Below, one piece after another: positions 1 to 45,913 of a stretch of 45,913 nucleotides of DNA. The notes under the pieces are model-generated. The model worked only from the letters and a program-made list of their open reading frames with translations. It was not told the origin of the DNA and did no database searches. Each line of letters begins with the position of its first letter. Within the stretch, counting starts at the first letter, position 1. Made by a program: the position numbers and the translations under genes. The stretch is from Escherichia coli. Its GTDB lineage: Bacteria > Pseudomonadota > Gammaproteobacteria > Enterobacterales > Enterobacteriaceae. Where the stretch lies: NCBI RefSeq assembly GCF_003334785.1, contig NZ_QOWV01000023.1. One strand, 5' to 3'.

Positions 1-632
1 GCCTGCCGGGGCAGCAGTATGATGAGGAGTCCGGCCTGTATTACAACCGCCACCGCTATTATGACCCGCTGCAGGGGAGGTATATCACTCAGGATCCGAT
101 TGGGCTGAAGGGGGGATGGAATTTTTATCAGTATCCGCTGAATCCGGTTCAGTATATAGATTCAATGGGACTGGCATCAAAATATGGACACTTAAATAAT
201 GGCGGATATGGAGCGAGACCCAACAAACCGCCTACGCCCGATCCAAGTAAATTGCCGGACATAGCGAAACAATTAAGACTGCCATATCCTATTGACCAGG
301 CCAGTAGTGCGCCTAATGTTTTCAAAACATTCTTCAGAGCATTAAGCCCTTACGACTACACACTGTATTGCAGGAAGTGGGTAAAACCAAATCTGACTTG
401 TACGCCACAGGATGATTCCCAGTATCCAGGGATGGATACAAAGACAGCAAGTGATTACCTGCCACAGACAAATTGGCCAACAACTCAATTACCACCAGGA
501 TATACTTGTGCAGAACCCTATTTATTCCCAGACATTAATAAACCCGATGGGCCAGCAACAGCAGGGATAGATGATTTGGGTGAAATTTTAGCTAAGATGA
601 AACAGAGAACATCGAGAGGAATAAGAAAATGA
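1..632 (+). CDS. ybfO: Rhs-family protein, C-terminal fragment (5' end outside window): end of the Rhs core with a DPIGL motif (nt 93-107) followed by a ~175-aa variable C-terminal tip
   Basis: Frame continuous from nt 3 ([57 protein letters not shown]...), a typical Rhs core terminus; stop overlaps the next ORF start (ATGA at 629-632). Symbol from remembered K-12 synteny (orphan rhs next to ybfC). Confidence 0.8.
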
Positions 633-1198
633 AAAGAGTTTTGTTCTTTTTGCTGATGATATTTGTTAGTTTTGGTGTTATAGCTGATTGCGAAATACAA
701 GCTAAAGATCATGATTGTTTTACTATTTTCGCTAAGGGTACTATTTTTTCCGCGTTTCCTGTCTTAAATAATAAAGCCATGTGGAGATGGTATCAGAATG
801 AGGACATCGGTGAGTATTATTGGCAAACAGAACTGGGTACATGTAAAAATAATAAATTCACACCAAGCGGGGCGAGACTCTTAATTCGCGTCGGGTCACT
901 ACGCCTTAATGAAAATCATGCCATCAAAGGAACGTTGCAGGAGTTGATAAATACAGCAGAAAAAACGGCGTTTCTCGGCGATCGGTTTAGAAGTTATATA
1001 AGAGCGGGTATCTATCAAAAAAAGAGCAGTGATCCAGTTCAGTTGTTGGCAGTCCTTGATAATTCAATCATGGTAAAATATTTTAAAGATGAGAAACCAA
1101 CTTATGCTCGAATGACAGCACATCTCCCGAACAAAAATGAGTCTTACGAATGTTTAATAAAGATACAGCATGAACTAATTCGTAGTGAAGAGAAATAA
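629..1198 (+). CDS. ybfC: Small protein with N-terminal hydrophobic signal-like segment, immediately downstream of the Rhs tip; candidate cognate immunity protein
   Basis: 189-aa ORF, start overlaps the rhs stop by 4 nt; N-terminus [21 protein letters not shown] is signal-peptide-like. Immunity role inferred from the Rhs toxin/immunity gene-pair paradigm. Confidence 0.8.
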
Positions 1199-1280
1199 AA
1201 TCTCTTCCTGAGAAAACAAATTAATCATTGTGAAAAATTATATAACTCATGGAATAGGTGTTTATTTTGCGTTCCATTTG

Positions 1281-2570
1281 CAGGGAAAGATCACGTAACG
1301 CTACTTTTTTGTACTAAATAATTCGCATTTTATGTTTAAAAATTGAGATATTCCTTATTACCTAAAGCTGTTTTTCATAGCTTATACATGATCAAATACT
1401 CCTTACATAAATAAGGTGAACAAATGGAACTTAAAAAATTGATGGAACATATTTCTATTATTCCCGATTACAGATAAGCCTGGAAAGTAGAGCATAAATT
1501 GTCAGGCATCCTACTATTGACTATTTTTGCCGTTATTTCTGGTGCAGAAAGTTGGGAAGATATAGAGGATTTCGGGGAAACACATCTCGATTTCTTGAAG
1601 CAATATGGTGATTTTGAAAATGGTATTCCTGTTCACGATACTATTGCCAGAGTTGTATCCTGTATCAGTCCTGCAAAATTTCACGAGTGCTTTATTAACT
1701 GGATGCGTGATTGCCATTCATCAAATGATAAAGACGTCATTGCAATTGATGGAAAAACGCTCCGGCACTCTTATGACAAGAGTCGCCGCAGGGGAGCGAT
1801 TCATGTCATTAGTGCGTTCTCAACAATGCACAGTCTGGTCATCGGGCAGATCAAGACGGATAAGAAATCCAATGAGATCACAGCTATCCCTGAACTTCTT
1901 AACATGCTGGATATTAAAGGAAAAATCATCACAACTGATGCGATGGGTTGCCAGAAAGATATTGCAGAGAAGATACAAAAACAGGGAGGTGATTATTTAT
2001 TCGCTGTAAAAGGAAACCAGGGGCGGCTTAATAAAGCCTTTGAGGAAAAATTTCCGCTGAAAGAATTAAATAATCCAGAGCATGACAGTTACGCAATGAG
2101 TGAAAAGAGTCACGGCAGAGAAGAAATCCGTCTTCATATTGTTTGCGATGTCCCTGATGAACTTATTGATTTCACGTTTGAATGGAAAGGACTGAAGAAA
2201 TTATGCGTGGCAGTCTCCTTTCGGTCAATAATAGCAGAACAAAAGAAAGAGCCAGAAATGACGGTCAGATATTATATCAGTTCTGCTGATTTAACCGCAG
2301 AAAAGTTCGCCACAGCAATCCGAAACCACTGGCACGTGGAGAATAAGCTGCACTGGCGTCTGGACGTGGTAATGAATGAAGACGACTGCAAAATAAGAAG
2401 AGGAAACGCCGCAGAATTATTTTCAGGGATACGGCACATCGCTATTAATATTTTAACGAATGATAAGGTATTCAAGGCAGGGTTAAGACGTAAGATGCGA
2501 AAAGCAGCCATGGATAGAAACTATCTCGCGTCAGTCCTTGCGGGGAGCGGGCTTTCGTAATCTTTCCCTG
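1281..2570 (+). mobile_element. H-repeat (ISAs1-family-like) element, copy 1, ~1290 bp with imperfect 15-bp terminal inverted repeats
   Basis: Left end CAGGGAAAGATCACG (1281-1295); right end CGTAATCTTTCCCTG (2556-2570), whose reverse complement is CAGGGAAAGATTACG. Contains one transposase-like ORF. Confidence 0.7.
1424..2560 (+). pseudogene. ybfL: H-repeat-associated transposase-like gene inactivated by an in-frame TAA at 1475-1477; otherwise full length (~378 codons)
   Basis: ATG at 1424 ([17 protein letters not shown]) runs into TAA where copy 2 has CAA; the frame then stays open to 2560 (ORF track 1499..2560). Symbol ybfQ/ybfL from memory, assignment between the two uncertain. Confidence 0.75.
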
Positions 2571-3524
2571 CTTTTTGTACTAAATAATTCGCATTTTATG
2601 TTTAAAAATTGAGATATTCCTTATTACCTGAAGCTGTTTTTTATTGCTTATACATGATCAAATACTTCTTACATAATTAAGGAGAACAAAATGGAACTTA
2701 AAAAATTGATGGAACATATTTCTATTATCCCCGATTACAGACAAGCCTGGAAAGTGGAACATAAATTATCGGATATTCTACTGTTGACTATTTGTGCCGT
2801 TATTTCTGGTGCAGAAGGCTGGGAAGATATAGAGGATTTTGGGGAAACACATCCCGATTTTTTGAAGCAATATGGTGATTTTGAAAATGGTATTCCTGTT
2901 CACGATACCATTGCCAGAGTTGTATCCTGTATCTGTCCTGCGAAATTTCATGAGAGCTTTATTAACTGGATGCTTGACTACCATTCTTCAGATGATAAAG
3001 ACGTCATCGCAATTGATGGAAAAATACACCGGCATTCTTATGACAAGAGTCGCCGTAAGGGAGCGATTCATGTCATTAGTGCGTTCTCAACAATGCACAG
3101 TCTGGTCATCGGACAGATCAAGACGGATAAGAAATCCAATGAGATCACAGCTATCCCTGAACTTCTTAACATGCTGGATATTAAAGGAAAAATCATCACA
3201 ACTGATGCGATGGGTTGCCAGAAAGATATTGCAGAGAAGATACAAAAACAGGGAGGTGATTATTTATTCGCTGTAAAAGGAAACCAGGGGCGGCTAAATA
3301 AAGCCTTCGAGGAAAAATTTCCGCTGAAAGAATTAAATAATCCCAAGCATGACAGTTACGCAATTAGTGAAAAGAGTCACGGCAGAGAAGAAACCCGTCT
3401 TCATATTGTTTGCGATGTCCCTGATGAGCTTATTGATTTCACGTTTGAATAGAAAGGGCAGCTATGGTTAGAAACTACCTGACGTCAGTCCTTGCGGGGA
3501 GCAGGCTTTCGTAAATTTGTCCTG
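2571..3524 (+). mobile_element. H-repeat element, copy 2, head-to-tail with copy 1; lacks the left inverted repeat and ~313 bp of internal 3' sequence
   Basis: Homology to copy 1 begins at 2571 (CTTTTTGTACTAAATAATTCGC, equivalent to copy 1 ~1305) and ends in a degenerate right repeat CGTAAATTTGTCCTG (3510-3524). Confidence 0.65.
2691..3452 (+). CDS. ybfD: H-repeat-associated protein, C-terminally truncated transposase-like ORF (253 aa)
   Basis: Near-identical to copy 1 through ...DFTFE, then TAG at 3450-3452 where copy 1 has TGG, followed by a ~313-bp deletion relative to copy 1. Confidence 0.8.
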
Positions 3525-3599
3525 CTACAACAGGATTAACTTCACAAATATCATTTCTCAACGTCTACACTTACTCCTGTAAACCGCTCAGGAGCAGTA

Positions 3600-4109
3600 A
3601 TGAATCTACAACGATTTGATGACAGCACCCTAATCCGTATCTTTGCCCTTCATGAGTTACATCGACTGAAAGAACATGGCTTAACGCGCGGGGCGCTTCT
3701 CGATTATCACAGCCGCTATAAACTCGTCTTTCTGGCGCATTCTCAGTCGGAGTACCGCAAACTTGGCCCGTTCGTGGCTGATATTCACCAGTGGCAAAAT
3801 CTGGATGACTATTACAACCAGTACCGCCAACGCGTAGTTGTTTTGCTTTCTCACCCCGCCAACCCGCGCGATCACACCAATGTTTTGATGCACGTTCAGG
3901 GTTATTTTCGCCCGCATATTGATTCCACAGAACGCCAGCAGCTGGCTGCGCTTATCGACAGTTATCGCCGTGGCGAGCAACCACTTCTTGCGCCGCTGAT
4001 GCGTATCAAACACTATATGGCGCTTTATCCTGACGCCTGGCTTTCAGGGCAGCGTTATTTCGAACTTTGGCCGCGTGTGATTAACTTGCGCCATTCAGGA
4101 GTTTTATGA
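3600..4109 (+). CDS. ybgA: DUF1722-family protein, upstream partner of photolyase
   Basis: 169-aa ORF; stop overlaps phr start (ATGA at 4106-4109); recognised ybgA-phr arrangement. Confidence 0.9.
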   Translation: MNLQRFDDSTLIRIFALHELHRLKEHGLTRGALLDYHSRYKLVFLAHSQSEYRKLGPFVADIHQWQNLDDYYNQYRQRVVVLLSHPANPRDHTNVLMHVQGYFRPHIDSTERQQLAALIDSYRRGEQPLLAPLMRIKHYMALYPDAWLSGQRYFELWPRVINLRHSGVL

Positions 4110-5524
4110 CTACCCATCTGGTCTGGTTTCGCCAGGATTTACGTCTGCACGATAATCTCGCACTGGCTGCCGCCTGCCGCAATTCGTCTGCACGCGTGCT
4201 GGCGTTGTATATCGCTACACCACGCCAGTGGGCGACGCATAACATGTCGCCGCGTCAGGCTGAACTTATCAATGCTCAACTGAATGGGCTACAAATAGCG
4301 CTTGCGGAAAAAGGTATTCCTTTATTGTTCCGTGAAGTGGATGACTTTGTCGCCAGTGTCGAAATAGTTAAACAGGTGTGCGCGGAAAACAGCGTTACCC
4401 ACCTGTTTTATAACTATCAGTATGAAGTGAATGAGCGGGCGCGGGATGTGGAAGTTGAAAGAGCGCTGCGTAACGTGGTGTGTGAAGGATTTGATGACAG
4501 CGTGATCCTGCCGCCTGGCGCGGTGATGACCGGTAATCACGAGATGTACAAAGTCTTTACGCCTTTTAAGAATGCCTGGCTGAAACGGCTGCGGGAAGGG
4601 ATGCCGGAGTGCGTCGCTGCGCCAAAAGTTCGTAGTAGCGGATCGATAGAGCCCTCGCCATCCATTACGCTGAATTATCCTCGTCAGTCTTTCGATACTG
4701 CGCATTTTCCGGTGGAAGAAAAAGCGGCGATTGCGCAATTACGCCAGTTTTGCCAGAACGGTGCCGGAGAATATGAGCAACAACGAGATTTTCCGGCAGT
4801 GGAAGGCACCAGCCGTTTGTCGGCCAGCCTGGCAACGGGCGGGTTATCGCCTCGCCAGTGCTTGCATCGCTTGTTGGCTGAACAGCCGCAGGCGCTGGAC
4901 GGTGGGGCCGGTAGTGTCTGGCTTAATGAGCTGATCTGGCGCGAGTTTTACCGTCACCTGATAACGTATCACCCCTCGTTGTGTAAACATCGTCCATTTA
5001 TTGCCTGGACGGATCGTGTACAGTGGCAGAGCAATCCCGCACATTTACAGGCCTGGCAGGAAGGCAAAACGGGATACCCGATTGTTGATGCCGCTATGCG
5101 TCAGCTTAACAGCACTGGCTGGATGCATAACAGGCTACGGATGATTACAGCCAGTTTTCTGGTGAAAGATTTATTGATCGACTGGCGCGAAGGCGAGCGA
5201 TATTTCATGTCGCAGCTGATTGATGGTGATTTGGCAGCCAATAACGGTGGCTGGCAGTGGGCCGCTTCAACCGGAACCGATGCAGCGCCGTATTTTCGTA
5301 TTTTCAACCCGACAACCCAGGGCGAGAAATTTGATCATGAGGGCGAGTTTATCCGCCAGTGGCTACCGGAACTGCGCGATGTGCCAGGGAAAGTGGTGCA
5401 TGAGCCGTGGAAGTGGGCGCAGAAAGCAGGTGTGACGCTGGATTATCCGCAACCGATAGTCGAGCACAAAGAAGCGAGAGTACAAACGTTGGCAGCGTAT
5501 GAGGCGGCGCGGAAGGGGAAATAA
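4106..5524 (+). CDS. phr: Deoxyribodipyrimidine photolyase (CPD photolyase)
   Basis: 472-aa ORF recognised as photolyase/cryptochrome family (e.g. ...WREFYRHL..., ...GWMHNRLRMITASFLVKDL...). Confidence 0.95.
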   Translation: MTTHLVWFRQDLRLHDNLALAAACRNSSARVLALYIATPRQWATHNMSPRQAELINAQLNGLQIALAEKGIPLLFREVDDFVASVEIVKQVCAENSVTHLFYNYQYEVNERARDVEVERALRNVVCEGFDDSVILPPGAVMTGNHEMYKVFTPFKNAWLKRLREGMPECVAAPKVRSSGSIEPSPSITLNYPRQSFDTAHFPVEEKAAIAQLRQFCQNGAGEYEQQRDFPAVEGTSRLSASLATGGLSPRQCLHRLLAEQPQALDGGAGSVWLNELIWREFYRHLITYHPSLCKHRPFIAWTDRVQWQSNPAHLQAWQEGKTGYPIVDAAMRQLNSTGWMHNRLRMITASFLVKDLLIDWREGERYFMSQLIDGDLAANNGGWQWAASTGTDAAPYFRIFNPTTQGEKFDHEGEFIRQWLPELRDVPGKVVHEPWKWAQKAGVTLDYPQPIVEHKEARVQTLAAYEAARKGK

Positions 5525-5551
5525 CAGACGCGTCAGGCAATCGAGCCCAGA

Positions 5552-5660
5552 TGCCGGATGCGGCGTGAACGCCTTATCCAGCCTACAAATTTGTGCAAAT
5601 TCAATAAATTGCAGGAAATACGTAGGCCTGATAAGACGCGTCAAGCGTCGCATCAGGCAT
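5552..5660. repeat. REP/BIME repetitive extragenic palindromes between convergent phr and dtpD
   Basis: GCCGGATGCGGCGTGAACGCCTTATCCAGCCTACA and GTAGGCCTGATAAGACGCGTCAAGCGTCGCATCAGGCA are canonical E. coli REP units. Confidence 0.75.
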
Positions 5661-5673
5661 CGGTGCTGGCCTA

Positions 5674-7338
<1,665 letters not shown>

Positions 7339-7425
7339 TTAATATGTCAAAAGATTGGCTATCGACGAACTGGCGAGGTAACGCTATGTTAACGGTGTAG
7401 CTATCAGAATACGGAAGGCGCGAAG

Positions 7426-8169
7426 ATGAAAAACACCGAACTGGAACAACTGATTAACGAAAAACTGAACAGCGCGGCGATTAGTGATTACGCGCCGAAT
7501 GGTTTGCAGGTGGAAGGCAAAGAGACGGTGCAAAAAATTGTTACCGGTGTCACCGCCAGCCAGGCTTTGCTCGATGAGGCAGTGCGTCTGGGCGCGGATG
7601 CGGTCATTGTGCATCATGGCTACTTCTGGAAAGGAGAGTCTCCGGTCATTCGCGGAATGAAGCGTAACCGTTTAAAAACGTTGCTGGCGAATGATATCAA
7701 CCTGTATGGCTGGCATTTGCCGCTTGACGCACATCCTGAGCTGGGCAATAACGCACAGCTGGCGGCGTTACTGGGGATCACGGTCATGGGCGAAATTGAG
7801 CCGTTGGTGCCGTGGGGCGAACTGACCATGCCTGTGCCGGGACTGGAGCTGGCTTCCTGGATTGAAGCGCGTCTGGGACGTAAGCCGTTATGGTGTGGCG
7901 ATACCGGACCTGAGGTGGTCCAGCGCGTCGCCTGGTGCACGGGCGGCGGGCAAAGTTTTATCGATAGCGCCGCGCGTTTTGGCGTGGATGCTTTTATTAC
8001 TGGCGAAGTTTCTGAACAGACCATTCATTCAGCCCGCGAGCAGGGATTGCATTTTTATGCTGCAGGTCACCATGCCACTGAACGTGGTGGTATTCGCGCA
8101 TTGAGCGAGTGGCTGAATGAAAATACCGATCTTGATGTGACCTTTATTGATATTCCTAATCCTGCATAA
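7426..8169 (+). CDS. ybgI: NIF3-family metal-binding protein (GTP cyclohydrolase 1 type 2 homolog)
   Basis: 247-aa ORF recognised as Nif3/YbgI family. Confidence 0.9.
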   Translation: MKNTELEQLINEKLNSAAISDYAPNGLQVEGKETVQKIVTGVTASQALLDEAVRLGADAVIVHHGYFWKGESPVIRGMKRNRLKTLLANDINLYGWHLPLDAHPELGNNAQLAALLGITVMGEIEPLVPWGELTMPVPGLELASWIEARLGRKPLWCGDTGPEVVQRVAWCTGGGQSFIDSAARFGVDAFITGEVSEQTIHSAREQGLHFYAAGHHATERGGIRALSEWLNENTDLDVTFIDIPNPA

Positions 8170-8191
8170 CGAATAATCAGAGGGATCGAAA

Positions 8192-8848
8192 GTGCAACGA
8201 GCGCGTTGTTATCTGATAGGTGAAACGGCGGTAGTGCTGGAACTGGAACCGCCGGTGACGCTGGCTAGCCAGAAACGGATCTGGCGACTGGCGCAGCGTC
8301 TGGTGGATATGCCGAATGTGGTTGAAGCCATTCCCGGCATGAACAATATCACGGTGATTTTGCGTAATCCTGAGTCGCTGGCGCTGGATGCCATAGAGCG
8401 TTTGCAACGCTGGTGGGAGGAGAGCGAGGCGCTGGAGCCGGAGTCTCGCTTTATTGAAATTCCGGTGGTTTACGGTGGTGCAGGCGGACCGGATTTGGCG
8501 GTGGTCGCGGCGCATTGCGGGTTGAGCGAAAAACAGGTTGTTGAATTGCACTCCTCCGTGGAATACGTGGTCTGGTTTTTAGGTTTTCAACCGGGCTTCC
8601 CGTATCTCGGGAGTTTGCCGGAACAACTACACACGCCACGGCGCGCTGAACCGCGCTTACTCGTTCCGGCAGGTTCTGTCGGGATCGGCGGGCCGCAGAC
8701 TGGTGTTTATCCGCTGGCAACGCCGGGTGGCTGGCAGTTGATTGGTCATACCTCACTCAGCCTGTTTGATCCGGCGCGTGACGAACCCATCTTATTACGT
8801 CCGGGAGACAGCGTGCGCTTTGTACCGCAGAAGGAGGGAGTATGCTGA
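8192..8848 (+). CDS. pxpB: 5-oxoprolinase subunit B (allophanate hydrolase subunit 1-like)
   Basis: 218-aa ORF with GTG start; overlaps next gene; formerly ybgJ. Confidence 0.88.
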
Positions 8849-9774
8849 AGATTATTCGTGCGGGCATGTATACCACTGTGCAGGATGGCGGTCGTCACGG
8901 TTTTCGCCAGTCGGGTATCAGCCACTGCGGCGCACTGGATATGCCCGCGTTACGCATTGCTAACCTACTGGTGGGTAATGACGCCAATGCCCCCGCGCTG
9001 GAGATCACGCTCGGTCAGTTAACTGTTGAGTTCGAAACTGATGGGTGGTTTGCTCTGACGGGTGCCGGTTGCGAAGCGCGGCTGGATGATAATGCCGTCT
9101 GGACCGGCTGGCGATTGCCGATGAAAGCAGGCCAGCGTTTAACGCTTAAACGCCCGCAGCACGGGATGCGCAGTTATCTGGCGGTCGCGGGTGGTATTGA
9201 TGTTCCGCCGGTAATGGGCTCATGCAGCACCGATCTCAAAGTGGGGATTGGCGGGCTGGAAGGCCGTTTACTGAAGGATGGTGACCGACTCCCGATTGGC
9301 AAATCGAAGCGTGATTCTATGGAAGCGCAGGGCGTTAAACAGCTGCTGTGGGGCAACCGCATTCGCGCCTTGCCGGGGCCGGAATATCATGAGTTCGATC
9401 GCGCCTCGCAGGATGCATTCTGGCGTTCGCCCTGGCAGCTTAGCTCGCAAAGTAACCGCATGGGCTATCGCTTACAGGGGCAAATTTTAAAACGCACCAC
9501 CGATCGCGAACTGTTATCTCACGGTTTGTTACCGGGCGTGGTGCAGGTGCCACATAACGGGCAGCCGATTGTGTTGATGAACGACGCACAGACCACCGGT
9601 GGTTACCCGCGTATTGCCTGTATCATTGAGGCTGATATGTACCATCTGGCGCAAATTCCGCTCGGTCAGCCGATTCATTTTGTCCAGTGTTCACTGGAAG
9701 AGGCACTAAAAGCACGGCAAGATCAGCAACGTTATTTTGAACAATTAGCGTGGCGGCTGCACAATGAAAATTGA
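8842..9774 (+). CDS. pxpC: 5-oxoprolinase subunit C (allophanate hydrolase subunit 2-like)
   Basis: 310-aa ORF, overlaps both neighbours by a few nt; formerly ybgK. Confidence 0.88.
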
Positions 9775-10498
9775 CCTGAACGCCGATCTGGGCGAAGGCT
9801 GCGCCAGCGACGCAGAGCTATTAACGCTGGTTTCCTCTGCCAATATTGCCTGTGGATTTCATGCAGGCGATGCGCAAATCATGCAGGCTTGCGTGCGTGA
9901 AGCAATAAAAAATGGTGTCGCGATTGGCGCTCACCCGAGTTTTCCCGACAGGGAAAATTTTGGTCGCAGCGCCATGCAGCTGCCGCCAGAAACCGTTTAC
10001 GCCCAGACGCTGTATCAAATTGGCGCGCTGGCAACGATTGCCCGTGCGCAAGGCGGCGTAATGCGTCATGTCAAACCGCACGGCATGTTGTACAACCAGG
10101 CGGCGAAAGAAGCACAACTGGCAGACGCCATCGCCAGAGCGGTATACGCTTGCGATCCAGCATTGATTCTCGTCGGGCTGGCGGGAAGCGAGCTGATTCG
10201 TGCAGGCAAGCAATATGGTCTGACAACGCGCGAGGAAGTGTTTGCCGATCGCGGTTATCAGGCTGACGGCTCGCTGGTGCCGCGAAGCCAGTCAGGCGCG
10301 TTGATTGAAAACGAAGAACAGGCGCTGGCGCAAACGCTGGAGATGGTGCAACACGGCAGAGTCAAAAGTATCACCGGCGAATGGGCAACGGTCGCGGCGC
10401 AAACGGTCTGCCTGCATGGCGACGGCGAGCACGCACTGGCGTTCGCCCGCCGACTACGCTCTGCATTTGCCGAAAAGGGGATTGTTGTCGCAGCATAA
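9764..10498 (+). CDS. pxpA: 5-oxoprolinase subunit A (LamB/YcsF family)
   Basis: 244-aa ORF; formerly ybgL; recognised LamB/YcsF-like sequence. Confidence 0.88.
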
Positions 10499-10533
10499 CC
10501 CCGATTAATAAAGAATGAAAAAAGGATATCACC

Positions 10534-11325
10534 ATGCCTGAAGGCCCGGAGATCCGCCGTGCAGCGGATAACCTGGAGGCGGCGATCAAAGGCAAACCAC
10601 TAACTGATGTCTGGTTTGCCTTCCCGCAGTTAAAACCTTATCAATCACAACTTATCGGTCAACACGTTACCCATGTGGAAACGCGTGGTAAGGCGTTGTT
10701 AACTCATTTTTCCAACGACTTAACGCTCTACAGCCATAATCAGCTTTACGGCGTCTGGCGCGTGGTTGATACCGGCGAAGAGCCGCAGACCACGCGAGTA
10801 TTGCGGGTAAAACTGCAAACGGCTGACAAAACCATTCTGCTTTATAGCGCCTCGGATATTGAGATGTTGACCCCGGAACAACTGACCACGCATCCGTTTT
10901 TACAACGCGTTGGTCCCGATGTGCTGGATCCGAATCTGACGCCGGAGGTGGTGAAAGAACGATTATTGTCGCCGCGCTTTCGTAACTGTCAGTTTGCTGG
11001 ATTACTGCTCGATCAGGCGTTTCTGGCTGGGCTTGGCAATTATTTGCGGGTGGAGATCCTCTGGCAGGTTGGGTTGACTGGAAATCATAAAGCGAAAGAT
11101 CTCAATGCGGCGCAACTGGATGCACTCGCACACGCGTTACTGGAGATTCCTCGATTTTCCTACGCTACGCGGGGGCAGGTGGATGAGAATAAGCATCATG
11201 GGGCGCTGTTTCGCTTTAAGGTTTTTCATCGAGATGGCGAACCGTGCGAACGTTGTGGCAGCATCATTGAGAAAACCACGCTGTCATCTCGCCCGTTTTA
11301 CTGGTGCCCTGGCTGCCAGCACTAG
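10534..11325 (+). CDS. nei: Endonuclease VIII (Fpg/Nei family DNA glycosylase/AP lyase)
   Basis: 263-aa ORF starting MPEGPEIRR (N-terminal catalytic Pro after Met) and ending in a zinc-finger CxxC...CxxC motif. Confidence 0.95.
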
Positions 11326-12368
11326 GCCGACCGCTTCGGCGCATAGGTTGAAATAAACCGCGCAATGGCAGGCCCTGTCAGCAAAATACTGAACAGGCGT
11401 AGGGTTTGCATCGCCATAATGAGCGCCATATCGGCATTGCTCCCTGCGGCGATGACCGCCACGGTATCAAGCCCGCCGGGGCTGGTGGCGAGGTAGGCAG
11501 TCATAAAATCAATGTGCATAAACCGGGTCAGCCCCCACGCCATACCCGCACAAATAGCCAGCAGAGCAAAAATCGACAGCAGGATTTGCGGTAGCGGGCG
11601 TAGTGCCCGCAGTAAGATTTGTTTATCGAAACCAAGACCAATCCGCCAGCCAATTGCCATATACGCCATCGCCAGCAGCCATTCCGGTAGTTCGATGGTG
11701 ATGAGCTGACCAGACTGGAGCACTGCGCCCGCCAGCATCGGGATGAGCATCGTGCCGGAAGGAAGACGCAGCAGGCATCCCACTGTACCGGCAACGACCG
11801 CGAGCAAAATAGTAAGCAGGAGATTAATGCTCACTGGCGGGAACCAGACGATATGCTGGTTAACCGCTTCAGCGTTATCGCCCAGCATCATGCGGGTGAC
11901 CAGAACAGCGGCCCCCGCGACGAACAGCACTCGCAGATATTGCATAAACGCCACCAGGCGAATATCTGCGCCGTAATCTTGCGCCATAGCGACCATTGCC
12001 GCCGCGCCGCCAGGAGAGGAGCCCCAGGCACCGGTATTTCCAGGCAATGAGCTATAGCGCACCAATAACCAACCCACAATGGCGCTGGAAAGCAGCGTTA
12101 CCAGTAAAATTGCAAGCACGATCGGCCAGTTGACGGCCAGGGTGGTGAGAATCGAACCAGTGAGGTTTTGCGCAATCATGCAGCCAAGAATGGCCTGGGC
12201 GGCGAGAAAAGCAGAGCGGGGAAGTTGCAGAGTAATTCCGCGCATACTAAAGATGATCCCGGCGATCATCGGCCCAAGTAATAGCGCCGCCGGGAGATGT
12301 ACCGCGAGGAAACCAATAGAAAGGAGAAGTGATAGCACACATAACATTCCCCACTGCAAAACTGGCAT
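11322..12368 (-). CDS. abrB: AbrB-family inner-membrane protein (putative regulator/transporter)
   Basis: Six-frame ORF extends to 12446, but the ATG at 12368-12366 has GGAG 8 nt upstream and gives a 348-aa product; highly hydrophobic. Confidence 0.8.
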
Positions 12369-12519
12369 CCTTCGCTCCCTCATTATTTTCTCTTTGGTGT
12401 ATCGATACAGCATAAAGAAAGCTGGGCCAGGAAAAAATAACAGCAATCAAGGAAAAGGGGAAAATCAGCAATTTTCTGAAAGAGATGCCCTTTCCGGCGG
12501 CAAAGGGCATCATGGTAAA

Positions 12520-13581
12520 TCAGTTATAGTTAATCTTAAAAAGCACCACTGTATCGAAGGGGCCAGCCTCGATGGGGGTGCCTGGAATGGACGAAAGTTC
12601 AGCCGTATAGGTTTTTTCGTAGACCAACATGTCACTGGTGAAATCGGCGTATTCAGCATATTTATTGAAGGTATAAGGCGAGGCGTTTTCATCCAGTAAA
12701 CGTAGCTTCAGACCATTACCAATCAACAATGCTTTATCTTCTTCAACCAACGTTTCTTCGGTATAAAAGGAGGAACTGACTTTAAATCCGTCGGTGCATT
12801 GATCGTTTTGGCTCTTGGTCGTTTTAATACTGAACGTTTTCGACATTGTGTGGCGACGTATATCCAGCAAATTAAATTTACCAAAATCAATCACCTGTGT
12901 TTCCGGTGAAATGGAAAAATTGACGCTGCAATCCAGCACGCGAATGTTTTCCAGACCAGTAATATGATATTTCAGGTTTTGGGCAGTAGGGTCTTCGTTA
13001 ACGCTACCGGCACCGTCAAATTGCACGACGATATAGTCGCTAAGCGTACTTTGATAATCATGCGGCGGCATTTCTCGTATTTTGACGTATAACCGCATGC
13101 GAGCGAGAAAGGTACGCGACATATGAATATTAGCGGGATCGCCCGAGCAAATTTTGTTCTGCCATCCCATCGCGATGATCTGCTCAGGGGTATAAATATC
13201 AATGTTCTTACTGTCGATACACTGGTTAGTGTCGATGCGACTTTTTCCCAGACTGGCATCGTAATCGACACCGTTGTATGTCACGCCGAGTTGATAATAA
13301 CGATCCTGCACCCCCGGATAGGGGTTTACCCAGGCGTAGACATGCTCGCTTTCAAAGTTGCCGTTGGTATTGTTGTCACAATAGACGGGAATTTTAATAT
13401 CGTCAGATTCCCAGATCTTATCACCGGGTTTGGCATTGCCTGGTACAGCAAACGGTTGAATCGCTTCTGATTTTTCTACTGCGCCACCAGATGTACCAAA
13501 ATAGCAGTTCAGCGCCATTGCAGACTTCAACGGCAGAAATAACAGGCAGATGACGAGCAACAATCCCTTGCCAGCACTCAT
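12520..13581 (-). CDS. ybgO: Putative fimbrial adhesin/minor subunit of the ybg chaperone-usher system
   Basis: Start chosen at ATG 13581 (GGAGG 5 nt upstream; overlaps ybgP stop as ATGA); signal-peptide N-terminus; last gene of the operon. Confidence 0.8.
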
Positions 13582-14306
13582 TTCGCCTCCACTGCTTGTA
13601 AACGGCATTGTCCGCTGCAGTTGAGCGTCGTCATGCGTAATGCGCCGTAATCATCCATGTAACCGAGATAAAACTGGCTGCCGCTATAACTTCCGGTGTT
13701 TGTGTTGACCGTACTAAAAGGTGCAACCATCACGGTTTTGAAGCCTGGGAGAACGCCTTTTTCATTTCTCCCCAGATAGGCAATGGTCAGATAATACGCG
13801 GTAGGATTTTTCAGTGTCAGTTGGTTGCCCTGCTGGCTGACCTGTAACTGCAGTTCGACCTTTTCTCCTGCTTTCTTGCGTAATGCAGCCGGTCGCCAGA
13901 ACAATTTAATACGACTTTGAATAGCGACCTGAAGTATCGCATGGTCGCTGCTTTTATCCGGAGCGGGAGGAATTTCGCGCATATTGTAGAAAAATAGCGT
14001 TTCGCGATCGCCAGGTAATTGTGTGGTTGAGGCTTGTTTCACAACCCGCACCTGCGATGTCGCTTTCGGTTCCAGACGTTGAATAGGGGGCAAAGCGACC
14101 AGAAGAGCATCGCTTTTCTCCCCTTTTTCATTTTCTATCCAGGAATAAGCAAGATAAGGCAGTTTGTCACTTTGGTTTTCGATACGCAGGCTGGTGGCTT
14201 TGTCATTGGCGTTAAACACAATGCGTGTGCGATCGGGTTGCACCGCAGCATTGCAACCCAAGCTGATGGTTAACAACATTAAGGGTAATCCTTTAATAAA
14301 TGTCAT
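13578..14306 (-). CDS. ybgP: Periplasmic fimbrial chaperone (PapD-like)
   Basis: 242-aa product from ATG 14306; signal peptide; PapD-like chaperone sequence features. Confidence 0.85.
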
Positions 14307-14320
14307 TCTCTTTTCCTTAA

Positions 14321-16777
14321 TTAATGACAAGGTAAAATCAGGCGTTTGGTCGTGTCTTCCAGACGTTCTGGCAGATGAATAATGCAGCTTTGCTCACCCC
14401 AGACCACGGTAAACAGTTGATTTTCAGCGACACCGCTTAACCAGGCATGTCCTTCCTCGCCAACCATACCCACGCTAATGCCGCTGTCATCCTGGCGGAT
14501 ATCCGCACCGAGGGGAGGGAACTGACCGCTGGCGTTGCGTATGATGACGTTAACGTCTTTACCGGAACGGGAAGCCAGTGATTTGTAACCTATCGCGCCT
14601 TCAATCCATGTTTCCTTGATGACGTTTTCTGCAACTGTTACGCCGTCGGGTAAGTCATTCATGTTCACCGCCACGGTGGAAGGCTGGTAACTGGAAATCA
14701 ACGGCACCACCGCAATGCCAAAATGGTTGGTGTAGTCGAGATTGCCCTGAACCGGAATATCTGCCACGCCATCGGTGCTGACCATCAGGCGTGGTTCATT
14801 GGTGGAGCTGCGGCGATGAAATGCTGCACCATATTGGGTTGCGGTGAAAGAACCGCTCCAGCTGCTGCTGACGGAACTGTAATCACTGGCGGCATAGGTA
14901 CCAGAAATATCCCACTCACCCGCTGAACTCAGGTGCTGATAGTTACCGCTCACCTGGGCTCCATTGTCCGGACGATCGGATTGCAGTCCGGCAGACATGC
15001 CCCAGCTATTACGTTCATCCAGCGTATCGTTCCACGACATGCGGTGTATGGTGCTGTGGCTACTGTTTTGCATGTCATAGCCAACCCGACCACCGTTACC
15101 GAAGGGGAGCGAAATCGACAGATAAATCTGGTTGTCGCGATCTTTATCTTCGTAGTGGGTCGTATTGAATGACGTCGAAATCGAGATATCTCTCCAGTCA
15201 CCAATATCAACATTAAAACCTGCTGTGATGTTGGCGGTCGTGGAGGCGTCTGCATTCCACCAGGTTTGATGTAGCAGGTTGGCGTAAAGATTGAGGTTTA
15301 GTGGGGTAATCGGTTGGCCCACGGATAAGCTGATCGTCTGTTTTTCGTCCTGCGCATCGCTGTCGTTGTATTTGTGATCCAGATAGTTGGCGTAGCTGTG
15401 AAAATGACGATCTGAGAAGCGATAAGCGGCGAGCGAAATCGTGCTGTTGGTGGCATCCACTTGTTTGCTGTAATTAAAACGGTAGCTTAAGCCCCGCTCG
15501 TCCTGCTGAGTATCAAAATGGCTACTGGCCCAGGTGACATCAAAGGACAGTGCGCCAAGCCACAGCATATTTTGCCCGATACCCATTGCGGCAGAATGGT
15601 AGTCATCATCAGAAATCAGCAGGCCGCCGTACAGCGAGGTGTTTGAGAGCATCCCCCAGGAAACTTCATTGCTAAAAAAGGTTTCATTTTCAGTTTGATG
15701 TGACATGGAAGGCCGTGGCTGACCCGCGGCCAATTTATAGCGAACCTGTCCCTGGCGAGTCAGGAAGGGCGTCGATGCTGCCGAAACCTGGAAATTGTTC
15801 ACCCGACCATCTTCTTCCGTCACTTTGACATCCAGCGTGCCCTGAACAGACTGATTGAGGTCATCAATAATAAACGGGCCTGGCGGGACTTTTTTCTGGT
15901 AAATGACGCGGCCTGATTGACTGATCGTCACCGTGGCATTGGTCTGTGCAATACCGCTAATTTGTGGGGCGTAGCCACGCAGCTCCCACGGTAACATTCG
16001 ATCGTCACTCGCCAGTGCCGCGCCGGTATAAGAAAAACCATCGAAAATATTGGAACTGAAATCGGTTTCGCCGAGGGTTAACTTAGAGCCTAATTGCGGT
16101 AATGGACGAAAAAGATAGGTGCGCGATATTCCGCCTGACTGGTCATGGTTATCTTCGCTATCGGTCTTATTAAGCTGGTAATCACTGCGTAAGCGCCATG
16201 CCCCGGCGTTAATTCCGGCGGTACCGTAGGCATTCAGGTTAGTGCTGCTGCTGCCGTCCTGTGGGCGGTAGCTGCTGGCAAACAAGTTGTAATCCATCAG
16301 GACACCGGCAACACCTTCTTTCCATGTAGAGGGGGGAGCCCAGTTTTCTGAGTGCCACGCCAGCCAGGCTTGCGGAATACTAATATTCAGTTGCTGATTG
16401 GCTTGATCGAAATTGAAGAGCATTTCAGGTCGGGAACTGAAATCAATACACCGATCTATCTGTGGCAAGGACTGACGGATATCTGGTTTTAAACCAAATT
16501 TATCGACCAGTGAATCATTGATGCATGGAATGGTTTTGTCACCCTTTTTTTGCCAGTTAATTTTTTGCCCATTACTGATTTTGTTGTTATTCACCGCAAC
16601 GCTAACAAAATATTCACCGGGAGCAATGACTCCTTTTTCCTTTAATAATGAAATATCAATGCGGTCGCGCATTGATTTATCGAGAACATTCAGATTGAAT
16701 TCGACCGCCATTGCGCAAGGCATCGCCATGACCAGGCAGGATACAAAAGAGAGTCGATAAATATTCACGGTGTCCAT
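14321..16777 (-). CDS. ybgQ: Outer-membrane fimbrial usher (PapC/FimD family)
   Basis: ~818-aa product from ATG 16777 (ORF track extends to 16819); size and sequence typical of ushers. Confidence 0.85.
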   Translation of the reverse strand: MDTVNIYRLSFVSCLVMAMPCAMAVEFNLNVLDKSMRDRIDISLLKEKGVIAPGEYFVSVAVNNNKISNGQKINWQKKGDKTIPCINDSLVDKFGLKPDIRQSLPQIDRCIDFSSRPEMLFNFDQANQQLNISIPQAWLAWHSENWAPPSTWKEGVAGVLMDYNLFASSYRPQDGSSSTNLNAYGTAGINAGAWRLRSDYQLNKTDSEDNHDQSGGISRTYLFRPLPQLGSKLTLGETDFSSNIFDGFSYTGAALASDDRMLPWELRGYAPQISGIAQTNATVTISQSGRVIYQKKVPPGPFIIDDLNQSVQGTLDVKVTEEDGRVNNFQVSAASTPFLTRQGQVRYKLAAGQPRPSMSHQTENETFFSNEVSWGMLSNTSLYGGLLISDDDYHSAAMGIGQNMLWLGALSFDVTWASSHFDTQQDERGLSYRFNYSKQVDATNSTISLAAYRFSDRHFHSYANYLDHKYNDSDAQDEKQTISLSVGQPITPLNLNLYANLLHQTWWNADASTTANITAGFNVDIGDWRDISISTSFNTTHYEDKDRDNQIYLSISLPFGNGGRVGYDMQNSSHSTIHRMSWNDTLDERNSWGMSAGLQSDRPDNGAQVSGNYQHLSSAGEWDISGTYAASDYSSVSSSWSGSFTATQYGAAFHRRSSTNEPRLMVSTDGVADIPVQGNLDYTNHFGIAVVPLISSYQPSTVAVNMNDLPDGVTVAENVIKETWIEGAIGYKSLASRSGKDVNVIIRNASGQFPPLGADIRQDDSGISVGMVGEEGHAWLSGVAENQLFTVVWGEQSCIIHLPERLEDTTKRLILPCH

Positions 16778-16827
16778 ACCTGATAAATATTTTATGAAAG
16801 GCGGCGATGATGCCGCCAAAATAATAC

Positions 16828-17394
16828 TTATTTATAATCCAGCACGTAGGTTGCGTTAGCGGTTACTTCACCTGCCGTGACATCGACTGCATTATCAATT
16901 TGTTCCATCCAGGCGAAAAAGTTCAGCGTCTGTTCTGATGAGCTTGCATCCAGGTCAAGATCTGGCGCGGCTGAACCTAATACGATGTTACCGTCATTTT
17001 TGTCCATCAGTCGTACACCGATCCCAGTTGCTTCGCCTGCACTGGTGTTGCTCAACAAAGGCGTAGCACCAGTTGTCTTAGCCGTGCTATCGAAGGTTAC
17101 GCCAACTTTGGATACCGGCATTCCGCTACCGTTGTCAGAAGCAGGCAGATCACAGTTGATCAAGCGAATGTCGACGGCCACTTTATTGCTATGATGCTCC
17201 CGGTTTATATGGGTTGTCGTGACTTGTCCAAGATCTATGTTTTTATCAATATCTTCTGGATGAATTTCACAAGGTGCTTCAATAACCTCCCCCTTAAAGT
17301 GAATTTCGCCAGAACCTTCATCAGCAGCATAAACAGGTGCAGTGAACAGCAGAGATACGGCCAGTGCGGCCAATGTTTTTTGTCCTTTAAACAT
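16828..17394 (-). CDS. ybgD: Fimbrial major subunit (type 1 pilin-like)
   Basis: 188-aa ORF with signal peptide and pilin-like Cys pair; first gene of ybgDQPO. Confidence 0.88.
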   Translation of the reverse strand: MFKGQKTLAALAVSLLFTAPVYAADEGSGEIHFKGEVIEAPCEIHPEDIDKNIDLGQVTTTHINREHHSNKVAVDIRLINCDLPASDNGSGMPVSKVGVTFDSTAKTTGATPLLSNTSAGEATGIGVRLMDKNDGNIVLGSAAPDLDLDASSSEQTLNFFAWMEQIDNAVDVTAGEVTANATYVLDYK

Positions 17395-17721
17395 AACAGA
17401 GTCCTTTAAGGATATAGAATAGGGGTATAGCTACGCCAGAATATCGTATTTGATTATTGCTAGTTTTTAGTTTTGCTTAAAAATATTGTTAGTTTTATTA
17501 AATGCAAAACTAAAGTATTGGTATCATGAATTTGTTGTATGATGAATAAAATATAGGGGGGTATAGATAGACGTCATTTTCATAGGGTTATAAATGCGAC
17601 TACCATGAAGTTTTTAATTGAAAGTATTGGGTTGCTGATAATTTGAGCTGTTCTATTCTTTTTAAATATCTATATAGGTCTGTTAATGGATTTTATTTTT
17701 ACAATTTTTTGTGTTTAGGCA

Positions 17722-17755
17722 TATAAAAATCAACCCGCCATATGAACGGCGGGTT
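17722..17755 (-). terminator. Intrinsic terminator of gltA
   Basis: Hairpin AACCCGCC/GGCGGGTT (17733-17740 with 17748-17755), followed on the minus strand by a T-rich run (plus-strand ATAAAAAT at 17722-17730), just after the gltA stop. Confidence 0.6.
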
Positions 17756-17783
17756 AAAATATTTACAACTTAGCAATCAACCA

Positions 17784-19067
17784 TTAACGCTTGATATCGC
17801 TTTTAAAGTCGCGTTTTTCATATCCTGTATACAGCTGACGCGGACGGGCAATCTTCATACCGTCACTGTGCATTTCGCTCCAGTGGGCGATCCAGCCAAC
17901 GGTACGTGCCATTGCGAAAATGACGGTGAACATGGAAGACGGAATACCCATCGCTTTCAGGATGATACCAGAGTAGAAATCGACGTTCGGGTACAGTTTC
18001 TTCTCGATAAAGTACGGGTCGTTCAGCGCGATGTTTTCCAGCTCCATAGCCACTTCCAGCAGGTCATCCTTCGTGCCCAGCTCTTTCAGCACTTCATGGC
18101 AGGTTTCACGCATTACGGTGGCGCGCGGGTCGTAATTTTTGTACACGCGGTGACCGAAGCCCATCAGGCGGAAAGAATCATTTTTGTCTTTCGCACGACG
18201 AACAAATTCCGGAATGTGTTTAACGGAGCTGATTTCTTCCAGCATTTTCAGCGCCGCTTCGTTAGCACCGCCGTGCGCAGGTCCCCACAGTGAAGCAATA
18301 CCTGCTGCGATACAGGCAAACGGGTTCGCACCCGAAGAGCCAGCGGTACGCACGGTGGAGGTAGAGGCGTTCTGTTCATGGTCAGCGTGCAGGATCAGAA
18401 TACGGTCCATAGCACGTTCCAGAATCGGATTAACTTCATACGGTTCGCACGGCGTGGAGAACATCATATTCAGGAAGTTACCGGCGTAGGAGAGATCGTT
18501 GCGCGGGTAAACAAATGGCTGACCAATGGAATACTTGTAACACATCGCGGCCATGGTCGGCATTTTCGACAGCAGGCGGAACGCGGCAATTTCACGGTGA
18601 CGAGGATTGTTAACATCCAGCGAGTCGTGATAGAACGCCGCCAGCGCGCCGGTAATACCACACATGACTGCCATTGGATGCGAGTCGCGACGGAAAGCAT
18701 GGAACAGACGGGTAATCTGCTCGTGGATCATGGTATGACGGGTCACCGTAGTTTTAAATTCGTCATACTGTTCCTGAGTCGGTTTTTCACCATTCAGCAG
18801 GATGTAACAAACTTCCAGGTAGTTAGAATCGGTCGCCAGCTGATCGATCGGGAAACCGCGGTGCAGCAAAATACCTTCATCACCATCAATAAAAGTAATT
18901 TTAGATTCGCAGGATGCGGTTGAAGTGAAGCCTGGGTCAAAGGTGAACACACCTTTTGAACCGAGAGTACGGATATCAATAACATCTTGACCCAGCGTGC
19001 CTTTCAGCACATCCAGTTCAACAGCTGTATCCCCGTTGAGGGTGAGTTTTGCTTTTGTATCAGCCAT
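17784..19067 (-). CDS. gltA: Citrate synthase (type II, hexameric)
   Basis: 427-aa ORF recognised as citrate synthase ([13 protein letters not shown]...). Confidence 0.97.
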
Positions 19068-19775
19068 TTAAGGTCTCCTTAGCGCCTTATTGCGTAAGAC
19101 TGCCGGAACTTAAATTTGCCTTCGCACATCAACCTGGCTTTACCCGTTTTTTATTTGGCTCGCCGCTCTGTGAAAGAGGGGAAAACCTGGGTACAGAGCT
19201 CTGGGCGCTTGCAGGTAAAGGATCCATTGATGACGAATAAATGGCGAATCAAGTACTTAGCAATCCGAATTATTAAACTTGTCTACCACTAATAACTGTC
19301 CCGAATGAATTGGTCAATACTTCCACACTGTTACATAAGTTAATCTTAGGTGAAATACCGACTTCATAACTTTTACGCATTATATGCTTTTCCTGGTAAT
19401 GTTTGTAACAACTTTGTTGAATGATTGTCAAATTAGATGATTAAAAATTAAATAAATGTTGTTATCGTGACCTGGATCACTGTTCAGGATAAAACCCGAC
19501 AAACTATATGTAGGTTAATTGTAATGATTTTGTGAACAGCCTATACTGCCGCCAGGTCTCCGGAACACCCTGCAATCCCGAGCCACCCAGCGTTGTAACG
19601 TGTCGTTTTCGCATCTGGAAGCAGTGTTTTGCATGACGCGCAGTTATAGAAAGGACGCTGTCTGACCCGCAAGCAGACCGGAGGAAGGAAATCCCGACGT
19701 CTCCAGGTAACAGAAAGTTAACCTCTGTGCCCGTAGTCCCCAGGGAATAATAAGAACAGCATGTGGGCGTTATTC
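19068..19775. promoter_or_regulatory. Divergent gltA / sdhCDAB promoter-regulatory region (~0.7 kb)
   Basis: Long AT-rich intergenic spacer between divergent gltA and sdhC; individual sites were not mapped from sequence. Confidence 0.6.
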
Positions 19776-20165
19776 ATGATAAGAAATGTGAAAAAACAAA
19801 GACCTGTTAATCTGGACCTACAGACCATCCGGTTCCCCATCACGGCGATAGCGTCCATTCTCCATCGCGTTTCCGGTGTGATCACCTTTGTTGCAGTGGG
19901 CATCCTGCTGTGGCTTCTGGGTACCAGCCTCTCTTCCCCTGAAGGTTTCGAGCAAGCTTCCGCGATTATGGGCAGCTTCTTCGTCAAATTTATCATGTGG
20001 GGCATCCTTACCGCTCTGGCGTATCACGTCGTCGTAGGTATTCGCCACATGATGATGGATTTTGGCTATCTGGAAGAAACATTCGAAGCGGGTAAACGCT
20101 CCGCCAAAATCTCCTTTGTTATTACTGTCGTGCTTTCACTTCTCGCAGGAGTCCTCGTATGGTAA
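19776..20165 (+). CDS. sdhC: Succinate dehydrogenase cytochrome b556 large membrane subunit
   Basis: 129-aa product from [15 protein letters not shown]; ORF track begins 15 nt upstream. Confidence 0.95.
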
Positions 20166-20506
20166 GCAACGCCTCCGCATTAGGACGCAATGGCGTACAT
20201 GATTTCATCCTCGTTCGCGCTACCGCTATCGTCCTGACGCTCTACATCATTTATATGGTCGGTTTTTTCGCTACCAGTGGCGAGCTGACATATGAAGTCT
20301 GGATCGGTTTCTTCGCCTCTGCGTTCACCAAAGTGTTCACCCTGCTGGCGCTGTTTTCTATCTTGATCCATGCCTGGATCGGCATGTGGCAGGTGTTGAC
20401 CGACTACGTTAAACCGCTGGCTTTGCGCCTGATGCTGCAACTGGTGATTGTCGTTGCACTGGTGGTTTACGTGATTTATGGATTCGTTGTGGTGTGGGGT
20501 GTGTGA
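20159..20506 (+). CDS. sdhD: Succinate dehydrogenase hydrophobic membrane anchor subunit
   Basis: 115-aa ORF overlapping sdhC end and sdhA start (TGATG at 20504-20508). Confidence 0.95.
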
Positions 20507-22272
20507 TGAAATTGCCAGTCAGAGAATTTGATGCAGTTGTGATTGGTGCCGGTGGCGCAGGTATGCGCGCGGCGCTGCAAATTTCCCAGAGCGGCCAGAC
20601 CTGTGCGCTGCTCTCTAAAGTCTTCCCGACCCGTTCCCATACCGTTTCTGCGCAAGGCGGCATTACCGTTGCGCTGGGTAATACCCATGAAGATAACTGG
20701 GAATGGCATATGTACGACACCGTGAAAGGGTCGGACTATATCGGTGACCAGGACGCGATTGAATATATGTGTAAAACCGGGCCGGAAGCGATTCTGGAAC
20801 TCGAACACATGGGCCTGCCGTTCTCGCGTCTCGATGATGGTCGTATCTATCAACGTCCGTTTGGCGGTCAGTCGAAAAACTTCGGCGGCGAGCAGGCGGC
20901 ACGCACTGCGGCAGCAGCTGACCGTACCGGTCACGCACTGTTGCACACGCTTTATCAGCAGAACCTGAAAAACCACACCACCATTTTCTCCGAGTGGTAT
21001 GCGCTGGATCTGGTGAAAAACCAGGATGGCGCGGTGGTGGGTTGTACCGCACTGTGCATCGAAACCGGTGAAGTGGTTTATTTCAAAGCCCGCGCTACCG
21101 TGCTGGCGACTGGCGGAGCAGGGCGTATTTATCAGTCCACCACCAACGCCCACATTAACACCGGCGACGGTGTCGGCATGGCTATCCGTGCCGGCGTACC
21201 GGTGCAGGATATGGAAATGTGGCAGTTCCACCCGACCGGCATTGCCGGTGCGGGCGTACTGGTCACCGAAGGTTGCCGTGGTGAAGGCGGTTATCTGCTG
21301 AACAAACATGGCGAACGTTTTATGGAGCGTTATGCGCCGAACGCCAAAGACCTGGCGGGCCGTGACGTGGTTGCGCGTTCCATCATGATCGAAATCCGTG
21401 AAGGTCGCGGCTGTGATGGTCCGTGGGGGCCACACGCGAAACTGAAACTCGATCACCTGGGTAAAGAAGTTCTCGAATCCCGTCTGCCGGGTATCCTGGA
21501 GCTTTCCCGTACCTTCGCTCACGTCGATCCGGTGAAAGAGCCGATTCCGGTTATCCCAACCTGTCACTACATGATGGGCGGTATTCCGACCAAAGTTACC
21601 GGTCAGGCGCTGACTGTGAATGAGAAAGGCGAAGATGTGGTTGTTCCGGGACTGTTTGCCGTTGGTGAAATCGCTTGTGTATCGGTACACGGCGCTAACC
21701 GTCTGGGCGGCAACTCGCTGCTGGACCTGGTGGTCTTTGGTCGCGCGGCAGGTCTGCATCTGCAAGAGTCTATCGCCGAGCAGGGCGCACTGCGCGATGC
21801 CAGCGAGTCTGATGTTGAAGCGTCTCTGGATCGCCTGAACCGCTGGAACAATAATCGTAACGGTGAAGATCCGGTGGCGATCCGTAAAGCGCTGCAAGAA
21901 TGTATGCAGCATAACTTCTCGGTCTTCCGTGAAGGTGATGCGATGGCGAAAGGGCTTGAGCAGTTGAAAGTGATCCGCGAGCGTCTGAAAAATGCCCGTC
22001 TGGATGACACTTCCAGCGAGTTCAACACCCAGCGCGTTGAGTGCCTGGAACTGGATAACCTGATGGAAACGGCGTATGCAACGGCTGTTTCTGCCAACTT
22101 CCGTACCGAAAGCCGTGGCGCGCATAGCCGCTTCGACTTCCCGGATCGTGATGATGAAAACTGGCTGTGCCACTCCCTGTATCTGCCAGAGTCGGAATCC
22201 ATGACGCGCCGAAGCGTCAACATGGAACCGAAACTGCGCCCGGCATTCCCGCCGAAGATTCGTACTTACTAA
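20506..22272 (+). CDS. sdhA: Succinate dehydrogenase flavoprotein subunit
   Basis: 588-aa product from [23 protein letters not shown] (FAD-binding GxGxxG). Confidence 0.97.
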
Positions 22273-22287
22273 TGCGGAGACAGGAAA

Positions 22288-23004
22288 ATGAGACTCGAGT
22301 TTTCAATTTATCGCTATAACCCGGATGTTGATGATGCTCCGCGTATGCAGGATTACACCCTGGAAGCGGATGAAGGTCGCGACATGATGCTGCTGGATGC
22401 GCTTATCCAGCTAAAAGAGAAAGATCCCAGCCTGTCGTTCCGCCGCTCCTGCCGTGAAGGTGTGTGCGGTTCCGACGGTCTGAACATGAACGGCAAGAAT
22501 GGTCTGGCCTGTATTACCCCGATTTCGGCACTCAACCAGCCGGGCAAGAAGATTGTGATTCGCCCGCTGCCAGGTTTACCGGTGATCCGCGATTTGGTGG
22601 TAGACATGGGACAATTCTATGCGCAATATGAGAAAATTAAGCCTTACCTGTTGAATAATGGACAAAATCCGCCAGCTCGCGAGCATTTACAGATGCCAGA
22701 GCAGCGCGAAAAACTCGACGGGCTGTATGAATGTATTCTCTGCGCATGTTGTTCAACCTCTTGTCCGTCTTTCTGGTGGAATCCCGATAAGTTTATCGGC
22801 CCGGCAGGCTTGTTAGCGGCATATCGTTTCCTGATTGATAGCCGTGATACCGAGACTGACAGCCGCCTCGACGGTTTGAGTGATGCATTCAGCGTATTCC
22901 GCTGTCACAGCATCATGAACTGCGTCAGTGTATGTCCGAAGGGGCTGAACCCGACGCGCGCCATCGGCCATATCAAGTCGATGTTGTTGCAACGTAATGC
23001 GTAA
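22288..23004 (+). CDS. sdhB: Succinate dehydrogenase iron-sulfur subunit
   Basis: 238-aa ORF with Cys clusters (CxxCxxC...CP) typical of SdhB. Confidence 0.97.
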   Translation: MRLEFSIYRYNPDVDDAPRMQDYTLEADEGRDMMLLDALIQLKEKDPSLSFRRSCREGVCGSDGLNMNGKNGLACITPISALNQPGKKIVIRPLPGLPVIRDLVVDMGQFYAQYEKIKPYLLNNGQNPPAREHLQMPEQREKLDGLYECILCACCSTSCPSFWWNPDKFIGPAGLLAAYRFLIDSRDTETDSRLDGLSDAFSVFRCHSIMNCVSVCPKGLNPTRAIGHIKSMLLQRNA

Positions 23005-23005
23005 A

Positions 23006-23126
23006 CCGTAGGCCTGATAAGACGCGCAAGCGTCGCATCAGGCAACCAGTGCCGGATGCGGCGTGAACGCCTTATCCGGCCTACAAGTCATTACCCGTAG
23101 GCCTGATAAGCGCAGCGCATCAGGCG
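23006..23126. repeat. REP/BIME cluster (three REP units) between sdhB and sucA
   Basis: CCGTAGGCCTGATAAGACGCGCAAGCGTCGCATCAGGCA, GCCGGATGCGGCGTGAACGCCTTATCCGGCCTACA and CCGTAGGCCTGATAAGCGCAGCGCATCAGGCG. Confidence 0.75.
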
Positions 23127-23304
23127 TAACAAAGAAATGCAGGAAATCTTTAAAAACTGCCCCTGACACTAAGACAGTTTTTAAAGGTTCCTTCGCGAGC
23201 CACTACGTAGACAAGAGCTCGCAAGTGAACCCCGGCACGCACATCACTGTGCGTGGTAGTATCCACGGCGAAGTAAGCATAAAAAAGATGCTTAAGGGAT
23301 CACG

Positions 23305-26106
23305 ATGCAGAACAGCGCTTTGAAAGCCTGGTTGGACTCTTCTTACCTCTCTGGCGCAAACCAGAGCTGGATAGAACAGCTCTATGAAGACTTCTTAACC
23401 GATCCTGACTCGGTTGACGCTAACTGGCGTTCGACGTTCCAGCAGTTACCTGGTACGGGAGTCAAACCGGATCAATTCCACTCTCAAACGCGTGAATATT
23501 TCCGCCGCCTGGCGAAAGACGCTTCACGTTACTCTTCAACGATCTCCGACCCTGACACCAATGTGAAGCAGGTTAAAGTCCTGCAGCTCATTAACGCATA
23601 CCGCTTCCGTGGTCACCAGCATGCGAATCTCGATCCGCTGGGACTGTGGCAGCAAGATAAAGTGGCCGATCTGGATCCGTCTTTCCACGATCTGACCGAA
23701 GCAGACTTCCAGGAGACCTTCAACGTCGGTTCATTTGCCAGCGGCAAAGAAACCATGAAACTCGGCGAGCTGCTGGAAGCCCTCAAGCAAACCTACTGCG
23801 GCCCGATTGGTGCCGAGTATATGCACATTACCAGCACCGAAGAAAAACGCTGGATCCAACAGCGTATCGAGTCTGGTCGCGCGACTTTCAATAGCGAAGA
23901 GAAAAAACGCTTCTTAAGCGAACTGACCGCCGCTGAAGGTCTTGAACGTTACCTCGGCGCAAAATTCCCTGGCGCAAAACGCTTCTCGCTGGAAGGCGGT
24001 GACGCGTTAATCCCGATGCTTAAAGAGATGATCCGCCACGCTGGCAACAGCGGCACCCGCGAAGTGGTTCTCGGGATGGCGCACCGTGGTCGTCTGAACG
24101 TGCTGGTGAACGTGCTGGGTAAAAAACCGCAAGACTTGTTCGACGAGTTCGCCGGTAAACATAAAGAACACCTCGGCACGGGTGACGTGAAATACCACAT
24201 GGGCTTCTCGTCTGACTTCCAGACCGATGGCGGCCTGGTGCACCTGGCGCTGGCGTTTAACCCGTCTCACCTTGAGATTGTAAGCCCGGTAGTTATCGGT
24301 TCTGTTCGTGCCCGTCTGGACAGACTTGATGAGCCGAGCAGCAACAAAGTGCTGCCAATCACCATCCACGGTGACGCCGCAGTGACCGGGCAGGGCGTGG
24401 TTCAGGAAACCCTGAACATGTCGAAAGCGCGTGGTTATGAAGTTGGCGGTACGGTACGTATCGTTATCAACAACCAGGTTGGTTTCACCACCTCTAATCC
24501 GCTGGATGCCCGTTCTACGCCGTACTGTACTGATATCGGTAAGATGGTTCAGGCCCCGATTTTCCACGTTAACGCGGACGATCCGGAAGCCGTTGCCTTT
24601 GTGACCCGTCTGGCGCTCGATTTCCGTAACACCTTTAAACGTGATGTCTTCATCGACCTGGTGTGCTACCGCCGTCACGGCCACAACGAAGCCGACGAGC
24701 CGAGCGCAACCCAGCCGCTGATGTATCAGAAAATCAAAAAACATCCGACACCGCGCAAAATCTACGCTGACAAGCTGGAGCAGGAAAAAGTGGCGACGCT
24801 GGAAGATGCCACCGAGATGGTTAACCTGTACCGCGATGCGCTGGATGCTGGCGATTGCGTAGTGGCAGAGTGGCGTCCGATGAACATGCACTCTTTCACC
24901 TGGTCGCCGTACCTCAACCACGAATGGGACGAAGAGTACCCGAACAAAGTTGAGATGAAGCGCCTGCAGGAGCTGGCGAAACGCATCAGCACGGTGCCGG
25001 AAGCAGTTGAAATGCAGTCTCGCGTTGCCAAGATTTATGGCGATCGCCAGGCGATGGCTGCCGGTGAGAAACTGTTCGACTGGGGCGGTGCGGAAAACCT
25101 CGCTTACGCCACGCTGGTTGATGAAGGCATTCCGGTTCGCCTGTCGGGTGAAGACTCCGGTCGCGGTACCTTCTTCCACCGCCACGCGGTGATCCACAAC
25201 CAGTCTAACGGTTCCACTTACACGCCGCTGCAACATATCCATAACGGGCAGGGCGCGTTCCGTGTCTGGGACTCCGTACTGTCTGAAGAAGCAGTGCTGG
25301 CGTTTGAATATGGTTATGCCACCGCAGAACCACGCACTCTGACCATCTGGGAAGCGCAGTTCGGTGACTTCGCCAACGGTGCGCAGGTGGTTATCGACCA
25401 GTTCATCTCCTCTGGCGAACAGAAATGGGGCCGGATGTGTGGTCTGGTGATGTTGCTGCCGCACGGTTACGAAGGGCAGGGGCCGGAGCACTCCTCCGCG
25501 CGTCTGGAACGTTATCTGCAACTTTGTGCTGAGCAAAACATGCAGGTTTGCGTACCGTCTACCCCGGCACAGGTTTACCACATGCTGCGTCGTCAGGCGC
25601 TGCGCGGGATGCGTCGTCCGCTGGTCGTGATGTCGCCGAAATCCCTGCTGCGTCATCCGCTGGCGGTTTCCAGCCTCGAAGAACTGGCGAACGGCACCTT
25701 CCTGCCAGCCATCGGTGAAATCGACGAGCTTGATCCGAAGGGCGTGAAGCGCGTAGTGATGTGTTCTGGTAAGGTTTATTACGACCTGCTGGAACAGCGT
25801 CGTAAGAACAATCAACACGATGTCGCCATTGTGCGTATCGAGCAACTCTACCCGTTCCCGCATAAAGCGATGCAGGAAGTGTTGCAGCAGTTTGCTCACG
25901 TCAAGGATTTTGTCTGGTGCCAGGAAGAGCCGCTCAACCAGGGCGCATGGTACTGCAGCCAGCATCATTTCCGTGAAGTGATTCCGTTTGGGGCTTCTCT
26001 GCGTTATGCAGGCCGCCCGGCCTCCGCCTCTCCGGCGGTAGGGTATATGTCCGTTCACCAGAAACAGCAACAAGATCTGGTTAATGACGCGCTGAACGTC
26101 GAATAA
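23305..26106 (+). CDS. sucA: 2-oxoglutarate dehydrogenase E1 component
   Basis: 933-aa ORF recognised as SucA. Confidence 0.97.
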
Positions 26107-26120
26107 ATAAAGGATACACA

Positions 26121-27338
26121 ATGAGTAGCGTAGATATTCTGGTCCCTGACCTGCCTGAATCCGTAGCCGATGCCACCGTCGCAACCTGGCATAAAAAACC
26201 CGGCGACGCAGTCGTACGTGATGAAGTGCTGGTAGAAATCGAAACTGACAAAGTGGTACTGGAAGTACCGGCATCAGCAGACGGCATTCTGGATGCGGTT
26301 CTGGAAGATGAAGGTACAACGGTAACGTCTCGTCAGATCCTTGGTCGCCTGCGTGAAGGCAACAGCGCCGGTAAAGAAACCAGCGCCAAATCTGAAGAGA
26401 AAGCGTCCACTCCGGCGCAACGCCAGCAGGCGTCTCTGGAAGAGCAAAACAACGATGCGTTAAGCCCGGCGATCCGTCGCCTGCTGGCTGAACACAATCT
26501 CGACGCCAGCGCCATTAAAGGCACCGGTGTGGGTGGTCGTCTGACTCGTGAAGATGTGGAAAAACATCTGGCGAAAGCCCCGGCGAAAGAGTCTGCTCCG
26601 GCAGCGGCTGCTCCGGCGGCGCAACCGGCTCTGGCTGCACGTAGTGAAAAACGTGTCCCGATGACTCGCCTGCGTAAGCGTGTGGCAGAGCGTCTGCTGG
26701 AAGCGAAAAACTCCACCGCCATGCTGACCACGTTCAACGAAGTCAACATGAAGCCGATTATGGATCTGCGTAAGCAGTACGGTGAAGCGTTTGAAAAACG
26801 CCACGGCATCCGTCTGGGCTTTATGTCCTTCTACGTGAAAGCGGTGGTTGAAGCCCTGAAACGTTACCCGGAAGTGAACGCTTCTATCGACGGCGATGAC
26901 GTGGTTTACCACAACTATTTCGACGTCAGCATGGCGGTTTCTACGCCGCGCGGCCTGGTGACGCCGGTTCTGCGTGATGTCGATACCCTCGGCATGGCAG
27001 ACATCGAGAAGAAAATCAAAGAGCTGGCAGTCAAAGGCCGTGACGGCAAGCTGACCGTTGAAGATCTGACCGGTGGTAACTTCACCATCACCAACGGTGG
27101 TGTGTTCGGTTCCCTGATGTCTACGCCGATCATCAACCCGCCGCAGAGCGCAATTCTGGGTATGCACGCTATCAAAGATCGTCCGATGGCGGTGAATGGT
27201 CAGGTTGAGATCCTGCCGATGATGTACCTGGCGCTGTCCTACGATCACCGTCTGATCGATGGTCGCGAATCCGTGGGCTTCCTGGTAACGATCAAAGAGT
27301 TGCTGGAAGATCCGACGCGTCTGCTGCTGGACGTGTAG
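26121..27338 (+). CDS. sucB: Dihydrolipoyllysine-residue succinyltransferase (E2 of 2-oxoglutarate dehydrogenase)
   Basis: 405-aa ORF with lipoyl domain (...ETDKVVLEV...) and Ala/Pro-rich linker. Confidence 0.97.
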
Positions 27339-27360
27339 TAGTTTAAGTTTCACCTGCACT

Positions 27361-27625
27361 GTAGACCGGATAAGGCATTATCGCCTTCTCCGGCAATTGA
27401 AGCCTGATGCGACGCTGACGCGTCTTATCAGGCCTACGGGACCACCAATGTAGGTCGGATAAGGCGCTAGCGCCGCATCCGACAAGCGATGCCTGATGTG
27501 ACGGTTAACGTGTCTTATCAGGCCTACGGGGACCACCAATGTAGGTCGGATAAGGCGCAAGCGCCGCATCCGACAAGCGATGCCTGATGTGACGTTTAAC
27601 GTGTCTTATCAGGCCTACGGGTGAC
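27361..27625. repeat. Tandem BIME array of REP pairs: ~90-bp unit, ~2.4 copies
   Basis: Units at 27402-27490, 27491-27581 and partial 27582-27621, each GCCTGATG(C/T)GACG...GTCTTATCAGGCCTACGGG...CCACCAATGTAGGTCGGATAAGGCGC.AGCGCCGCATCCGACAAGCGAT. Confidence 0.8.
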
Positions 27626-27703
27626 CGACAATGCCCGGAAGCGATACGAAATATTCGGTCTACGGTTTAAAAGATAACGATTACTGAAGGATGGACAGAA
27701 CAC

Positions 27704-28870
27704 ATGAACTTACATGAATATCAGGCAAAACAACTTTTTGCCCGCTATGGCTTACCAGCACCGGTGGGTTATGCCTGTACTACTCCGCGCGAAGCAGAAG
27801 AAGCCGCTTCAAAAATCGGTGCCGGTCCGTGGGTAGTGAAATGTCAGGTTCACGCTGGTGGCCGCGGTAAAGCGGGCGGTGTGAAAGTTGTAAACAGCAA
27901 AGAAGACATCCGTGCTTTTGCAGAAAACTGGCTGGGCAAGCGTCTGGTAACGTATCAAACAGATGCCAATGGCCAACCGGTTAACCAGATTCTGGTTGAA
28001 GCAGCGACCGATATCGCTAAAGAGCTGTATCTCGGTGCCGTTGTTGACCGTAGTTCCCGTCGTGTGGTCTTTATGGCCTCCACCGAAGGCGGCGTGGAAA
28101 TCGAAAAAGTGGCGGAAGAAACTCCGCACCTGATCCATAAAGTTGCGCTTGATCCGCTGACTGGCCCGATGCCGTATCAGGGACGCGAGCTGGCGTTCAA
28201 ACTGGGTCTGGAAGGTAAACTGGTTCAGCAGTTCACCAAAATCTTCATGGGCCTGGCGACCATTTTCCTGGAGCGCGACCTGGCGTTGATCGAAATCAAC
28301 CCGCTGGTCATCACCAAACAGGGCGATCTGATTTGCCTCGACGGCAAACTGGGCGCTGACGGCAACGCACTGTTCCGCCAGCCTGATCTGCGCGAAATGC
28401 GTGACCAGTCGCAGGAAGATCCGCGTGAAGCACAGGCTGCACAGTGGGAACTGAACTACGTTGCGCTGGACGGTAACATCGGTTGTATGGTTAACGGCGC
28501 AGGTCTGGCGATGGGTACGATGGACATCGTTAAACTGCACGGCGGCGAACCGGCTAACTTCCTTGACGTTGGCGGCGGCGCAACCAAAGAACGTGTAACC
28601 GAAGCGTTCAAAATCATCCTCTCTGACGACAAAGTGAAAGCCGTTCTGGTTAACATCTTCGGCGGTATCGTTCGTTGCGACCTGATCGCTGACGGTATCA
28701 TCGGCGCGGTAGCAGAAGTGGGTGTTAACGTACCGGTCGTGGTACGTCTGGAAGGTAACAACGCCGAACTCGGCGCGAAGAAACTGGCTGACAGCGGCCT
28801 GAATATTATTGCAGCAAAAGGTCTGACGGATGCAGCTCAGCAGGTTGTTGCCGCAGTGGAGGGGAAATAA
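27704..28870 (+). CDS. sucC: Succinyl-CoA synthetase beta subunit
   Basis: 388-aa ORF ([18 protein letters not shown]...), stop overlaps sucD start (TAATG). Confidence 0.97.
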
Positions 28871-29739
28871 TGTCCATTTTAATCGATAAAAACACCAAGG
28901 TTATCTGCCAGGGCTTTACCGGTAGCCAGGGGACTTTCCACTCAGAACAGGCCATTGCATACGGCACTAAAATGGTTGGCGGCGTAACCCCAGGTAAAGG
29001 CGGCACCACCCACCTCGGCCTGCCGGTGTTCAACACCGTGCGTGAAGCCGTTGCTGCCACTGGCGCTACCGCTTCTGTTATCTACGTACCAGCACCGTTC
29101 TGCAAAGACTCCATTCTGGAAGCCATCGACGCAGGCATCAAACTGATTATCACCATCACTGAAGGCATCCCGACGCTGGATATGCTGACCGTGAAAGTGA
29201 AGCTGGATGAAGCAGGCGTTCGTATGATCGGCCCGAACTGCCCAGGCGTTATCACTCCGGGTGAATGCAAAATCGGTATCCAGCCTGGTCACATTCACAA
29301 ACCGGGTAAAGTGGGTATCGTTTCCCGTTCCGGTACACTGACCTATGAAGCGGTTAAACAGACCACGGATTACGGTTTCGGTCAGTCGACCTGTGTCGGT
29401 ATCGGCGGTGACCCGATCCCGGGCTCTAACTTTATCGACATTCTCGAAATGTTCGAAAAAGATCCGCAGACCGAAGCGATCGTGATGATCGGTGAGATCG
29501 GCGGTAGCGCTGAAGAAGAAGCAGCTGCGTACATCAAAGAGCACGTTACCAAGCCAGTTGTGGGTTACATCGCTGGTGTGACTGCGCCGAAAGGCAAACG
29601 TATGGGCCACGCGGGTGCCATCATTGCCGGTGGGAAAGGGACTGCGGATGAGAAATTCGCTGCTCTGGAAGCCGCAGGCGTGAAAACCGTTCGCAGCCTG
29701 GCGGATATCGGTGAAGCACTGAAAACTGTTCTGAAATAA
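28870..29739 (+). CDS. sucD: Succinyl-CoA synthetase alpha subunit
   Basis: 289-aa ORF ([28 protein letters not shown]...). Confidence 0.97.
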
Positions 29740-29838
29740 ATATCTGTAATAAGAAATAGCCCTCGCCGCTTCCCTCTACAGGAATGGCGAAGGGCTGTCG
29801 GTTTCGACATGGTTGGCCATCGTATGATGGCCTTTTTT
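29740..29838 (+). ncRNA. sdhX: 3'-UTR-derived small RNA of the sdh-suc operon (SdhX/RybD-like); boundaries approximate
   Basis: ~100 nt between sucD stop and terminator containing stem GCCCTCGCC/GGCGAAGGGC and a terminal hairpin; identity from remembered literature on a 3'-UTR sRNA downstream of sucD. Confidence 0.5.
29815..29838 (+). terminator. Intrinsic terminator of the sdh-suc operon
   Basis: Hairpin GGCCATC/GATGGCC (29815-29821 with 29826-29832) followed by TTTTTT (29833-29838); sits directly against the convergent mngR stop (29843). Confidence 0.7.
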
Positions 29839-29842
29839 GTGC

Positions 29843-30565
29843 TTATCGCGATGATTTTCGCTGCGCTATCAGGGTAAATTTATAGTCATCGGTATTAAAA
29901 GCGTTGCGGCTATATTCAAACACCCGACCATCAACTAAATATCCACGCGATACTTTTTCAAGAATCGGCTTTGTCTGGCTGATATTAAGCAGACGGCTCA
30001 TCTCTTCGGTTGGCATCAGAGGAATGATTTCCTGTTCGCTACGATCGATAACCATTTTCTTCACTTCTTCGATAAAGTGATATTTCGAATTTTCCATGAC
30101 CTGCCAGGTGAGATCCGGGAACAACGCAAGCGGCATCCAGGTTTCTTCCAGCGCCATTGGCTTTTGCTTGCGATAGCGCACGCGCTTCACATGCCACACA
30201 CGATCCTGCGGGGTGATTTGTAGCTGTTGCTGAAGAAAATCGTCAGCCGGAATCACTTCGAATATCAGAACTTCACTGTGTGTATCGACGTGACGGTCCG
30301 ACAGTTTTTCATCAAAACTGGTTAACTGAAAAATATCGTAATTGACCCGCTCTTCTTTGACGTAAGTCCCGCTGCCCTGAATGCTTTCGAGGATCTGCTG
30401 CTCGACTAGCTGGCGCAAAGCCTGACGCACCGTAACCCGGCTGACGCCAAACTCTGTTTGTAGCGCTGATTCAGTGGGTAACGCATCGCCAGGTTTAAGC
30501 TCGCCACGCGCAATTTGTTCACGAATGCGATCGGCAATCTGCCGGTATAAGGGCTTGTGTCCCAT
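29843..30565 (-). CDS. mngR: GntR/HutC-family transcriptional repressor of mannosyl-D-glycerate utilisation
   Basis: 240-aa ORF; N-terminal winged-HTH (...EFGVSRVTVRQALRQL...) plus UTRA-type C-terminus; formerly farR. Confidence 0.9.
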   Translation of the reverse strand: MGHKPLYRQIADRIREQIARGELKPGDALPTESALQTEFGVSRVTVRQALRQLVEQQILESIQGSGTYVKEERVNYDIFQLTSFDEKLSDRHVDTHSEVLIFEVIPADDFLQQQLQITPQDRVWHVKRVRYRKQKPMALEETWMPLALFPDLTWQVMENSKYHFIEEVKKMVIDRSEQEIIPLMPTEEMSRLLNISQTKPILEKVSRGYLVDGRVFEYSRNAFNTDDYKFTLIAQRKSSR

Positions 30566-30673
30566 TTTTAGTATCTCATTAATACGAATTTAACCATTAT
30601 GCCCGATAAATTCATCCTGTAAATAATACAAATACAACACAAATAATTTCAATCAAGTGAAATTGATCACATA

Positions 30674-32650
30674 ATGGTATTGTTTTATCGGGCACACTGG
30701 CGCGACTATAAAAACGATCAAGTGAGGATCATGATGAATCTGACGACTCTGACCCACCGCGATGCGTTGTGTCTGAATGCGCGCTTTACCAGCCGTGAAG
30801 AGGCCATCCACGCGTTGACTCAACGTCTTGCTGCTCTGGGGAAAATTTCCAGTACTGAGCAATTTCTGGAAGAAGTGTATCGCCGTGAAAGCCTTGGCCC
30901 GACCGCCTTAGGTGAAGGGTTGGCTGTGCCGCATGGCAAAACTGCTGCGGTAAAAGAAGCGGCGTTTGCGGTCGCCACACTCAGCGAGCCGCTTCAGTGG
31001 GAAGGCGTTGATGGCCCGGAAGCAGTTGATTTAGTGGTGCTGCTGGCGATTCCCCCCAATGAAGCGGGTACTACGCATATGCAACTGCTGACAGCGCTGA
31101 CCACGCGCCTTGCGGATGATGAGATTCGGGCGCGTATACAGTCGGCGACGACGCCTGATGAGTTGCTCTCGGCGCTGGATGACAAGGGAGGCACGCAACC
31201 TTCTGCCTCTTTTTCCAACGCGCCAACTATCGTCTGCGTAACGGCCTGTCCGGCGGGTATTGCTCACACCTATATGGCTGCGGAATATCTGGAAAAAGCC
31301 GGACGCAAACTCGGCGTAAATGTTTACGTTGAAAAACAAGGCGCTAACGGCATTGAAGGGCGTTTAACGGCGGATCAACTCAATAGTGCAACCGCCTGTA
31401 TTTTTGCGGCTGAAGTCGCCATCAAGGAGAGTGAGCGTTTTAATGGCATTCCCGCGCTTTCAGTGCCTGTTGCCGAGCCGATTCGCCATGCAGAAGCGTT
31501 GATCCAACAAGCGCTTACCCTCAAGCGTAGCGATGAGACGCGTACCGTACAGCAAGATACGCAACCGGTGAAAAGTGTCAAAACGGAGCTGAAACAGGCA
31601 CTGTTGAGCGGAATCTCTTTTGCCGTACCGTTGATTGTCGCGGGGGGCACGGTGCTGGCGGTCGCGGTATTACTGTCGCAAATCTTCGGGCTACAAGATC
31701 TGTTTAATGAAGAAAACTCCTGGCTGTGGATGTACCGCAAGCTGGGCGGCGGGCTGCTCGGAATTTTGATGGTACCGGTGCTCGCGGCCTATACCGCCTA
31801 TTCTCTGGCAGATAAACCGGCGTTAGCGCCAGGCTTTGCGGCTGGACTTGCCGCCAACATGATCGGCTCCGGGTTTCTCGGCGCGGTCGTTGGCGGATTG
31901 ATAGCCGGTTACTTGATGCGCTGGGTGAAAAATCACTTGCGTCTTAGCAGTAAATTCAATGGATTCCTGACTTTTTATCTCTACCCGGTGCTCGGTACGT
32001 TGGGAGCGGGCAGTCTGATGCTGTTTGTGGTGGGGGAACCTGTCGCCTGGATCAATAACTCGCTTACCGCCTGGCTGAACGGTCTGTCAGGAAGTAACGC
32101 GCTGTTGCTGGGTGCCATTCTCGGTTTTATGTGTTCCTTTGACCTTGGAGGGCCAGTGAATAAAGCCGCTTATGCATTCTGCCTGGGCGCAATGGCGAAC
32201 GGCGTTTACGGCCCGTATGCCATTTTCGCATCCGTCAAAATGGTTTCGGCATTTACCGTAACCGCTTCCACGATGCTCGCACCGCGCCTGTTTAAAGAGT
32301 TTGAAATTGAGACCGGGAAATCCACCTGGCTGTTAGGGCTGGCAGGTATTACCGAAGGGGCGATCCCGATGGCGATTGAAGATCCGCTGCGGGTTATTGG
32401 TTCGTTTGTGCTGGGCTCTATGGTAACGGGCGCTATTGTCGGTGCGATGAATATCGGCCTTTCGACACCCGGTGCCGGCATTTTCTCGCTCTTTTTACTT
32501 CATGATAATGGCGCGGGCGGTGTTATGGCGGCAATTGGCTGGTTTGGCGCGGCATTGGTGGGGGCTGCAATCTCGACTGCAATTCTCCTGATGTGGCGGC
32601 GTCACGCGGTTAAGCATGGCAACTATCTGACTGATGGCGTAATGCCATAA
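30674..32650 (+). CDS. mngA: PTS 2-O-alpha-mannosyl-D-glycerate-specific EIIABC component
   Basis: 658-aa ORF as in the track; EIIA-like N-terminal region then EIIB/EIIC membrane domain. An alternative start at 30734 has the better ribosome-binding site (see findings). Confidence 0.88.
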
Positions 32651-32667
32651 ACAAAAAGGAAACGACG

Positions 32668-35301
32668 ATGAAAGCAGTATCTCGCGTTCACATCACCCCG
32701 CATATGCACTGGGATCGAGAGTGGTATTTCACCACCGAAGAGTCACGTATTCTGCTGGTCAATAATATGGAAGAGATCCTGTGCCGACTGGAACAGGACA
32801 ACGAATACAAATATTACGTACTCGACGGGCAAACGGCGATCCTCGAAGATTATTTCGCGGTGAAACCGGAAAACAAAGACCGTGTGAAGAAACAGGTAGA
32901 AGCCGGCAAGTTGATTATCGGCCCCTGGTATACCCAGACCGATACCACGATTGTTTCTGCGGAATCCATCGTCCGTAATCTGATGTACGGAATGCGTGAC
33001 TGCCTCGCGTTTGGCGAGCCGATGAAAATAGGTTATTTACCAGATTCCTTTGGCATGTCCGGGCAACTGCCGCATATCTACAATGGATTTGGCATTACCC
33101 GCACCATGTTCTGGCGCGGATGTTCGGAGCGCCACGGTACTGATAAAACCGAGTTTTTGTGGCAAAGCAGTGACGGTAGCGAAGTGACGGCGCAGGTGCT
33201 GCCGCTGGGCTACGCCATCGGTAAGTACTTACCTGCCGACGAAAACGGATTACGTAAACGCCTCGACAGTTATTTTGACGTGCTGGAAAAAGCGTCTGTA
33301 ACCAAAGAGATTTTGCTGCCGAATGGGCATGACCAGATGCCATTGCAGCAAAATATCTTCGAAGTGATGGATAAGCTACGTGAGATCTACCCTCAACGTA
33401 AGTTTGTGATGAGCCGCTTTGAAGAGGTATTTGAGAAGATCGAAGCGCAGCGAGATAATCTGGCAACCCTGAAAGGGGAATTTATTGATGGCAAATATAT
33501 GCGCGTGCATCGCACCATCGGTTCTACGCGTATGGATATCAAAATTGCCCACGCGCGTATTGAAAATAAGATTGTTAATCTGCTGGAACCGCTGGCAACA
33601 CTGGCCTGGACGTTGGGTTTTGAATACCACCACGGCTTGCTGGAGAAAATGTGGAAAGAGATCTTAAAAAATCATGCCCACGACAGTATCGGCTGCTGCT
33701 GTAGTGACAAAGTTCATCGCGAAATCGTCGCCCGCTTCGAACTGGCTGAAGACATGGCGGATAATCTGATTCGTTTCTACATGCGCAAAATTGCCGACAA
33801 CATGCCGCAGAGCGACGCCGACAAACTCGTCCTGTTTAACCTGATGCCCTGGCCGCGTGAAGAAGTTATCAACACCACTGTGCGGCTGCGCGCCAGCCAG
33901 TTTAATTTGCGGGACGATCGCGGTCAGCCTGTACCGTATTTTATTCGCCATGCCCGTGAGATCGATCCAGGCCTAATCGATCGGCAAATAGTTCATTACG
34001 GTAATTACGATCCCTTTATGGAGTTTGATATACAGATCAACCAGATTGTCCCTTCTATGGGCTATCGCACGCTTTATATCGAAGCGAATCAGCCTGGCAA
34101 CGTAATTGCGGCAAAAAGTGACGCTGAAGGGATACTGGAAAATGCTTTCTGGCAAATTGCGCTCAATGAGGATGGTTCTCTGCAACTGGTAGATAAAGAC
34201 AGCGGTGTGCGCTATGACCGGGTATTGCAAATTGAAGAAAGCTCTGATGATGGTGATGAATATGACTATTCACCCGCAAAAGAAGAGTGGGTAATTACCG
34301 CAGCGAACGCGAAACCGCAATGCGATATTATTCATGAAGCCTGGCAGAGCAGGGCTGTTATCCGCTATGACATGGCAGTGCCGCTCAATTTGTCAGAACG
34401 CAGCGCCCGGCAATCCACTGGCAGAGTAGGGGTGGTGTTGGTTGTCACTCTTAGTCATAACAGCAGGCGTATTGATGTGGATATCAATCTTGATAACCAG
34501 GCTGACGATCATCGCCTTCGTGTCCTGGTCCCTACACCTTTTAACACCGACAGTGTTCTGGCAGATACGCAGTTTGGTTCGCTAACGCGCCCCGTGAACG
34601 ACAGTGCAATGAACAACTGGCAGCAAGAAGGCTGGAAAGAAGCGCCGGTTCCGGTATGGAATATGCTCAACTATGTTGCCTTACAGGAAGGGCGTAACGG
34701 CATGGCTGTCTTTAGCGAAGGGTTACGTGAATTTGAAGTCATCGGTGAAGAGAAGAAAACCTTTGCCATTACGTTGCTGCGTGGCGTGGGCTTACTGGGC
34801 AAAGAAGATCTGCTTTTAAGGCCTGGGCGGCCTTCGGGAATTAAAATGCCAGTCCCGGACTCACAACTACGTGGTCTGCTTTCTTGTCGCCTAAGTTTAT
34901 TGAGTTATACCGGTACGCCAACCGCCGCTGGTGTAGCTCAGCAGGCGCGAGCATGGCTGACTCCAGTACAGTGTTACAACAAAATCCCATGGGATGTGAT
35001 GAAGCTCAACAAAGCCGGATTCAACGTGCCGGAAAGTTATAGTTTGTTGAAAATGCCCCCAGTGGGATGCCTGATAAGCGCACTTAAGAAAGCTGAAGAC
35101 CGACAAGAAGTGATTTTACGGCTGTTTAATCCGGCTGAATCAGCAACCTGTGATGCGACTGTTGCTTTCAGTCGCGAGGTGATTTCTTGCTCAGAAACGA
35201 TGATGGATGAACACATTACCACCGAGGAAAATCAAGGTTCAAATCTATCGGGGCCTTTTTTACCCGGCCAGTCACGGACGTTCAGTTACCGGCTTGCCTG
35301 A
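32668..35301 (+). CDS. mngB: Alpha-mannosidase (GH38) acting on mannosyl-D-glycerate 6-phosphate
   Basis: 877-aa ORF recognised as GH38 alpha-mannosidase. Confidence 0.92.
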
Positions 35302-35799
35302 ATAGCAATCAAACCGAAGCCACATATGCGCGGCCAGATTGTTGACAAAGGGCGCTTTGTTCATGCCGGATACGGCATGAACGCTTTATTCGGTCTACAA
35401 AAGCAGGCAAATTCAATATATTGCAGAGATGATGTAGACACTGGCAAGCGTAGCGCATCAGGTAATTTTGCGTTTATCTTCACTCTCAAGCCACGTATAT
35501 GTGGCTTTATTTTTAACAAAATAATAACCCTGGGTGAGTTAATTATAATATAATTATAAGTTAACTAAATGTTAATATTGGCGGGGTGGATTTATGCCTT
35601 TATTAGTAATCCTGAAACTCTGCGTCGTATTAGCCAGTGACCAAAAAAAGAATTAAGGTCAACCGTGCTGTTTTTGCTTCGTCTCTTTTTATCTTTAATT
35701 GCCAACCGAAACTAATTTCAGCCTTATAACTCACACATTTTAAACATAAATGTCACTAAAGTTACCTTATTGAAACATGATTAACATAATTTGTAGGAA

Positions 35800-35813
35800 T
35801 TGATATTTATCAA
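35800..35813. promoter_or_regulatory. FNR-type binding site (perfect TTGAT-N4-ATCAA) upstream of cydA
   Basis: TTGATATTTATCAA read directly from the sequence. Confidence 0.6.
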
Positions 35814-35851
35814 TGTATAAGTCTTGGAAATGGGCATCAAAAAGAGATAAA

Positions 35852-35865
35852 TTGTTCTCGATCAA
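35852..35865. promoter_or_regulatory. Second FNR-type site (TTGTT-N4-ATCAA), 52 bp downstream of the first
   Basis: TTGTTCTCGATCAA; centre-to-centre spacing of 52 bp fits a tandem FNR arrangement. Confidence 0.5.
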
Positions 35866-36147
35866 ATTGGCTGAAAGGCGGTAATTTAGCTATAAATTGA
35901 TCACCGTCGAAAAATGCAAATTTGCTTCAACAAAAACCTGTTTATTGTAAGGATTTTGCGGCGTAATATATACGTGGGATCAATTTGAGTTTTTATTAAC
36001 ATGTTTGCAACCTTTCTTTACGCCGTTTTTGTGTGCATTCACATGGTATGATGAAAGTGTTCAAACAAATTTCTATTGGGGCATGCGTGTGACCCTTTCT
36101 AACGGGGTTCACTCTCGGAGTCTTCATGCGATGAGCAAGGAGTCATG

Positions 36148-37716
36148 ATGTTAGATATAGTCGAACTGTCGCGCTTACAGTTTGCCTTGACCGCGATGTA
36201 CCACTTCCTTTTTGTGCCACTGACGCTCGGTATGGCGTTCCTGCTGGCCATTATGGAAACGGTCTACGTCCTCTCCGGCAAACAGATTTATAAAGATATG
36301 ACCAAGTTCTGGGGCAAGTTGTTTGGTATCAACTTCGCTCTGGGTGTGGCTACCGGTCTGACCATGGAGTTCCAGTTCGGGACTAACTGGTCTTACTATT
36401 CCCACTATGTAGGGGATATCTTCGGTGCGCCGCTGGCAATCGAAGGTCTGATGGCCTTCTTCCTCGAATCCACCTTTGTAGGTCTGTTCTTCTTCGGTTG
36501 GGATCGTCTGGGTAAAGTTCAGCATATGTGTGTCACCTGGCTGGTGGCGCTCGGTTCAAACCTGTCCGCACTGTGGATTCTGGTTGCGAACGGCTGGATG
36601 CAAAACCCAATCGCGTCCGATTTCAACTTTGAAACTATGCGTATGGAGATGGTGAGCTTCTCCGAGCTGGTGCTTAACCCGGTTGCTCAGGTGAAATTCG
36701 TTCACACTGTAGCGTCTGGTTATGTGACTGGCGCGATGTTCATCCTCGGTATCAGCGCATGGTATATGCTGAAAGGTCGTGACTTCGCCTTCGCTAAACG
36801 CTCCTTTGCTATCGCTGCCAGCTTCGGTATGGCTGCTGTTCTGTCTGTTATTGTTCTGGGTGATGAATCCGGCTACGAAATGGGCGACGTGCAGAAAACC
36901 AAACTGGCTGCTATTGAAGCCGAGTGGGAAACGCAACCTGCGCCTGCTGCCTTTACTCTGTTCGGCATTCCTGATCAGGAAGAGGAGACGAACAAATTTG
37001 CGATTCAGATCCCTTACGCACTGGGCATCATTGCAACGCGTTCCGTGGATACCCCGGTTATCGGCCTGAAAGAGCTGATGGTGCAGCATGAAGAACGCAT
37101 TCGTAACGGGATGAAGGCGTACTCTCTGCTCGAACAACTGCGTTCTGGTTCTACCGACCAGGCGGTTCGTGACCAGTTCAATAGCATGAAGAAAGACCTC
37201 GGTTACGGTCTGCTGCTGAAACGCTATACGCCAAACGTGGCTGATGCGACTGAAGCGCAGATTCAACAGGCAACCAAAGACTCCATCCCGCGTGTAGCGC
37301 CGCTGTACTTTGCGTTCCGTATCATGGTGGCGTGTGGCTTCCTGCTTCTGGCAATCATCGCGCTCTCTTTCTGGAGTGTCATCCGCAACCGCATTGGCGA
37401 GAAAAAATGGCTTCTGCGCGCCGCGCTGTACGGTATTCCGCTGCCGTGGATTGCTGTAGAAGCGGGCTGGTTCGTGGCTGAATATGGCCGCCAACCGTGG
37501 GCTATCGGTGAAGTGCTGCCGACAGCTGTGGCGAACTCGTCACTGACCGCAGGCGATCTCATCTTCTCAATGGTGCTGATTTGCGGCCTGTATACCCTGT
37601 TCCTGGTGGCAGAATTGTTCTTAATGTTCAAGTTTGCACGCCTCGGCCCAAGCAGCCTGAAAACCGGTCGCTATCACTTTGAGCAGTCTTCCACGACTAC
37701 TCAGCCGGCACGCTAA
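36148..37716 (+). CDS. cydA: Cytochrome bd-I ubiquinol oxidase subunit I
   Basis: 522-aa product from [24 protein letters not shown]; ORF track begins one codon earlier (ATGATG). Confidence 0.97.
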
Positions 37717-37731
37717 GACAGGAGTCGTCAA

Positions 37732-38871
37732 ATGATCGATTATGAAGTATTGCGTTTTATCTGGTGGCTGCTGGTTGGCGTTCTGCTGATTGGTTTTGCA
37801 GTCACTGACGGTTTCGACATGGGGGTGGGCATGCTCACCCGTTTCCTCGGTCGTAACGACACCGAGCGTCGAATTATGATTAACTCCATTGCACCACACT
37901 GGGACGGTAACCAGGTTTGGCTGATCACCGCGGGCGGCGCACTCTTTGCTGCCTGGCCGATGGTCTATGCCGCTGCGTTCTCCGGCTTCTATGTGGCGAT
38001 GATCCTCGTGCTGGCGTCTTTGTTCTTCCGTCCGGTCGGTTTTGACTACCGCTCCAAGATTGAAGAAACCCGCTGGCGTAACATGTGGGACTGGGGCATC
38101 TTCATTGGTAGCTTCGTTCCGCCGCTGGTAATTGGTGTAGCGTTCGGTAACCTGTTGCAGGGCGTACCGTTCAACGTTGATGAATATCTGCGTCTGTACT
38201 ACACCGGTAACTTCTTCCAGTTGCTTAACCCGTTCGGCCTGCTGGCAGGCGTGGTGAGCGTAGGGATGATCATTACTCAGGGCGCAACCTATCTGCAAAT
38301 GCGTACCGTGGGCGAACTGCACCTGCGTACCCGTGCAACGGCTCAGGTGGCTGCGCTGGTGACACTGGTCTGTTTCGCACTGGCTGGCGTATGGGTGATG
38401 TACGGTATCGATGGTTATGTCGTGAAATCGACAATGGACCATTACGCAGCCTCTAACCCACTGAATAAAGAAGTGGTTCGTGAAGCTGGCGCATGGCTGG
38501 TTAACTTCAACAACACGCCAATTCTGTGGGCTATTCCGGCACTGGGTGTGGTTCTGCCGCTGCTGACCATCCTGACTGCACGTATGGATAAAGCCGCGTG
38601 GGCGTTTGTGTTCTCCTCCCTGACGCTGGCCTGCATCATCCTGACAGCCGGTATCGCAATGTTCCCGTTTGTGATGCCGTCCAGCACCATGATGAACGCA
38701 AGTCTGACAATGTGGGATGCAACTTCCAGCCAGCTGACGCTTAACGTCATGACCTGGGTTGCGGTGGTTCTGGTACCGATCATTCTGCTCTACACCGCCT
38801 GGTGTTACTGGAAAATGTTCGGTCGTATCACCAAAGAAGATATTGAACGTAACACCCACTCTCTGTACTAA
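37732..38871 (+). CDS. cydB: Cytochrome bd-I ubiquinol oxidase subunit II
   Basis: 379-aa ORF (MIDYEVLRFIWWLLVGVLLIGFAVTDGFDMG...). Confidence 0.97.
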   Translation: MIDYEVLRFIWWLLVGVLLIGFAVTDGFDMGVGMLTRFLGRNDTERRIMINSIAPHWDGNQVWLITAGGALFAAWPMVYAAAFSGFYVAMILVLASLFFRPVGFDYRSKIEETRWRNMWDWGIFIGSFVPPLVIGVAFGNLLQGVPFNVDEYLRLYYTGNFFQLLNPFGLLAGVVSVGMIITQGATYLQMRTVGELHLRTRATAQVAALVTLVCFALAGVWVMYGIDGYVVKSTMDHYAASNPLNKEVVREAGAWLVNFNNTPILWAIPALGVVLPLLTILTARMDKAAWAFVFSSLTLACIILTAGIAMFPFVMPSSTMMNASLTMWDATSSQLTLNVMTWVAVVLVPIILLYTAWCYWKMFGRITKEDIERNTHSLY

Positions 38872-38885
38872 GTAAGGAGCTAAAA

Positions 38886-38999
38886 ATGTGGTATTTCGCA
38901 TGGATTCTGGGAACGCTTCTTGCCTGTTCGTTTGGGGTAATCACCGCGCTGGCGCTTGAACACGTCGAATCAGGCAAAGCCGGTCAAGAAGACATCTGA
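38886..38999 (+). CDS. cydX: Cytochrome bd-I accessory small membrane protein (37 aa)
   Basis: ATG at 38886 preceded by AAGGAG; translation MWYFAWILGTLLACSFGVITALALEHVESGKAGQEDI; below the ORF-track size cutoff; formerly ybgT. Confidence 0.85.
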   Translation: MWYFAWILGTLLACSFGVITALALEHVESGKAGQEDI

Positions 39000-39292
39000 T
39001 GAGTAAGATTATCGCGACTTTGTATGCGGTAATGGACAAGCGCCCCCTGCGGGCGCTTTCCTTCGTGATGGCGCTTCTGTTAGCAGGATGTATGTTTTGG
39101 GACCCATCTCGTTTTGCCGCGAAGACCAGTGAACTGGAAATCTGGCATGGTTTATTGCTGATGTGGGCCGTCTGTGCTGGTGTGATTCACGGCGTGGGCT
39201 TTCGTCCGCAGAAGGTTCTTTGGCAAGGGATTTTTTGCCCATTGCTTGCCGATATTGTTCTCATTGTCGGGCTGATTTTCTTCTTCTTTTAA
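38999..39292 (+). CDS. ybgE: cyd operon small inner-membrane protein
   Basis: 97-aa hydrophobic ORF; start ATG overlaps the cydX stop (TGATG). Confidence 0.85.
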   Translation: MSKIIATLYAVMDKRPLRALSFVMALLLAGCMFWDPSRFAAKTSELEIWHGLLLMWAVCAGVIHGVGFRPQKVLWQGIFCPLLADIVLIVGLIFFFF

Positions 39293-39441
39293 ATCAGAAT
39301 TCTCTTTAAAAAATTATGGGCCGCTCCAGGCCCATAAATTTTTACGCTCCCTTAACTTGCCCTCATTCCCAAACCTCAATCGCGCGCGTATAGTAGCAGC
39401 GTTTAAAAGCTCTAACTTTTGTTGCATTACCGGGATGTAAA

Positions 39442-40535
<1,094 letters not shown>

Positions 40536-40538
40536 GCC

Positions 40539-40967
40539 ATGGCCAGAGCGCGTGGACGAGGTCGTCGCGATCTCAAGTCCGAAATCAACATTGTACCGTT
40601 GCTGGACGTACTGCTGGTGCTGTTGCTGATCTTTATGGCGACAGCGCCCATCATCACCCAGAGCGTGGAGGTCGATCTGCCAGACGCTACTGAATCACAG
40701 GCGGTGAGCAGTAACGATAATCCGCCAGTGATTGTTGAAGTGTCTGGTATTGGTCAGTACACCGTGGTGGTTGAGAAAGATCGCCTGGAGCGTTTACCAC
40801 CAGAGCAGGTGGTGGCGGAAGTGTCCAGCCGTTTCAAGGCCAACCCGAAAACGGTCTTTCTGATCGGTGGCGCAAAAGATGTGCCTTACGATGAAATAAT
40901 TAAAGCACTGAACTTGTTACATAGTGCGGGTGTGAAATCGGTTGGTTTAATGACGCAGCCTATCTAA
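40539..40967 (+). CDS. tolR: Tol-Pal system protein TolR (MotB/ExbD family)
   Basis: 142-aa ORF (...NIVPLLDVLLVLLLIFM...). Confidence 0.97.
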   Translation: MARARGRGRRDLKSEINIVPLLDVLLVLLLIFMATAPIITQSVEVDLPDATESQAVSSNDNPPVIVEVSGIGQYTVVVEKDRLERLPPEQVVAEVSSRFKANPKTVFLIGGAKDVPYDEIIKALNLLHSAGVKSVGLMTQPI

Positions 40968-41031
40968 ACATCTGCGTTTCCCTTGCTTGAAAGAGAGCGG
41001 GTAACAGGCGAACAGTTTTTGGAAACCGAGA

Positions 41032-42297
41032 GTGTCAAAGGCAACCGAACAAAACGACAAGCTCAAGCGGGCGATAATTATTTCAGCAGTGCTGCATGTC
41101 ATCTTATTTGCGGCGCTGATCTGGAGTTCGTTCGATGAGAATATAGAAGCTTCAGCCGGAGGCGGCGGTGGTTCGTCCATCGACGCTGTCATGGTTGATT
41201 CAGGTGCGGTAGTTGAGCAGTACAAACGCATGCAAAGCCAGGAATCAAGCGCGAAGCGTTCTGATGAACAGCGCAAGATGAAGGAACAGCAGGCTGCTGA
41301 AGAACTGCGTGAGAAACAAGCGGCTGAACAGGAACGCCTGAAGCAACTTGAGAAAGAGCGGTTAGCGGCTCAGGAGCAGAAAAAGCAGGCTGAAGAAGCC
41401 GCAAAACAGGCCGAGTTAAAGCAGAAGCAAGCTGAAGAGGCGGCAGCGAAAGCGGCGGCAGATGCTAAAGCGAAGGCCGAAGCAGATGCTAAAGCTGCGG
41501 AAGAAGCAGCGAAGAAAGCGGCTGCAGACGCAAAGAAAAAAGCAGAAGCAGAAGCCGCCAAAGCCGCAGCCGAAGCGCAGAAAAAAGCCGAGGCAGCCGC
41601 TGCGGCACTGAAGAAGAAAGCGGAAGCGGCAGAAGCAGCTGCAGCTGAAGCAAGAAAGAAAGCGGCAACTGAAGCTGCTGAAAAAGCCAAAGCAGAAGCT
41701 GAGAAGAAAGCGGCTGCTGAAAAGGCTGCAGCTGATAAGAAAGCGGCAGCAGAGAAAGCTGCAGCCGACAAAAAAGCAGCAGAAAAAGCGGCTGCTGAAA
41801 AGGCAGCAGCTGATAAGAAAGCAGCGGCAGAAAAAGCCGCCGCAGACAAAAAAGCGGCAGCGGCAAAAGCTGCAGCTGAAAAAGCCGCTGCAGCAAAAGC
41901 GGCCGCAGAGGCAGATGATATTTTCGGTGAGCTAAGCTCTGGTAAGAATGCACCGAAAACGGGGGGAGGGGCGAAAGGGAACAATGCTTCGCCTGCCGGG
42001 AGTGGTAATACTAAAAACAATGGCGCATCAGGGGCCGATATCAATAACTATGCCGGGCAGATTAAATCTGCTATCGAAAGTAAGTTCTATGACGCATCGT
42101 CCTATGCAGGCAAAACCTGTACGCTGCGCATAAAACTGGCACCCGATGGTATGTTACTGGATATCAAACCTGAAGGTGGCGATCCCGCACTTTGTCAGGC
42201 TGCGTTGGCAGCAGCTAAACTTGCGAAGATCCCGAAACCACCAAGCCAGGCAGTATATGAAGTGTTCAAAAACGCGCCATTGGACTTCAAACCGTAA
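41032..42297 (+). CDS. tolA: Tol-Pal system protein TolA, with long Ala/Lys/Glu-rich helical domain II
   Basis: 421-aa ORF with GTG start; N-terminal TM anchor, repetitive (A/K/E)-rich middle, globular C-terminus. Confidence 0.95.
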   Translation: MSKATEQNDKLKRAIIISAVLHVILFAALIWSSFDENIEASAGGGGGSSIDAVMVDSGAVVEQYKRMQSQESSAKRSDEQRKMKEQQAAEELREKQAAEQERLKQLEKERLAAQEQKKQAEEAAKQAELKQKQAEEAAAKAAADAKAKAEADAKAAEEAAKKAAADAKKKAEAEAAKAAAEAQKKAEAAAAALKKKAEAAEAAAAEARKKAATEAAEKAKAEAEKKAAAEKAAADKKAAAEKAAADKKAAEKAAAEKAAADKKAAAEKAAADKKAAAAKAAAEKAAAAKAAAEADDIFGELSSGKNAPKTGGGAKGNNASPAGSGNTKNNGASGADINNYAGQIKSAIESKFYDASSYAGKTCTLRIKLAPDGMLLDIKPEGGDPALCQAALAAAKLAKIPKPPSQAVYEVFKNAPLDFKP

Positions 42298-42429
42298 TCG
42301 CGATGTTGACTGTTCGGACGGTCAACATCAGGCACCGGTTGCCACGGGGTTCTGGTAGTTTTGTGTATTTTAGTTTGTTAACATTCTGCTAAATTATCGT
42401 GGGCCATCGGTCCAGATAAGGGAGATATG

Positions 42430-43722
42430 ATGAAGCAGGCATTACGAGTAGCATTTGGTTTTCTCATACTGTGGGCATCAGTTCTGCATGCTGAAGTCCG
42501 CATTGTGATCGACAGCGGTGTAGATTCCGGTCGTCCTATTGGTGTTGTTCCTTTCCAGTGGGCGGGGCCTGGTGCGGCACCTGAAGATATTGGCGGCATC
42601 GTTGCTGCTGACTTGCGTAACAGCGGTAAATTTAATCCGTTAGATCGCGCTCGTCTGCCACAGCAGCCGGGTAGTGCGCAGGAAGTACAACCAGCTGCAT
42701 GGTCCGCACTGGGCATTGACGCTGTAGTTGTCGGTCAGGTCACTCCGAATCCGGATGGTTCTTACAATGTTGCTTATCAACTTGTTGACACTGGCGGCGC
42801 ACCGGGTACTGTACTTGCTCAGAACTCGTACAAAGTGAACAAGCAGTGGCTGCGTTATGCTGGTCATACCGCCAGTGATGAAGTGTTTGAAAAACTGACC
42901 GGCATTAAAGGTGCGTTCCGTACTCGTATTGCCTACGTTGTTCAGACCAACGGCGGTCAGTTCCCGTATGAACTGCGCGTATCTGACTATGACGGTTACA
43001 ACCAGTTTGTCGTTCACCGTTCACCGCAGCCGCTGATGTCTCCGGCGTGGTCACCAGACGGTTCTAAACTGGCTTATGTGACCTTCGAAAGCGGTCGTTC
43101 CGCGCTGGTTATTCAGACGCTGGCAAATGGCGCTGTACGTCAGGTGGCTTCATTCCCGCGTCACAACGGTGCACCTGCATTCTCGCCAGACGGCAGCAAA
43201 CTGGCATTCGCCTTGTCGAAAACCGGTAGTCTGAACCTGTACGTAATGGATTTGGCTTCTGGTCAGATCCGCCAGGTGACTGATGGTCGCAGTAACAATA
43301 CCGAACCGACCTGGTTCCCGGATAGCCAGAACCTGGCATTTACTTCTGACCAGGCCGGTCGTCCGCAGGTTTATAAAGTGAATATCAACGGCGGTGCGCC
43401 ACAACGTATTACCTGGGAAGGTTCGCAGAACCAGGATGCGGATGTCAGCAGCGACGGTAAATTTATGGTAATGGTCAGCTCCAATGGTGGGCAGCAGCAC
43501 ATTGCCAAACAAGATCTGGCAACGGGAGGCGTACAAGTTCTGTCGTCCACGTTCCTGGATGAAACGCCAAGTCTGGCACCTAACGGCACTATGGTAATCT
43601 ACAGCTCTTCTCAGGGGATGGGATCCGTGCTGAATTTGGTTTCTACAGATGGGCGTTTCAAAGCGCGTCTTCCGGCAACTGATGGACAGGTCAAATTCCC
43701 TGCCTGGTCGCCGTATCTGTGA
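42430..43722 (+). CDS. tolB: Tol-Pal system periplasmic beta-propeller protein TolB
   Basis: 430-aa product from [21 protein letters not shown] (signal peptide); ORF track begins one codon earlier. Confidence 0.97.
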
Positions 43723-43732
43723 TAATAATTAA

Positions 43733-44278
<546 letters not shown>

Positions 44279-44287
44279 GAGAATTGC

Positions 44288-45079
44288 ATGAGCAGTAACT
44301 TCAGACATCAACTATTGAGTCTGTCGTTACTGGTTGGTATAGCGGCCCCCTGGGCCGCTTTTGCTCAGGCACCAATCAGTAGTGTCGGCTCAGGCTCGGT
44401 CGAAGACCGCGTCACTCAACTTGAGCGTATTTCTAATGCTCACAGCCAGCTTTTAACCCAACTCCAGCAACAACTTTCTGATAATCAATCCGATATTGAT
44501 TCCCTGCGTGGTCAGATTCAGGAAAATCAGTATCAACTGAATCAGGTCGTGGAGCGGCAAAAGCAGATCCTGTTGCAGATCGACAGCCTCAGCAGCGGTG
44601 GTGCAGCGGCGCAATCAACCAGCGGCGATCAAAGCGGTGCGGCGGCATCAACGACGCCGACAGCTGATGCTGGTACTGCGAATGCTGGCGCGCCGGTGAA
44701 AAGCGGTAATGCAAACACGGATTACAATGCAGCTATTGCGCTGGTGCAGGATAAATCCCGCCAGGATGACGCAATGGTGGCATTTCAGAATTTCATCAAA
44801 AATTACCCTGATTCAACTTACCTGCCAAACGCCAATTATTGGCTGGGTCAGTTAAACTACAACAAGGGTAAAAAAGATGATGCGGCGTACTATTTTGCTT
44901 CGGTAGTGAAAAACTATCCGAAGTCACCAAAGGCTGCAGATGCGATGTTTAAAGTCGGCGTCATCATGCAGGACAAAGGTGACACCGCAAAAGCGAAAGC
45001 CGTATACCAGCAGGTTATCAGTAAATACCCTGGTACTGATGGCGCTAAACAGGCACAAAAACGTCTGAACGCGATGTAA
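44288..45079 (+). CDS. cpoB: Cell-division coordinator CpoB (TPR-repeat periplasmic protein)
   Basis: 263-aa ORF with signal peptide, coiled-coil and C-terminal TPR-like repeats; formerly ybgF. Confidence 0.93.
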   Translation: MSSNFRHQLLSLSLLVGIAAPWAAFAQAPISSVGSGSVEDRVTQLERISNAHSQLLTQLQQQLSDNQSDIDSLRGQIQENQYQLNQVVERQKQILLQIDSLSSGGAAAQSTSGDQSGAAASTTPTADAGTANAGAPVKSGNANTDYNAAIALVQDKSRQDDAMVAFQNFIKNYPDSTYLPNANYWLGQLNYNKGKKDDAAYYFASVVKNYPKSPKAADAMFKVGVIMQDKGDTAKAKAVYQQVISKYPGTDGAKQAQKRLNAM

Positions 45080-45087
45080 TGCATAAC

Positions 45088-45121
45088 ACACGACCAGAAG
45101 TCGCATTATTTCTGGTCGTGT
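45088..45121 (+). terminator. Perfect 12-bp stem-loop after cpoB; terminator-like but without a clear U-tract
   Basis: ACACGACCAGAA (45088-45099), loop GTCGCATTAT, TTCTGGTCGTGT (45110-45121). Confidence 0.4.
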
Positions 45122-45165
45122 CGTGCGAATCATAAGCAGTTGAGTGATCTACATCGAAATTTTTG

Positions 45166-45193
45166 TTGCGCTCAGGTCTGAAATCAGTAATAT
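45166..45193 (+). promoter_or_regulatory. Candidate sigma-70 promoter of the tRNA operon with GC-rich discriminator
   Basis: TTGCGC (45166-45171), 16-bp spacer, TAATAT (45188-45193), then GC-rich ATGCCGCCG; A/T-rich tract upstream (45156-45164). Confidence 0.35.
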
Positions 45194-45243
45194 ATGCCGC
45201 CGTTGCCACGGGATATCAAACAAACCGAAAGCAACGAAAAAGT

Positions 45244-45319
45244 GGGTCGTTAGCTCAGTTGGTAGAGCAGTTGACTTTTAATCAATTGGTCGCAGGTTCG
45301 AATCCTGCACGACCCACCA
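45244..45319 (+). tRNA. lysT: tRNA-Lys (anticodon UUU)
   Basis: 76-nt GGGTCGTTAGCTCAGTTGGTAGAGCAGTTGACTTTTAATCAATTGGTCGCAGGTTCGAATCCTGCACGACCCACCA, CCA encoded. Confidence 0.95.
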
Positions 45320-45454
45320 ATCGCTAAGGTGGAAGCGGTAGTAAAACGTGAAGGATAACGTTGCATGAGCAACGGCCCGAAGGGCGAGACGAAGTCGAGT
45401 CATCCTGCACGACCCACCACTAACATAGTTAGTTGTAGTATCCAGCGTAGTATC

Positions 45455-45530
45455 GGGTGATTAGCTCAGCTGGGAGAGCACCTCCCTTACAAGGAGGGGG
45501 TCGGCGGTTCGATCCCGTCATCACCCACCA
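45455..45530 (+). tRNA. valT: tRNA-Val (anticodon UAC)
   Basis: 76-nt GGGTGATTAGCTCAGCTGGGAGAGCACCTCCCTTACAAGGAGGGGGTCGGCGGTTCGATCCCGTCATCACCCACCA. Confidence 0.95.
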
Positions 45531-45533
45531 CTC

Positions 45534-45609
45534 GGGTCGTTAGCTCAGTTGGTAGAGCAGTTGACTTTTAATCAATTGGTCGCAGGTTCGAATCCTGCAC
45601 GACCCACCA
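45534..45609 (+). tRNA. lysW: tRNA-Lys (anticodon UUU)
   Basis: Identical 76-nt tRNA-Lys sequence, 3 nt after valT. Confidence 0.95.
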
Positions 45610-45758
45610 GTTTTAACATCGAAGACAGATGTTAAGCGTGTAGGATAACGTTGCGTCAGCAACGGCCCGTAGGGCGAGCGAAGCGAGTCATCCTGCACGA
45701 CCCACCACTAATGACGGTGGGTTCGGTGGAAGTAGTTTGTAGTATCCAGCGCAGTATC

Positions 45759-45834
45759 GGGTGATTAGCTCAGCTGGGAGAGCACCTCCCTTACAAGGAG
45801 GGGGTCGGCGGTTCGATCCCGTCATCACCCACCA
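45759..45834 (+). tRNA. valZ: tRNA-Val (anticodon UAC)
   Basis: Identical 76-nt tRNA-Val sequence. Confidence 0.95.
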
Positions 45835-45837
45835 CTC

Positions 45838-45913
45838 GGGTCGTTAGCTCAGTTGGTAGAGCAGTTGACTTTTAATCAATTGGTCGCAGGTTCGAATCCT
45901 GCACGACCCACCA
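45838..45913 (+). tRNA. lysY: tRNA-Lys (anticodon UUU); ends exactly at the window edge
   Basis: Identical 76-nt tRNA-Lys sequence ending in CCA at 45911-45913. Confidence 0.9.

Follow-up and report, generated by a model that had tools for sequence, protein, structure and literature searches.

The two FNR-type boxes upstream of cydA in the DNA analysed here are almost certainly the FNR-1 and FNR-2 operators already published for the cydABX operon of Escherichia coli K-12, a piece of textbook biology. The window, meaning the whole stretch of 45,913 nucleotides that was analysed, is E. coli K-12 DNA, and the part that holds the boxes was traced to the K-12 cydABX regulatory region by sequence identity and gene context. 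Positions 35302–36160, which comprise the mngB-cydA spacer and the start of cydA (859 bp), aligned at 100% identity with MG1655 NC_000913.3 770612–771470. The closest known system is thus the K-12 cydAB regulatory region itself, an identical locus, base for base, with no difference. Published positions were converted by subtracting 735310 from NC_000913.3 coordinates or 734533 from U00096.2 coordinates. The FNR occupancy, site sequences, direction of regulation, ArcA sites and transcription starts given below are published data mapped onto the window in this way.

Open reading frames near the boxes followed the order mngA (658 aa), mngB (877 aa), cydA, cydB, ybgE, ybgC and tolQ, with mngB flanking the spacer upstream and cydA, cydB, cydX and ybgE downstream of it. 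RefSeq starts cydA at the ATG at 36148, and the ORF lister placed the start one codon earlier, at 36145. Shimada et al. (2014) gave the length of the spacer as 847 bp and reported that it is bound by H-NS, that it has several RpoD peaks and that five promoters are known in it. The GC content of the spacer was 30–36% (35400–36100), compared to ~50% in the flanking genes. The initial annotation had called the entire spacer an 846-bp AT-rich cydA leader. The AT richness held, but "leader" is a misnomer for the whole length, because the mapped 5' UTRs are 288, 254, 245, 172 and 89 nt long and a REP/BIME repeat lies within the spacer; this repeat and the terminator-like hairpin after it assign the first ~210 bp to the end of mngB. 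Adjacency of mngB and cydA was also seen in Enterobacter cloacae, Kluyvera, Superficieibacter and two further Enterobacteriaceae, where MngB was 66–74% identical, which indicates that the arrangement is old and patchily retained and is no peculiarity of K-12.

Table 1. Features of the mngB-cydA spacer and its surroundings, in window coordinates unless a cell says otherwise.
Feature	Position	Strand	Details
mngB-cydA intergenic spacer	35302..36147		846 bp; NC_000913.3 770612-771457, 100% identity
REP/BIME dispersed repeat	35355..35475		downstream of mngB; outside cydA control; at least 40 places per E. coli genome
Terminator-like hairpin and T-run	35488..35513	+	8-bp stem AAGCCACG/TGTGGCTT, then TATTTTT
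Minor distal starts	35429, 35563, 35586	+	Cappable-seq (PMC4782308)
ArcA site 1	35548..35578	+	three direct repeats, core AGTTAACTAAATGTTA; Park et al. 2013 770081-770111, adjoining peak cydA1
ArcA site 2	35727..35778	-	Park et al. 2013 770260-770311, under ChIP-seq peak cydA2
FNR-1 box TTGATATTTATCAA	35800..35813		0 mismatches to TTGAT-N4-ATCAA; centre 35806.5; -53.5 of P1
P1 core	35824..35853	+	-35 TTGGAA (35824-29), 18-bp spacer, -10 TAAATT (35848-53); predicted from start 35860 and conserved TAAATTG block
FNR-2 box TTGTTCTCGATCAA	35852..35865		1 mismatch; centre 35858.5; -1.5 of P1; overlaps P1 -10 and start
P1 start	35860	+	Cappable-seq 770393 (PMC4782308); 288-nt 5' UTR
Main downstream promoter	35867..35903	+	-35 TTGGCT, 18 bp, -10 TATAAA (35891-96); hexamers predicted; GCTATAAATTGATC block conserved
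Minor start	35894	+	Cappable-seq 770427, score 12.2 (PMC4782308)
Third FNR-like box TTGATCACCGTCGA, putative	35897..35910		2 mismatches; centred on dominant start 35903
Dominant start	35903	+	Cappable-seq 770436, score 108.2 (PMC4782308)
Promoter TTTATT-17-TAATAT, start 35976	35941..35976	+	Kim et al. 2012 start 770509; 172-nt 5' UTR; hexamers predicted
ArcA site 3	35993..36023	-	Park et al. 2013 770526-770556, near peak cydA3; ATTAAC..TTTGTAAC block conserved
Minor starts	36059, 36145	+	Cappable-seq (PMC4782308)
Conserved structured leader end	36076..36152	+	alignment, covariance model; function predicted
Covarying hairpin	36085-36116, core 36089-36112	+	within leader end
Second helix, CUUC.UGC with GCA.GGAG	36120-36144	+	covers Shine-Dalgarno AAGGAG (36137-42)
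GGCAU/AUGUU helix	36080-84/36148-52	+	possible pairing at start codon
cydA (cytochrome bd-I subunit I)	36148..37716	+	RefSeq annotation b0733; ORF
Regulatory-region haplotypes compared	window 35302-36080; WB61 locus 2572-3376; MP1 locus 2442-3141

A sequence scan found both FNR boxes at the positions and with the 52-bp centre-to-centre spacing that had been annotated, 341.5 bp (FNR-1) and 289.5 bp (FNR-2) upstream of the cydA ATG. A pair with 50–52 bp spacing and at most three mismatches in total occurred once in the 45.9-kb window. Both boxes are listed in Table S6 of Myers et al. 2013 (PMC3688515), at 770333 (14.9 bits, window 35800) and 770385 (14.05 bits, window 35852), both above the PatSer threshold and both flagged at an FNR ChIP-seq peak. 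The summit of this peak, at 770404/5 (window 35871–2), was present in all data-set columns, and ChIP-seq cannot separate two sites 52 bp apart. Table 1 of the same study, citing Cotter et al. 1997 and Govantes et al. 2000, lists cydAB as directly and partly repressed by FNR and gives one site position only (-53.5); its expression tables likewise class cydAB as FNR-repressed, with a ratio of 0.32. Lack of FNR occupancy had been named in advance as the result that would overturn the annotated boxes, and the published ChIP-seq data show occupancy; the expected FNR-linked, oxygen-responsive repression of cytochrome bd is also on record, in partial form. Motif, published occupancy, published regulation and conservation all identify both boxes as FNR operators.

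A perfect FNR consensus, TTGATCGAAATCAA, was also seen inside sucC at 28286–28299. In Table S6 of Myers et al. 2013 (PMC3688515), this box (762819, 16.5 bits) was not bound in vivo and overlapped H-NS and Fis enrichment, so that a perfect match to the consensus is by itself no guarantee of occupancy.

For the transcription starts, a published Cappable-seq list (PMC4782308; plus strand) was mapped to the window, and the predicted core hexamers were assigned from the mapped starts. The start at 35860 places the box centres at exactly -53.5 and -1.5, the former in agreement with the published value, so that the annotated promoter-overlapping dimer could be assigned to FNR-2. The -1.5 position and the distinct roles given to FNR-1 and FNR-2 come from our coordinate mapping and from citing papers. 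Relative to the downstream starts at 35903 and 35976, FNR-1 is centred at -96.5 and -169.5 and FNR-2 at -44.5 and -117.5, respectively. The coordinate of the 35976 start, 770509, also appears in Myers et al. 2013 (PMC3688515) as a sigma-70 ChIP peak with anaerobic enrichment. Multiple promoters had been anticipated from the length and AT richness of the spacer, and five (P1–P5) are indeed published, according to papers that cite Cotter et al. 1997, Govantes et al. 2000 and Lynch and Lin 1996. The core elements of the P1, 35903 and 35976 promoters fell in blocks conserved across genera. A generic promoter scan was uninformative, with three promoter-like matches against 2.6 expected; the mapped promoters are weak matches to the consensus.

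To assess conservation, we used 80 CydA-encoding loci, one genome per species, and scanned 900 bp of upstream DNA for box positions and 600 bp for pair counts and shuffles. The pair was present upstream of cydA in 21 of 21 Enterobacteriaceae loci, while 0.01 loci were expected from shuffled sequences, and it was found within 600 bp of cydA in four of seven Yersiniaceae and 11 of 19 Vibrionaceae. None of the 80 coding controls (600 bp of cydA coding sequence) contained a pair. The Enterobacteriaceae with the pair include Citrobacter, Enterobacter, Kluyvera, Shimwellia, Cedecea, Pluralibacter, Mangrovibacter and Phytobacter, and in this family the boxes lay about 345 and 293 bp ahead of the ATG, with a spacing of 52 bp. 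The spacing was 51 bp in Yersinia and Arsenophonus and 50–51 bp in Vibrio and Photobacterium, where the boxes lay at about -272 and -222. Alignment of the upstream regions from 20 Enterobacteriaceae showed almost no variation in the half-sites of FNR-1; in FNR-2, the TTG and GATCAAA were invariant and the bases between them drifted. The FNR-1 box was kept in all three E. coli haplotypes. The retention of a 50–52 bp spacing from Escherichia to Vibrio suggests that the two dimers act together.

A third FNR-like box lies over the dominant start, mirroring the position of FNR-2 over P1. It was conserved in Enterobacteriaceae, with a single mismatch in the Citrobacter version. Its absence from Table S6 of Myers et al. 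2013 places it below the threshold of that matrix, and we regard it as a candidate site.

FNR activates transcription from -41.5 at class II promoters and from near -61.5, -71.5, -82.5 and -92.5 at class I promoters, and neither box occupies such a position. FNR-1, at -53.5 from P1, is off the activating helical face. The annotated activating-position dimer was therefore not borne out, since FNR-1 falls outside the canonical activating positions and the net effect of FNR is repression. It remains improbable that FNR-1 activates one of the promoters and that FNR-2 alone represses: measured from the 35903 start the two boxes come near, but not on, the class I and class II positions, and cydAB expression rises anaerobically despite FNR (Myers et al. 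2013, PMC3688515), but this rise is attributed to ArcA. Much less probable still is that the boxes serve mainly another regulator of the CRP/FNR family, such as CRP, or an unrelated one, with incidental FNR occupancy. A Cra site for cydAB is reported in vitro, and the conserved third box has no assigned regulator. However, Cra binding was unseen by ChIP-exo, the half-sites TTGAT/ATCAA are of the FNR type and not of the CRP type TGTGA/TCACA, the boxes reach 14–15 bits with the FNR matrix and are covered by an FNR ChIP-seq peak, and loss of both the ChIP signal and the regulation in an fnr mutant has already been reported.

The modest enrichment of single boxes leaves some room for functionless chance palindromes in AT-rich DNA: six boxes with at most one mismatch were found in the 45.9-kb window against 2.1 expected, a count reached in 3 of 100 shuffles, and the sucC example shows that a perfect box can stay unbound. 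Nevertheless, conservation of the pair far beyond chance, in its spacing and its distance from the ATG, together with ChIP-seq occupancy at the cydA boxes, refutes this explanation, to which we give practically no weight. The FNR-1/FNR-2 operator pair is the reading followed below.

Under anaerobiosis, [4Fe-4S]-FNR dimers bind both FNR-1 and FNR-2. The FNR-2 box covers the -10 element and start of P1, so that its dimer would sterically occlude this promoter, and it abuts the -35 hexamer of the main downstream promoter, which serves the 35894 and 35903 starts. FNR-1, 52 bp or five helical turns upstream, is on the same face of the DNA, and the two dimers together would lower transcription from the promoter cluster. 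Repression by FNR is partial, and FNR-2 at -44.5 from the dominant start is not in a classic occlusion position; as that start is 35903 and not P1, sequence alone leaves the repression of the downstream promoters unexplained. Phospho-ArcA at three sites in the spacer counters silencing of the AT-rich DNA by H-NS, and the FNR and ArcA/H-NS inputs combined give the peak of cydAB expression in microaerobic conditions.

Two other FNR-controlled genes resemble this arrangement. In the yfiD (grcA) promoter, the tandem FNR boxes are separated by 53 bp; one is a perfect TTGAT-N4-ATCAA and the other is of the TTGTT type. At yfiD, the upstream dimer down-modulates expression and the proximal dimer activates as a class II site, whereas the proximal dimer at cydAB P1 lies over the start and the net effect is repression. 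The ndh gene, like cydAB, is an aerobic respiratory gene repressed via two FNR dimers. The ndh sites, at about -50.5 and -94.5, precede the core promoter, and so differ from those of cydAB in lying off the start and in their spacing of about 44 bp rather than 52 bp. The yfiD boxes are at 2714579 and 2714632 in Table S6 of Myers et al. 2013 (PMC3688515), and ndh has a strong FNR ChIP-seq site in the same study. The cydAB promoter itself has served other work as a test case for separating ChIP-seq sites that lie close together.

Park et al. 2013 (PMC3798270) reported three ArcA ChIP-seq regions upstream of cydA, each with a predicted site. Our own scan of the window for the ArcA direct-repeat consensus matched only ArcA site 1, and this site contains or closely precedes the minor starts at 35563 and 35586. 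The TTAACA-type half-sites of ArcA site 2 were conserved across 20 Enterobacteriaceae sequences. Activation of cydAB by ArcA is attributed to relief of H-NS repression, and binding of H-NS to the spacer is published. The nucleoid-protein binding proposed for the spacer from its length and AT richness is thus already documented (Shimada et al. 2014). An IS1 insertion (777 bp extra) was observed in the spacer of E. coli LR-31 and QL57EC. In LR-31, the IS1 (546–1320 of its locus) is ~245 bp past the mngB stop, at about window position 35547, at or beside ArcA site 1 and the distal starts, and the FNR/P1 region is intact.

At the mngB-proximal end, the REP/BIME belongs to a dispersed repeat family, recovered in at least 40 places per genome across 5426 E. 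coli genomes. It is flanked by an 18-nt inverted repeat (35317–35334 and 35490–35507), whose downstream arm forms part of the terminator-like hairpin. Judged from its sequence, this hairpin is likely the mngB terminator, and it looks as if the REP/BIME had been inserted into or beside it. A search for small ORFs in the spacer, as the annotation had recommended, gave three candidates, none of which looks real. The 75-aa ORF at 35326–35553 (+) overlaps the BIME, has no NCBIfam match and is absent in sequence from ~41% of genomes; it is carried as the hypothetical protein WP_001324497.1 in some RefSeq genomes, is unannotated in K-12, and is probably a spurious call. The 47-aa ORF at 36005–36148 and a 43-aa ORF on the reverse strand were likewise rejected as genes, with no family match and a poorly conserved stretch beneath them (48–52% identity between E. 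coli haplotypes, with a 4-base indel). An Rfam scan of 34800–36600 returned one sub-threshold match inside the BIME, to ES036 (21.9 bits against a gathering score of 37.6), which we treated as chance.

The opposite end of the spacer was strongly conserved. The last ~85 nt before the ATG were almost invariant in Enterobacteriaceae, and the final ~45 nt were conserved across Enterobacterales. Within this stretch, a hairpin occurred at the same place in every species with differing sequence. When 15 Enterobacteriaceae were aligned by sequence only, 9 of the 11 hairpin pairs showed two-sided changes with pairing kept, a number reached in none of 500 shuffles; slid controls gave 2–6 pairs. A covariance model built from the 15-sequence alignment identified a single match per locus in 40 sources, made up of 38 Enterobacterales loci, the window and a second E. 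coli allele, and each match ended a short way into cydA. All 11 pairs covaried once the sequences had been fitted to this model, a procedure biased towards the structure. The G-U pairs on the sense strand indicate an RNA structure rather than a DNA palindrome. The Shine-Dalgarno helix and the GGCAU/AUGUU helix were invariant, so that covariation neither supports nor refutes them. Support for the structure comes from covariation and not from stability in K-12, because the K-12 leader alone had a folding z-score of 0.08 and its minimum-energy fold used an alternative pairing. In a plain alignment of all Enterobacterales the variable hairpin was misaligned, and RNAalifold recovered nothing but the invariant helix from it; the hairpin required a family-restricted alignment together with the covariance model. 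The suggestion of a long structured 5' UTR accordingly holds for part of it, 36076–36152.

No Rfam family matched 36076–36152 at E-values up to 1, and no description of a cydA leader element was found in the searchable literature. We tentatively suggest, as a possibility somewhat short of an even chance, that this stretch is an undescribed cis-acting RNA element that sets translation of cytochrome bd-I or mRNA stability, and a possible target of CsrA or a small RNA. In Salmonella, CsrA is reported to activate cydABX translation 3.5-fold, and the leader end contains two GGA motifs 22 nt apart (36117–19 and 36139–41). Direct CsrA binding to the cydA leader was not found in the searchable literature, and the Salmonella effect is a lead only. 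The helix that pairs the GGAG of the ribosome-binding site and the two GGA motifs liken the cydA leader to Shine-Dalgarno-sequestering and CsrA-responsive leaders; it differs from them in having no Rfam match and an invariant ribosome-binding-site helix.

To compare the regulatory region within the species, we searched the spacer against all 5426 complete E. coli genomes, every one of which gave a match. In 3177 genomes (~59%, K-12 type) the identity was at least 99%, nearly always over the full length, while 2234 genomes (~41%, other type) matched only the cydA-proximal ~370 bp, at 80–90% identity. The upstream neighbour also differed, being mngRAB in the K-12 type, a methylaspartate mutase cluster in WB61, and sucD with a TPR protein gene in MP1. 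The CydA accession WP_000884361.1 was common to both haplotypes, and between the cydA start and the end of cydB their DNA was 97–100% identical. Unconstrained promoter segments were 44–80% identical between haplotypes, and the 35891–35965 stretch, which holds the core elements of the 35903 and 35976 promoters, was 92–100% identical. Overall, haplotype-to-haplotype identity was 70%, about as far as either lies from Citrobacter or Enterobacter. Both haplotypes keep the FNR boxes, the box spacing, the downstream promoters and the structured leader. A search of the accessible literature for promoter polymorphism of cydA found nothing relevant.

As cydAB is among the best-studied oxygen-regulated promoters, the two flagged boxes add nothing new to its biology. 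They serve as a positive control, in which a reading of nothing but the letters recovered two experimentally validated operators and the right distance between them. Cytochrome bd matters for colonisation of the gut and for nitric oxide resistance. The structured leader, if true, would add a post-transcriptional layer to its control. Moreover, ~41% of sequenced E. coli carry a regulatory haplotype strongly unlike that of K-12, the strain in which all of the regulation has been worked out, and the diverged haplotypes may give the phylogroups different oxygen-response curves.

Follow-up and report, generated by a model that had tools for sequence, protein, structure and literature searches.

The cydX-ybgE gene pair downstream of cydB in Escherichia coli: a known oxidase subunit and a candidate accessory factor

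Within the window—the whole stretch of Escherichia coli DNA analysed here, 45,913 nucleotides in length—two short open reading frames (ORFs) lie directly downstream of the cytochrome bd oxidase gene cydB and precede ybgC (Table 1). The first begins with an ATG at position 38886, 14 nt past the cydB stop codon (TAA at 38869-38871), and its 37 codons specify the product MWYFAWILGTLLACSFGVITALALEHVESGKAGQEDI, which contains a single hydrophobic segment spanning approximately residues 2-24. The second ORF comprises 97 codons and encodes GACATCTGATGAGT. The TGA of the upstream frame (38997-38999) and the ATG of the downstream frame (38999-39001) have one A in common. The original prediction had singled out precisely this arrangement, namely a 37-codon ORF after cydB with an AAGGAG and a single hydrophobic helix, overlapping the next ORF in a TGATG, and each of these elements can be read directly from the letters.

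Table 1 Features of the cyd locus and other annotated elements in the window.
Feature	Coordinates	Strand	Remarks
cydA	36148-37716	+	Cytochrome bd-I subunit I; RefSeq annotation of the identical locus, ORF list
cydB	37732-38871	+	Cytochrome bd-I subunit II; NF011579, 867.9 bits (cut-off 718); RefSeq
cydX Shine-Dalgarno sequence AAGGAG	38874-38879	+	6 nt 5' of the ATG; spacer CTAAAA
cydX (formerly ybgT)	38886-38999	+	Subunit X of cytochrome bd-I; 37 aa, one helix
TGATG stop/start overlap, cydX-ybgE	38997-39001	+	From the sequence
ybgE	38999-39292	+	Inner-membrane protein of 97 aa with three helices; part of the cyd operon
Intrinsic-terminator-like hairpin with T-run	39307-39344	+	Stem 39314-39337 (terminator scan); ends the cyd operon before ybgC
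Promoter-like site	39366-39394		TTCCCA, 17 nt, TATAGT; just 5' of ybgC
426-aa ORF	37621-38901	-	Antisense to nearly all of cydB; crosses the cydX start
49-aa ORF	38828-38977	-	Overlaps cydX
Rfam matches elsewhere in the window	44179-44317; 23011-23081 (-); 27453-27615; 5587-5629; 45244-45913		See text

At the 5' end of the operon, cydA carries two adjacent in-frame ATG codons (36145-36150), such that mechanical ORF calling from 36145 yields 523 aa and the RefSeq gene, starting at 36148, 522 aa. At the 3' end, the terminator-like hairpin folds with a calculated energy of -18.8 kcal/mol (z -4.38), and 0 of 200 shuffled sequences were as stable. An A-run and a T-run on either side of the hairpin lead to a terminator score on both strands. 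The long ORF antisense to cydB is most likely a codon-composition by-product of a hydrophobic gene and not a gene itself. Beyond the cyd locus, Rfam models matched the CpoB/ybgF thermometer (142 bits), three naRNA4/REP-type elements, the ES036 sRNA and a tRNA-Lys/tRNA-Val array with RtT elements, all of which are expected for such an E. coli region.

To assign the two ORFs, we compared the locus with public genomes, curated protein families and solved structures. Over bases 38600-39450, the window shows 100% identity to E. coli chromosomes; this stretch was found in 5426/5426 complete E. coli genomes (at least 95% identity). The RefSeq labels at the identical locus read cydB, cydX, ybgE and ybgC, and the coordinates of the middle two coincide exactly with 38886-38999 and 38999-39292. 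The 37-aa product scored 70.7 bits against the NCBIfam model TIGR02106 (“cytochrome bd-I oxidase subunit CydX”; cut-off 31.6, E 9e-20) and equals chain X of PDB entry 6RKO over 37/37 residues; the identical sequence is present in 9 PDB entries. This model score and structural match bear out the proposal that the small ORF encodes an accessory subunit of cytochrome bd oxidase. The product shows the features of CydX family members, being within the ~30-50 aa size range, forming a single hydrophobic helix, and lying directly 3' of cydB. It also contains Y3, W6 and G9, all three of which have been named as conserved CydX residues (PMC6005532). Compared with CydX (YbgT) of E. coli bd-I (6RKO/6RX4 chain X; TIGR02106; PF08173), the window protein differs in nothing, and its gene matches in place after cydB and in Shine-Dalgarno (SD) sequence.

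The closest relative to be told apart is AppX/CbdX of E. coli bd-II (7OSE chain C), a paralogous single helix with a CydX-like MWY..W start. However, AppX aligns only weakly with the window CydX (residues 1-23 only, E 0.015), and the 37-aa product stayed below the cut-off of the AppX/CbdX model NF011333 (21.7 bits versus 57). Furthermore, the AppX gene sits in the appCB operon, which is absent from the window, whereas cydX belongs to the cyd operon. The 97-aa product, in turn, matched NF007881 over its full length (185.2 bits, cut-off 116), TIGR02112 (141.8 bits, cut-off 89.55) and Pfam PF09600, Cyd_oper_YbgE (E 1.1e-33), and it shares the operon position of this family without any difference. 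It is therefore next to certain that the two ORFs are cydX and ybgE. As both genes are known and carried in routine annotation, there is nothing new in finding them. As for the idea that the short ORF had been missed, it holds insofar as any 60-aa filter would drop a 37-aa product, but the public RefSeq annotation does include cydX.

Coding constraint was assessed by pairwise Nei-Gojobori dN/dS for the locus from four enterobacterial genera, represented by the E. coli window, Salmonella, Klebsiella and Cedecea. The values ranged from 0.04-0.18 for cydX and 0.05-0.10 for ybgE, as compared to 0.06-0.11 for cydB and 0.05-0.12 for ybgC; the two small genes are thus constrained as strongly as their well-known neighbours. 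Both the AAGGAG and the TGATG are kept in Salmonella, Klebsiella and Cedecea (3/3 genera), and the AAGGAG of the cydX position also in a Pasteurellaceae-like locus. Between the same pairs of enterobacterial genomes, ybgE dS (1.3-2.9, once saturated) exceeded that of cydB (0.7-1.2) and ybgC (0.5-0.9), a pattern in line with low expression and only weak selection on codon usage.

A 37-codon ORF by itself is no better than chance, given the 111 ORFs of 20 aa or more that overlap the surrounding 7 kb. One might hence ask whether it arose by chance, or whether the real gene is the 49-aa ORF on the opposite strand, all the more so as the original annotation of E. coli CFT073 lacks cydX and places c0813, a gene on the other strand, between cydB and ybgE (PMC5320621). 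Yet solved bd-I structures contain a chain with exactly the sequence of the plus-strand product, which already refutes this reading, and we consider it virtually without probability. What lifts the cydX ORF above chance is the family HMM score beyond a curated cut-off, the identity to the solved chain, the low dN/dS and the conserved AAGGAG and TGATG. The 49-aa antisense ORF itself may correspond to c0813 of CFT073; an NsrR ChIP peak has been reported at the c0813 spot (PMC5320621).

Ribosome recruitment along the operon was gauged from calculated duplex energies with the anti-SD sequence of the 16S rRNA. The cydX site paired most strongly of the operon (-8.4 kcal/mol), with cydA at -8.0, cydB at -6.9, ybgC at -5.0 and ybgE at -2.4 kcal/mol. 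RNA structure beyond shuffled controls was found neither at the cydX/ybgE junction nor at the cydX start (z -0.06 and -0.15, respectively). Since ybgE lacks a usable SD sequence and starts within the stop codon of cydX, the TGATG is likely to impose translational coupling at a low level: ribosomes ending cydX would restart at the overlapping ybgE ATG, and the output of YbgE would be lower than that of CydX.

With respect to CydX, the published record is extensive. Both small proteins of the cyd operon were reported back in 1997 by Muller & Webster, as related in passages of PMC4325964 and PMC11576283. Deletion of CydX results in slow growth, sensitivity to reductants and less oxidase activity, and tagged CydX co-purifies with CydAB or oxidase activity (PMC6005532, PMC12648545); assembly and activity of the oxidase depend on CydX, as cited in PMC6005532, PMC8951039 and PMC12648545. 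In cryo-EM structures, its single helix packs on CydA helices 1, 5 and 6, with a hydrophilic, cytoplasmic C-terminal part and Glu25 acting as a “float” (PMC6853902, PMC8951039). According to a 2026 study, CydX also forms the bd-I dimer interface and lines a secondary ubiquinone pocket (PMC13189123). Stable assembly of the haem centres and oxidase activity need this subunit, a role we count as shown because of the sequence identity to the solved chain and the published experiments. The checks proposed for the small ORF with the original prediction, that is, oxidase assays in deletion mutants and co-purification of a tagged protein, have largely been published already, with positive outcome; the prediction understated how well known CydX is.

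We then turned to YbgE. The protein is hydrophobic, as had been anticipated, with a GRAVY of 1.07 and three hydrophobic segments at approximately residues 19-33, 48-66 and 75-97 by hydropathy. Clusters of Lys/Arg at the N-terminus (positions 3, 14, 15 and 18) and in the second loop (69 and 72) predict an N-in, C-out topology. An AlphaFold2 model built with 31 family members reached a mean pLDDT of 92.1 and a pTM of 0.81, and displays long helices at 15-34, 48-66 and 81-96 plus short connecting helices. The family is small: a search of 1.84 billion proteins gave 75 cluster representatives at E≤0.001, and its homologues reach down to 24% identity. Near-invariant positions include R18, A25, P36, G65, G67 and P81, and a recurrent (I/V)HG(V/I)GF.P motif marks the cytoplasmic end of helix 2. 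The histidine of this motif is variable: His64 as a haem ligand was considered and rejected, as the family has H, Y, N, F, A or L at that position. Taken together, the cydB-like dN/dS, the distant homologues and the confident three-helix model establish YbgE as a real protein.

Structure and literature searches were less informative as to what YbgE does. A sequence search of the PDB returned no chain at E≤10, and the best match of a Foldseek search of the PDB with the YbgE model had an E of 4, with TM-scores ≤0.39, which is meaningless. Against AFDB50, 50/50 of the matches listed were YbgE family members; these came from Enterobacterales, Vibrionales, Pasteurellales, Aeromonadales, Oceanospirillales and Pseudomonadales, with one Sulfuriferula as the lone beta-proteobacterium among the matches listed. 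The searchable literature yielded no functional study or phenotype of YbgE, consistent with the prior statement that the function of ybgE is poorly defined; matches for “ybgE” mostly concerned an unrelated Bacillus aminotransferase. The label ‘cytochrome bd biosynthesis protein’ that YbgE bears in some sources appears to rest on context only.

The genomic context of ybgE was inspected in 10 relatives of 24-87% identity, seven of them distant (24-39%) and three enterobacterial. In 10/10, ybgE is located directly 3' of a small ORF in the cydX position, which is a PF08173 cydX gene in nine loci and, in a Pasteurellaceae-like pair (L003/L004), a 32-aa ORF without a Pfam hit. Among the seven distant loci, cydX and ybgE overlap by 4 to 20 nt in six and are separated by a 1-nt gap in one; the three enterobacterial loci have the 1-nt overlap of the window.

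The 32-aa ORF of the Pasteurellaceae-like pair deserves a separate remark. Its product, MLYVVWVVGVLLAIFVSAKLTIGKEKAGKFDE, is encoded at L004:4901-4999 (+) (GCA_000222065.2), with the same ORF in L003, in a host locus of the order cydAB-ybgE-ybgC-tolQR. It is preceded by an AAGGAG, and Y3, W6 and G9 are kept. The ORF is absent from the called genes of the record, which shows no Pfam hit for it, and it returned no NCBIfam hit at E≤0.01. Judging from its sequence, it looks like a divergent CydX missed by gene callers and HMMs.

Most of the inspected ybgE loci run on into ybgC-tolQ-tolR. This raises the alternative that YbgE serves the downstream ybgC-tolQRA-pal envelope system and that its place after cydX is historical. 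Several observations argue otherwise. The overlap of ybgE is with cydX and not with ybgC, and the strong terminator hairpin separates ybgE from ybgC. One of the distant loci (L006) reads cydP-cydA-cydB-cydX-ybgE, followed by convergent unrelated genes, and is devoid of tol genes. Finally, the ybgE transcript follows those of cydABX in E. coli under microaerobiosis (PMC8910356), and in the literature on a Vibrio vulnificus regulator mutant it likewise moves with cydABX. We rejected the Tol-Pal link on the strength of L006 and the terminator, deeming it highly improbable. Given the linkage to cydX, the tol-free locus, the terminator before ybgC and the shared mRNA changes, YbgE belongs with the oxidase and not with Tol-Pal.

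How YbgE might act on the oxidase is a question on which the structures bear most directly. None of the 9 bd-I PDB entries contains a YbgE chain, and the subunits in published bd-I structures are only CydA, CydB, CydX and CydH (PMC8951039, PMC13189123, PMC6853902). Plasmids carrying cydABX only give active enzyme (PMC13189123, PMC6853902). The lack of YbgE in the maps is nevertheless weak evidence, as these preparations over-expressed cydABX without ybgE. A kan cassette between cydX and ybgE caused no growth or beta-mercaptoethanol phenotype, in a strain whose loss of YbgE was unchecked (PMC6005532). One proteomics study detected neither CydX nor YbgE (PMC8910356).

A precedent for an overlooked subunit exists in CydH/CydY (YnhF), the fourth subunit of bd-I, which is likewise a small membrane protein, was long unrecognised, and is tied to gamma-proteobacterial bd-I of the long-Q-loop type (PMC8951039, PMC6853902). 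CydH and YbgE differ, however, in that the former is a single helix encoded elsewhere and present in structures, whereas the latter is a three-helix protein encoded within the operon and found in no structure. Could YbgE be a true fifth stoichiometric subunit of bd-I, lost from view through over-production of cydABX only and through detergent extraction? The strict adjacency with cydX in all ten relatives and a purifying selection as strong as that on cydB would fit such a role, as would the use of purification plasmids without ybgE (PMC13189123, PMC6853902) and the fact that CydH/YnhF was itself overlooked until 2019 (PMC6853902). Yet one over-expressed preparation from a cydABX plasmid did recover the chromosomally encoded CydH/YnhF and not YbgE (PMC6853902), in keeping with the missing PDB match. 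A stoichiometric subunit is also disfavoured by the ybgE start, whose lack of an SD sequence argues for less protein than CydX, and by the cassette that splits cydX from ybgE with no oxidase-type phenotype (PMC6005532). Enzyme extracted with SMALP was described at the level of 2D classes only, with YbgE unmentioned, and the structures were described as CydABXH (PMC13189123). On balance, we regard a fifth stoichiometric subunit as improbable.

A further potential sign of physical association, natural fusion of the two proteins, was rejected. Database ‘fusions’ with both CydX and YbgE domains measure 131-135 aa (P0002-P0006, P0012 and P0018; corresponding to window positions 38950-39001). Most arise from a frameshift, at varying sites in the 3' part of cydX, that lets reading continue into the ybgE frame; this frame stays open upstream of the ybgE ATG. 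P0018 alone looks in-frame. Because most of the ‘fusions’ occur only once, in metagenome or read-archive assemblies, they are probably errors.

Our preferred reading, to which we give slightly less than even odds, is that YbgE, present at low abundance, serves as a non-essential accessory or assembly factor specific to the CydX-type bd-I of gamma-proteobacteria, and not as a stable stoichiometric subunit. That it would be neither a stable nor an essential subunit is suggested by the missing structure chain, the active cydABX-only enzyme and the silent kan insertion. More specifically, and with a little more reserve, YbgE may be a dedicated transient partner of CydX-containing bd-I, either as a helper in insertion or haem loading or as a loosely bound regulatory subunit. 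As such, YbgE would be made beside nascent CydX by coupled translation and be lost in standard preparations. As a whole, the locus is best explained by a cydA-cydB-cydX-ybgE operon in the window, at a probability of roughly 95%.

For genome scanning, the locus provides a clean positive control: a strong SD sequence, a single helix and a place after cydB suffice to flag a protein that size filters remove. Biologically, cydX is settled, and assigning a role to YbgE would be a modest, specialist advance. YbgE is under cydB-like constraint and always travels with cydX over several gamma-proteobacterial orders, and bd oxidase is a current antibiotic target. If YbgE is indeed a transient partner of the oxidase, it would matter only in conditions such as stress from NO or sulfide, or growth under microaerobiosis or within the host.

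Follow-up and report, generated by a model that had tools for sequence, protein, structure and literature searches.

The analysed window is a stretch of 45,913 nucleotides of Escherichia coli (assembly GCF_003334785.1, contig NZ_QOWV01000023.1) and carries the K-12-type cluster ybgC-tolQRA-tolB-pal-cpoB. According to the ORFs of the window and the K-12 annotation, the gene order is ybgC-tolQ-tolR-tolA-tolB-pal-cpoB, with tolA between tolR and tolB. The 421-aa ORF on the plus strand is tolA, and it is 100% identical to tolA of K-12. Its product was recognized by the NCBIfam TolA equivalog NF007065 (554 bits, cutoff 213, E = 1.7e-166) and by TIGR02794 (308 bits, cutoff 59), and Pfam PF06519 (TolA C-terminal, domain III) was found at aa 325-419 with E = 2e-38. 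Solved structures matching TolA are 1tol, 1s62, 2x9a, 3qdp, and 9k49, with PDB 9k49_H matching over residues 1-421. The protein consists of the membrane anchor (domain I), the helical domain II, and the globular domain III. A Ser-His-Leu-Ser motif can be read from the translation in the N-terminal membrane helix, as S18, H22, L29, and S33 in IIISAVLHVILFAALIWSS; this motif and His22 were described in PMC10666116, and domain II was described there as a helical spacer. Domain II is the long alpha-helical, periplasm-spanning part of the Tol-Pal force transducer TolA. [quoted passage not shown] Gene and domain had been named in an earlier sequence-only reading of this DNA, and K-12 identity together with the NCBIfam, Pfam, and PDB matches confirms both.

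Between aa 113 and 338, TolA contains 45% Ala, 20% Lys, and 12% Glu. The low-complexity part of domain II (Table 1) is encoded almost wholly by GCN, AAR, GAR, GAY, and CAR codons. The domain has the form of a Lys(1-2)-Ala(3-4)-Glu/Asp repeat, and its DNA is therefore composed almost wholly of GCN, AAR, GAR, and GAY codons. The motif AAGAAAGCGGCAGC has eight matches at up to two mismatches, all within 41512-41861, where 0.47 are expected, and GCTGCTGAAAAGGC has four, where 0.41 are expected; no shuffle reached eight and four, respectively. The recurrence of motifs noticed earlier in domain II is therefore far above chance. Tandem Repeats Finder (TRF) reported a 15-bp period with 13.3 copies at 41689-41900 and also higher-order periods of 33 and 78 bp. 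The imperfect tandem-repeat tract is composed of 14 units of 15 or 18 bp, each with Lys first (KAAAE, KAAAD, KKAAAE, and similar). The "13 TR" tract published for MG1655 lies within it. Among positions 26 codons apart that share an amino acid, the codon is identical at a rate of 0.60, compared with about 0.3-0.45 at other offsets, and the 78-bp duplication is the youngest repeat layer of the tract.

Table 1. Positions in the window of tolA, its repeat tract, and the open frames on the opposite strand.
Feature	Position	Strand	Basis and remarks
tolA CDS	41032..42297	+	421 aa, GTG start; K-12 annotation "cell envelope integrity protein TolA"
Low-complexity Ala/Lys/Glu/Asp/Gln-rich part of domain II	41251..41922	+	about aa 74-297, boundaries approximate; translation and composition
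Imperfect tandem-repeat tract	41689..41910	+	TRF period 15; repeat spacings 15 and 18; unit map
Higher-order 78-bp duplication in tract	41702..41860	+	2 copies, 88% identity, TRF score 255
Zone of all natural indels among 12 E. coli tolA alleles	41635..41871	+	K-12 aa 202-280; protein alignments
224-aa antisense ORF	41370..42044	-	TTG start; ORF listing; judged not a gene
154-aa antisense ORF	41489..41953	-	GTG start, Leu/Gln/Pro-rich; ORF listing; judged not a gene
Third antisense frame, codon-for-codon opposite tolA	41419..41931	-	stop-free, 171 codons
Site of 48% sense drop	41967..42017 (approximate)	.	MG1655 776525 in 50-nt bins (PMC10349824)

Across the tract, none of the three antisense frames has a stop, and the open runs are 171, 173, and 225 codons long. 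Two of these runs hold the 154-aa and 224-aa ORFs; no qualifying start codon was found in the third. The positions first given for both ORFs are exact, and the reverse strand, which had been called nearly stop-free, is open in the third frame too. In the 224-aa ORF, third codon positions coincide with the third positions of tolA, and its product mirrors TolA, with Ala opposite Ala, Phe or Leu opposite Lys, and Ser opposite Glu/Asp. In the 154-aa ORF, it is the second codon positions that coincide with tolA third positions. About 130 nt at the right-hand side of the 224-aa ORF (41911-42044) lie outside the Ala/Lys/Glu repeat, where the ORF overlaps the Gly/Asn-rich linker and the first part of domain III. 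The stops bounding the 224-aa frame lie at the sense pairs GCT-CAG (A113-Q114) and AAC-TAT (N338-Y339), those of the 154-aa frame at GCT-AAA (A153-K154) and ACT-AAA (T327-K328), and those of the third frame at the sense Leu codons TTA (L129) and CTA (L301). All six are thus at a Leu, Tyr, or Gln codon or at a junction of NCT with a following A.

When all pairs of Ala, Lys, Glu, and Asp codons were enumerated, no antisense stop arose at offsets 0 and 2, and at offset 1 only GCT followed by A produced one. The triplets of the tract are accordingly unable to spell TAA, TAG, or TGA in two antisense frames and can do so in the remaining one only at a GCT-A junction. As a null, synonymous codons were permuted 2000 times with the TolA protein kept. 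The 225-codon run of the 224-aa frame compares with a permutation mean of 262, and the 171-codon run of the third frame with a mean of 184; in each case, 74% of shuffles gave a run at least as long as observed. For the 173-codon run of the 154-aa frame, the mean was 126, and 10% of shuffles equalled or exceeded it. A second null, with codons drawn from the usage of neighbouring genes, had the same result. With 225 and 173 codons inside the permutation distributions, the antisense ORFs are not longer than the TolA protein dictates. Openness of the antisense strand is an arithmetic consequence of the codon set, and the long frames are an automatic by-product of the Ala/Lys/Glu/Asp codons of TolA. 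The 224-aa and 154-aa ORFs are almost certainly just the open runs in which a TTG or GTG happens to occur.

Signals of a gene were sought in the ORFs themselves. No Shine-Dalgarno sequence precedes the antisense starts, which are TTG and GTG only; duplex energies are -1.7 kcal/mol for the 224-aa ORF and +0.7 for the 154-aa ORF, compared with -5.6 to -8.4 for tolQ, tolR, tolB, and pal. Their codon log-ratios, -0.22 and -0.08, respectively, are those of antisense sequence; tolA scores +0.31, and 27 other genes lie between +0.06 and +0.52. Neither NCBIfam nor PHROG gave a match for the antisense ORFs, and Rfam identified no family in 40500-42800, where only sub-threshold eukaryotic and viral families appeared as chance matches. 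In a collection of 15 billion proteins, the exact 224-aa protein is absent, and the 154-aa ORF was called as a gene only on three contigs, each of 1753 bp or less. The 154-aa ORF was also grouped with proteins labelled "primosomal protein DnaT, partial"; this was rejected as a clustering artefact, as the members are true DnaT fragments with no resemblance to it. On the minus strand of the tract, nine terminator-like hairpins were predicted, with hairpins at 41908-41888 among them, compared with 2.6 expected. A literature search for translation or antisense genes at tolA found nothing, and tolA is unmentioned in the text portion of the supplements of two surveys of antisense overlapping genes (10.1101/2020.11.18.388249, PMC9927249).

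Polymorphism was compared in seven E. coli alleles of tolA. Of 47 variable sites, 43 are at third codon positions of tolA, and 40 are synonymous there. These 43 sites are second positions of the 154-aa frame, where they are almost always non-synonymous, and this pattern argues against selection on that frame. In the 224-aa frame, the same sites are third positions and uninformative on selection; as this ORF and tolA share third positions, tests of the dN/dS type are unable to tell selection on one frame from selection on the other. Both antisense ORFs are intact in all seven alleles, and their lengths track the repeat number.

For the comparison among species, tolA DNA was obtained by scanning genome contigs with a degenerate DNA pattern, and loci of partial TolA proteins were dropped as a DNA source, as they have contig ends or N gaps inside the repeat. 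Eighty-eight complete Enterobacterales tolA genes code for 343-519 aa, and their longest antisense open runs are 112-443, 67-307, and 86-374 codons in the three frames. Conservation was tested in the orthologues of E. coli aa 112-339 from 58 Enterobacterales species. The 224-aa frame is stop-free in four species and interrupted in 54, with 114 stops observed against 110.8 expected. The 154-aa frame is open in none of the 58, with 2-13 stops in each orthologous region and 270 stops in total against 337 expected from synonymous permutation (about 20% fewer, z = -4.8). Selection as the cause of this depletion was rejected. The stops are fewer because of a general shortage of GCT before A, which makes up 14.3% of Ala codons in that context in tolA orthologues and, equally, 14.2% in other, unrelated genes of the window; moreover, species and repeat units are non-independent, and no species has the 154-aa frame fully open. 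Enterobacter and Klebsiella have the TTG start of the 224-aa ORF at an identical position, and in Pseudescherichia it is displaced by one codon; the sense residues at this site, D/E-I-N/S, are themselves conserved. In the available part of Salmonella tolA, the frame-2 ORF is missing. Conservation of an antisense frame independent of tolA, which the sequence-only reading had named as one finding that would overturn it, was thus not found.

The antisense strand of tolA is not transcriptionally silent, because for E. coli as well as K. aerogenes an RNA-seq study from 2023 reported antisense RNA "in the middle of tolA" (PMC10349824). Coincident with this RNA, sense transcription falls by 48% in E. 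coli and by 39% (termination) in K. aerogenes. The E. coli site, MG1655 position 776525, was mapped to about 41992 of the window and is present in the BW25113 data set too; the diagnostic increase after rifampicin was not seen by the authors in E. coli (PMC10349824). A strict scan for sigma-70-like promoters on the minus strand of 41900-42450 found none, and a lenient scan gave three weak candidates. In a comparison of 83 species, none of these sites proved to be conserved, and the best position was common to eight. The mid-tolA RNA is antisense transcription and not evidence of translation.

Twelve in-frame tolA alleles were found in E. coli, coding for 389, 394, 404, 405, 414, 416, 419, 420, 421, 432, 434, and 436 aa, all intact. 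In this comparison of domain II across strains, which had been proposed as a check, all indels are confined to the zone given in Table 1, and the last repeat units (aa 281-297) have no indel in any of the 12. To estimate the share of the K-12 length, 5,426 ranked genomes were sampled at even intervals. That length was present in 27 of 39 whole-gene matches (40 rows sampled) and in 40 of 60 in a second sample (about 67-69%), and about one third of the sampled genomes differ from it. Alleles longer by 33 and 45 bp were each found in 4 of the 39 matches, and small variants of -3, -6, -21, and +39 bp, which are not simple sums of 15 and 18, occur as well. For MG1655, Zhou, Michiels and Aertsen (PLoS One 2012; PMC3477136) described 13 imperfect repeats in tolA, each 15 or 18 bp long, which lie in the C-terminal part of domain II and code for a Lys/Ala-rich segment. 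By a PCR-based survey of 234 isolates, they found 8-16 repeats, with 13 in 66%; spontaneous contraction was measured at 6.9e-5 and was RecA-dependent, the last repeats never took part in rearrangements, and copy number affected the deoxycholate, acid-plus-salt (low pH plus salt), and phage fd phenotypes (PMC3477136). The expectation that such internal repeats are prone to in-frame length variation is borne out by the 12 alleles and by that study alike. Length variation of the tract is real but was already published in 2012. As every unit is a multiple of 3, the reading frame of tolA survives the gain or loss of a unit. According to published work, units change mainly by RecA-dependent recombination between them, with mechanism, rate, and phenotypes taken from the literature; such a change makes the helical spacer longer or shorter while TolA is not destroyed, giving the natural length polymorphism. 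The codon arithmetic, the null models, the non-conservation of the antisense ORFs, and the in-frame polymorphism come from the present analysis.

A genuine overlapping gene, translated from the mid-tolA antisense RNA, would have an Ala/Phe/Ser-rich or Leu/Gln/Pro-rich product, probably membrane-associated, akin to those proposed for E. coli O157:H7. Such a gene is very improbable, even though the ORFs are long, intact in all seven alleles with lengths following repeat number, near an antisense RNA seen in two genera, and, for the 154-aa ORF, called by gene finders on three short contigs, and the TTG position is shared or nearly shared by three other genera. Their lengths are no more than the TolA protein forces, the starts are TTG and GTG with no Shine-Dalgarno sequence, codon statistics are antisense-like, and the orthologous frames are broken in 54 of 58 and in all 58 species, respectively. 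In Salmonella, the available tolA sequence has no frame-2 ORF, promoter-like sites are not conserved, the terminator-like hairpins exceed expectation, and the text supplements of the two surveys do not include tolA. Another reading accepts that the ORFs are artefacts and is compatible with the main explanation; here the antisense transcript attenuates tolA by collision of RNA polymerases and thereby tunes tolQRA against tolB-pal-cpoB. This is rather improbable. The antisense RNA and the 48% drop in sense synthesis at about 41992, the same arrangement with 39% in K. aerogenes, and the recurrence of the site in BW25113 speak for it (PMC10349824), and the missing post-rifampicin increase in E. 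coli (PMC10349824) speaks against it. No strict minus-strand promoter was found either, and the best of the weak, unconserved candidates is shared by only 8 of 83 species. Two points of background also speak against it: antisense transcripts are common and pervasive, with many of them regarded as noise, and tolB-pal has its own internal promoter. That the RNA is a conserved functional element, either throttling read-through into the 3' end of tolA and tolB-pal-cpoB or acting as the message for a short peptide encoded at the 5' end of the 224-aa frame, is clearly less probable still; in the short-peptide version, the RNA would end at the minus-strand terminator-like hairpins of the tract.

The length variation itself might be suspected to be an assembly artefact of the repetitive tract and not real biology. 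The tract does break assemblies, as many entries are "TolA, partial", contig ends and runs of N lie inside it, and one "complete" genome has a scrambled tract sequence and two pseudogene fragments. However, the 12 length classes are in frame, intact, and recur across independent complete genomes, the K-12-length share of about 67-69% agrees with the PCR-based 66% of 234 isolates, and spontaneous contractions were measured experimentally (PMC3477136), so an artefact is hardly credible as the cause. The preferred explanation is that tolA carries an in-frame variable tandem array whose codons throw open shadow ORFs on the opposite strand, and its probability is estimated at about 93%. As had been supposed, the long antisense ORFs are almost certainly not genes but artefacts, with no ribosome-binding site, antisense-like codon statistics, no family, and no conservation, and they seem not to be translated.

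The locus shows by example that a long antisense ORF in a low-complexity gene should stay unannotated, and that open-frame length needs to be judged against a null that keeps the sense protein. The tolA tract is also an experimentally characterised hypervariable spacer that alters TolA helix length and hence bile-salt, acid/salt, and filamentous-phage phenotypes. It often breaks short-read assemblies, with "partial" or pseudogene annotations of tolA as a result, which bears on pan-genome and pseudogene counts.

Compared with known systems, a tolA repeat with shadow ORFs is ordinary and already known. The tract is that of PMC3477136, with the same gene, the 13-repeat allele in about two thirds, and the last repeats spared in both; there is no substantive difference, and what is added here is the check in 5,426 complete genomes and the variants of -3, -6, -21, and +39 bp. 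In Salmonella Enteritidis, the orthologous domain II tract is the typing locus SENTR1/SE-10, a VNTR with a 45-bp unit and 7.8 copies (PMC2430564); unit size and sequence differ from E. coli, and both strains shown in that paper have equal copy number. Other shadow ORFs are alike in that sense codons cannot form TTA, CTA, and TCA and in that their length fits synonymous reshuffling. The window itself has further antisense ORFs, of 426 aa opposite cydB, 206 aa opposite pal, and 190 aa opposite tolQ. The cause in tolA is an extreme four-amino-acid alphabet, and not high G+C or rare-codon avoidance, and this alphabet is why all three antisense frames are open at once. The antisense overlapping genes put forward for E. 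coli O157:H7 (pop/ompA, ano, asa, and others; PMC7103648, PMC5960689, PMC9927249) resemble the tolA case in a long ORF embedded antisense in an envelope-protein gene with an antisense transcript near. Those cases rest on Ribo-seq, promoter/terminator assays, and phenotypes, whereas the tolA ORFs are known from sequence, with neither a ribosome-binding site nor conservation, and tolA is missing from the searched part of the candidate lists. Domain II of TonB, with its Glu-Pro/Lys-Pro repeats, is likewise a low-complexity periplasmic spacer of variable length in a homologous force transducer (PMC10666116, PMC12204202), but it is a polyproline-II helix and that of TolA an alpha-helix, and its Pro codons (CCN) constrain the antisense strand differently.

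The antisense ORFs lie in the K-12-type Tol-Pal cluster of E. coli, the annotated K-12 neighbours being cydB, cydX, ybgE, ybgC, tolQ, tolR, tolA, tolB, pal, and cpoB. Each of the 5,426 complete E. coli genomes searched has a match to tolA, and the annotation there is always 'cell envelope integrity protein TolA'. The tolA product passes both curated TolA equivalog models of NCBIfam, its aa 325-419 match the Pfam TolA C-terminal domain, and the TolA chain in cryo-EM entry 9k49 agrees with it from end to end without a difference. Ala accounts for 45% of aa 113-338, the stretch beneath the ORFs, Lys for 20%, and Glu for 12%. Domain II is an extended alpha-helical spacer with the repeat pattern Lys1-2-Ala3-4-(Glu/Asp), and its structure and length set the efficiency of force transmission to the outer membrane (Williams-Jones et al., PNAS 2023, PMC10666116).

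Coordinates of tolA, its repeat tract, the antisense ORFs, and related features
Feature	Position	Strand	Remarks
tolA	41032-42297	+	421 aa, GTG start; 100% identical to K-12 tolA
Antisense ORF, 224 aa	41370-42044	-	TTG start
Antisense ORF, 154 aa	41489-41953	-	GTG start
Bounding stops, codon-for-codon frame	Leu129, Leu301		TTA, CTA
Bounding stops, 154-aa frame	Ala153-Lys154, Thr327-Lys328		GCT|AAA, ACT|AAA
Bounding stops, 224-aa frame	Ala113-Gln114, Asn338-Tyr339		GCT|CAG, AAC|TAT
Repeat tract	41689-41910	+	14 units of 15 or 18 bp, split at Lys codons
Indel zone, twelve alleles	41635-41871	+	K-12 aa 202-280; contains every insertion/deletion
Terminator-like hairpins with T runs	41547-41908	-	nine, 2.6 expected from shuffles
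Sense-transcription drop/antisense RNA site	~41967-42017		PMC10349824, mapped here
Antisense ORF, 426 aa	37621-38901	-	ATG start; spans all cydB (37732-38871, +) codon-for-codon
Antisense ORF, 190 aa	39924-40496	-	opposite tolQ
Antisense ORF, 206 aa	43691-44311	-	opposite pal
Assembly breaks in the tolA tract (loci from other genomes)	L008 2401-2500; L011 2416-2500; L009, L010 position 1; L137 ~1150-1460

The sequence-only reading had reported a 224-aa and a 154-aa ORF on a nearly stop-free reverse strand, and the ORF listing gives both at identical positions. None of the three antisense frames meets a stop within the tract (open runs of 171, 173, and 225 codons); the 171-codon frame has no start codon. 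An antisense stop appears only where the sense strand reads TTA, CTA, or TCA. When all pairs of Ala/Lys/Glu/Asp codons were enumerated, none of these triplets could arise in the codon-for-codon and 224-aa frames, and in the 154-aa frame a stop arose only at a GCT|A junction. The six stops bounding the open runs fall exactly where TolA departs from the Ala/Lys/Glu/Asp alphabet. The 224-aa product mirrors TolA, with GCN read as GCN (Ala), AAR as TTY/YTT (Phe/Leu), and GAR as TCN (Ser), and for this reason contains 100 Ala, 40 Ser, and 39 Phe. In 2000 permutations of synonymous codons within tolA, with the protein held constant, the longest antisense runs averaged 262, 184, and 126 codons versus the observed 225, 171, and 173, and the observed run was reached in 74%, 74%, and 10% of shuffles, respectively. 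A second null, with codons drawn from the usage of neighbouring genes, gave the same picture. The antisense strand is no more open than the TolA protein forces it to be.

As had been supposed, the ORFs are almost certainly not genes, but shadow ORFs produced by the composition of TolA domain II; the null run lengths, the start regions, the codon scores, and the lack of conservation all agree on this. No Shine-Dalgarno sequence precedes either start (duplex energies -1.7 kcal/mol for the 224-aa and +0.7 kcal/mol for the 154-aa ORF, compared with -5.6 to -8.4 kcal/mol for tolQ, tolR, tolB, and pal). A codon log-ratio, with 27 of the window's genes as its training set, is +0.31 for tolA (gene range +0.06 to +0.52), and -0.22 and -0.08 for the 224-aa and 154-aa ORFs, respectively, within the antisense-frame range of -1.01 to -0.04. 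Neither ORF matched NCBIfam, PHROG, or Rfam. Among about 15 billion predicted proteins the 224-aa sequence was not found, and gene calls of the 154-aa sequence were confined to three contigs, none longer than 1753 bp. Two E. coli surveys devoted to antisense overlapping genes do not mention tolA in their text supplements. The 154-aa ORF (41492-41953, minus strand) is filed in a 90%-identity cluster with DnaT fragments to which it has no similarity. A DnaT identity was rejected, as the named members are unrelated fragments of true DnaT; the grouping is a clustering artefact of the protein collection and could mislead automated naming.

Across species the antisense ORFs are not conserved. Comparison of seven E. 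coli alleles gave 47 variable sites, of which 43 occupy the third position of a tolA codon and 40 leave the TolA protein unchanged. In the 154-aa frame these 43 are second positions, so that nearly all changes alter its product; in the 224-aa frame they are third positions, and so uninformative on it. A degenerate search pattern for PKPPSQAVYE, a conserved motif, recovered 88 complete Enterobacterales tolA genes of 343-519 aa from representative genomes, and all 88 have long antisense open runs, of widely varying length (112-443, 67-307, and 86-374 codons per frame). The longest TolA, 519 aa in the Enterobacterales locus L103, has three antisense frames open for 267-443 codons, including a 423-aa ORF with ATG start, and is an extreme case of the same compositional effect. 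Over the orthologous counterpart of E. coli aa 112-339 in 58 species, the 224-aa frame is stop-free in only four, with 114 stops observed versus 110.8 expected by permutation. The 154-aa frame is stop-free in none (2-13 stops each), and its 270 stops are about 20% fewer than the 337 expected, a deficit that could be taken for protection of an antisense gene. GCT before A-initial codons, however, makes up 14.3% of Ala codons in tolA orthologues and 14.2% in unrelated genes of the window. Since GCT is equally scarce there, protection was rejected, and the deficit is consistent with ordinary, general avoidance of T|A codon junctions. Within the 88 tolA genes (loci L012-L131), GCT is about half as frequent before an A-initial codon as elsewhere (14.3% versus 25.0%).

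Other long antisense ORFs occur in the window, those opposite pal and tolQ in the same operon as tolA. Of the 45 Leu and 16 Ser codons in cydB, none is TTA, CTA, or TCA, the chance of which is 1.7e-4 with window-average codon usage and 0.046 with that of sdh/suc genes. The ORF opposite it is probably another shadow, arising from rare-codon avoidance.

An antisense RNA was reported in mid-tolA of E. coli exactly at a 48% fall in sense synthesis rate, and the same arrangement was reported for K. aerogenes, with 39% termination (PMC10349824). This is evidence for antisense transcription, not translation. The event table of that study places the drop at MG1655 776525 and the equivalent BW25113 position; by the K-12 gene map this is about nt 961 of tolA, window 41992 ± 25, within the Gly-rich linker immediately 3' to the repeat and between the two antisense start codons. 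A strict scan found no minus-strand promoter there, a lenient scan gave three weak candidates, and a promoter-like site at any one position was present in at most 8 of 83 species. The minus-strand hairpins are a by-product of GCNGCN...AAAAA sense sequence (GCNGC...TTTTT on the reverse strand). It may be speculated that an antisense transcript entering the tract from the right ends early at them.

Both motifs named in the sequence-only reading recur, in 8 and 4 copies (at most two mismatches), all within tolA; 0.47 and 0.41 were expected by chance and no shuffle reached these counts. Tandem Repeats Finder gave a 15-bp period with 13.3 copies (41689-41900) and higher-order periods of 33 bp and 78 bp, and a repeat search gave start-to-start spacings of 15 and 18 bp. 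The units encode KAEAE, KKAAAE, KAAAD, and similar. At most offsets, positions that share an amino acid also share its codon in a fraction of about 0.3-0.45, near random expectation, and the repeats are old at synonymous sites. The exception is the 26-codon (78-bp) offset, whose value of 0.60 suggests that this layer was duplicated more recently. The tract is also an assembly breakpoint: Enterobacter, Pseudescherichia, Salmonella, and Klebsiella assemblies have N runs or contig ends in it. In NZ_AP024560.1, a 'complete' E. coli genome, its sequence is scrambled and two tolA pseudogene fragments are present. 'TolA, partial' makes up the majority of top protein-search matches.

The suspected in-frame length variation was borne out by strain comparison. 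The K-12 gene length was found in 27 of 39 whole-gene matches (from 40 rows sampled in even steps down the ranking of the 5,426 genomes) and in 40 of 60 matches of a tract-only search. Eleven variant alleles were fetched, and the twelve length classes formed with K-12 (389, 394, 404, 405, 414, 416, 419, 420, 421, 432, 434, and 436 aa) are all in frame and intact. The changes are mostly sums of 15- and 18-bp units (-15, +33, +45, -48, -51, -81, and -96 bp), those of -3, -6, -21, and +39 bp being exceptions, and the last units before the linker are unaffected in every class. The tract is indeed a tandem repeat whose length varies in frame.

The observation of spurious ORFs behind a low-complexity repeat is real and was read correctly; nothing in it is new. 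The variability was published in 2012 by Zhou, Michiels and Aertsen (PLoS One, PMC3477136), who described 13 imperfect 15- or 18-bp repeats in the C-terminal portion of domain II, with 8-16 copies in 234 isolates and 13 copies in 66%. Alleles engineered with 2-39 copies altered deoxycholate tolerance, susceptibility to phage fd, and survival at low pH combined with high salt. Spontaneous contraction (6.9e-5) was RecA-dependent and higher in a uvrD mutant, and repeats 12 and 13 were uninvolved in any rearrangement. Both the share of about two-thirds and the immunity of the last repeats are reproduced in our genome survey, and in Salmonella Enteritidis the orthologous tolA tract is a listed VNTR typing locus.

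Follow-up and report, generated by a model that had tools for sequence, protein, structure and literature searches.

Protective 3′ stem-loops between cistrons are an established mechanism, known from malE-malF and from E. coli operons generally (PMC5927463). The stem-loop analysed here, just 3′ of tolA in Escherichia coli, resembles these structures: it is likewise a stable hairpin without a U-tract just past a cistron of a polycistronic transcript, with a structure that enterobacteria conserve. However, most of the structures in that work sit inside the downstream open reading frame, whereas the post-tolA hairpin lies in a spacer, and unlike the protective structures it has no steady-state 3′ end mapped to it. 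Rho-dependent 3′ ends that are trimmed back to a stem-loop (Dar and Sorek, 2018; PMC6061677) are alike in that a hairpin without a U-tract could define a processed end, but neither a Rho-termination region nor a 3′ end is listed at the tolA-tolB spacer. Intrinsic terminators, such as those of ybgE, pal and cpoB in the same DNA, likewise place a G+C-containing hairpin soon after a stop codon at the boundary of a transcription unit; they have a U-tract and a mapped 3′ end, while the post-tolA hairpin has neither. Finally, 5′ stabiliser hairpins of the ompA/papA type are, like it, stable hairpins placed in untranslated sequence ahead of an abundant envelope gene. In contrast to these, the post-tolA hairpin lies ~60 nt upstream of a -10-like element (42390-42395) and would hence not be part of a transcript from the tolB promoter. 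A small hairpin at 42400-42414 fits this class better.

All coordinates refer to the window, i.e. the whole stretch of 45,913 nucleotides of E. coli DNA that was analysed, unless stated otherwise. The window covers the cyd/tol-pal region. Secondary literature describes the cluster as transcribed into ybgC-tolQRA, tolB-pal-cpoB, plus one full-length transcript (PMC8953051; PMC6013679). A 301-nt piece across the hairpin is present in all 5426 complete E. coli genomes, between annotated tolA and tolB. The features of this boundary are the following:

41032 to 42297, plus strand: tolA coding sequence (list of open reading frames; tolA and tolB are annotated here in all 5426 complete E. coli genomes).
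42302 to 42313, plus strand: 5′ arm of the hairpin, GAUGUUGACUGU (sequence, folding).
42314 to 42317, plus strand: tetraloop UCGG (folding).
42318 to 42329, plus strand: 3′ arm of the hairpin, ACGGUCAACAUC, followed by AGGCACCGG (sequence, folding, terminator scan).
42330 to 42362, plus strand: variable spacer; the further helix that single-sequence folding of E. coli predicts in it is not conserved.
42363 to 42399, plus strand: U-rich, promoter-like, near-invariant block (invariant columns of the spacer alignment; read as a putative promoter from its sequence).
42400 to 42414, plus strand: small hairpin UGGGC/CAUCG/GUCCA (RNAalifold on the spacer alignment; covaries across genera).
42427 to 43722, plus strand: tolB coding sequence (list of open reading frames; annotation in the 5426 genomes).

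The sequence GATGTTGACTGTTCGGACGGTCAACATC at 42302-42329 holds two arms, GATGTTGAC (42302-42310) and GTCAACATC (42321-42329), which are perfect reverse complements of each other, as the first-pass annotation of this DNA had reported when it described a perfect 9-bp stem after tolA. The 10-nt loop given there does not hold, because folding continues the pairing inward beyond the nine perfect pairs by U-G, G-C and U-A and arrives at a 12-bp stem closed by a 4-nt UCGG loop. The tolA stop codon TAA occupies 42295-42297 and the stem begins at the fifth base after it, with 4 nt between the two, which bears out the closeness to the stop codon that had been remarked upon. Equally correct was the remark that no U-tract follows: the tail 3′ of the stem, AGGCACCGG, has none, and a scan for the terminator consensus yields no match at the hairpin. 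The stem includes 5 G-C pairs, and the free energy of the 28-mer amounts to -15.7 kcal/mol. Within a context of 51 nt it is -21.7 kcal/mol, corresponding to a z-score of -3.6 versus 200 dinucleotide shuffles, 1 of which folds equally well. The post-tolA stem-loop is a genuine RNA hairpin, and the earlier observation was correct but understated.

On the window alone, the case against a chance occurrence is only moderate. Perfect 9-bp inverted repeats with loops of up to 12 nt occur at 8 distinct places, versus 1.7 hits expected from shuffles; the exact hairpin motif is expected 0.02 times and has one match. It is the cross-species comparison presented below, rather than the match in a single sequence, that puts the hairpin beyond chance and that, on the alignments at hand, rules chance out. 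In contrast to REP/BIME elements, the post-tolA hairpin is single-copy: it is found in one place per genome (median 1) across 5426 E. coli genomes. An origin as REP/BIME or other dispersed palindrome is ruled out by this copy number, in the genomes as well as in the window. Scanning of positions 41800-42900 with Rfam covariance models, at E-values up to 10, gave nothing overlapping 42290-42430; the scan returned noise only, inside the tolA repeat region.

For comparison across species we used 80 tolB loci of Enterobacteriaceae and located the tolA stop codon in each. Nearly every genus has a strong hairpin that starts mostly 0-9 nt past this stop, with stem sequences that differ, e.g. UUUUCCCCG/CGGGGAAAA in Enterobacter and Klebsiella, UUUUUCGCG/CGCGAAAAA in Kluyvera and CCCCUGA/UCAGGGG in Citrobacter. 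A perfect-stem hairpin of -8 kcal/mol or lower within 45 nt of the stop is present in 53 of the 80 loci; by the same measure, the controls reach 4.5% (shuffles), 6% (windows of tolB coding sequence) and 0% (the next 45 nt of spacer). The post-tolA hairpins display 32 different inner-arm sequences. Unrelated hairpins occupy the same position in Pantoea, Yersinia and Edwardsiella, and Pectobacterium has a weak one.

Covariation was examined on an alignment of 79 spacers, made with MAFFT from sequence only. RNAalifold on this plain alignment did not recover the tolA-proximal hairpin, since its arms are too divergent to be aligned by sequence; for this reason, a 10-bp helix from one Enterobacter-type sequence was mapped onto the columns instead. 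In the mapped helix, 81.7% of the cells are paired, versus 71.4% in shuffles (0 of 500 as high), and registers slid along the alignment stay at or below 63%. Double changes, on both sides of the helix, occur at 10 of its 10 pairs. A neighbouring candidate helix put through the same test has 66% of its cells paired versus 67.7% in shuffles, and hence the signal of the hairpin is not an artefact of relatedness. This neighbouring helix, at 42330-42361, had been considered, together with the U-rich tract that follows it, as a terminator in its own right, and was rejected for its lack of covariation.

Among the distinct 4-nt loops, 20 of 36 are GNRA tetraloops, of six kinds. This enrichment, in a loop type that marks stable RNA structure, points to selection on RNA rather than on DNA. 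The comparison thus far indicates that the shape of the post-tolA hairpin, not its sequence, is kept across enteric bacteria, and argues for a hairpin that is genuinely maintained by selection. It supports the presence of a functional-looking RNA structure at the boundary between ybgC-tolQRA and tolB-pal-cpoB.

The hairpin is weak in Salmonella arizonae and diarizonae, E. albertii, E. hormaechei and Atlantibacter, and its weakness in several lineages shows that it is not essential. It is absent in Kosakonia oryziphila (locus L074, 1400-1510) and in a related MAG (locus L070). In these two a natural deletion has left a spacer of 57 nt, with the tolA stop directly followed by GTTTGTTAAAATTCTGCTAAATTATCG; the same deletion takes away the hairpin as well as the U-rich stretch that precedes the promoter-like block. 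To judge from these loci, the hairpin is dispensable in some lineages. At four distant loci (TolB 48-53% identical) the spacer between tolB and the gene directly upstream, which is confirmed as tolA in 2 of the 4 and presumed to be tolA in the other two, measures 8-28 nt, or 63 nt in one AT-rich case, and none of these four spacers was found to hold a hairpin. Among the loci sampled, a long spacer with hairpin and promoter block occurs only in Enterobacterales. The hairpin, the variable spacer and the near-invariant block of tolB promoter and leader form an Enterobacterales-specific boundary region of about 130 nt.

The losses bear on the question whether the hairpin has any function of its own. 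It could be a neutral or weakly selected passenger of a fast-evolving, recombining tolA 3′ end, or a by-product of spacer composition; it is lost or weak in several lineages and has no transcript end mapped to it, as such a passenger might be, and two identity groups of the TolA C-terminal domain as well as the pattern in E. albertii (see below) suggest a cassette-like replacement. However, the helix covaries beyond shuffled and slid controls, unlike the adjacent one, which has no covariation; the hairpins are far more stable than shuffles or flanking sequence; the loops are strongly enriched in GNRA tetraloops; and unrelated stems stand at the same position in different families. A hairpin without function therefore appears improbable to us, although we would place it ahead of the other alternatives discussed here.

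Two observations concern the neighbourhood of the hairpin in related genomes. In genomes with a TolB more than 91% identical to that of E. coli, the identity of the TolA C-terminal domain (last 88 codons; window 42034-42297) is bimodal, with values of about 80-94% and about 55-72%. E. albertii has a TolB that is 97% identical, yet departs from E. coli in the TolA C-terminal domain and in the spacer next to it, hairpin included. This suggests a cassette-like replacement of the phage/colicin receptor domain (the TolA C-terminal domain) along with its 3′ tail. Furthermore, in many genera (within loci L019-L080) the 5′ arm of the hairpin reads UUUCCC or UCUCCC, complementary to GGGAGA, the invariant Shine-Dalgarno sequence of tolB that lies ~110 nt further downstream; the 3′ arm in those genera, GGGGAAA, resembles a Shine-Dalgarno sequence. 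The complementarity may be a coincidence, or may reflect a lineage-specific long-range pairing in the read-through transcript. An anti-Shine-Dalgarno role as such was dropped, as the E. coli arm has no complementarity to the tolB Shine-Dalgarno sequence.

Intrinsic termination in E. coli requires a U-tract. Every one of the 56 strong related hairpins has fewer than 5 U among the first 8 nt past the stem, and for this reason a canonical terminator is, on the evidence of these sequences, not the conserved function. Published 3′ ends were consulted by adding 735310 to the window coordinate, which gives the MG1655 coordinate; the hairpin corresponds to MG1655 777612-777639. Between MG1655 774654 and 778985, no 3′ end on the plus strand is listed in the Term-seq tables of Adams et al. 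2021 (three conditions) or in the TRS 2023 tables, lists of E. coli K-12 3′ ends which hold dominant ends only, about 900-1200 per condition, so that a weak end could escape them. The first-pass annotation had named the lack of 3′ ends near 42330 as one half of what would speak against its proposal, and this is what the two thresholded lists display. By contrast, the U-tract terminators of ybgE, pal and cpoB in this window are all listed in both maps:

MG1655 774654 (window 39344), plus strand: 3′ end after the ybgE hairpin at 39314-39337.
MG1655 779674 (window 44364), plus strand: 3′ end at the pal terminator, inside cpoB.
MG1655 780434 (window 45124), plus strand: 3′ end at the cpoB terminator (hairpin 45090-45119).

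The published table of Rho-termination regions lists none between tolA and tolB or in early tolB; the sole one nearby lies inside cpoB. The first-pass annotation had proposed that the hairpin could be a partial terminator. In its most favourable form, such a weak or factor-assisted terminator or pause site would shed some polymerases after tolA and would shield the tolB promoter from interference by read-through. The location of a stable hairpin right after the stop codon, at a reported operon boundary and upstream of a conserved promoter-like block, is what one would look for in this case. However, a U-tract is missing in E. coli as in the 56 strong related hairpins, the two maps that do detect the three U-tract terminators of the window list no 3′ end at the hairpin, and no Rho-termination region is listed between tolA and tolB. 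We therefore consider a partial terminator unlikely, and more so than a hairpin without function.

The first-pass annotation had also named an RNA-processing or stability element as an option, and it is in this direction that our tentative best explanation goes. We hypothesize, with a probability of roughly 0.4, that the hairpin is an intercistronic stem-loop lacking a U-tract, which serves as a barrier to 3′ exonucleases and defines where the ybgC-tolQRA segment ends. RNA polymerase would not be stopped by the hairpin itself. Instead, a read-through transcript from ybgC to cpoB would be cut in the U-rich downstream spacer, or its 3′ end would be formed heterogeneously; 3′-to-5′ exonucleases (PNPase, RNase II) would then digest back and stall at the base of the stable stem. 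In this way the ybgC-tolQRA segment would survive independently of the fate of the downstream part, with the level of tolB-pal-cpoB coming mainly from a promoter of its own. Both the exonuclease block and the downstream cleavage are steps that we infer. What such a barrier calls for, a stable and structure-conserved hairpin directly downstream of tolA, is present at this locus.

Several findings stand against a barrier. A strong one should leave a visible end, and no steady-state 3′ end appears at the hairpin base in the two thresholded maps. The ybgC-tolQRA operon is in the operon set of Dar and Sorek (PMC5927463), but tolA is in none of their other supplementary tables, which include lists of differential decay and of protective structures. 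Moreover, the hairpin is missing from Kosakonia oryziphila and the related MAG, is weak in several lineages, and has a stem mismatch in E. coli KE40. Nevertheless, this ordinary between-gene hairpin more probably caps and protects the mRNA upstream of it than signals RNA polymerase to stop, and it should not be annotated as a terminator. It adds one more structure-conserved, sequence-free intercistronic hairpin, previously unannotated, and will be no surprise to specialists.

The distance between stop codon and stem allows for a different role. The stem follows the stop at 0 nt in Yersinia, after 2-3 nt in Kluyvera, after 4 nt in E. coli and after 2-8 nt in hairpins of the UUUCCCC type. With 0-9 nt between the tolA stop and the stem, part of the stem has to be opened by the ribosome that terminates there. 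The hairpin might accordingly be linked to translation, by tuning termination or recycling at tolA, by blocking re-initiation or the sliding of ribosomes, or by keeping Rho off the spacer; in the last variant, read-through into tolB would be promoted. Stems of unrelated types keep close to the stop codon, and a model of this kind would predict the lack of a mapped 3′ end. On the other hand, the proximity may just reflect the ~60 nt of free space between the stop and the promoter block, the Pantoea hairpin is offset from the tolA stop by 11 nt, and Kosakonia oryziphila has lost the hairpin. A translation-linked element thus seems doubtful, ranking between a hairpin without function and a partial terminator.

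More generally, the hairpin may act in cis without any part in forming a 3′ end. Its reader would be the ribosome terminating on tolA, or an RNA-binding protein that recognises structure, and the hairpin would control the read-through transcript in the spacer (Rho exclusion, tolB translation). A role of this kind would explain why structure and closeness to the stop codon are conserved while the maps contain no 3′ end, and we hold it to be just as doubtful as the translation-linked element. A binding or processing site for an RNA-binding protein in the narrower sense, i.e. a ProQ-type binder of structured 3′ regions or RNase III, would suit the conservation of shape without sequence, as a protein that reads structure would require. 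However, the genera have no sequence motif in common and the GGA in the loop region of E. coli is not kept elsewhere; furthermore, a stem of 12 bp is short for RNase III. Such a site is very unlikely, and the least probable of the readings considered.

Two further candidates were discarded. A CsrA site had been considered for the GGA that falls into the loop region of the 9-bp version of the hairpin, but this GGA is not conserved in other genera. A DNA palindrome serving as transcription-factor site does not fit the half-site spacings of FNR, CRP and LexA, and the sequence of the palindrome differs in every genus.

The cap proposed above leaves the level of the downstream genes to another part of the spacer. 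In the spacer alignment two parts are discernible, the first ~65 nt being variable and containing the hairpin, and the last ~70 nt being nearly invariant across genera; the invariant block is also recognizable in Yersinia, Pectobacterium and Edwardsiella. This block includes TGcTAAATT, an extended -10-like motif at 42387-42395, from which the predicted tolB transcript would start at about 42401-42403; a U-rich tract spans 42356-42380. It is followed by the small hairpin at 42400-42414, in which one pair (alignment columns 128/135) is C-G in 52 sequences, U-A in 17 and U-G in 10, and just after that by the tolB Shine-Dalgarno sequence AAGGGAG at 42418-42424. A promoter scan produced one weak promoter-like site inside tolA (42192-42221), no better than expected from shuffled sequence. 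The near-invariant block (42363-42426) is probably an internal tolB promoter with a 5′-terminal stabilising hairpin.

In Klebsiella pneumoniae, the region upstream of tolB drives lacZ and is repressed by CRP, and the response to glucose is seen in tolB and pal, not in ybgC (PMC6985210). As this upstream region drives lacZ and is regulated independently of ybgC, the level of tolB-pal-cpoB is probably set mainly by its own promoter. The first-pass annotation had suggested that the hairpin sets the ratio of tolQRA to tolB-pal-cpoB transcripts; for this task, the near-invariant promoter-like block within the final 70 nt before tolB is the more plausible element.

The stoichiometry of the Tol-Pal proteins is important for the integrity of the outer membrane and for cell division; TolQRA is present in small amounts, TolB and Pal in large ones. 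Whether the spacer is an insulator, a stabiliser or a mere separator affects the design and interpretation of deletions and insertions in tolA, with regard to polarity on tolB-pal. Constructs that delete the hairpin approach the highly conserved block of tolB promoter and leader.

Variation of the hairpin within the species was surveyed with a 36-nt hairpin sequence as query against the 5426 complete E. coli genomes. An exact match, with loop UCGG, is found in 3142 of the 5426, and a match with one mismatch in 2064 of the 5426 (38%). All 5 genomes sampled from the one-mismatch class, including an O157:H7 strain, have the loop UCCG, which is a UNCG-type tetraloop. In one rarer variant a C-G pair of the stem is changed to U-G. 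Strain KE40, sampled from a class of 210 genomes with two mismatches, carries a C·A mismatch in the stem. As far as can be judged from these sequences, the polymorphism of the hairpin in E. coli is mostly structure-neutral.

Several observations were made at the other terminators of the window. The hairpin in the ybgE-ybgC gap (39314-39337) is a perfect 9-bp hairpin preceded by an A-tract and followed by a T-tract, which gives it the form of a bidirectional terminator. Inside ybgE, another published 3′ end, MG1655 774374/774375 (window 39064), comes after GCGCCCCCTGCGGGCGCTTTCC. A canonical terminator hairpin, GCGGCCCCCTGGGCCGC (44342-44358) with TTTTGC behind it, is contained in the initial 80 nt of the cpoB reading frame (cpoB start 44288). 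The site at 44342-44364 coincides with the published ends MG1655 779674 and 779673, which are annotated as cpoB-internal or as an alternative primary end of pal; since the terminator inside cpoB matches the published pal ends, it is one that belongs to pal. Just downstream of it, at 779749, a Rho-dependent region is listed.

On the minus strand, many terminator-like hits of the scan fall inside tolA at 41547-41908, in the region of Ala/Lys-rich repeats. These are almost certainly repeat artefacts, with GCNGCNGC repeats and T-runs mimicking stems and tails. At the end of the window, a cluster of five tRNAs (Lys-UUU, Val-UAC, Lys, Val, Lys) at 45244-45913 begins about 120 nt past the cpoB terminator.

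Follow-up and report, generated by a model that had tools for sequence, protein, structure and literature searches.

The inverted repeat at positions 45088-45121 of the window (the whole 45,913-nt stretch of Escherichia coli DNA that was analysed) probably acts, once transcribed, as a stem-loop that blocks 3' exonucleases and sets the steady-state 3' end of the tol-pal-cpoB mRNA. The original prediction had suggested, among other roles, a 3' stabiliser, and this suggestion is now supported by 3' ends mapped at 45123-45126, by a covarying stem that is selected on the + strand, and by unrelated hairpins found in the same place in other families. The hairpin adds one more example to the known class of stem-loops that protect 3' ends, and public maps of 3' ends already show it. 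Exonuclease trimming, and stabilisation by this particular hairpin, would follow by analogy with what is described for the class.

The element lies on the + strand between cpoB (ybgF; ORF 44288-45079, MG1655 779598-780389), with which the tol-pal cluster ends, and a group of five tRNA genes that begins at 45244 in the order Lys-Val-Lys-Val-Lys. The first of these, lysT, encodes a tRNA-Lys(UUU) on the + strand (45244-45319, MG1655 780554-780629), and transcripts that read through the hairpin first encounter an RNase P processing site at the 5' end of this gene. Window positions correspond to MG1655 coordinates minus 735310, and the hairpin stretch is identical to MG1655 780398-780447. The interval between cpoB and lysT carries no RefSeq annotation. 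The 5' arm of the hairpin, ACACGACCAGAA (45088-45099), and the 3' arm, TTCTGGTCGTGT (45110-45121), are 100% complementary over 12 nt and are separated by the 10-nt spacer GTCGCATTAT (45100-45109). The cpoB stop codon given by the ORF call is the TAA at 45077-45079; 8 nt follow it and the stem begins with the ninth, as first described. Just 5' of the hairpin, the T at 45080 is nearly invariant and the G at 45081 is invariant.

As an RNA, the + strand gains a G-U and a U-A pair (45100-01 with 45108-09), which gives a 14-bp stem closed by a 6-nt loop (45102-45107). The 40-nt hairpin alone folds at -21.2 kcal/mol (z = -7.2), a stability matched by 0/200 shuffled sequences, and in its context the - strand folds less stably (z = -1.6). 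Perfect 12-bp hairpins with loops of 3-20 nt are rare by chance: there are 3 in the window for 0.15 expected per dinucleotide-shuffled window. The fold also added an outer 5-bp helix (45080-84 with 45123-27), which we discarded because it is not conserved (73.8% paired, with many mismatches). The search with the covariance models of Rfam matched no known RNA family, the sole overlapping hit being noise (mir-725, E = 9.6, 14.5 bits for a gathering score of 76). Neither strand has a U-tract after the stem, which is followed by CGTGCGAATCATAAG on the + strand and by GTTATGCATTACATC on the - strand, and the terminator scan was silent. We therefore agree with the earlier view that this is not a canonical intrinsic terminator, since it lacks the U-tract and since the 3' end maps just 2-5 nt beyond the stem.

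The hairpin is very well conserved in the Enterobacteriaceae. The 76-nt region that contains it was found in 5426/5426 complete E. coli genomes, once per genome (median 1), with at least 99% identity in 5362 of them. It is present in the cpoB loci of 80/80 Enterobacteriaceae, each from a different species, with GACCAG...CTGGTC in the same place in each, and the spacer between cpoB and the tRNA-Lys gene has kept a length of about 164-178 nt across these loci. In some of them (L004, L007, L013 and others, from Enterobacter, Klebsiella and Raoultella), cpoB is one codon longer, ATG GGA TGA instead of ATG TAA TG, and the stop codon is 3 nt nearer to the hairpin. The helix is 92.8% paired in the alignment: 6 pairs never vary and 5 have changed on both sides, such as 45091:45118, which occurs as C-G, U-G, A-U or U-A. 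When the outer helix is included, 87.8% of the cells of the resulting 19-pair structure are paired, a value that falls to 34-51% once the 3' partners are slid by 1-3 columns. Among the cells of the 14 stem pairs that are not Watson-Crick, 61 are of the G·U type on the + strand and 1 is of the A·C type. This asymmetry shows that selection acts on the cpoB-sense RNA, not on duplex DNA or on an antisense RNA, and it disfavours both a minus-strand RNA and a DNA cruciform. One E. coli variant (L002) shows the same kind of change, from A-U to G-U.

The core of the hairpin behaves differently from its outer pairs. GACCAG (45092-45097) and TTCTGGTC (45110-45117) are invariant in the 80 loci, as is the loop G at 45103, and the 78 distinct sequences show zero wobble or compensatory changes in the two arm cores, whereas the outer pairs vary freely. 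Every core pair could change by way of G·U, like the outer ones, yet the core is as invariant as the -10, the -35 and the discriminator of lysT. This frozen core is odd, and pure structural selection does not account for it.

Beyond the family, the loci came from a CpoB search seeded with a distant homologue; a search without this seed and representatives at 50% identity gave mainly close enterics or endosymbionts. The synteny of cpoB and tRNA-Lys is kept in Pectobacterium, Dickeya, Hafnia, Proteus, Erwinia and Pantoea, most of which also have the lysT promoter sequence. In Pantoea, GACCAG...TTTCTGGTC and the loop G are still present, with part of the pairing lost. At the same position, Pectobacterium (-21.4 kcal/mol), Dickeya (-22.6), Hafnia (-18.3) and Proteus (-17.0) have hairpins of unrelated sequence that start 6-14 nt after the stop codon, lack a canonical U-tract and end 66-73 nt before the -10 hexamer of lysT (67 nt in E. 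coli). A strong hairpin is absent from the loci of Erwinia tracheiphila and of two further lineages (L082/L083 and L085), which indicates that the element is dispensable in some lineages. In summary, a hairpin at this position has been repeatedly kept or re-invented.

Published maps place the end of the message next to the stem. Mapping 3' ends had been proposed as a way to check the element, and three data sets, from Term-seq and from the TRS study, put the primary cpoB ends at 45123-45126 on the + strand (MG1655 780433-780436). In the Term-seq data of Adams et al. 2021 (PMC7815308, Suppl. file 1), the 'primary' cpoB 3' end is 780434, with 12432 reads in LB at OD 0.4 and a further 5718 under another condition. 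This is position 45124 of the window, 3 nt after the stem; the end printed in bold in that file is position 51 of a 61-nt context, which we checked against sgrS and the valT/lysW junction. The TRS study (PMC10687069, Suppl. Data) lists 'Primary cpoB' ends at 780433, 780434 and 780436, and reports a cpoB 3' UTR of 45 nt whose longest U run is 2 and which reads cover about as densely as the coding sequence. This similar density, and the absence of a nearby start site among those listed, disfavour a small RNA derived from the 3' UTR. Our literature search found nothing relevant on a tol-pal terminator and no paper discussing this hairpin, the TERMITe tables have no cpoB entry, and cpoB is not mentioned in the one ProQ-related supplement searched.

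RNA polymerase nonetheless crosses the hairpin. SMRT-Cappable-seq reads unfragmented 5'-triphosphate transcripts, and that study (PMC6131387) gives as 'novel' operon variants b0740-b0741-b0742-b0743, its extensions to b0744 and to b0746, and b0740 through b0749. These start at 777328, 777472 and 777712, upstream of tolB, pass through cpoB and enter lysT, some of them reaching as far as lysQ. Primary tolB-pal-cpoB-lysT...lysQ transcripts thus exist, and the hairpin neither terminates nor insulates efficiently. The original prediction had also suggested that the element may insulate the tRNA promoter from tol-pal read-through, and this suggestion is not supported, given the same transcripts, which start at tolB promoters and extend into lysT...lysQ. 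Its stated refutation was unimpeded read-through together with a lack of 3' ends around 45121, and only half of this applies: read-through does occur, but the 3' ends are there as well.

A simple path would reconcile these observations. The mRNA would accumulate with a precise end 2-5 nt beyond the stem, an end not formed by efficient termination, since polymerase would often continue through the lysT promoter into the tRNA genes. A cut further downstream would then shorten the longer transcripts, the most plausible enzymes being RNase P (at the lysT 5' end) or RNase E (in the A-rich leader); alternatively, these transcripts may end by occasional termination through Rho or a roadblock. In either case the tail would be trimmed back to the hairpin. 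The use of the downstream cut as an entry site for exonucleases is a step that we infer, and read-through, cleavage and trimming seem the most economical path.

Such an arrangement has parallels in systems where a protein-coding transcript runs into tRNA genes, such as secG-leuU, where mRNA-tRNA co-transcripts are matured by tRNA-processing enzymes. By analogy, the separation of cpoB from lysT could also be a matter of processing. Unlike in the secG-leuU type, a very strong promoter of its own drives the tRNA operon here, and co-transcription is minor and probably incidental. The closest class is that of Dar & Sorek 2018 (PMC6061677), who described stable, U-poor stem-loops just upstream of steady-state 3' ends, with evidence for protection against PNPase and RNase II. 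The cpoB hairpin shares with this class a stable terminator-like stem-loop, the lack of a U-run and a 3' end a few nt downstream, and we propose that it would likewise block PNPase and RNase II. In the class the primary end is made by Rho, loaded on a C-rich region just downstream, whereas the cpoB spacer has no C-over-G bias. Moreover, what lies downstream of the cpoB hairpin is a tRNA promoter and leader, so that trimming would more likely enter at a tRNA-processing cut. The end-forming step is thus probably unlike that of the class, because the spacer lacks this bias and leads into a tRNA, and because read-through is documented.

An intergenic palindrome proposed to act as an exonuclease barrier also recalls the REP/BIME stabilisers, for instance that of malE-malF. 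These are dispersed, multi-copy elements with a consensus of the GCCGGATG... type, whereas the cpoB hairpin is found once in each of the 5426 genomes and lacks the REP consensus, which rules out a REP-like dispersed repeat. As a contrast, a genuine REP-type palindrome (GTCGGATAAGGCGCTAG / CTAGCGCCGCATCCGAC) occurs between two ORFs at 27454-27483.

The shape of the element invites a reading as a leaky, non-canonical terminator or insulator, in which the hairpin, perhaps with NusA/NusG or with roadblock proteins bound upstream of lysT, releases some polymerases 2-10 nt downstream and so limits tol-pal transcription into the tRNA promoter. We regard this as possible, if unlikely. The strong, G+C-containing stem directly after the stop codon and the precise 3' end close to it fit such a role, as does the location, kept across families, immediately before the conserved upstream region of lysT; read-through is common at terminators and thus compatible with partial termination. 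Like intrinsic terminators, the cpoB element is a short-looped hairpin that contains G+C and comes straight after a stop codon, but it has neither a U-tract (on the + strand CGUGCGAAUCAUAAG follows the stem, and no U run near the end exceeds 2) nor an upstream A-tract. The 3' ends of intrinsic terminators lie about 7-9 nt after the stem, in the U-run, and not at 2-5 nt as in cpoB, where primary transcripts continue into lysT and some extend to lysQ. The hairpins of the four other families also lack a canonical U-tract, even though a few T's should be easy to evolve. As for insulation, a moderately expressed operon would hardly be able to occlude one of the strongest promoter types, and the idea is weakened both by the existing read-through and by how little there is to protect at a stable-RNA promoter. 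A classical Rho-dependent end, in which Rho would load past the hairpin and terminate diffusely before or within the tRNA leader, with subsequent trimming to the stem, seems to us very unlikely. The hairpin does fit the description of such ends (stable stem, low U, end immediately downstream). However, the 122-nt spacer between the hairpin and lysT (45122-45243) shows no excess of C over G (C 25, G 27, A 41, T 29) and is followed by a highly structured tRNA, and the region is absent from the Rho regions of Adams et al., whose score over 800-nt windows is uninformative beside highly expressed tRNAs.

The invariant core raises the question of a role in the DNA, given the proximity of the lysT promoter. 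We read a core promoter from the sequence at 45166-45193 on the + strand, with a -35 TTGCGC (45166-71), a 16-bp spacer and a -10 TAATAT (45188-93), followed by the G+C-rich discriminator GCCGCCG. Its sequence, CAGTAATATATGCCGCCGTTGC, is invariant in the alignment (A1); a consensus promoter scan at the set thresholds did not call it. The start inferred from the -10 element is at about 45200-45202, which places the hairpin at about -114 to -81. Beyond the hairpin, beginning 2 nt after the stem, the 15-mer GTGCGAATCATAAGC (45123-45137, no strand assigned) is a predicted Fis site that matches the core of the degenerate consensus GNNYRNNWNNYRNNC. It has all 7 consensus positions in 78/78 distinct sequences, better than any other frame tested, and its centre lies at about -71, a classic position. 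Table 2 of PMC10100675 includes the lysT operon among those activated by Fis, and a recognisable version of the 15-mer persists in distant loci that lack the hairpin. This predicted site probably marks the upstream edge of the activating region of lysT.

Could the palindrome itself, with GACCAG and CTGGTC centred 20 bp apart, be a protein site in the activating region upstream of lysT, made up of further Fis sites or bound by another regulator, with the RNA hairpin as a by-product? Both arm cores and the loop G are as invariant as the -10 and the -35, and the hairpin adjoins the perfectly conserved Fis-consensus 15-mer of an operon listed as Fis-activated (PMC10100675). Pantoea keeps TTTCTGGTC and the loop G despite having partly lost the pairing, and the 15-nt frames that start at 45081 and 45103 keep their G...C ends in 100% of the sequences. 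Against this, the 61:1 wobble asymmetry and the compensatory outer-stem changes characterise an RNA and not a duplex site, and other families swap the sequence entirely while keeping a hairpin. The two extra frames are poor at their inner positions, with the full Fis consensus in only 31% and 0% of the sequences, and the window shows no enrichment of the degenerate pattern (72 matches for 95 expected). The 8-mer TTCTGGTC occurs 7 times for 1.05 expected, but the five copies outside the hairpin (11898, 14097, 26137, 40008 and 43257) are all on the coding strand inside long ORFs. This excess is probably an effect of codon usage, and we rejected the 8-mer as a recurring half-site of a regulator. 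On balance, we consider a purely DNA-level element highly improbable.

Fis-dependent upstream activating regions of stable-RNA promoters, such as those of rrnB P1 and tyrT, have further Fis sites at about -90 to -120. The cpoB hairpin lies in this zone and the predicted site at about -71 abuts it, but only the latter fits the consensus well and the hairpin shows covariation of the RNA type. A combination of both roles is conceivable, though quite unlikely. The 34 bp would be bifunctional, the RNA capping the tol-pal-cpoB message and the DNA core (GACCAG, loop G and TTCTGGTC) joining a helically phased array of sites for Fis or another regulator, centred at about -114, -92 and -72, that activates lysT. 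If true, this double constraint would freeze the core and leave the outer stem pairs free to covary.

We thus favour the protective stem-loop, which fixes the 3' boundary of a transcription unit encoding an important system of the cell envelope and of division. On this reading the boundary is set by the stability of the RNA and not by termination: a protein operon leaks into a tRNA operon, and its end is probably defined by processing and by the hairpin. This leaves the current understanding of termination and of mRNA decay unchanged. In practice, deletions of cpoB, its engineering or the insertion of cassettes should keep 45088-45137 intact, because both the end of the mRNA and the start of the lysT upstream region are there.

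Several other features of the window are worth recording. Within cpoB, GCGGCCCCCTGGGCCGC followed by TTTTG (44343-44364, codons ~19-26, in the part coding for the signal peptide) forms a hairpin of -15.8 kcal/mol (z = -3.6). A published Term-seq 3' end at 779674 (44364 of the window), classed as internal to cpoB or as 'alternative primary' for pal, has an intrinsic-terminator score of 5.16, and a Rho region is reported at 779749. This hairpin resembles an attenuator, one that would uncouple pal from cpoB. Elsewhere, a further perfect 12-bp inverted repeat with a 10-nt spacer (7245-7278, TATTTATGCAAT / ATTGCATAAATA) is A+T-rich, lies between the ORFs 5674-7155(-) and 7426-8169(+), and is possibly an operator. 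Two longer repeats have arms of 15 nt with a 15-nt spacer (23145-23189, AATCTTTAAAAACTG / CAGTTTTTAAAGGTT) and of 16 nt with a 6-nt spacer (39307-39344, TAAAAAATTATGGGCC / GGCCCATAAATTTTTA); the latter, flanked on either side by A- and T-tracts, resembles a bidirectional terminator.

In the tRNA operon, Rfam gives matches to the RtT RNA (RF00391) at 45251-45419 and 45541-45707, with 58.8 and 54.9 bits for a gathering score of 45. Both cover spacers between tRNA-Lys and tRNA-Val, which contain repeats resembling tRNA 3' ends (TCCTGCACGACCCACCA). The valT-lysW junction (45528-45534) reads CCACCACTCGGG here and CCACCACCGGG in the published MG1655 context (780840-780843), where the 3' end given for valT, 780842, is the last nucleotide before lysW, i.e., the RNase P cut. 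This difference shows that the window derives from another strain than MG1655. Finally, the first tRNA-Lys gene of some Citrobacter and Kluyvera loci (L006, L019, L028, L043, L071 and L073) has the acceptor stem GGGGCG.../...CGCCCCACCA in place of the usual GGGTCG...CGACCCACCA, a compensatory change inside the tRNA.

Follow-up and report, generated by a model that had tools for sequence, protein, structure and literature searches.

The window, which is the whole 45,913-nt stretch of Escherichia coli DNA analysed here, ends in the cpoB(ybgF)-lysT region and stops at the 3' end of lysY. Its identity to E. coli chromosomes is 99.9%. The lysT operon consists of seven tRNA genes, of which lysT, valT, lysW, valZ, and lysY lie inside the window (Table 1). 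The placement of these genes by ARAGORN agrees with the limits that a preliminary description of this DNA had given for the two long spacers, 45320-45454 and 45610-45758. No cloverleaf was found in either spacer when tRNAs and tRNA pseudogenes were looked for, and both ARAGORN and the Rfam tRNA model returned the five real genes only.

Table 1. Features of the lysT end of the window
Feature	Start	End	Strand	Basis or remark
tRNA-Lys(UUU), lysT	45244	45319	+	ARAGORN; Rfam tRNA, 79.2 bits; exact 18-mer
Left direct repeat of cassette 1 (last 18 nt of lysT)	45302	45319	+	
100-bp unit (body plus 18-bp repeat)	45320	45419	+	Precisely absent in some strains; also the predicted RtT-like RNA
Variable 5' linker, spacer 1	45320	45346	+	Alignments, fold; not conserved between spacers
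P1 5' strand CGTGAAGGAT, spacer 1	45347	45356	+	Fold; consensus fold; cognate complementarity across tRNA types
Hairpin A, CGTTGC-ATGA-GCAACG, spacer 1	45359	45374	+	Stem invariant, loop differs between spacers; Rfam RtT alignment
Hairpin B, GCCC-GAA-GGGC, spacer 1	45375	45385	+	Rfam alignment, consensus fold
GAGACGAAGTCGAGTC, spacer 1	45386	45401	+	Hairpin C and conserved right end GAGTC
Hairpin C, GAC-GAA-GTC, spacer 1	45388	45396	+	Within GAGACGAAGTCGAGTC
18-nt tRNA-Lys copy, right direct repeat of cassette 1	45402	45419	+	Exact match; Rfam; fold
P1 3' strand, spacer 1	45402	45411	+	Fold
Single-stranded tRNA-like tail ACCCACCA, spacer 1	45412	45419	+	Fold; Rfam RtT match ends at 45419
valT 5' leader	45420	45454	+	Unchanged in empty alleles; small hairpin CTAAC-ATA-GTTAG
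tRNA-Val(UAC), valT	45455	45530		ARAGORN
tRNA-Lys(UUU), lysW	45534	45609	+	ARAGORN; exact 18-mer
Left direct repeat of cassette 2 (last 18 nt of lysW)	45592	45609	+	
98-bp unit	45610	45707	+	Precisely absent in strains 2017.13.01CC and AVS0068
Variable 5' linker, spacer 2	45610	45636	+	Own 9-bp hairpin, 45612-45620/45628-45636 (fold)
Short-form RtT module 2	45637	45707	+	Sequence, Rfam alignment, folds
P1 5' strand CGTGTAGGAT, spacer 2	45637	45646	+	U-G at the mismatch position
Hairpin A, spacer 2	45649	45664	+	
Hairpin B, spacer 2	45665	45675	+	
GAGCGAAGCGAGTC, spacer 2	45676	45689	+	
18-nt tRNA-Lys copy, spacer 2	45690	45707	+	Exact match
valZ 5' leader	45708	45758	+	GGTGGGT (45716-45722) pairs with copied ACCCACC (45700-45706)
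tRNA-Val(UAC), valZ	45759	45834		ARAGORN
tRNA-Lys(UUU), lysY	45838	45913		ARAGORN

Sequence and predicted fold of the two spacers

Each spacer had been described as containing an exact 18-nt copy of the tRNA-Lys 3' end, and exact comparison bears this out. The 18-mer ATCCTGCACGACCCACCA occurs without mismatch on the plus strand at starts 45302, 45402, 45592, 45690, and 45896, where 0.01 matches would be expected by chance. Three of these matches are the 3' ends of the tRNA-Lys genes, and each long spacer holds one of the other two (45402-45419 and 45690-45707). The hairpin CGTTGC-ATGA-GCAACG reported for spacer 1 is also present and has the counterpart CGTTGC-GTCA-GCAACG in spacer 2, while the additional stem attributed to spacer 2 was recovered from the sequence and from the fold as a pairing between the copied ACCCACC and the GGTGGGT of the valZ leader. 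The description of the spacers as near-duplicates, however, holds for a module of about 74 nt (45346-45419 versus 45636-45707) and not for the whole spacers, which are 83% identical. Among the four long spacers of the complete operon, the module is invariant at 62 of its 74 positions, the 5' linker at 4 of 26, and the 3' leader at 5 of 35; the positions that do vary within the module are hairpin loops or a single mismatch position.

Structure prediction also brought out a helix that the preliminary description had not noticed. Together with the upstream sequence CGUG(A/U)AGGAU (45347-45356 and 45637-45646), the initial 10 nt of the copy, AUCCUGCACG, form a closing helix, P1, whose sole position outside Watson-Crick pairing is A-G in spacer 1, where CGTGAAGGAT is otherwise complementary to 45402-45411, and U-G in spacer 2. 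Enclosed by P1 are hairpin A (CGUUGC-n4-GCAACG), hairpin B (GCCC-GNA-GGGC), and the small hairpin C, and the 3'-terminal ACCCACCA is left single-stranded. Minimum-free-energy folds show P1 and the hairpins with z-scores of -3.1 to -4.9, and the same helices recur when a consensus fold is computed from 15 short forms at Lys and Arg loci. The 5' strand of P1 is equivalent to positions 5-7 of tRNA-Lys joined to the 5' half of the T stem. In the fold, the closing helix thus imitates the T stem of the cognate tRNA stacked on its inner acceptor stem, and the body of the element takes the place of the T loop. The complementarity of P1 and of P2, a hairpin of the complete form described below, could have been inherited from the palindromic T arm instead of having been selected. 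Outside the module, GGUGG in the linker of spacer 1 (45328-45332) is able in the fold to pair with CCACC of the copied tail, and the lysY-lysZ spacer shares the linker of spacer 2.

A coding function was considered for the 31-codon frame of spacer 1 that begins with the ATG in the loop of hairpin A and was rejected, as the ATG is missing from the other three spacers. A consensus scan found no promoter-like site, and its only terminator-like site was hairpin A read on the minus strand.

Relationship to RtT elements of tRNA and rRNA operons

The RtT covariance model (Rfam RF00391; curated gathering score, 45 bits) matches 45251-45419 with 58.8 bits and 45541-45707 with 54.9 bits, both above threshold and both ending precisely on the copied CCA. 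In these alignments the 5' part of the model is filled by the T arm of the real tRNA that lies upstream, and 44 nt are skipped. Spacer 1 alone scores 40.6 bits, below 45, as a 5'-truncated match (E = 4.4e-7) to model positions 51-130. Since the full matches borrow the T arm of the tRNA and the spacer by itself covers only positions 51-130, each long spacer holds a homologous, 5'-truncated "short form" of RtT of about 74 nt. Missing from both spacers is the 5' half of RtT (model positions 1-50), comprising GAUGAGAAC, hairpin P2, and UCGAGCG-n-GCGAGA; from this half only the 5' strand of P1 is kept, joined directly to hairpin A. The model alignment, the consensus fold, and the four-spacer alignment place the conserved core of RtT in both spacers, namely hairpin A, GCCCGNAGGGC, a third hairpin, and GAGTMAT. 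Hairpin B sits in ACGRCCCGNAGGGYGA, the most conserved stretch of the family. Each of the two elements immediately follows a tRNA gene of the same orientation and ends in the 18-nt copy, CCA included.

The complete operon has five RtT matches, one each after lysT, lysW, lysY, lysZ, and lysQ. The lysQ-distal element, which is outside the window, is of the complete form and is associated with a duplication that runs through the terminator with a 54-bp repeat. It is the only one of the five matches that PGAP annotates (as 'RtT sRNA'), and the truncated forms of the lysT operon are unannotated in E. coli RefSeq.

RtT is an already known kind of element, and repeats of tRNA 3' ends have been known since the tyrT locus was sequenced. 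The primary paper on RtT is reportedly that of Bösl and Kersten from 1991; full-text literature searches with RtT terms and with the core sequence found nothing further. The prototype tyrT locus carries four RtT copies scoring 133-137 bits, and the annotated K-12 rttR (171 nt) starts 8 nt after the CCA of tyrV and ends exactly on the copied CCA. The lysT elements resemble rttR in their homologous core (hairpin A, GCCCGNAGGGC, hairpin C, and the right end GAGTMAT), in their position directly behind a tRNA on the same strand, and in a 3' end that copies the last 18-19 nt of the tRNA and is paired upstream. They differ in lying between functional tRNA genes, whereas rttR belongs to a distal tandem array, and in lacking both a tpr-like reading frame and model positions 1-50. 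A study of Klebsiella listed several "RtT RNA" genes of 166-170 nt with closely spaced locus tags, putatively those of the lysT operon.

A scan of species-representative genomes with a 19-mer of the core listed many Gammaproteobacteria together with chance matches in high-GC genomes. Among the matches listed, the core was found behind tRNA-Tyr(GTA), Lys(UUU), Pro(CGG), Pro(UGG), Arg(ACG), and Arg(CCG) and, in several genera, behind 5S rRNA; the listed genomes with a tRNA-linked core belonged to the Enterobacterales, Gilliamella, Marinobacterium, and one member of the Nevskiales. An exact copy of the last 18-19 nt of the upstream tRNA is present in 51 of the 64 elements that have an upstream tRNA. 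The copy tracks sequence variants of the tRNA, and across the 64 elements it is never longer than 19 nt, its left boundary being fixed in the T loop. Most elements also carry, ahead of the body, a strand that is complementary to the cognate copy; half of them have a contiguous helix of 8 bp or more. Such strands include GGGGAAGGAU (Tyr), GCACCAGGGAGGAU (Arg), GAGGAU (Pro), GGCAGUU (5S rRNA), and GUGUGGGU (the Lys variant of Moellerella); in the lysQ-distal element of E. coli the strand is not clearly recognisable.

In an alignment of 27 complete, long-form elements, 88.4% of the cells of a six-helix model are paired, compared with 28-48% when the partners are slid. Fourteen pairs have changed on both sides, and none of 500 shuffles reached the observed covariation score. 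In hairpin C, which has no counterpart in tRNA, both partners have changed in four of the five pairs. Because G-U combinations in the paired columns (32) are not clearly commoner than A-C combinations (23), selection on an RNA strand is indistinguishable here from selection on a DNA hairpin. A further helix, P7 (GACUCG/CGAGUC), is paired in 73% of cases, shows little covariation, and competes with a local CUCG/CGAG hairpin, so it was set aside as tentative only. A hammerhead or kink-turn was likewise rejected: the GAUGAG...CUGAGU and CGAAAC of the long form are similar by eye only, their core nucleotides do not conform, and none of the Rfam ribozyme families matches.

The Rfam RtT model scores the long forms behind Pro, Arg(CCG), Lys, and Pro(UGG) at 82-101 bits and a 5S-linked form at 34.1 bits, and it does not detect the short form behind Arg(ACG), which mimics nearly the whole 12-bp acceptor/T minihelix of its tRNA. 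The part of the core that does not derive from tRNA is preserved nearly base for base from the Enterobacterales to the Oceanospirillales, Orbales, and Nevskiales. The long form contains, in addition, segments homologous to the variable region and T arm of the cognate tRNA, and in Citrobacter a tRNA-Tyr pseudogene is fused within its T loop to an RtT body. A near-identical repeat of 74-76 bp with the hairpin A-B-C core, preceded by a terminator-like hairpin, occurs at no fewer than 21 loci of Alcanivorax sp. 24, where the sole nearby ARAGORN call is a doubtful tRNA-Tyr(ATA); repeats of this type are also found in Salinicola, Pseudomonas, and Alishewanella.

Filled and empty alleles in Escherichia coli

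The copies prove to be the boundaries of units that are present in some strains of E. coli and precisely absent in others. In strain AVS0068 the CCA preceding the position of the first cassette is followed directly by CTAACATAGTTAG... The four long spacers of this strain are reduced to 35, 51, 48, and 33 nt and the distal element is absent, so that all five cassettes are missing while the seven tRNA genes all remain intact. In strain 2017.13.01CC the lysW-valZ spacer measures 51 nt and the tRNA-Lys CCA is joined directly to the valZ leader; the element after lysQ is missing as well, leaving a single terminator. Compared with the window, the empty alleles lack exactly 45320-45419 and 45610-45707 and bear no footprint. 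The breakpoints of these 100-bp and 98-bp indels are the tRNA 3' end and its copy in the spacer, and the insert without the repeat amounts to 80-82 bp. In an empty allele, the GGTGGGT of the valZ leader is predicted to pair instead with the real tRNA-Lys end.

Frequencies were estimated from evenly spaced samples of 60 among 5,429 genome records. The spacer-1 cassette was empty in 21 genomes and filled in 37 (roughly 35% missing), and the spacer-2 cassette was empty in 33 and filled in 26 (roughly 55% missing), all of which are rough estimates. Most O157:H7 genomes and the ST131 genomes in the samples were empty, and K-12 was filled. Because many strains lack them precisely, the lysT cassettes are dispensable. 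Comparison with related species, as the preliminary description had proposed, showed that Citrobacter werkmanii and Pluralibacter gergoviae carry a module of the spacer-1 type at the same place, and from this shared module the presence of the cassettes looks old. With the outgroups patchy, the simplest reading is that cassettes were lost when the 18-bp repeats recombined or replication slipped from one to the other.

Similar units occur elsewhere in the genome. Those of the RtT type that were found in E. coli all lie behind stable-RNA genes, at tyrT, lysT, the argV cluster, proK, and some rrn operons, and tandem arrays are seen at proK, tyrT, and the lysQ locus of Klebsiella. At rrfH-aspU a 20-bp repeat flanks two tandem units of 139 bp; filled and empty sites again exist within one species, and the two-unit array is complete in 574 of 5,426 genomes.

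P4-like integrases target tRNA genes, in some cases at the T loop, and duplicate a 3' segment of the tRNA at the attachment sites. The cassettes share with such sites a direct repeat that starts in the T loop and extends to the tRNA 3' end (sometimes beyond) and an insert that is lost precisely; at lysT, 18-bp repeats of the tRNA 3' end flank the insert and the empty alleles are exact. They differ in that the insert of an RtT element is only 80-120 bp, and at lysT is 80-82 bp of structured, non-coding sequence, with no recombinase gene and no link to phages or plasmids. Moreover, a single RtT body stands behind many different tRNAs and 5S rRNA, and an extra strand complementary to the target is present. 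A phage origin was rejected when BLAST searches of 50,697 phage records with the complete and the short element returned only bacterial contigs or tiny unannotated fragments. Carriage by plasmids was rejected too, since among the 29 of 72,556 plasmid records that match, many are megabase-sized, as chromosomes are, or match at the ends of the record. The elements also recall REP/BIME sequences, being short, hairpin-rich units that are often in tandem and vary between strains, with a related family that is dispersed in Alcanivorax. Unlike these, however, those RtT units that were found in E. coli lie behind stable-RNA genes, have gene-specific ends, and show no sequence similarity to REP.

These alleles also bear on the suggestion that the copies are relics of tRNA gene duplication and deletion. 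The part that stands is that, as the exact indel breakpoints show, the copies bound units which, at the DNA level, undergo duplication and deletion. The units themselves are not anonymous relics of tRNA genes but truncated members of the RtT family, with a conserved core of non-tRNA sequence and compensatory changes in their helices.

Proposed transcription, processing, and origin of the cassettes

The best explanation of these observations, and one that is probably correct, is that the spacers carry short forms of RtT as repeat-bounded, dispensable cassettes that are co-transcribed with the tRNAs and trimmed to an RtT-like by-product RNA. According to the available text of a study of this operon, lysT is transcribed as a precursor of about 1100 nt, RNase P dominates its processing, and RNase E is able to cut in the long spacers; in the model given there, the Lys pre-tRNAs keep 3' trailers of 133-150 nt that are removed by RNase II and PNPase and then by RNase T (PMC4176162). 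The cassette would be transcribed within this polycistronic transcript, and RNase P cleavage at the 5' end of the next tRNA would yield a tRNA-Lys with a 133-150-nt trailer. Following an endonucleolytic cut downstream, RNase II and PNPase, and then RNase T, which stops at CCA, would trim the trailer to the copied CCA. There the exonucleases would come up against the closing helix and the ACCCACCA tail, which is also where they halt on the tRNA itself, and because the cassette ends as a tRNA does, beside a helix, the enzymes of tRNA 3'-end maturation should trim it to that point. An endonuclease acting in the AU-rich linker would then release an RtT-like RNA as a by-product, about 75-100 nt long and of the kind annotated as rttR. 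Its accumulation may be low, as the available text of the Northern study with spacer probes describes no discrete small spacer RNA in the wild type (PMC4176162).

The origin of the cassettes can be read in two other ways. It is possible, if rather unlikely, that they are a mobile or formerly mobile small repeat that targets the 3' ends of stable-RNA genes, with the copy representing a target duplication or attachment site, and that their life inside tRNA operons is tolerated because host enzymes cut the repeat from the transcript. This would account for the recurrence of one core behind at least six tRNA genes and 5S rRNA with a gene-specific repeat and a fixed left boundary, as well as for the coexistence in one species of exact filled and empty sites at lysT and rrfH-aspU, the tandem arrays, and the dispersal of the A-B-C core in Alcanivorax sp. 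24 and the other genera. Yet no transposase or integrase was noticed with the elements, they are essentially absent from phages and genuine plasmids, and we know of no mechanism that makes both a sense copy and a complementary strand of its target. Deletion between repeats explains the exact empty sites equally well, and the module in Citrobacter and Pluralibacter suggests an old presence. Quite unlikely, in our view, is that the units are functionless, neutral relics of unequal crossing-over between tRNA genes that are kept by drift and gene conversion. Cassettes that are dispensable, polymorphic, and bounded by repeats would fit such a history, the Citrobacter pseudogene shows that tRNA genes and RtT do recombine, and the tRNA-homologous segments of the long form point the same way. 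The conservation of the non-tRNA core as far as the Oceanospirillales, Orbales, and Nevskiales argues against it, as do the compensatory pairs in hairpin C, which has no tRNA origin, and the invariance of the stems of the four E. coli spacers while their loops and flanks diverge.

With regard to function, the copies had been proposed to serve as decoy or genuine sites of RNase processing. A genuine processing site is plausible by analogy, because the annotated rttR of tyrT ends exactly on the copied CCA. A stronger proposal is that the operon requires the cassette as a processing signal, namely a pseudo-tRNA helix ending in ACC(C)/ACCA, a form of 'punctuation' that is cut by RNase P or RNase E so as to remove the long tRNA-Lys trailers and tRNA-Val leaders. 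P1 with its ACCC-ACCA tail is similar to the hairpins that RNase P accepts as substrates, for example the 4.5S RNA precursor, the minihelix mimicry of the Arg(ACG) short form would suit such a role, and the parts played by RNase P and RNase E in this operon agree with it. Nevertheless, AVS0068 keeps the same seven tRNA genes without any cassette, 35-55% of the sampled genomes lack one or the other, and the available text of the operon study reports no sequence-level cleavage site inside the spacers (PMC4176162). An essential role in processing or punctuation is unlikely because many strains lack the cassettes precisely, and we consider the proposal as a whole very unlikely. Any function that the cassettes do have would be non-essential, since between a third and a half of E. 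coli genomes lack them. It seems similarly improbable, to the point of being very doubtful, that the released RNA acts in trans as a regulator or decoy, either affecting the stringent response or 3'-end enzymes by mimicking an uncharged tRNA 3' end or sponging small RNAs. Lalaouna et al. reportedly found in 2015 that 3'ETS-leuZ and the internal spacers of metZWV sponge small RNAs. The RtT modules are like these RNAs in being by-products of tRNA operon processing that could act in trans, but they have no sequence relation to them and are repeated, polymorphic, and equipped with a copy of the tRNA end. The identity of the tail to the tRNA 3' end would favour such activity. The rtT RNA of tyrT is also said, at second hand, to modulate responses to amino-acid limitation (PMC4986893; bioRxiv 10.1101/2024.07.17.603846), RtT-family RNAs have been seen on Northern blots in Actinobacillus (PMC4986893), and RtT RNAs were reported to be differentially expressed in Klebsiella. 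For the lysT cassettes, a role in trans would depend entirely on the second-hand reports on tyrT; the short form, moreover, lacks half of the RtT structure, and many strains dispense with the cassettes.

A speculative and rather doubtful extension of these ideas is that the RtT body is part of a wider repeat family of the Gammaproteobacteria, made up of a terminator-like hairpin and the A-B-C core, of which the RtT form inserts or survives only at the 3' ends of stable-RNA genes. It would copy both strands of the terminal helix, be excised by the 3'-end machinery of the host, and be gained and lost as a repeat-bounded unit. If true, RtT would be a previously unrecognised 'processing-neutral' genomic parasite or a domesticated cassette.

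Overall, this analysis adds to the knowledge of RtT that the lysT cassettes are a shortened form of the element, that the family has a strict architecture, and that natural filled and empty alleles exist in E. coli. The conserved structures in the spacers of tRNA operons should accordingly not be assumed to be needed for processing, and the natural alleles make the 35-year-old question of the function of RtT directly testable.

Natural variation of RtT-bearing operons

The RtT cassettes, each of which combines an RtT body with a copy of the 3' end of the stable RNA upstream, number five in the complete lysT operon, and natural alleles of this operon differ in how many of them they carry. E. 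coli AVS0068 possesses none of the five, and E. coli 2017.13.01CC lacks two of the five; in both strains all seven tRNA genes are intact. In E. coli IH5 (L129), the first tRNA-Lys gene follows cpoB, and yrdA-yrdB-aroE then take the place of the remaining operon. This arrangement indicates that the chromosome has been rearranged at a tRNA-Lys gene, or that the assembly was joined there.

A different type of change is found at the tyrT locus of two Citrobacter genomes. The first gene is tRNA-Tyr-like, with an altered D loop and a GCA anticodon, and its T loop runs straight into an RtT body, with which it is fused; the 3' copy is degenerate. The fusion looks like a deletion that arose by recombination between the T arm of the tRNA and the homologous RtT hairpin P2.

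Within the window, a reading frame of 31 codons (MSNGPKGETKSSHPARPTTNIVSCSIQRSIG) begins in spacer 1, the lysT-valT spacer, at an ATG within the hairpin A loop, and extends into valT. This ATG is present in spacer 1 only and is missing from the other spacers. A scan of the whole window for other known RNA elements returned the CpoB/ybgF thermometer (142 bits), three matches to the REP-derived naRNA4, and ES036.

Features located in the window and at comparison loci (L-numbers)
Feature	Source	Coordinates	Strand
31-codon reading frame	window	45365-45460	
Other known RNA elements	window	44179-44317	
Other known RNA elements	window	23011-23081	-
Other known RNA elements	window	27453-27615	+
Other known RNA elements	window	5587-5629	+
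lysT allele, no cassettes	AVS0068 (L130)	1160-1960	
lysT allele, two cassettes absent	2017.13.01CC (L128)	1440-2730	
tRNA-Tyr-like fusion	C. werkmanii (L015); Citrobacter sp. FP75 (L043)		
Pro-type RtT units	K-12 proK (L125)	250-800	-
Pro-type RtT units	other strain (L124)	470-900	
Arg(ACG) short form	E. coli argV-cluster spacers (hits H26-H29); L019, L044, L054		
5S-linked variant	E. coli OkiPb01691, rrn operon 5S-aspU (L126)	358-655	
5S-linked variant	L052, L066, L117, L119, L120		
Sub-threshold RF02902 match	L124	629-717	
Sub-threshold RF02902 match	L117	114-199	
74-76-bp repeat	Alcanivorax sp. 24 (L068-L088)		
74-76-bp repeat	Salinicola (L090); Pseudomonas sp. (L101); Alishewanella (L092)		

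RtT elements beside other stable RNA genes

Downstream of proK and its terminator lie Pro-type RtT units, each 166 bp long, which duplicate the tRNA end together with the terminator. In K-12 the first unit is complete and the next is truncated by a REP element, neither of which units is annotated, and a second strain has two units, both annotated 'RtT sRNA'. The 5'-truncated short form of RtT associated with tRNA-Arg(ACG) imitates almost the entire 12-bp acceptor/T minihelix (GCACCAGGGAGGAT ... ATCCTCCCGGATGCACCA). This module occurs, without annotation, in 5,290 of the 5,426 E. coli genomes and has no Rfam match at the Rfam threshold.

A variant of the RtT-type element was also observed in linkage with 5S rRNA. 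Its body terminates in a duplicate of the 3' end of 5S and the adjoining flank (AACTGCCAGGCATCAAATTA), to which an upstream GGCAGTT is complementary. In E. coli, the element consists of 139-bp units, two in tandem, inserted exactly between 20-bp repeats, and the K-12 rrfH-aspU interval (L127) represents the empty site. The full element, which is unannotated, occurs in 574/5,426 E. coli genomes and scores only 34.1 bits against the Rfam RtT model.

The RtT core in a dispersed repeat and possibly in RF02902

The RtT core bears a weak likeness to Rfam RF02902, 'Aggregatibacter sRNA 22', with scores of 21-24 bits that fall below the threshold of 39.8. RF02902 may be the Pasteurellaceae version of this core, filed as a separate family.

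In Alcanivorax sp. 24, a near-identical repeat of 74-76 bp is found at no fewer than 21 loci, often as two or three units in tandem. The sole tRNA call near it, a tRNA-Tyr with anticodon ATA (L074), looks spurious. Each repeat begins with a terminator-like hairpin (AAAATTGCCGGGAGCAATTTT), followed by AACGTTGC-n-GCGACG, GCCCGNAGGGTGA, a hairpin and TCAT. An identical hairpin, AAAATCGTCGGGAACGATTTT, is shared with a lysQ-distal element from an Enterobacter (L017). The core of three small hairpins (A, B and C) in this dispersed repeat is the same as the RtT core.
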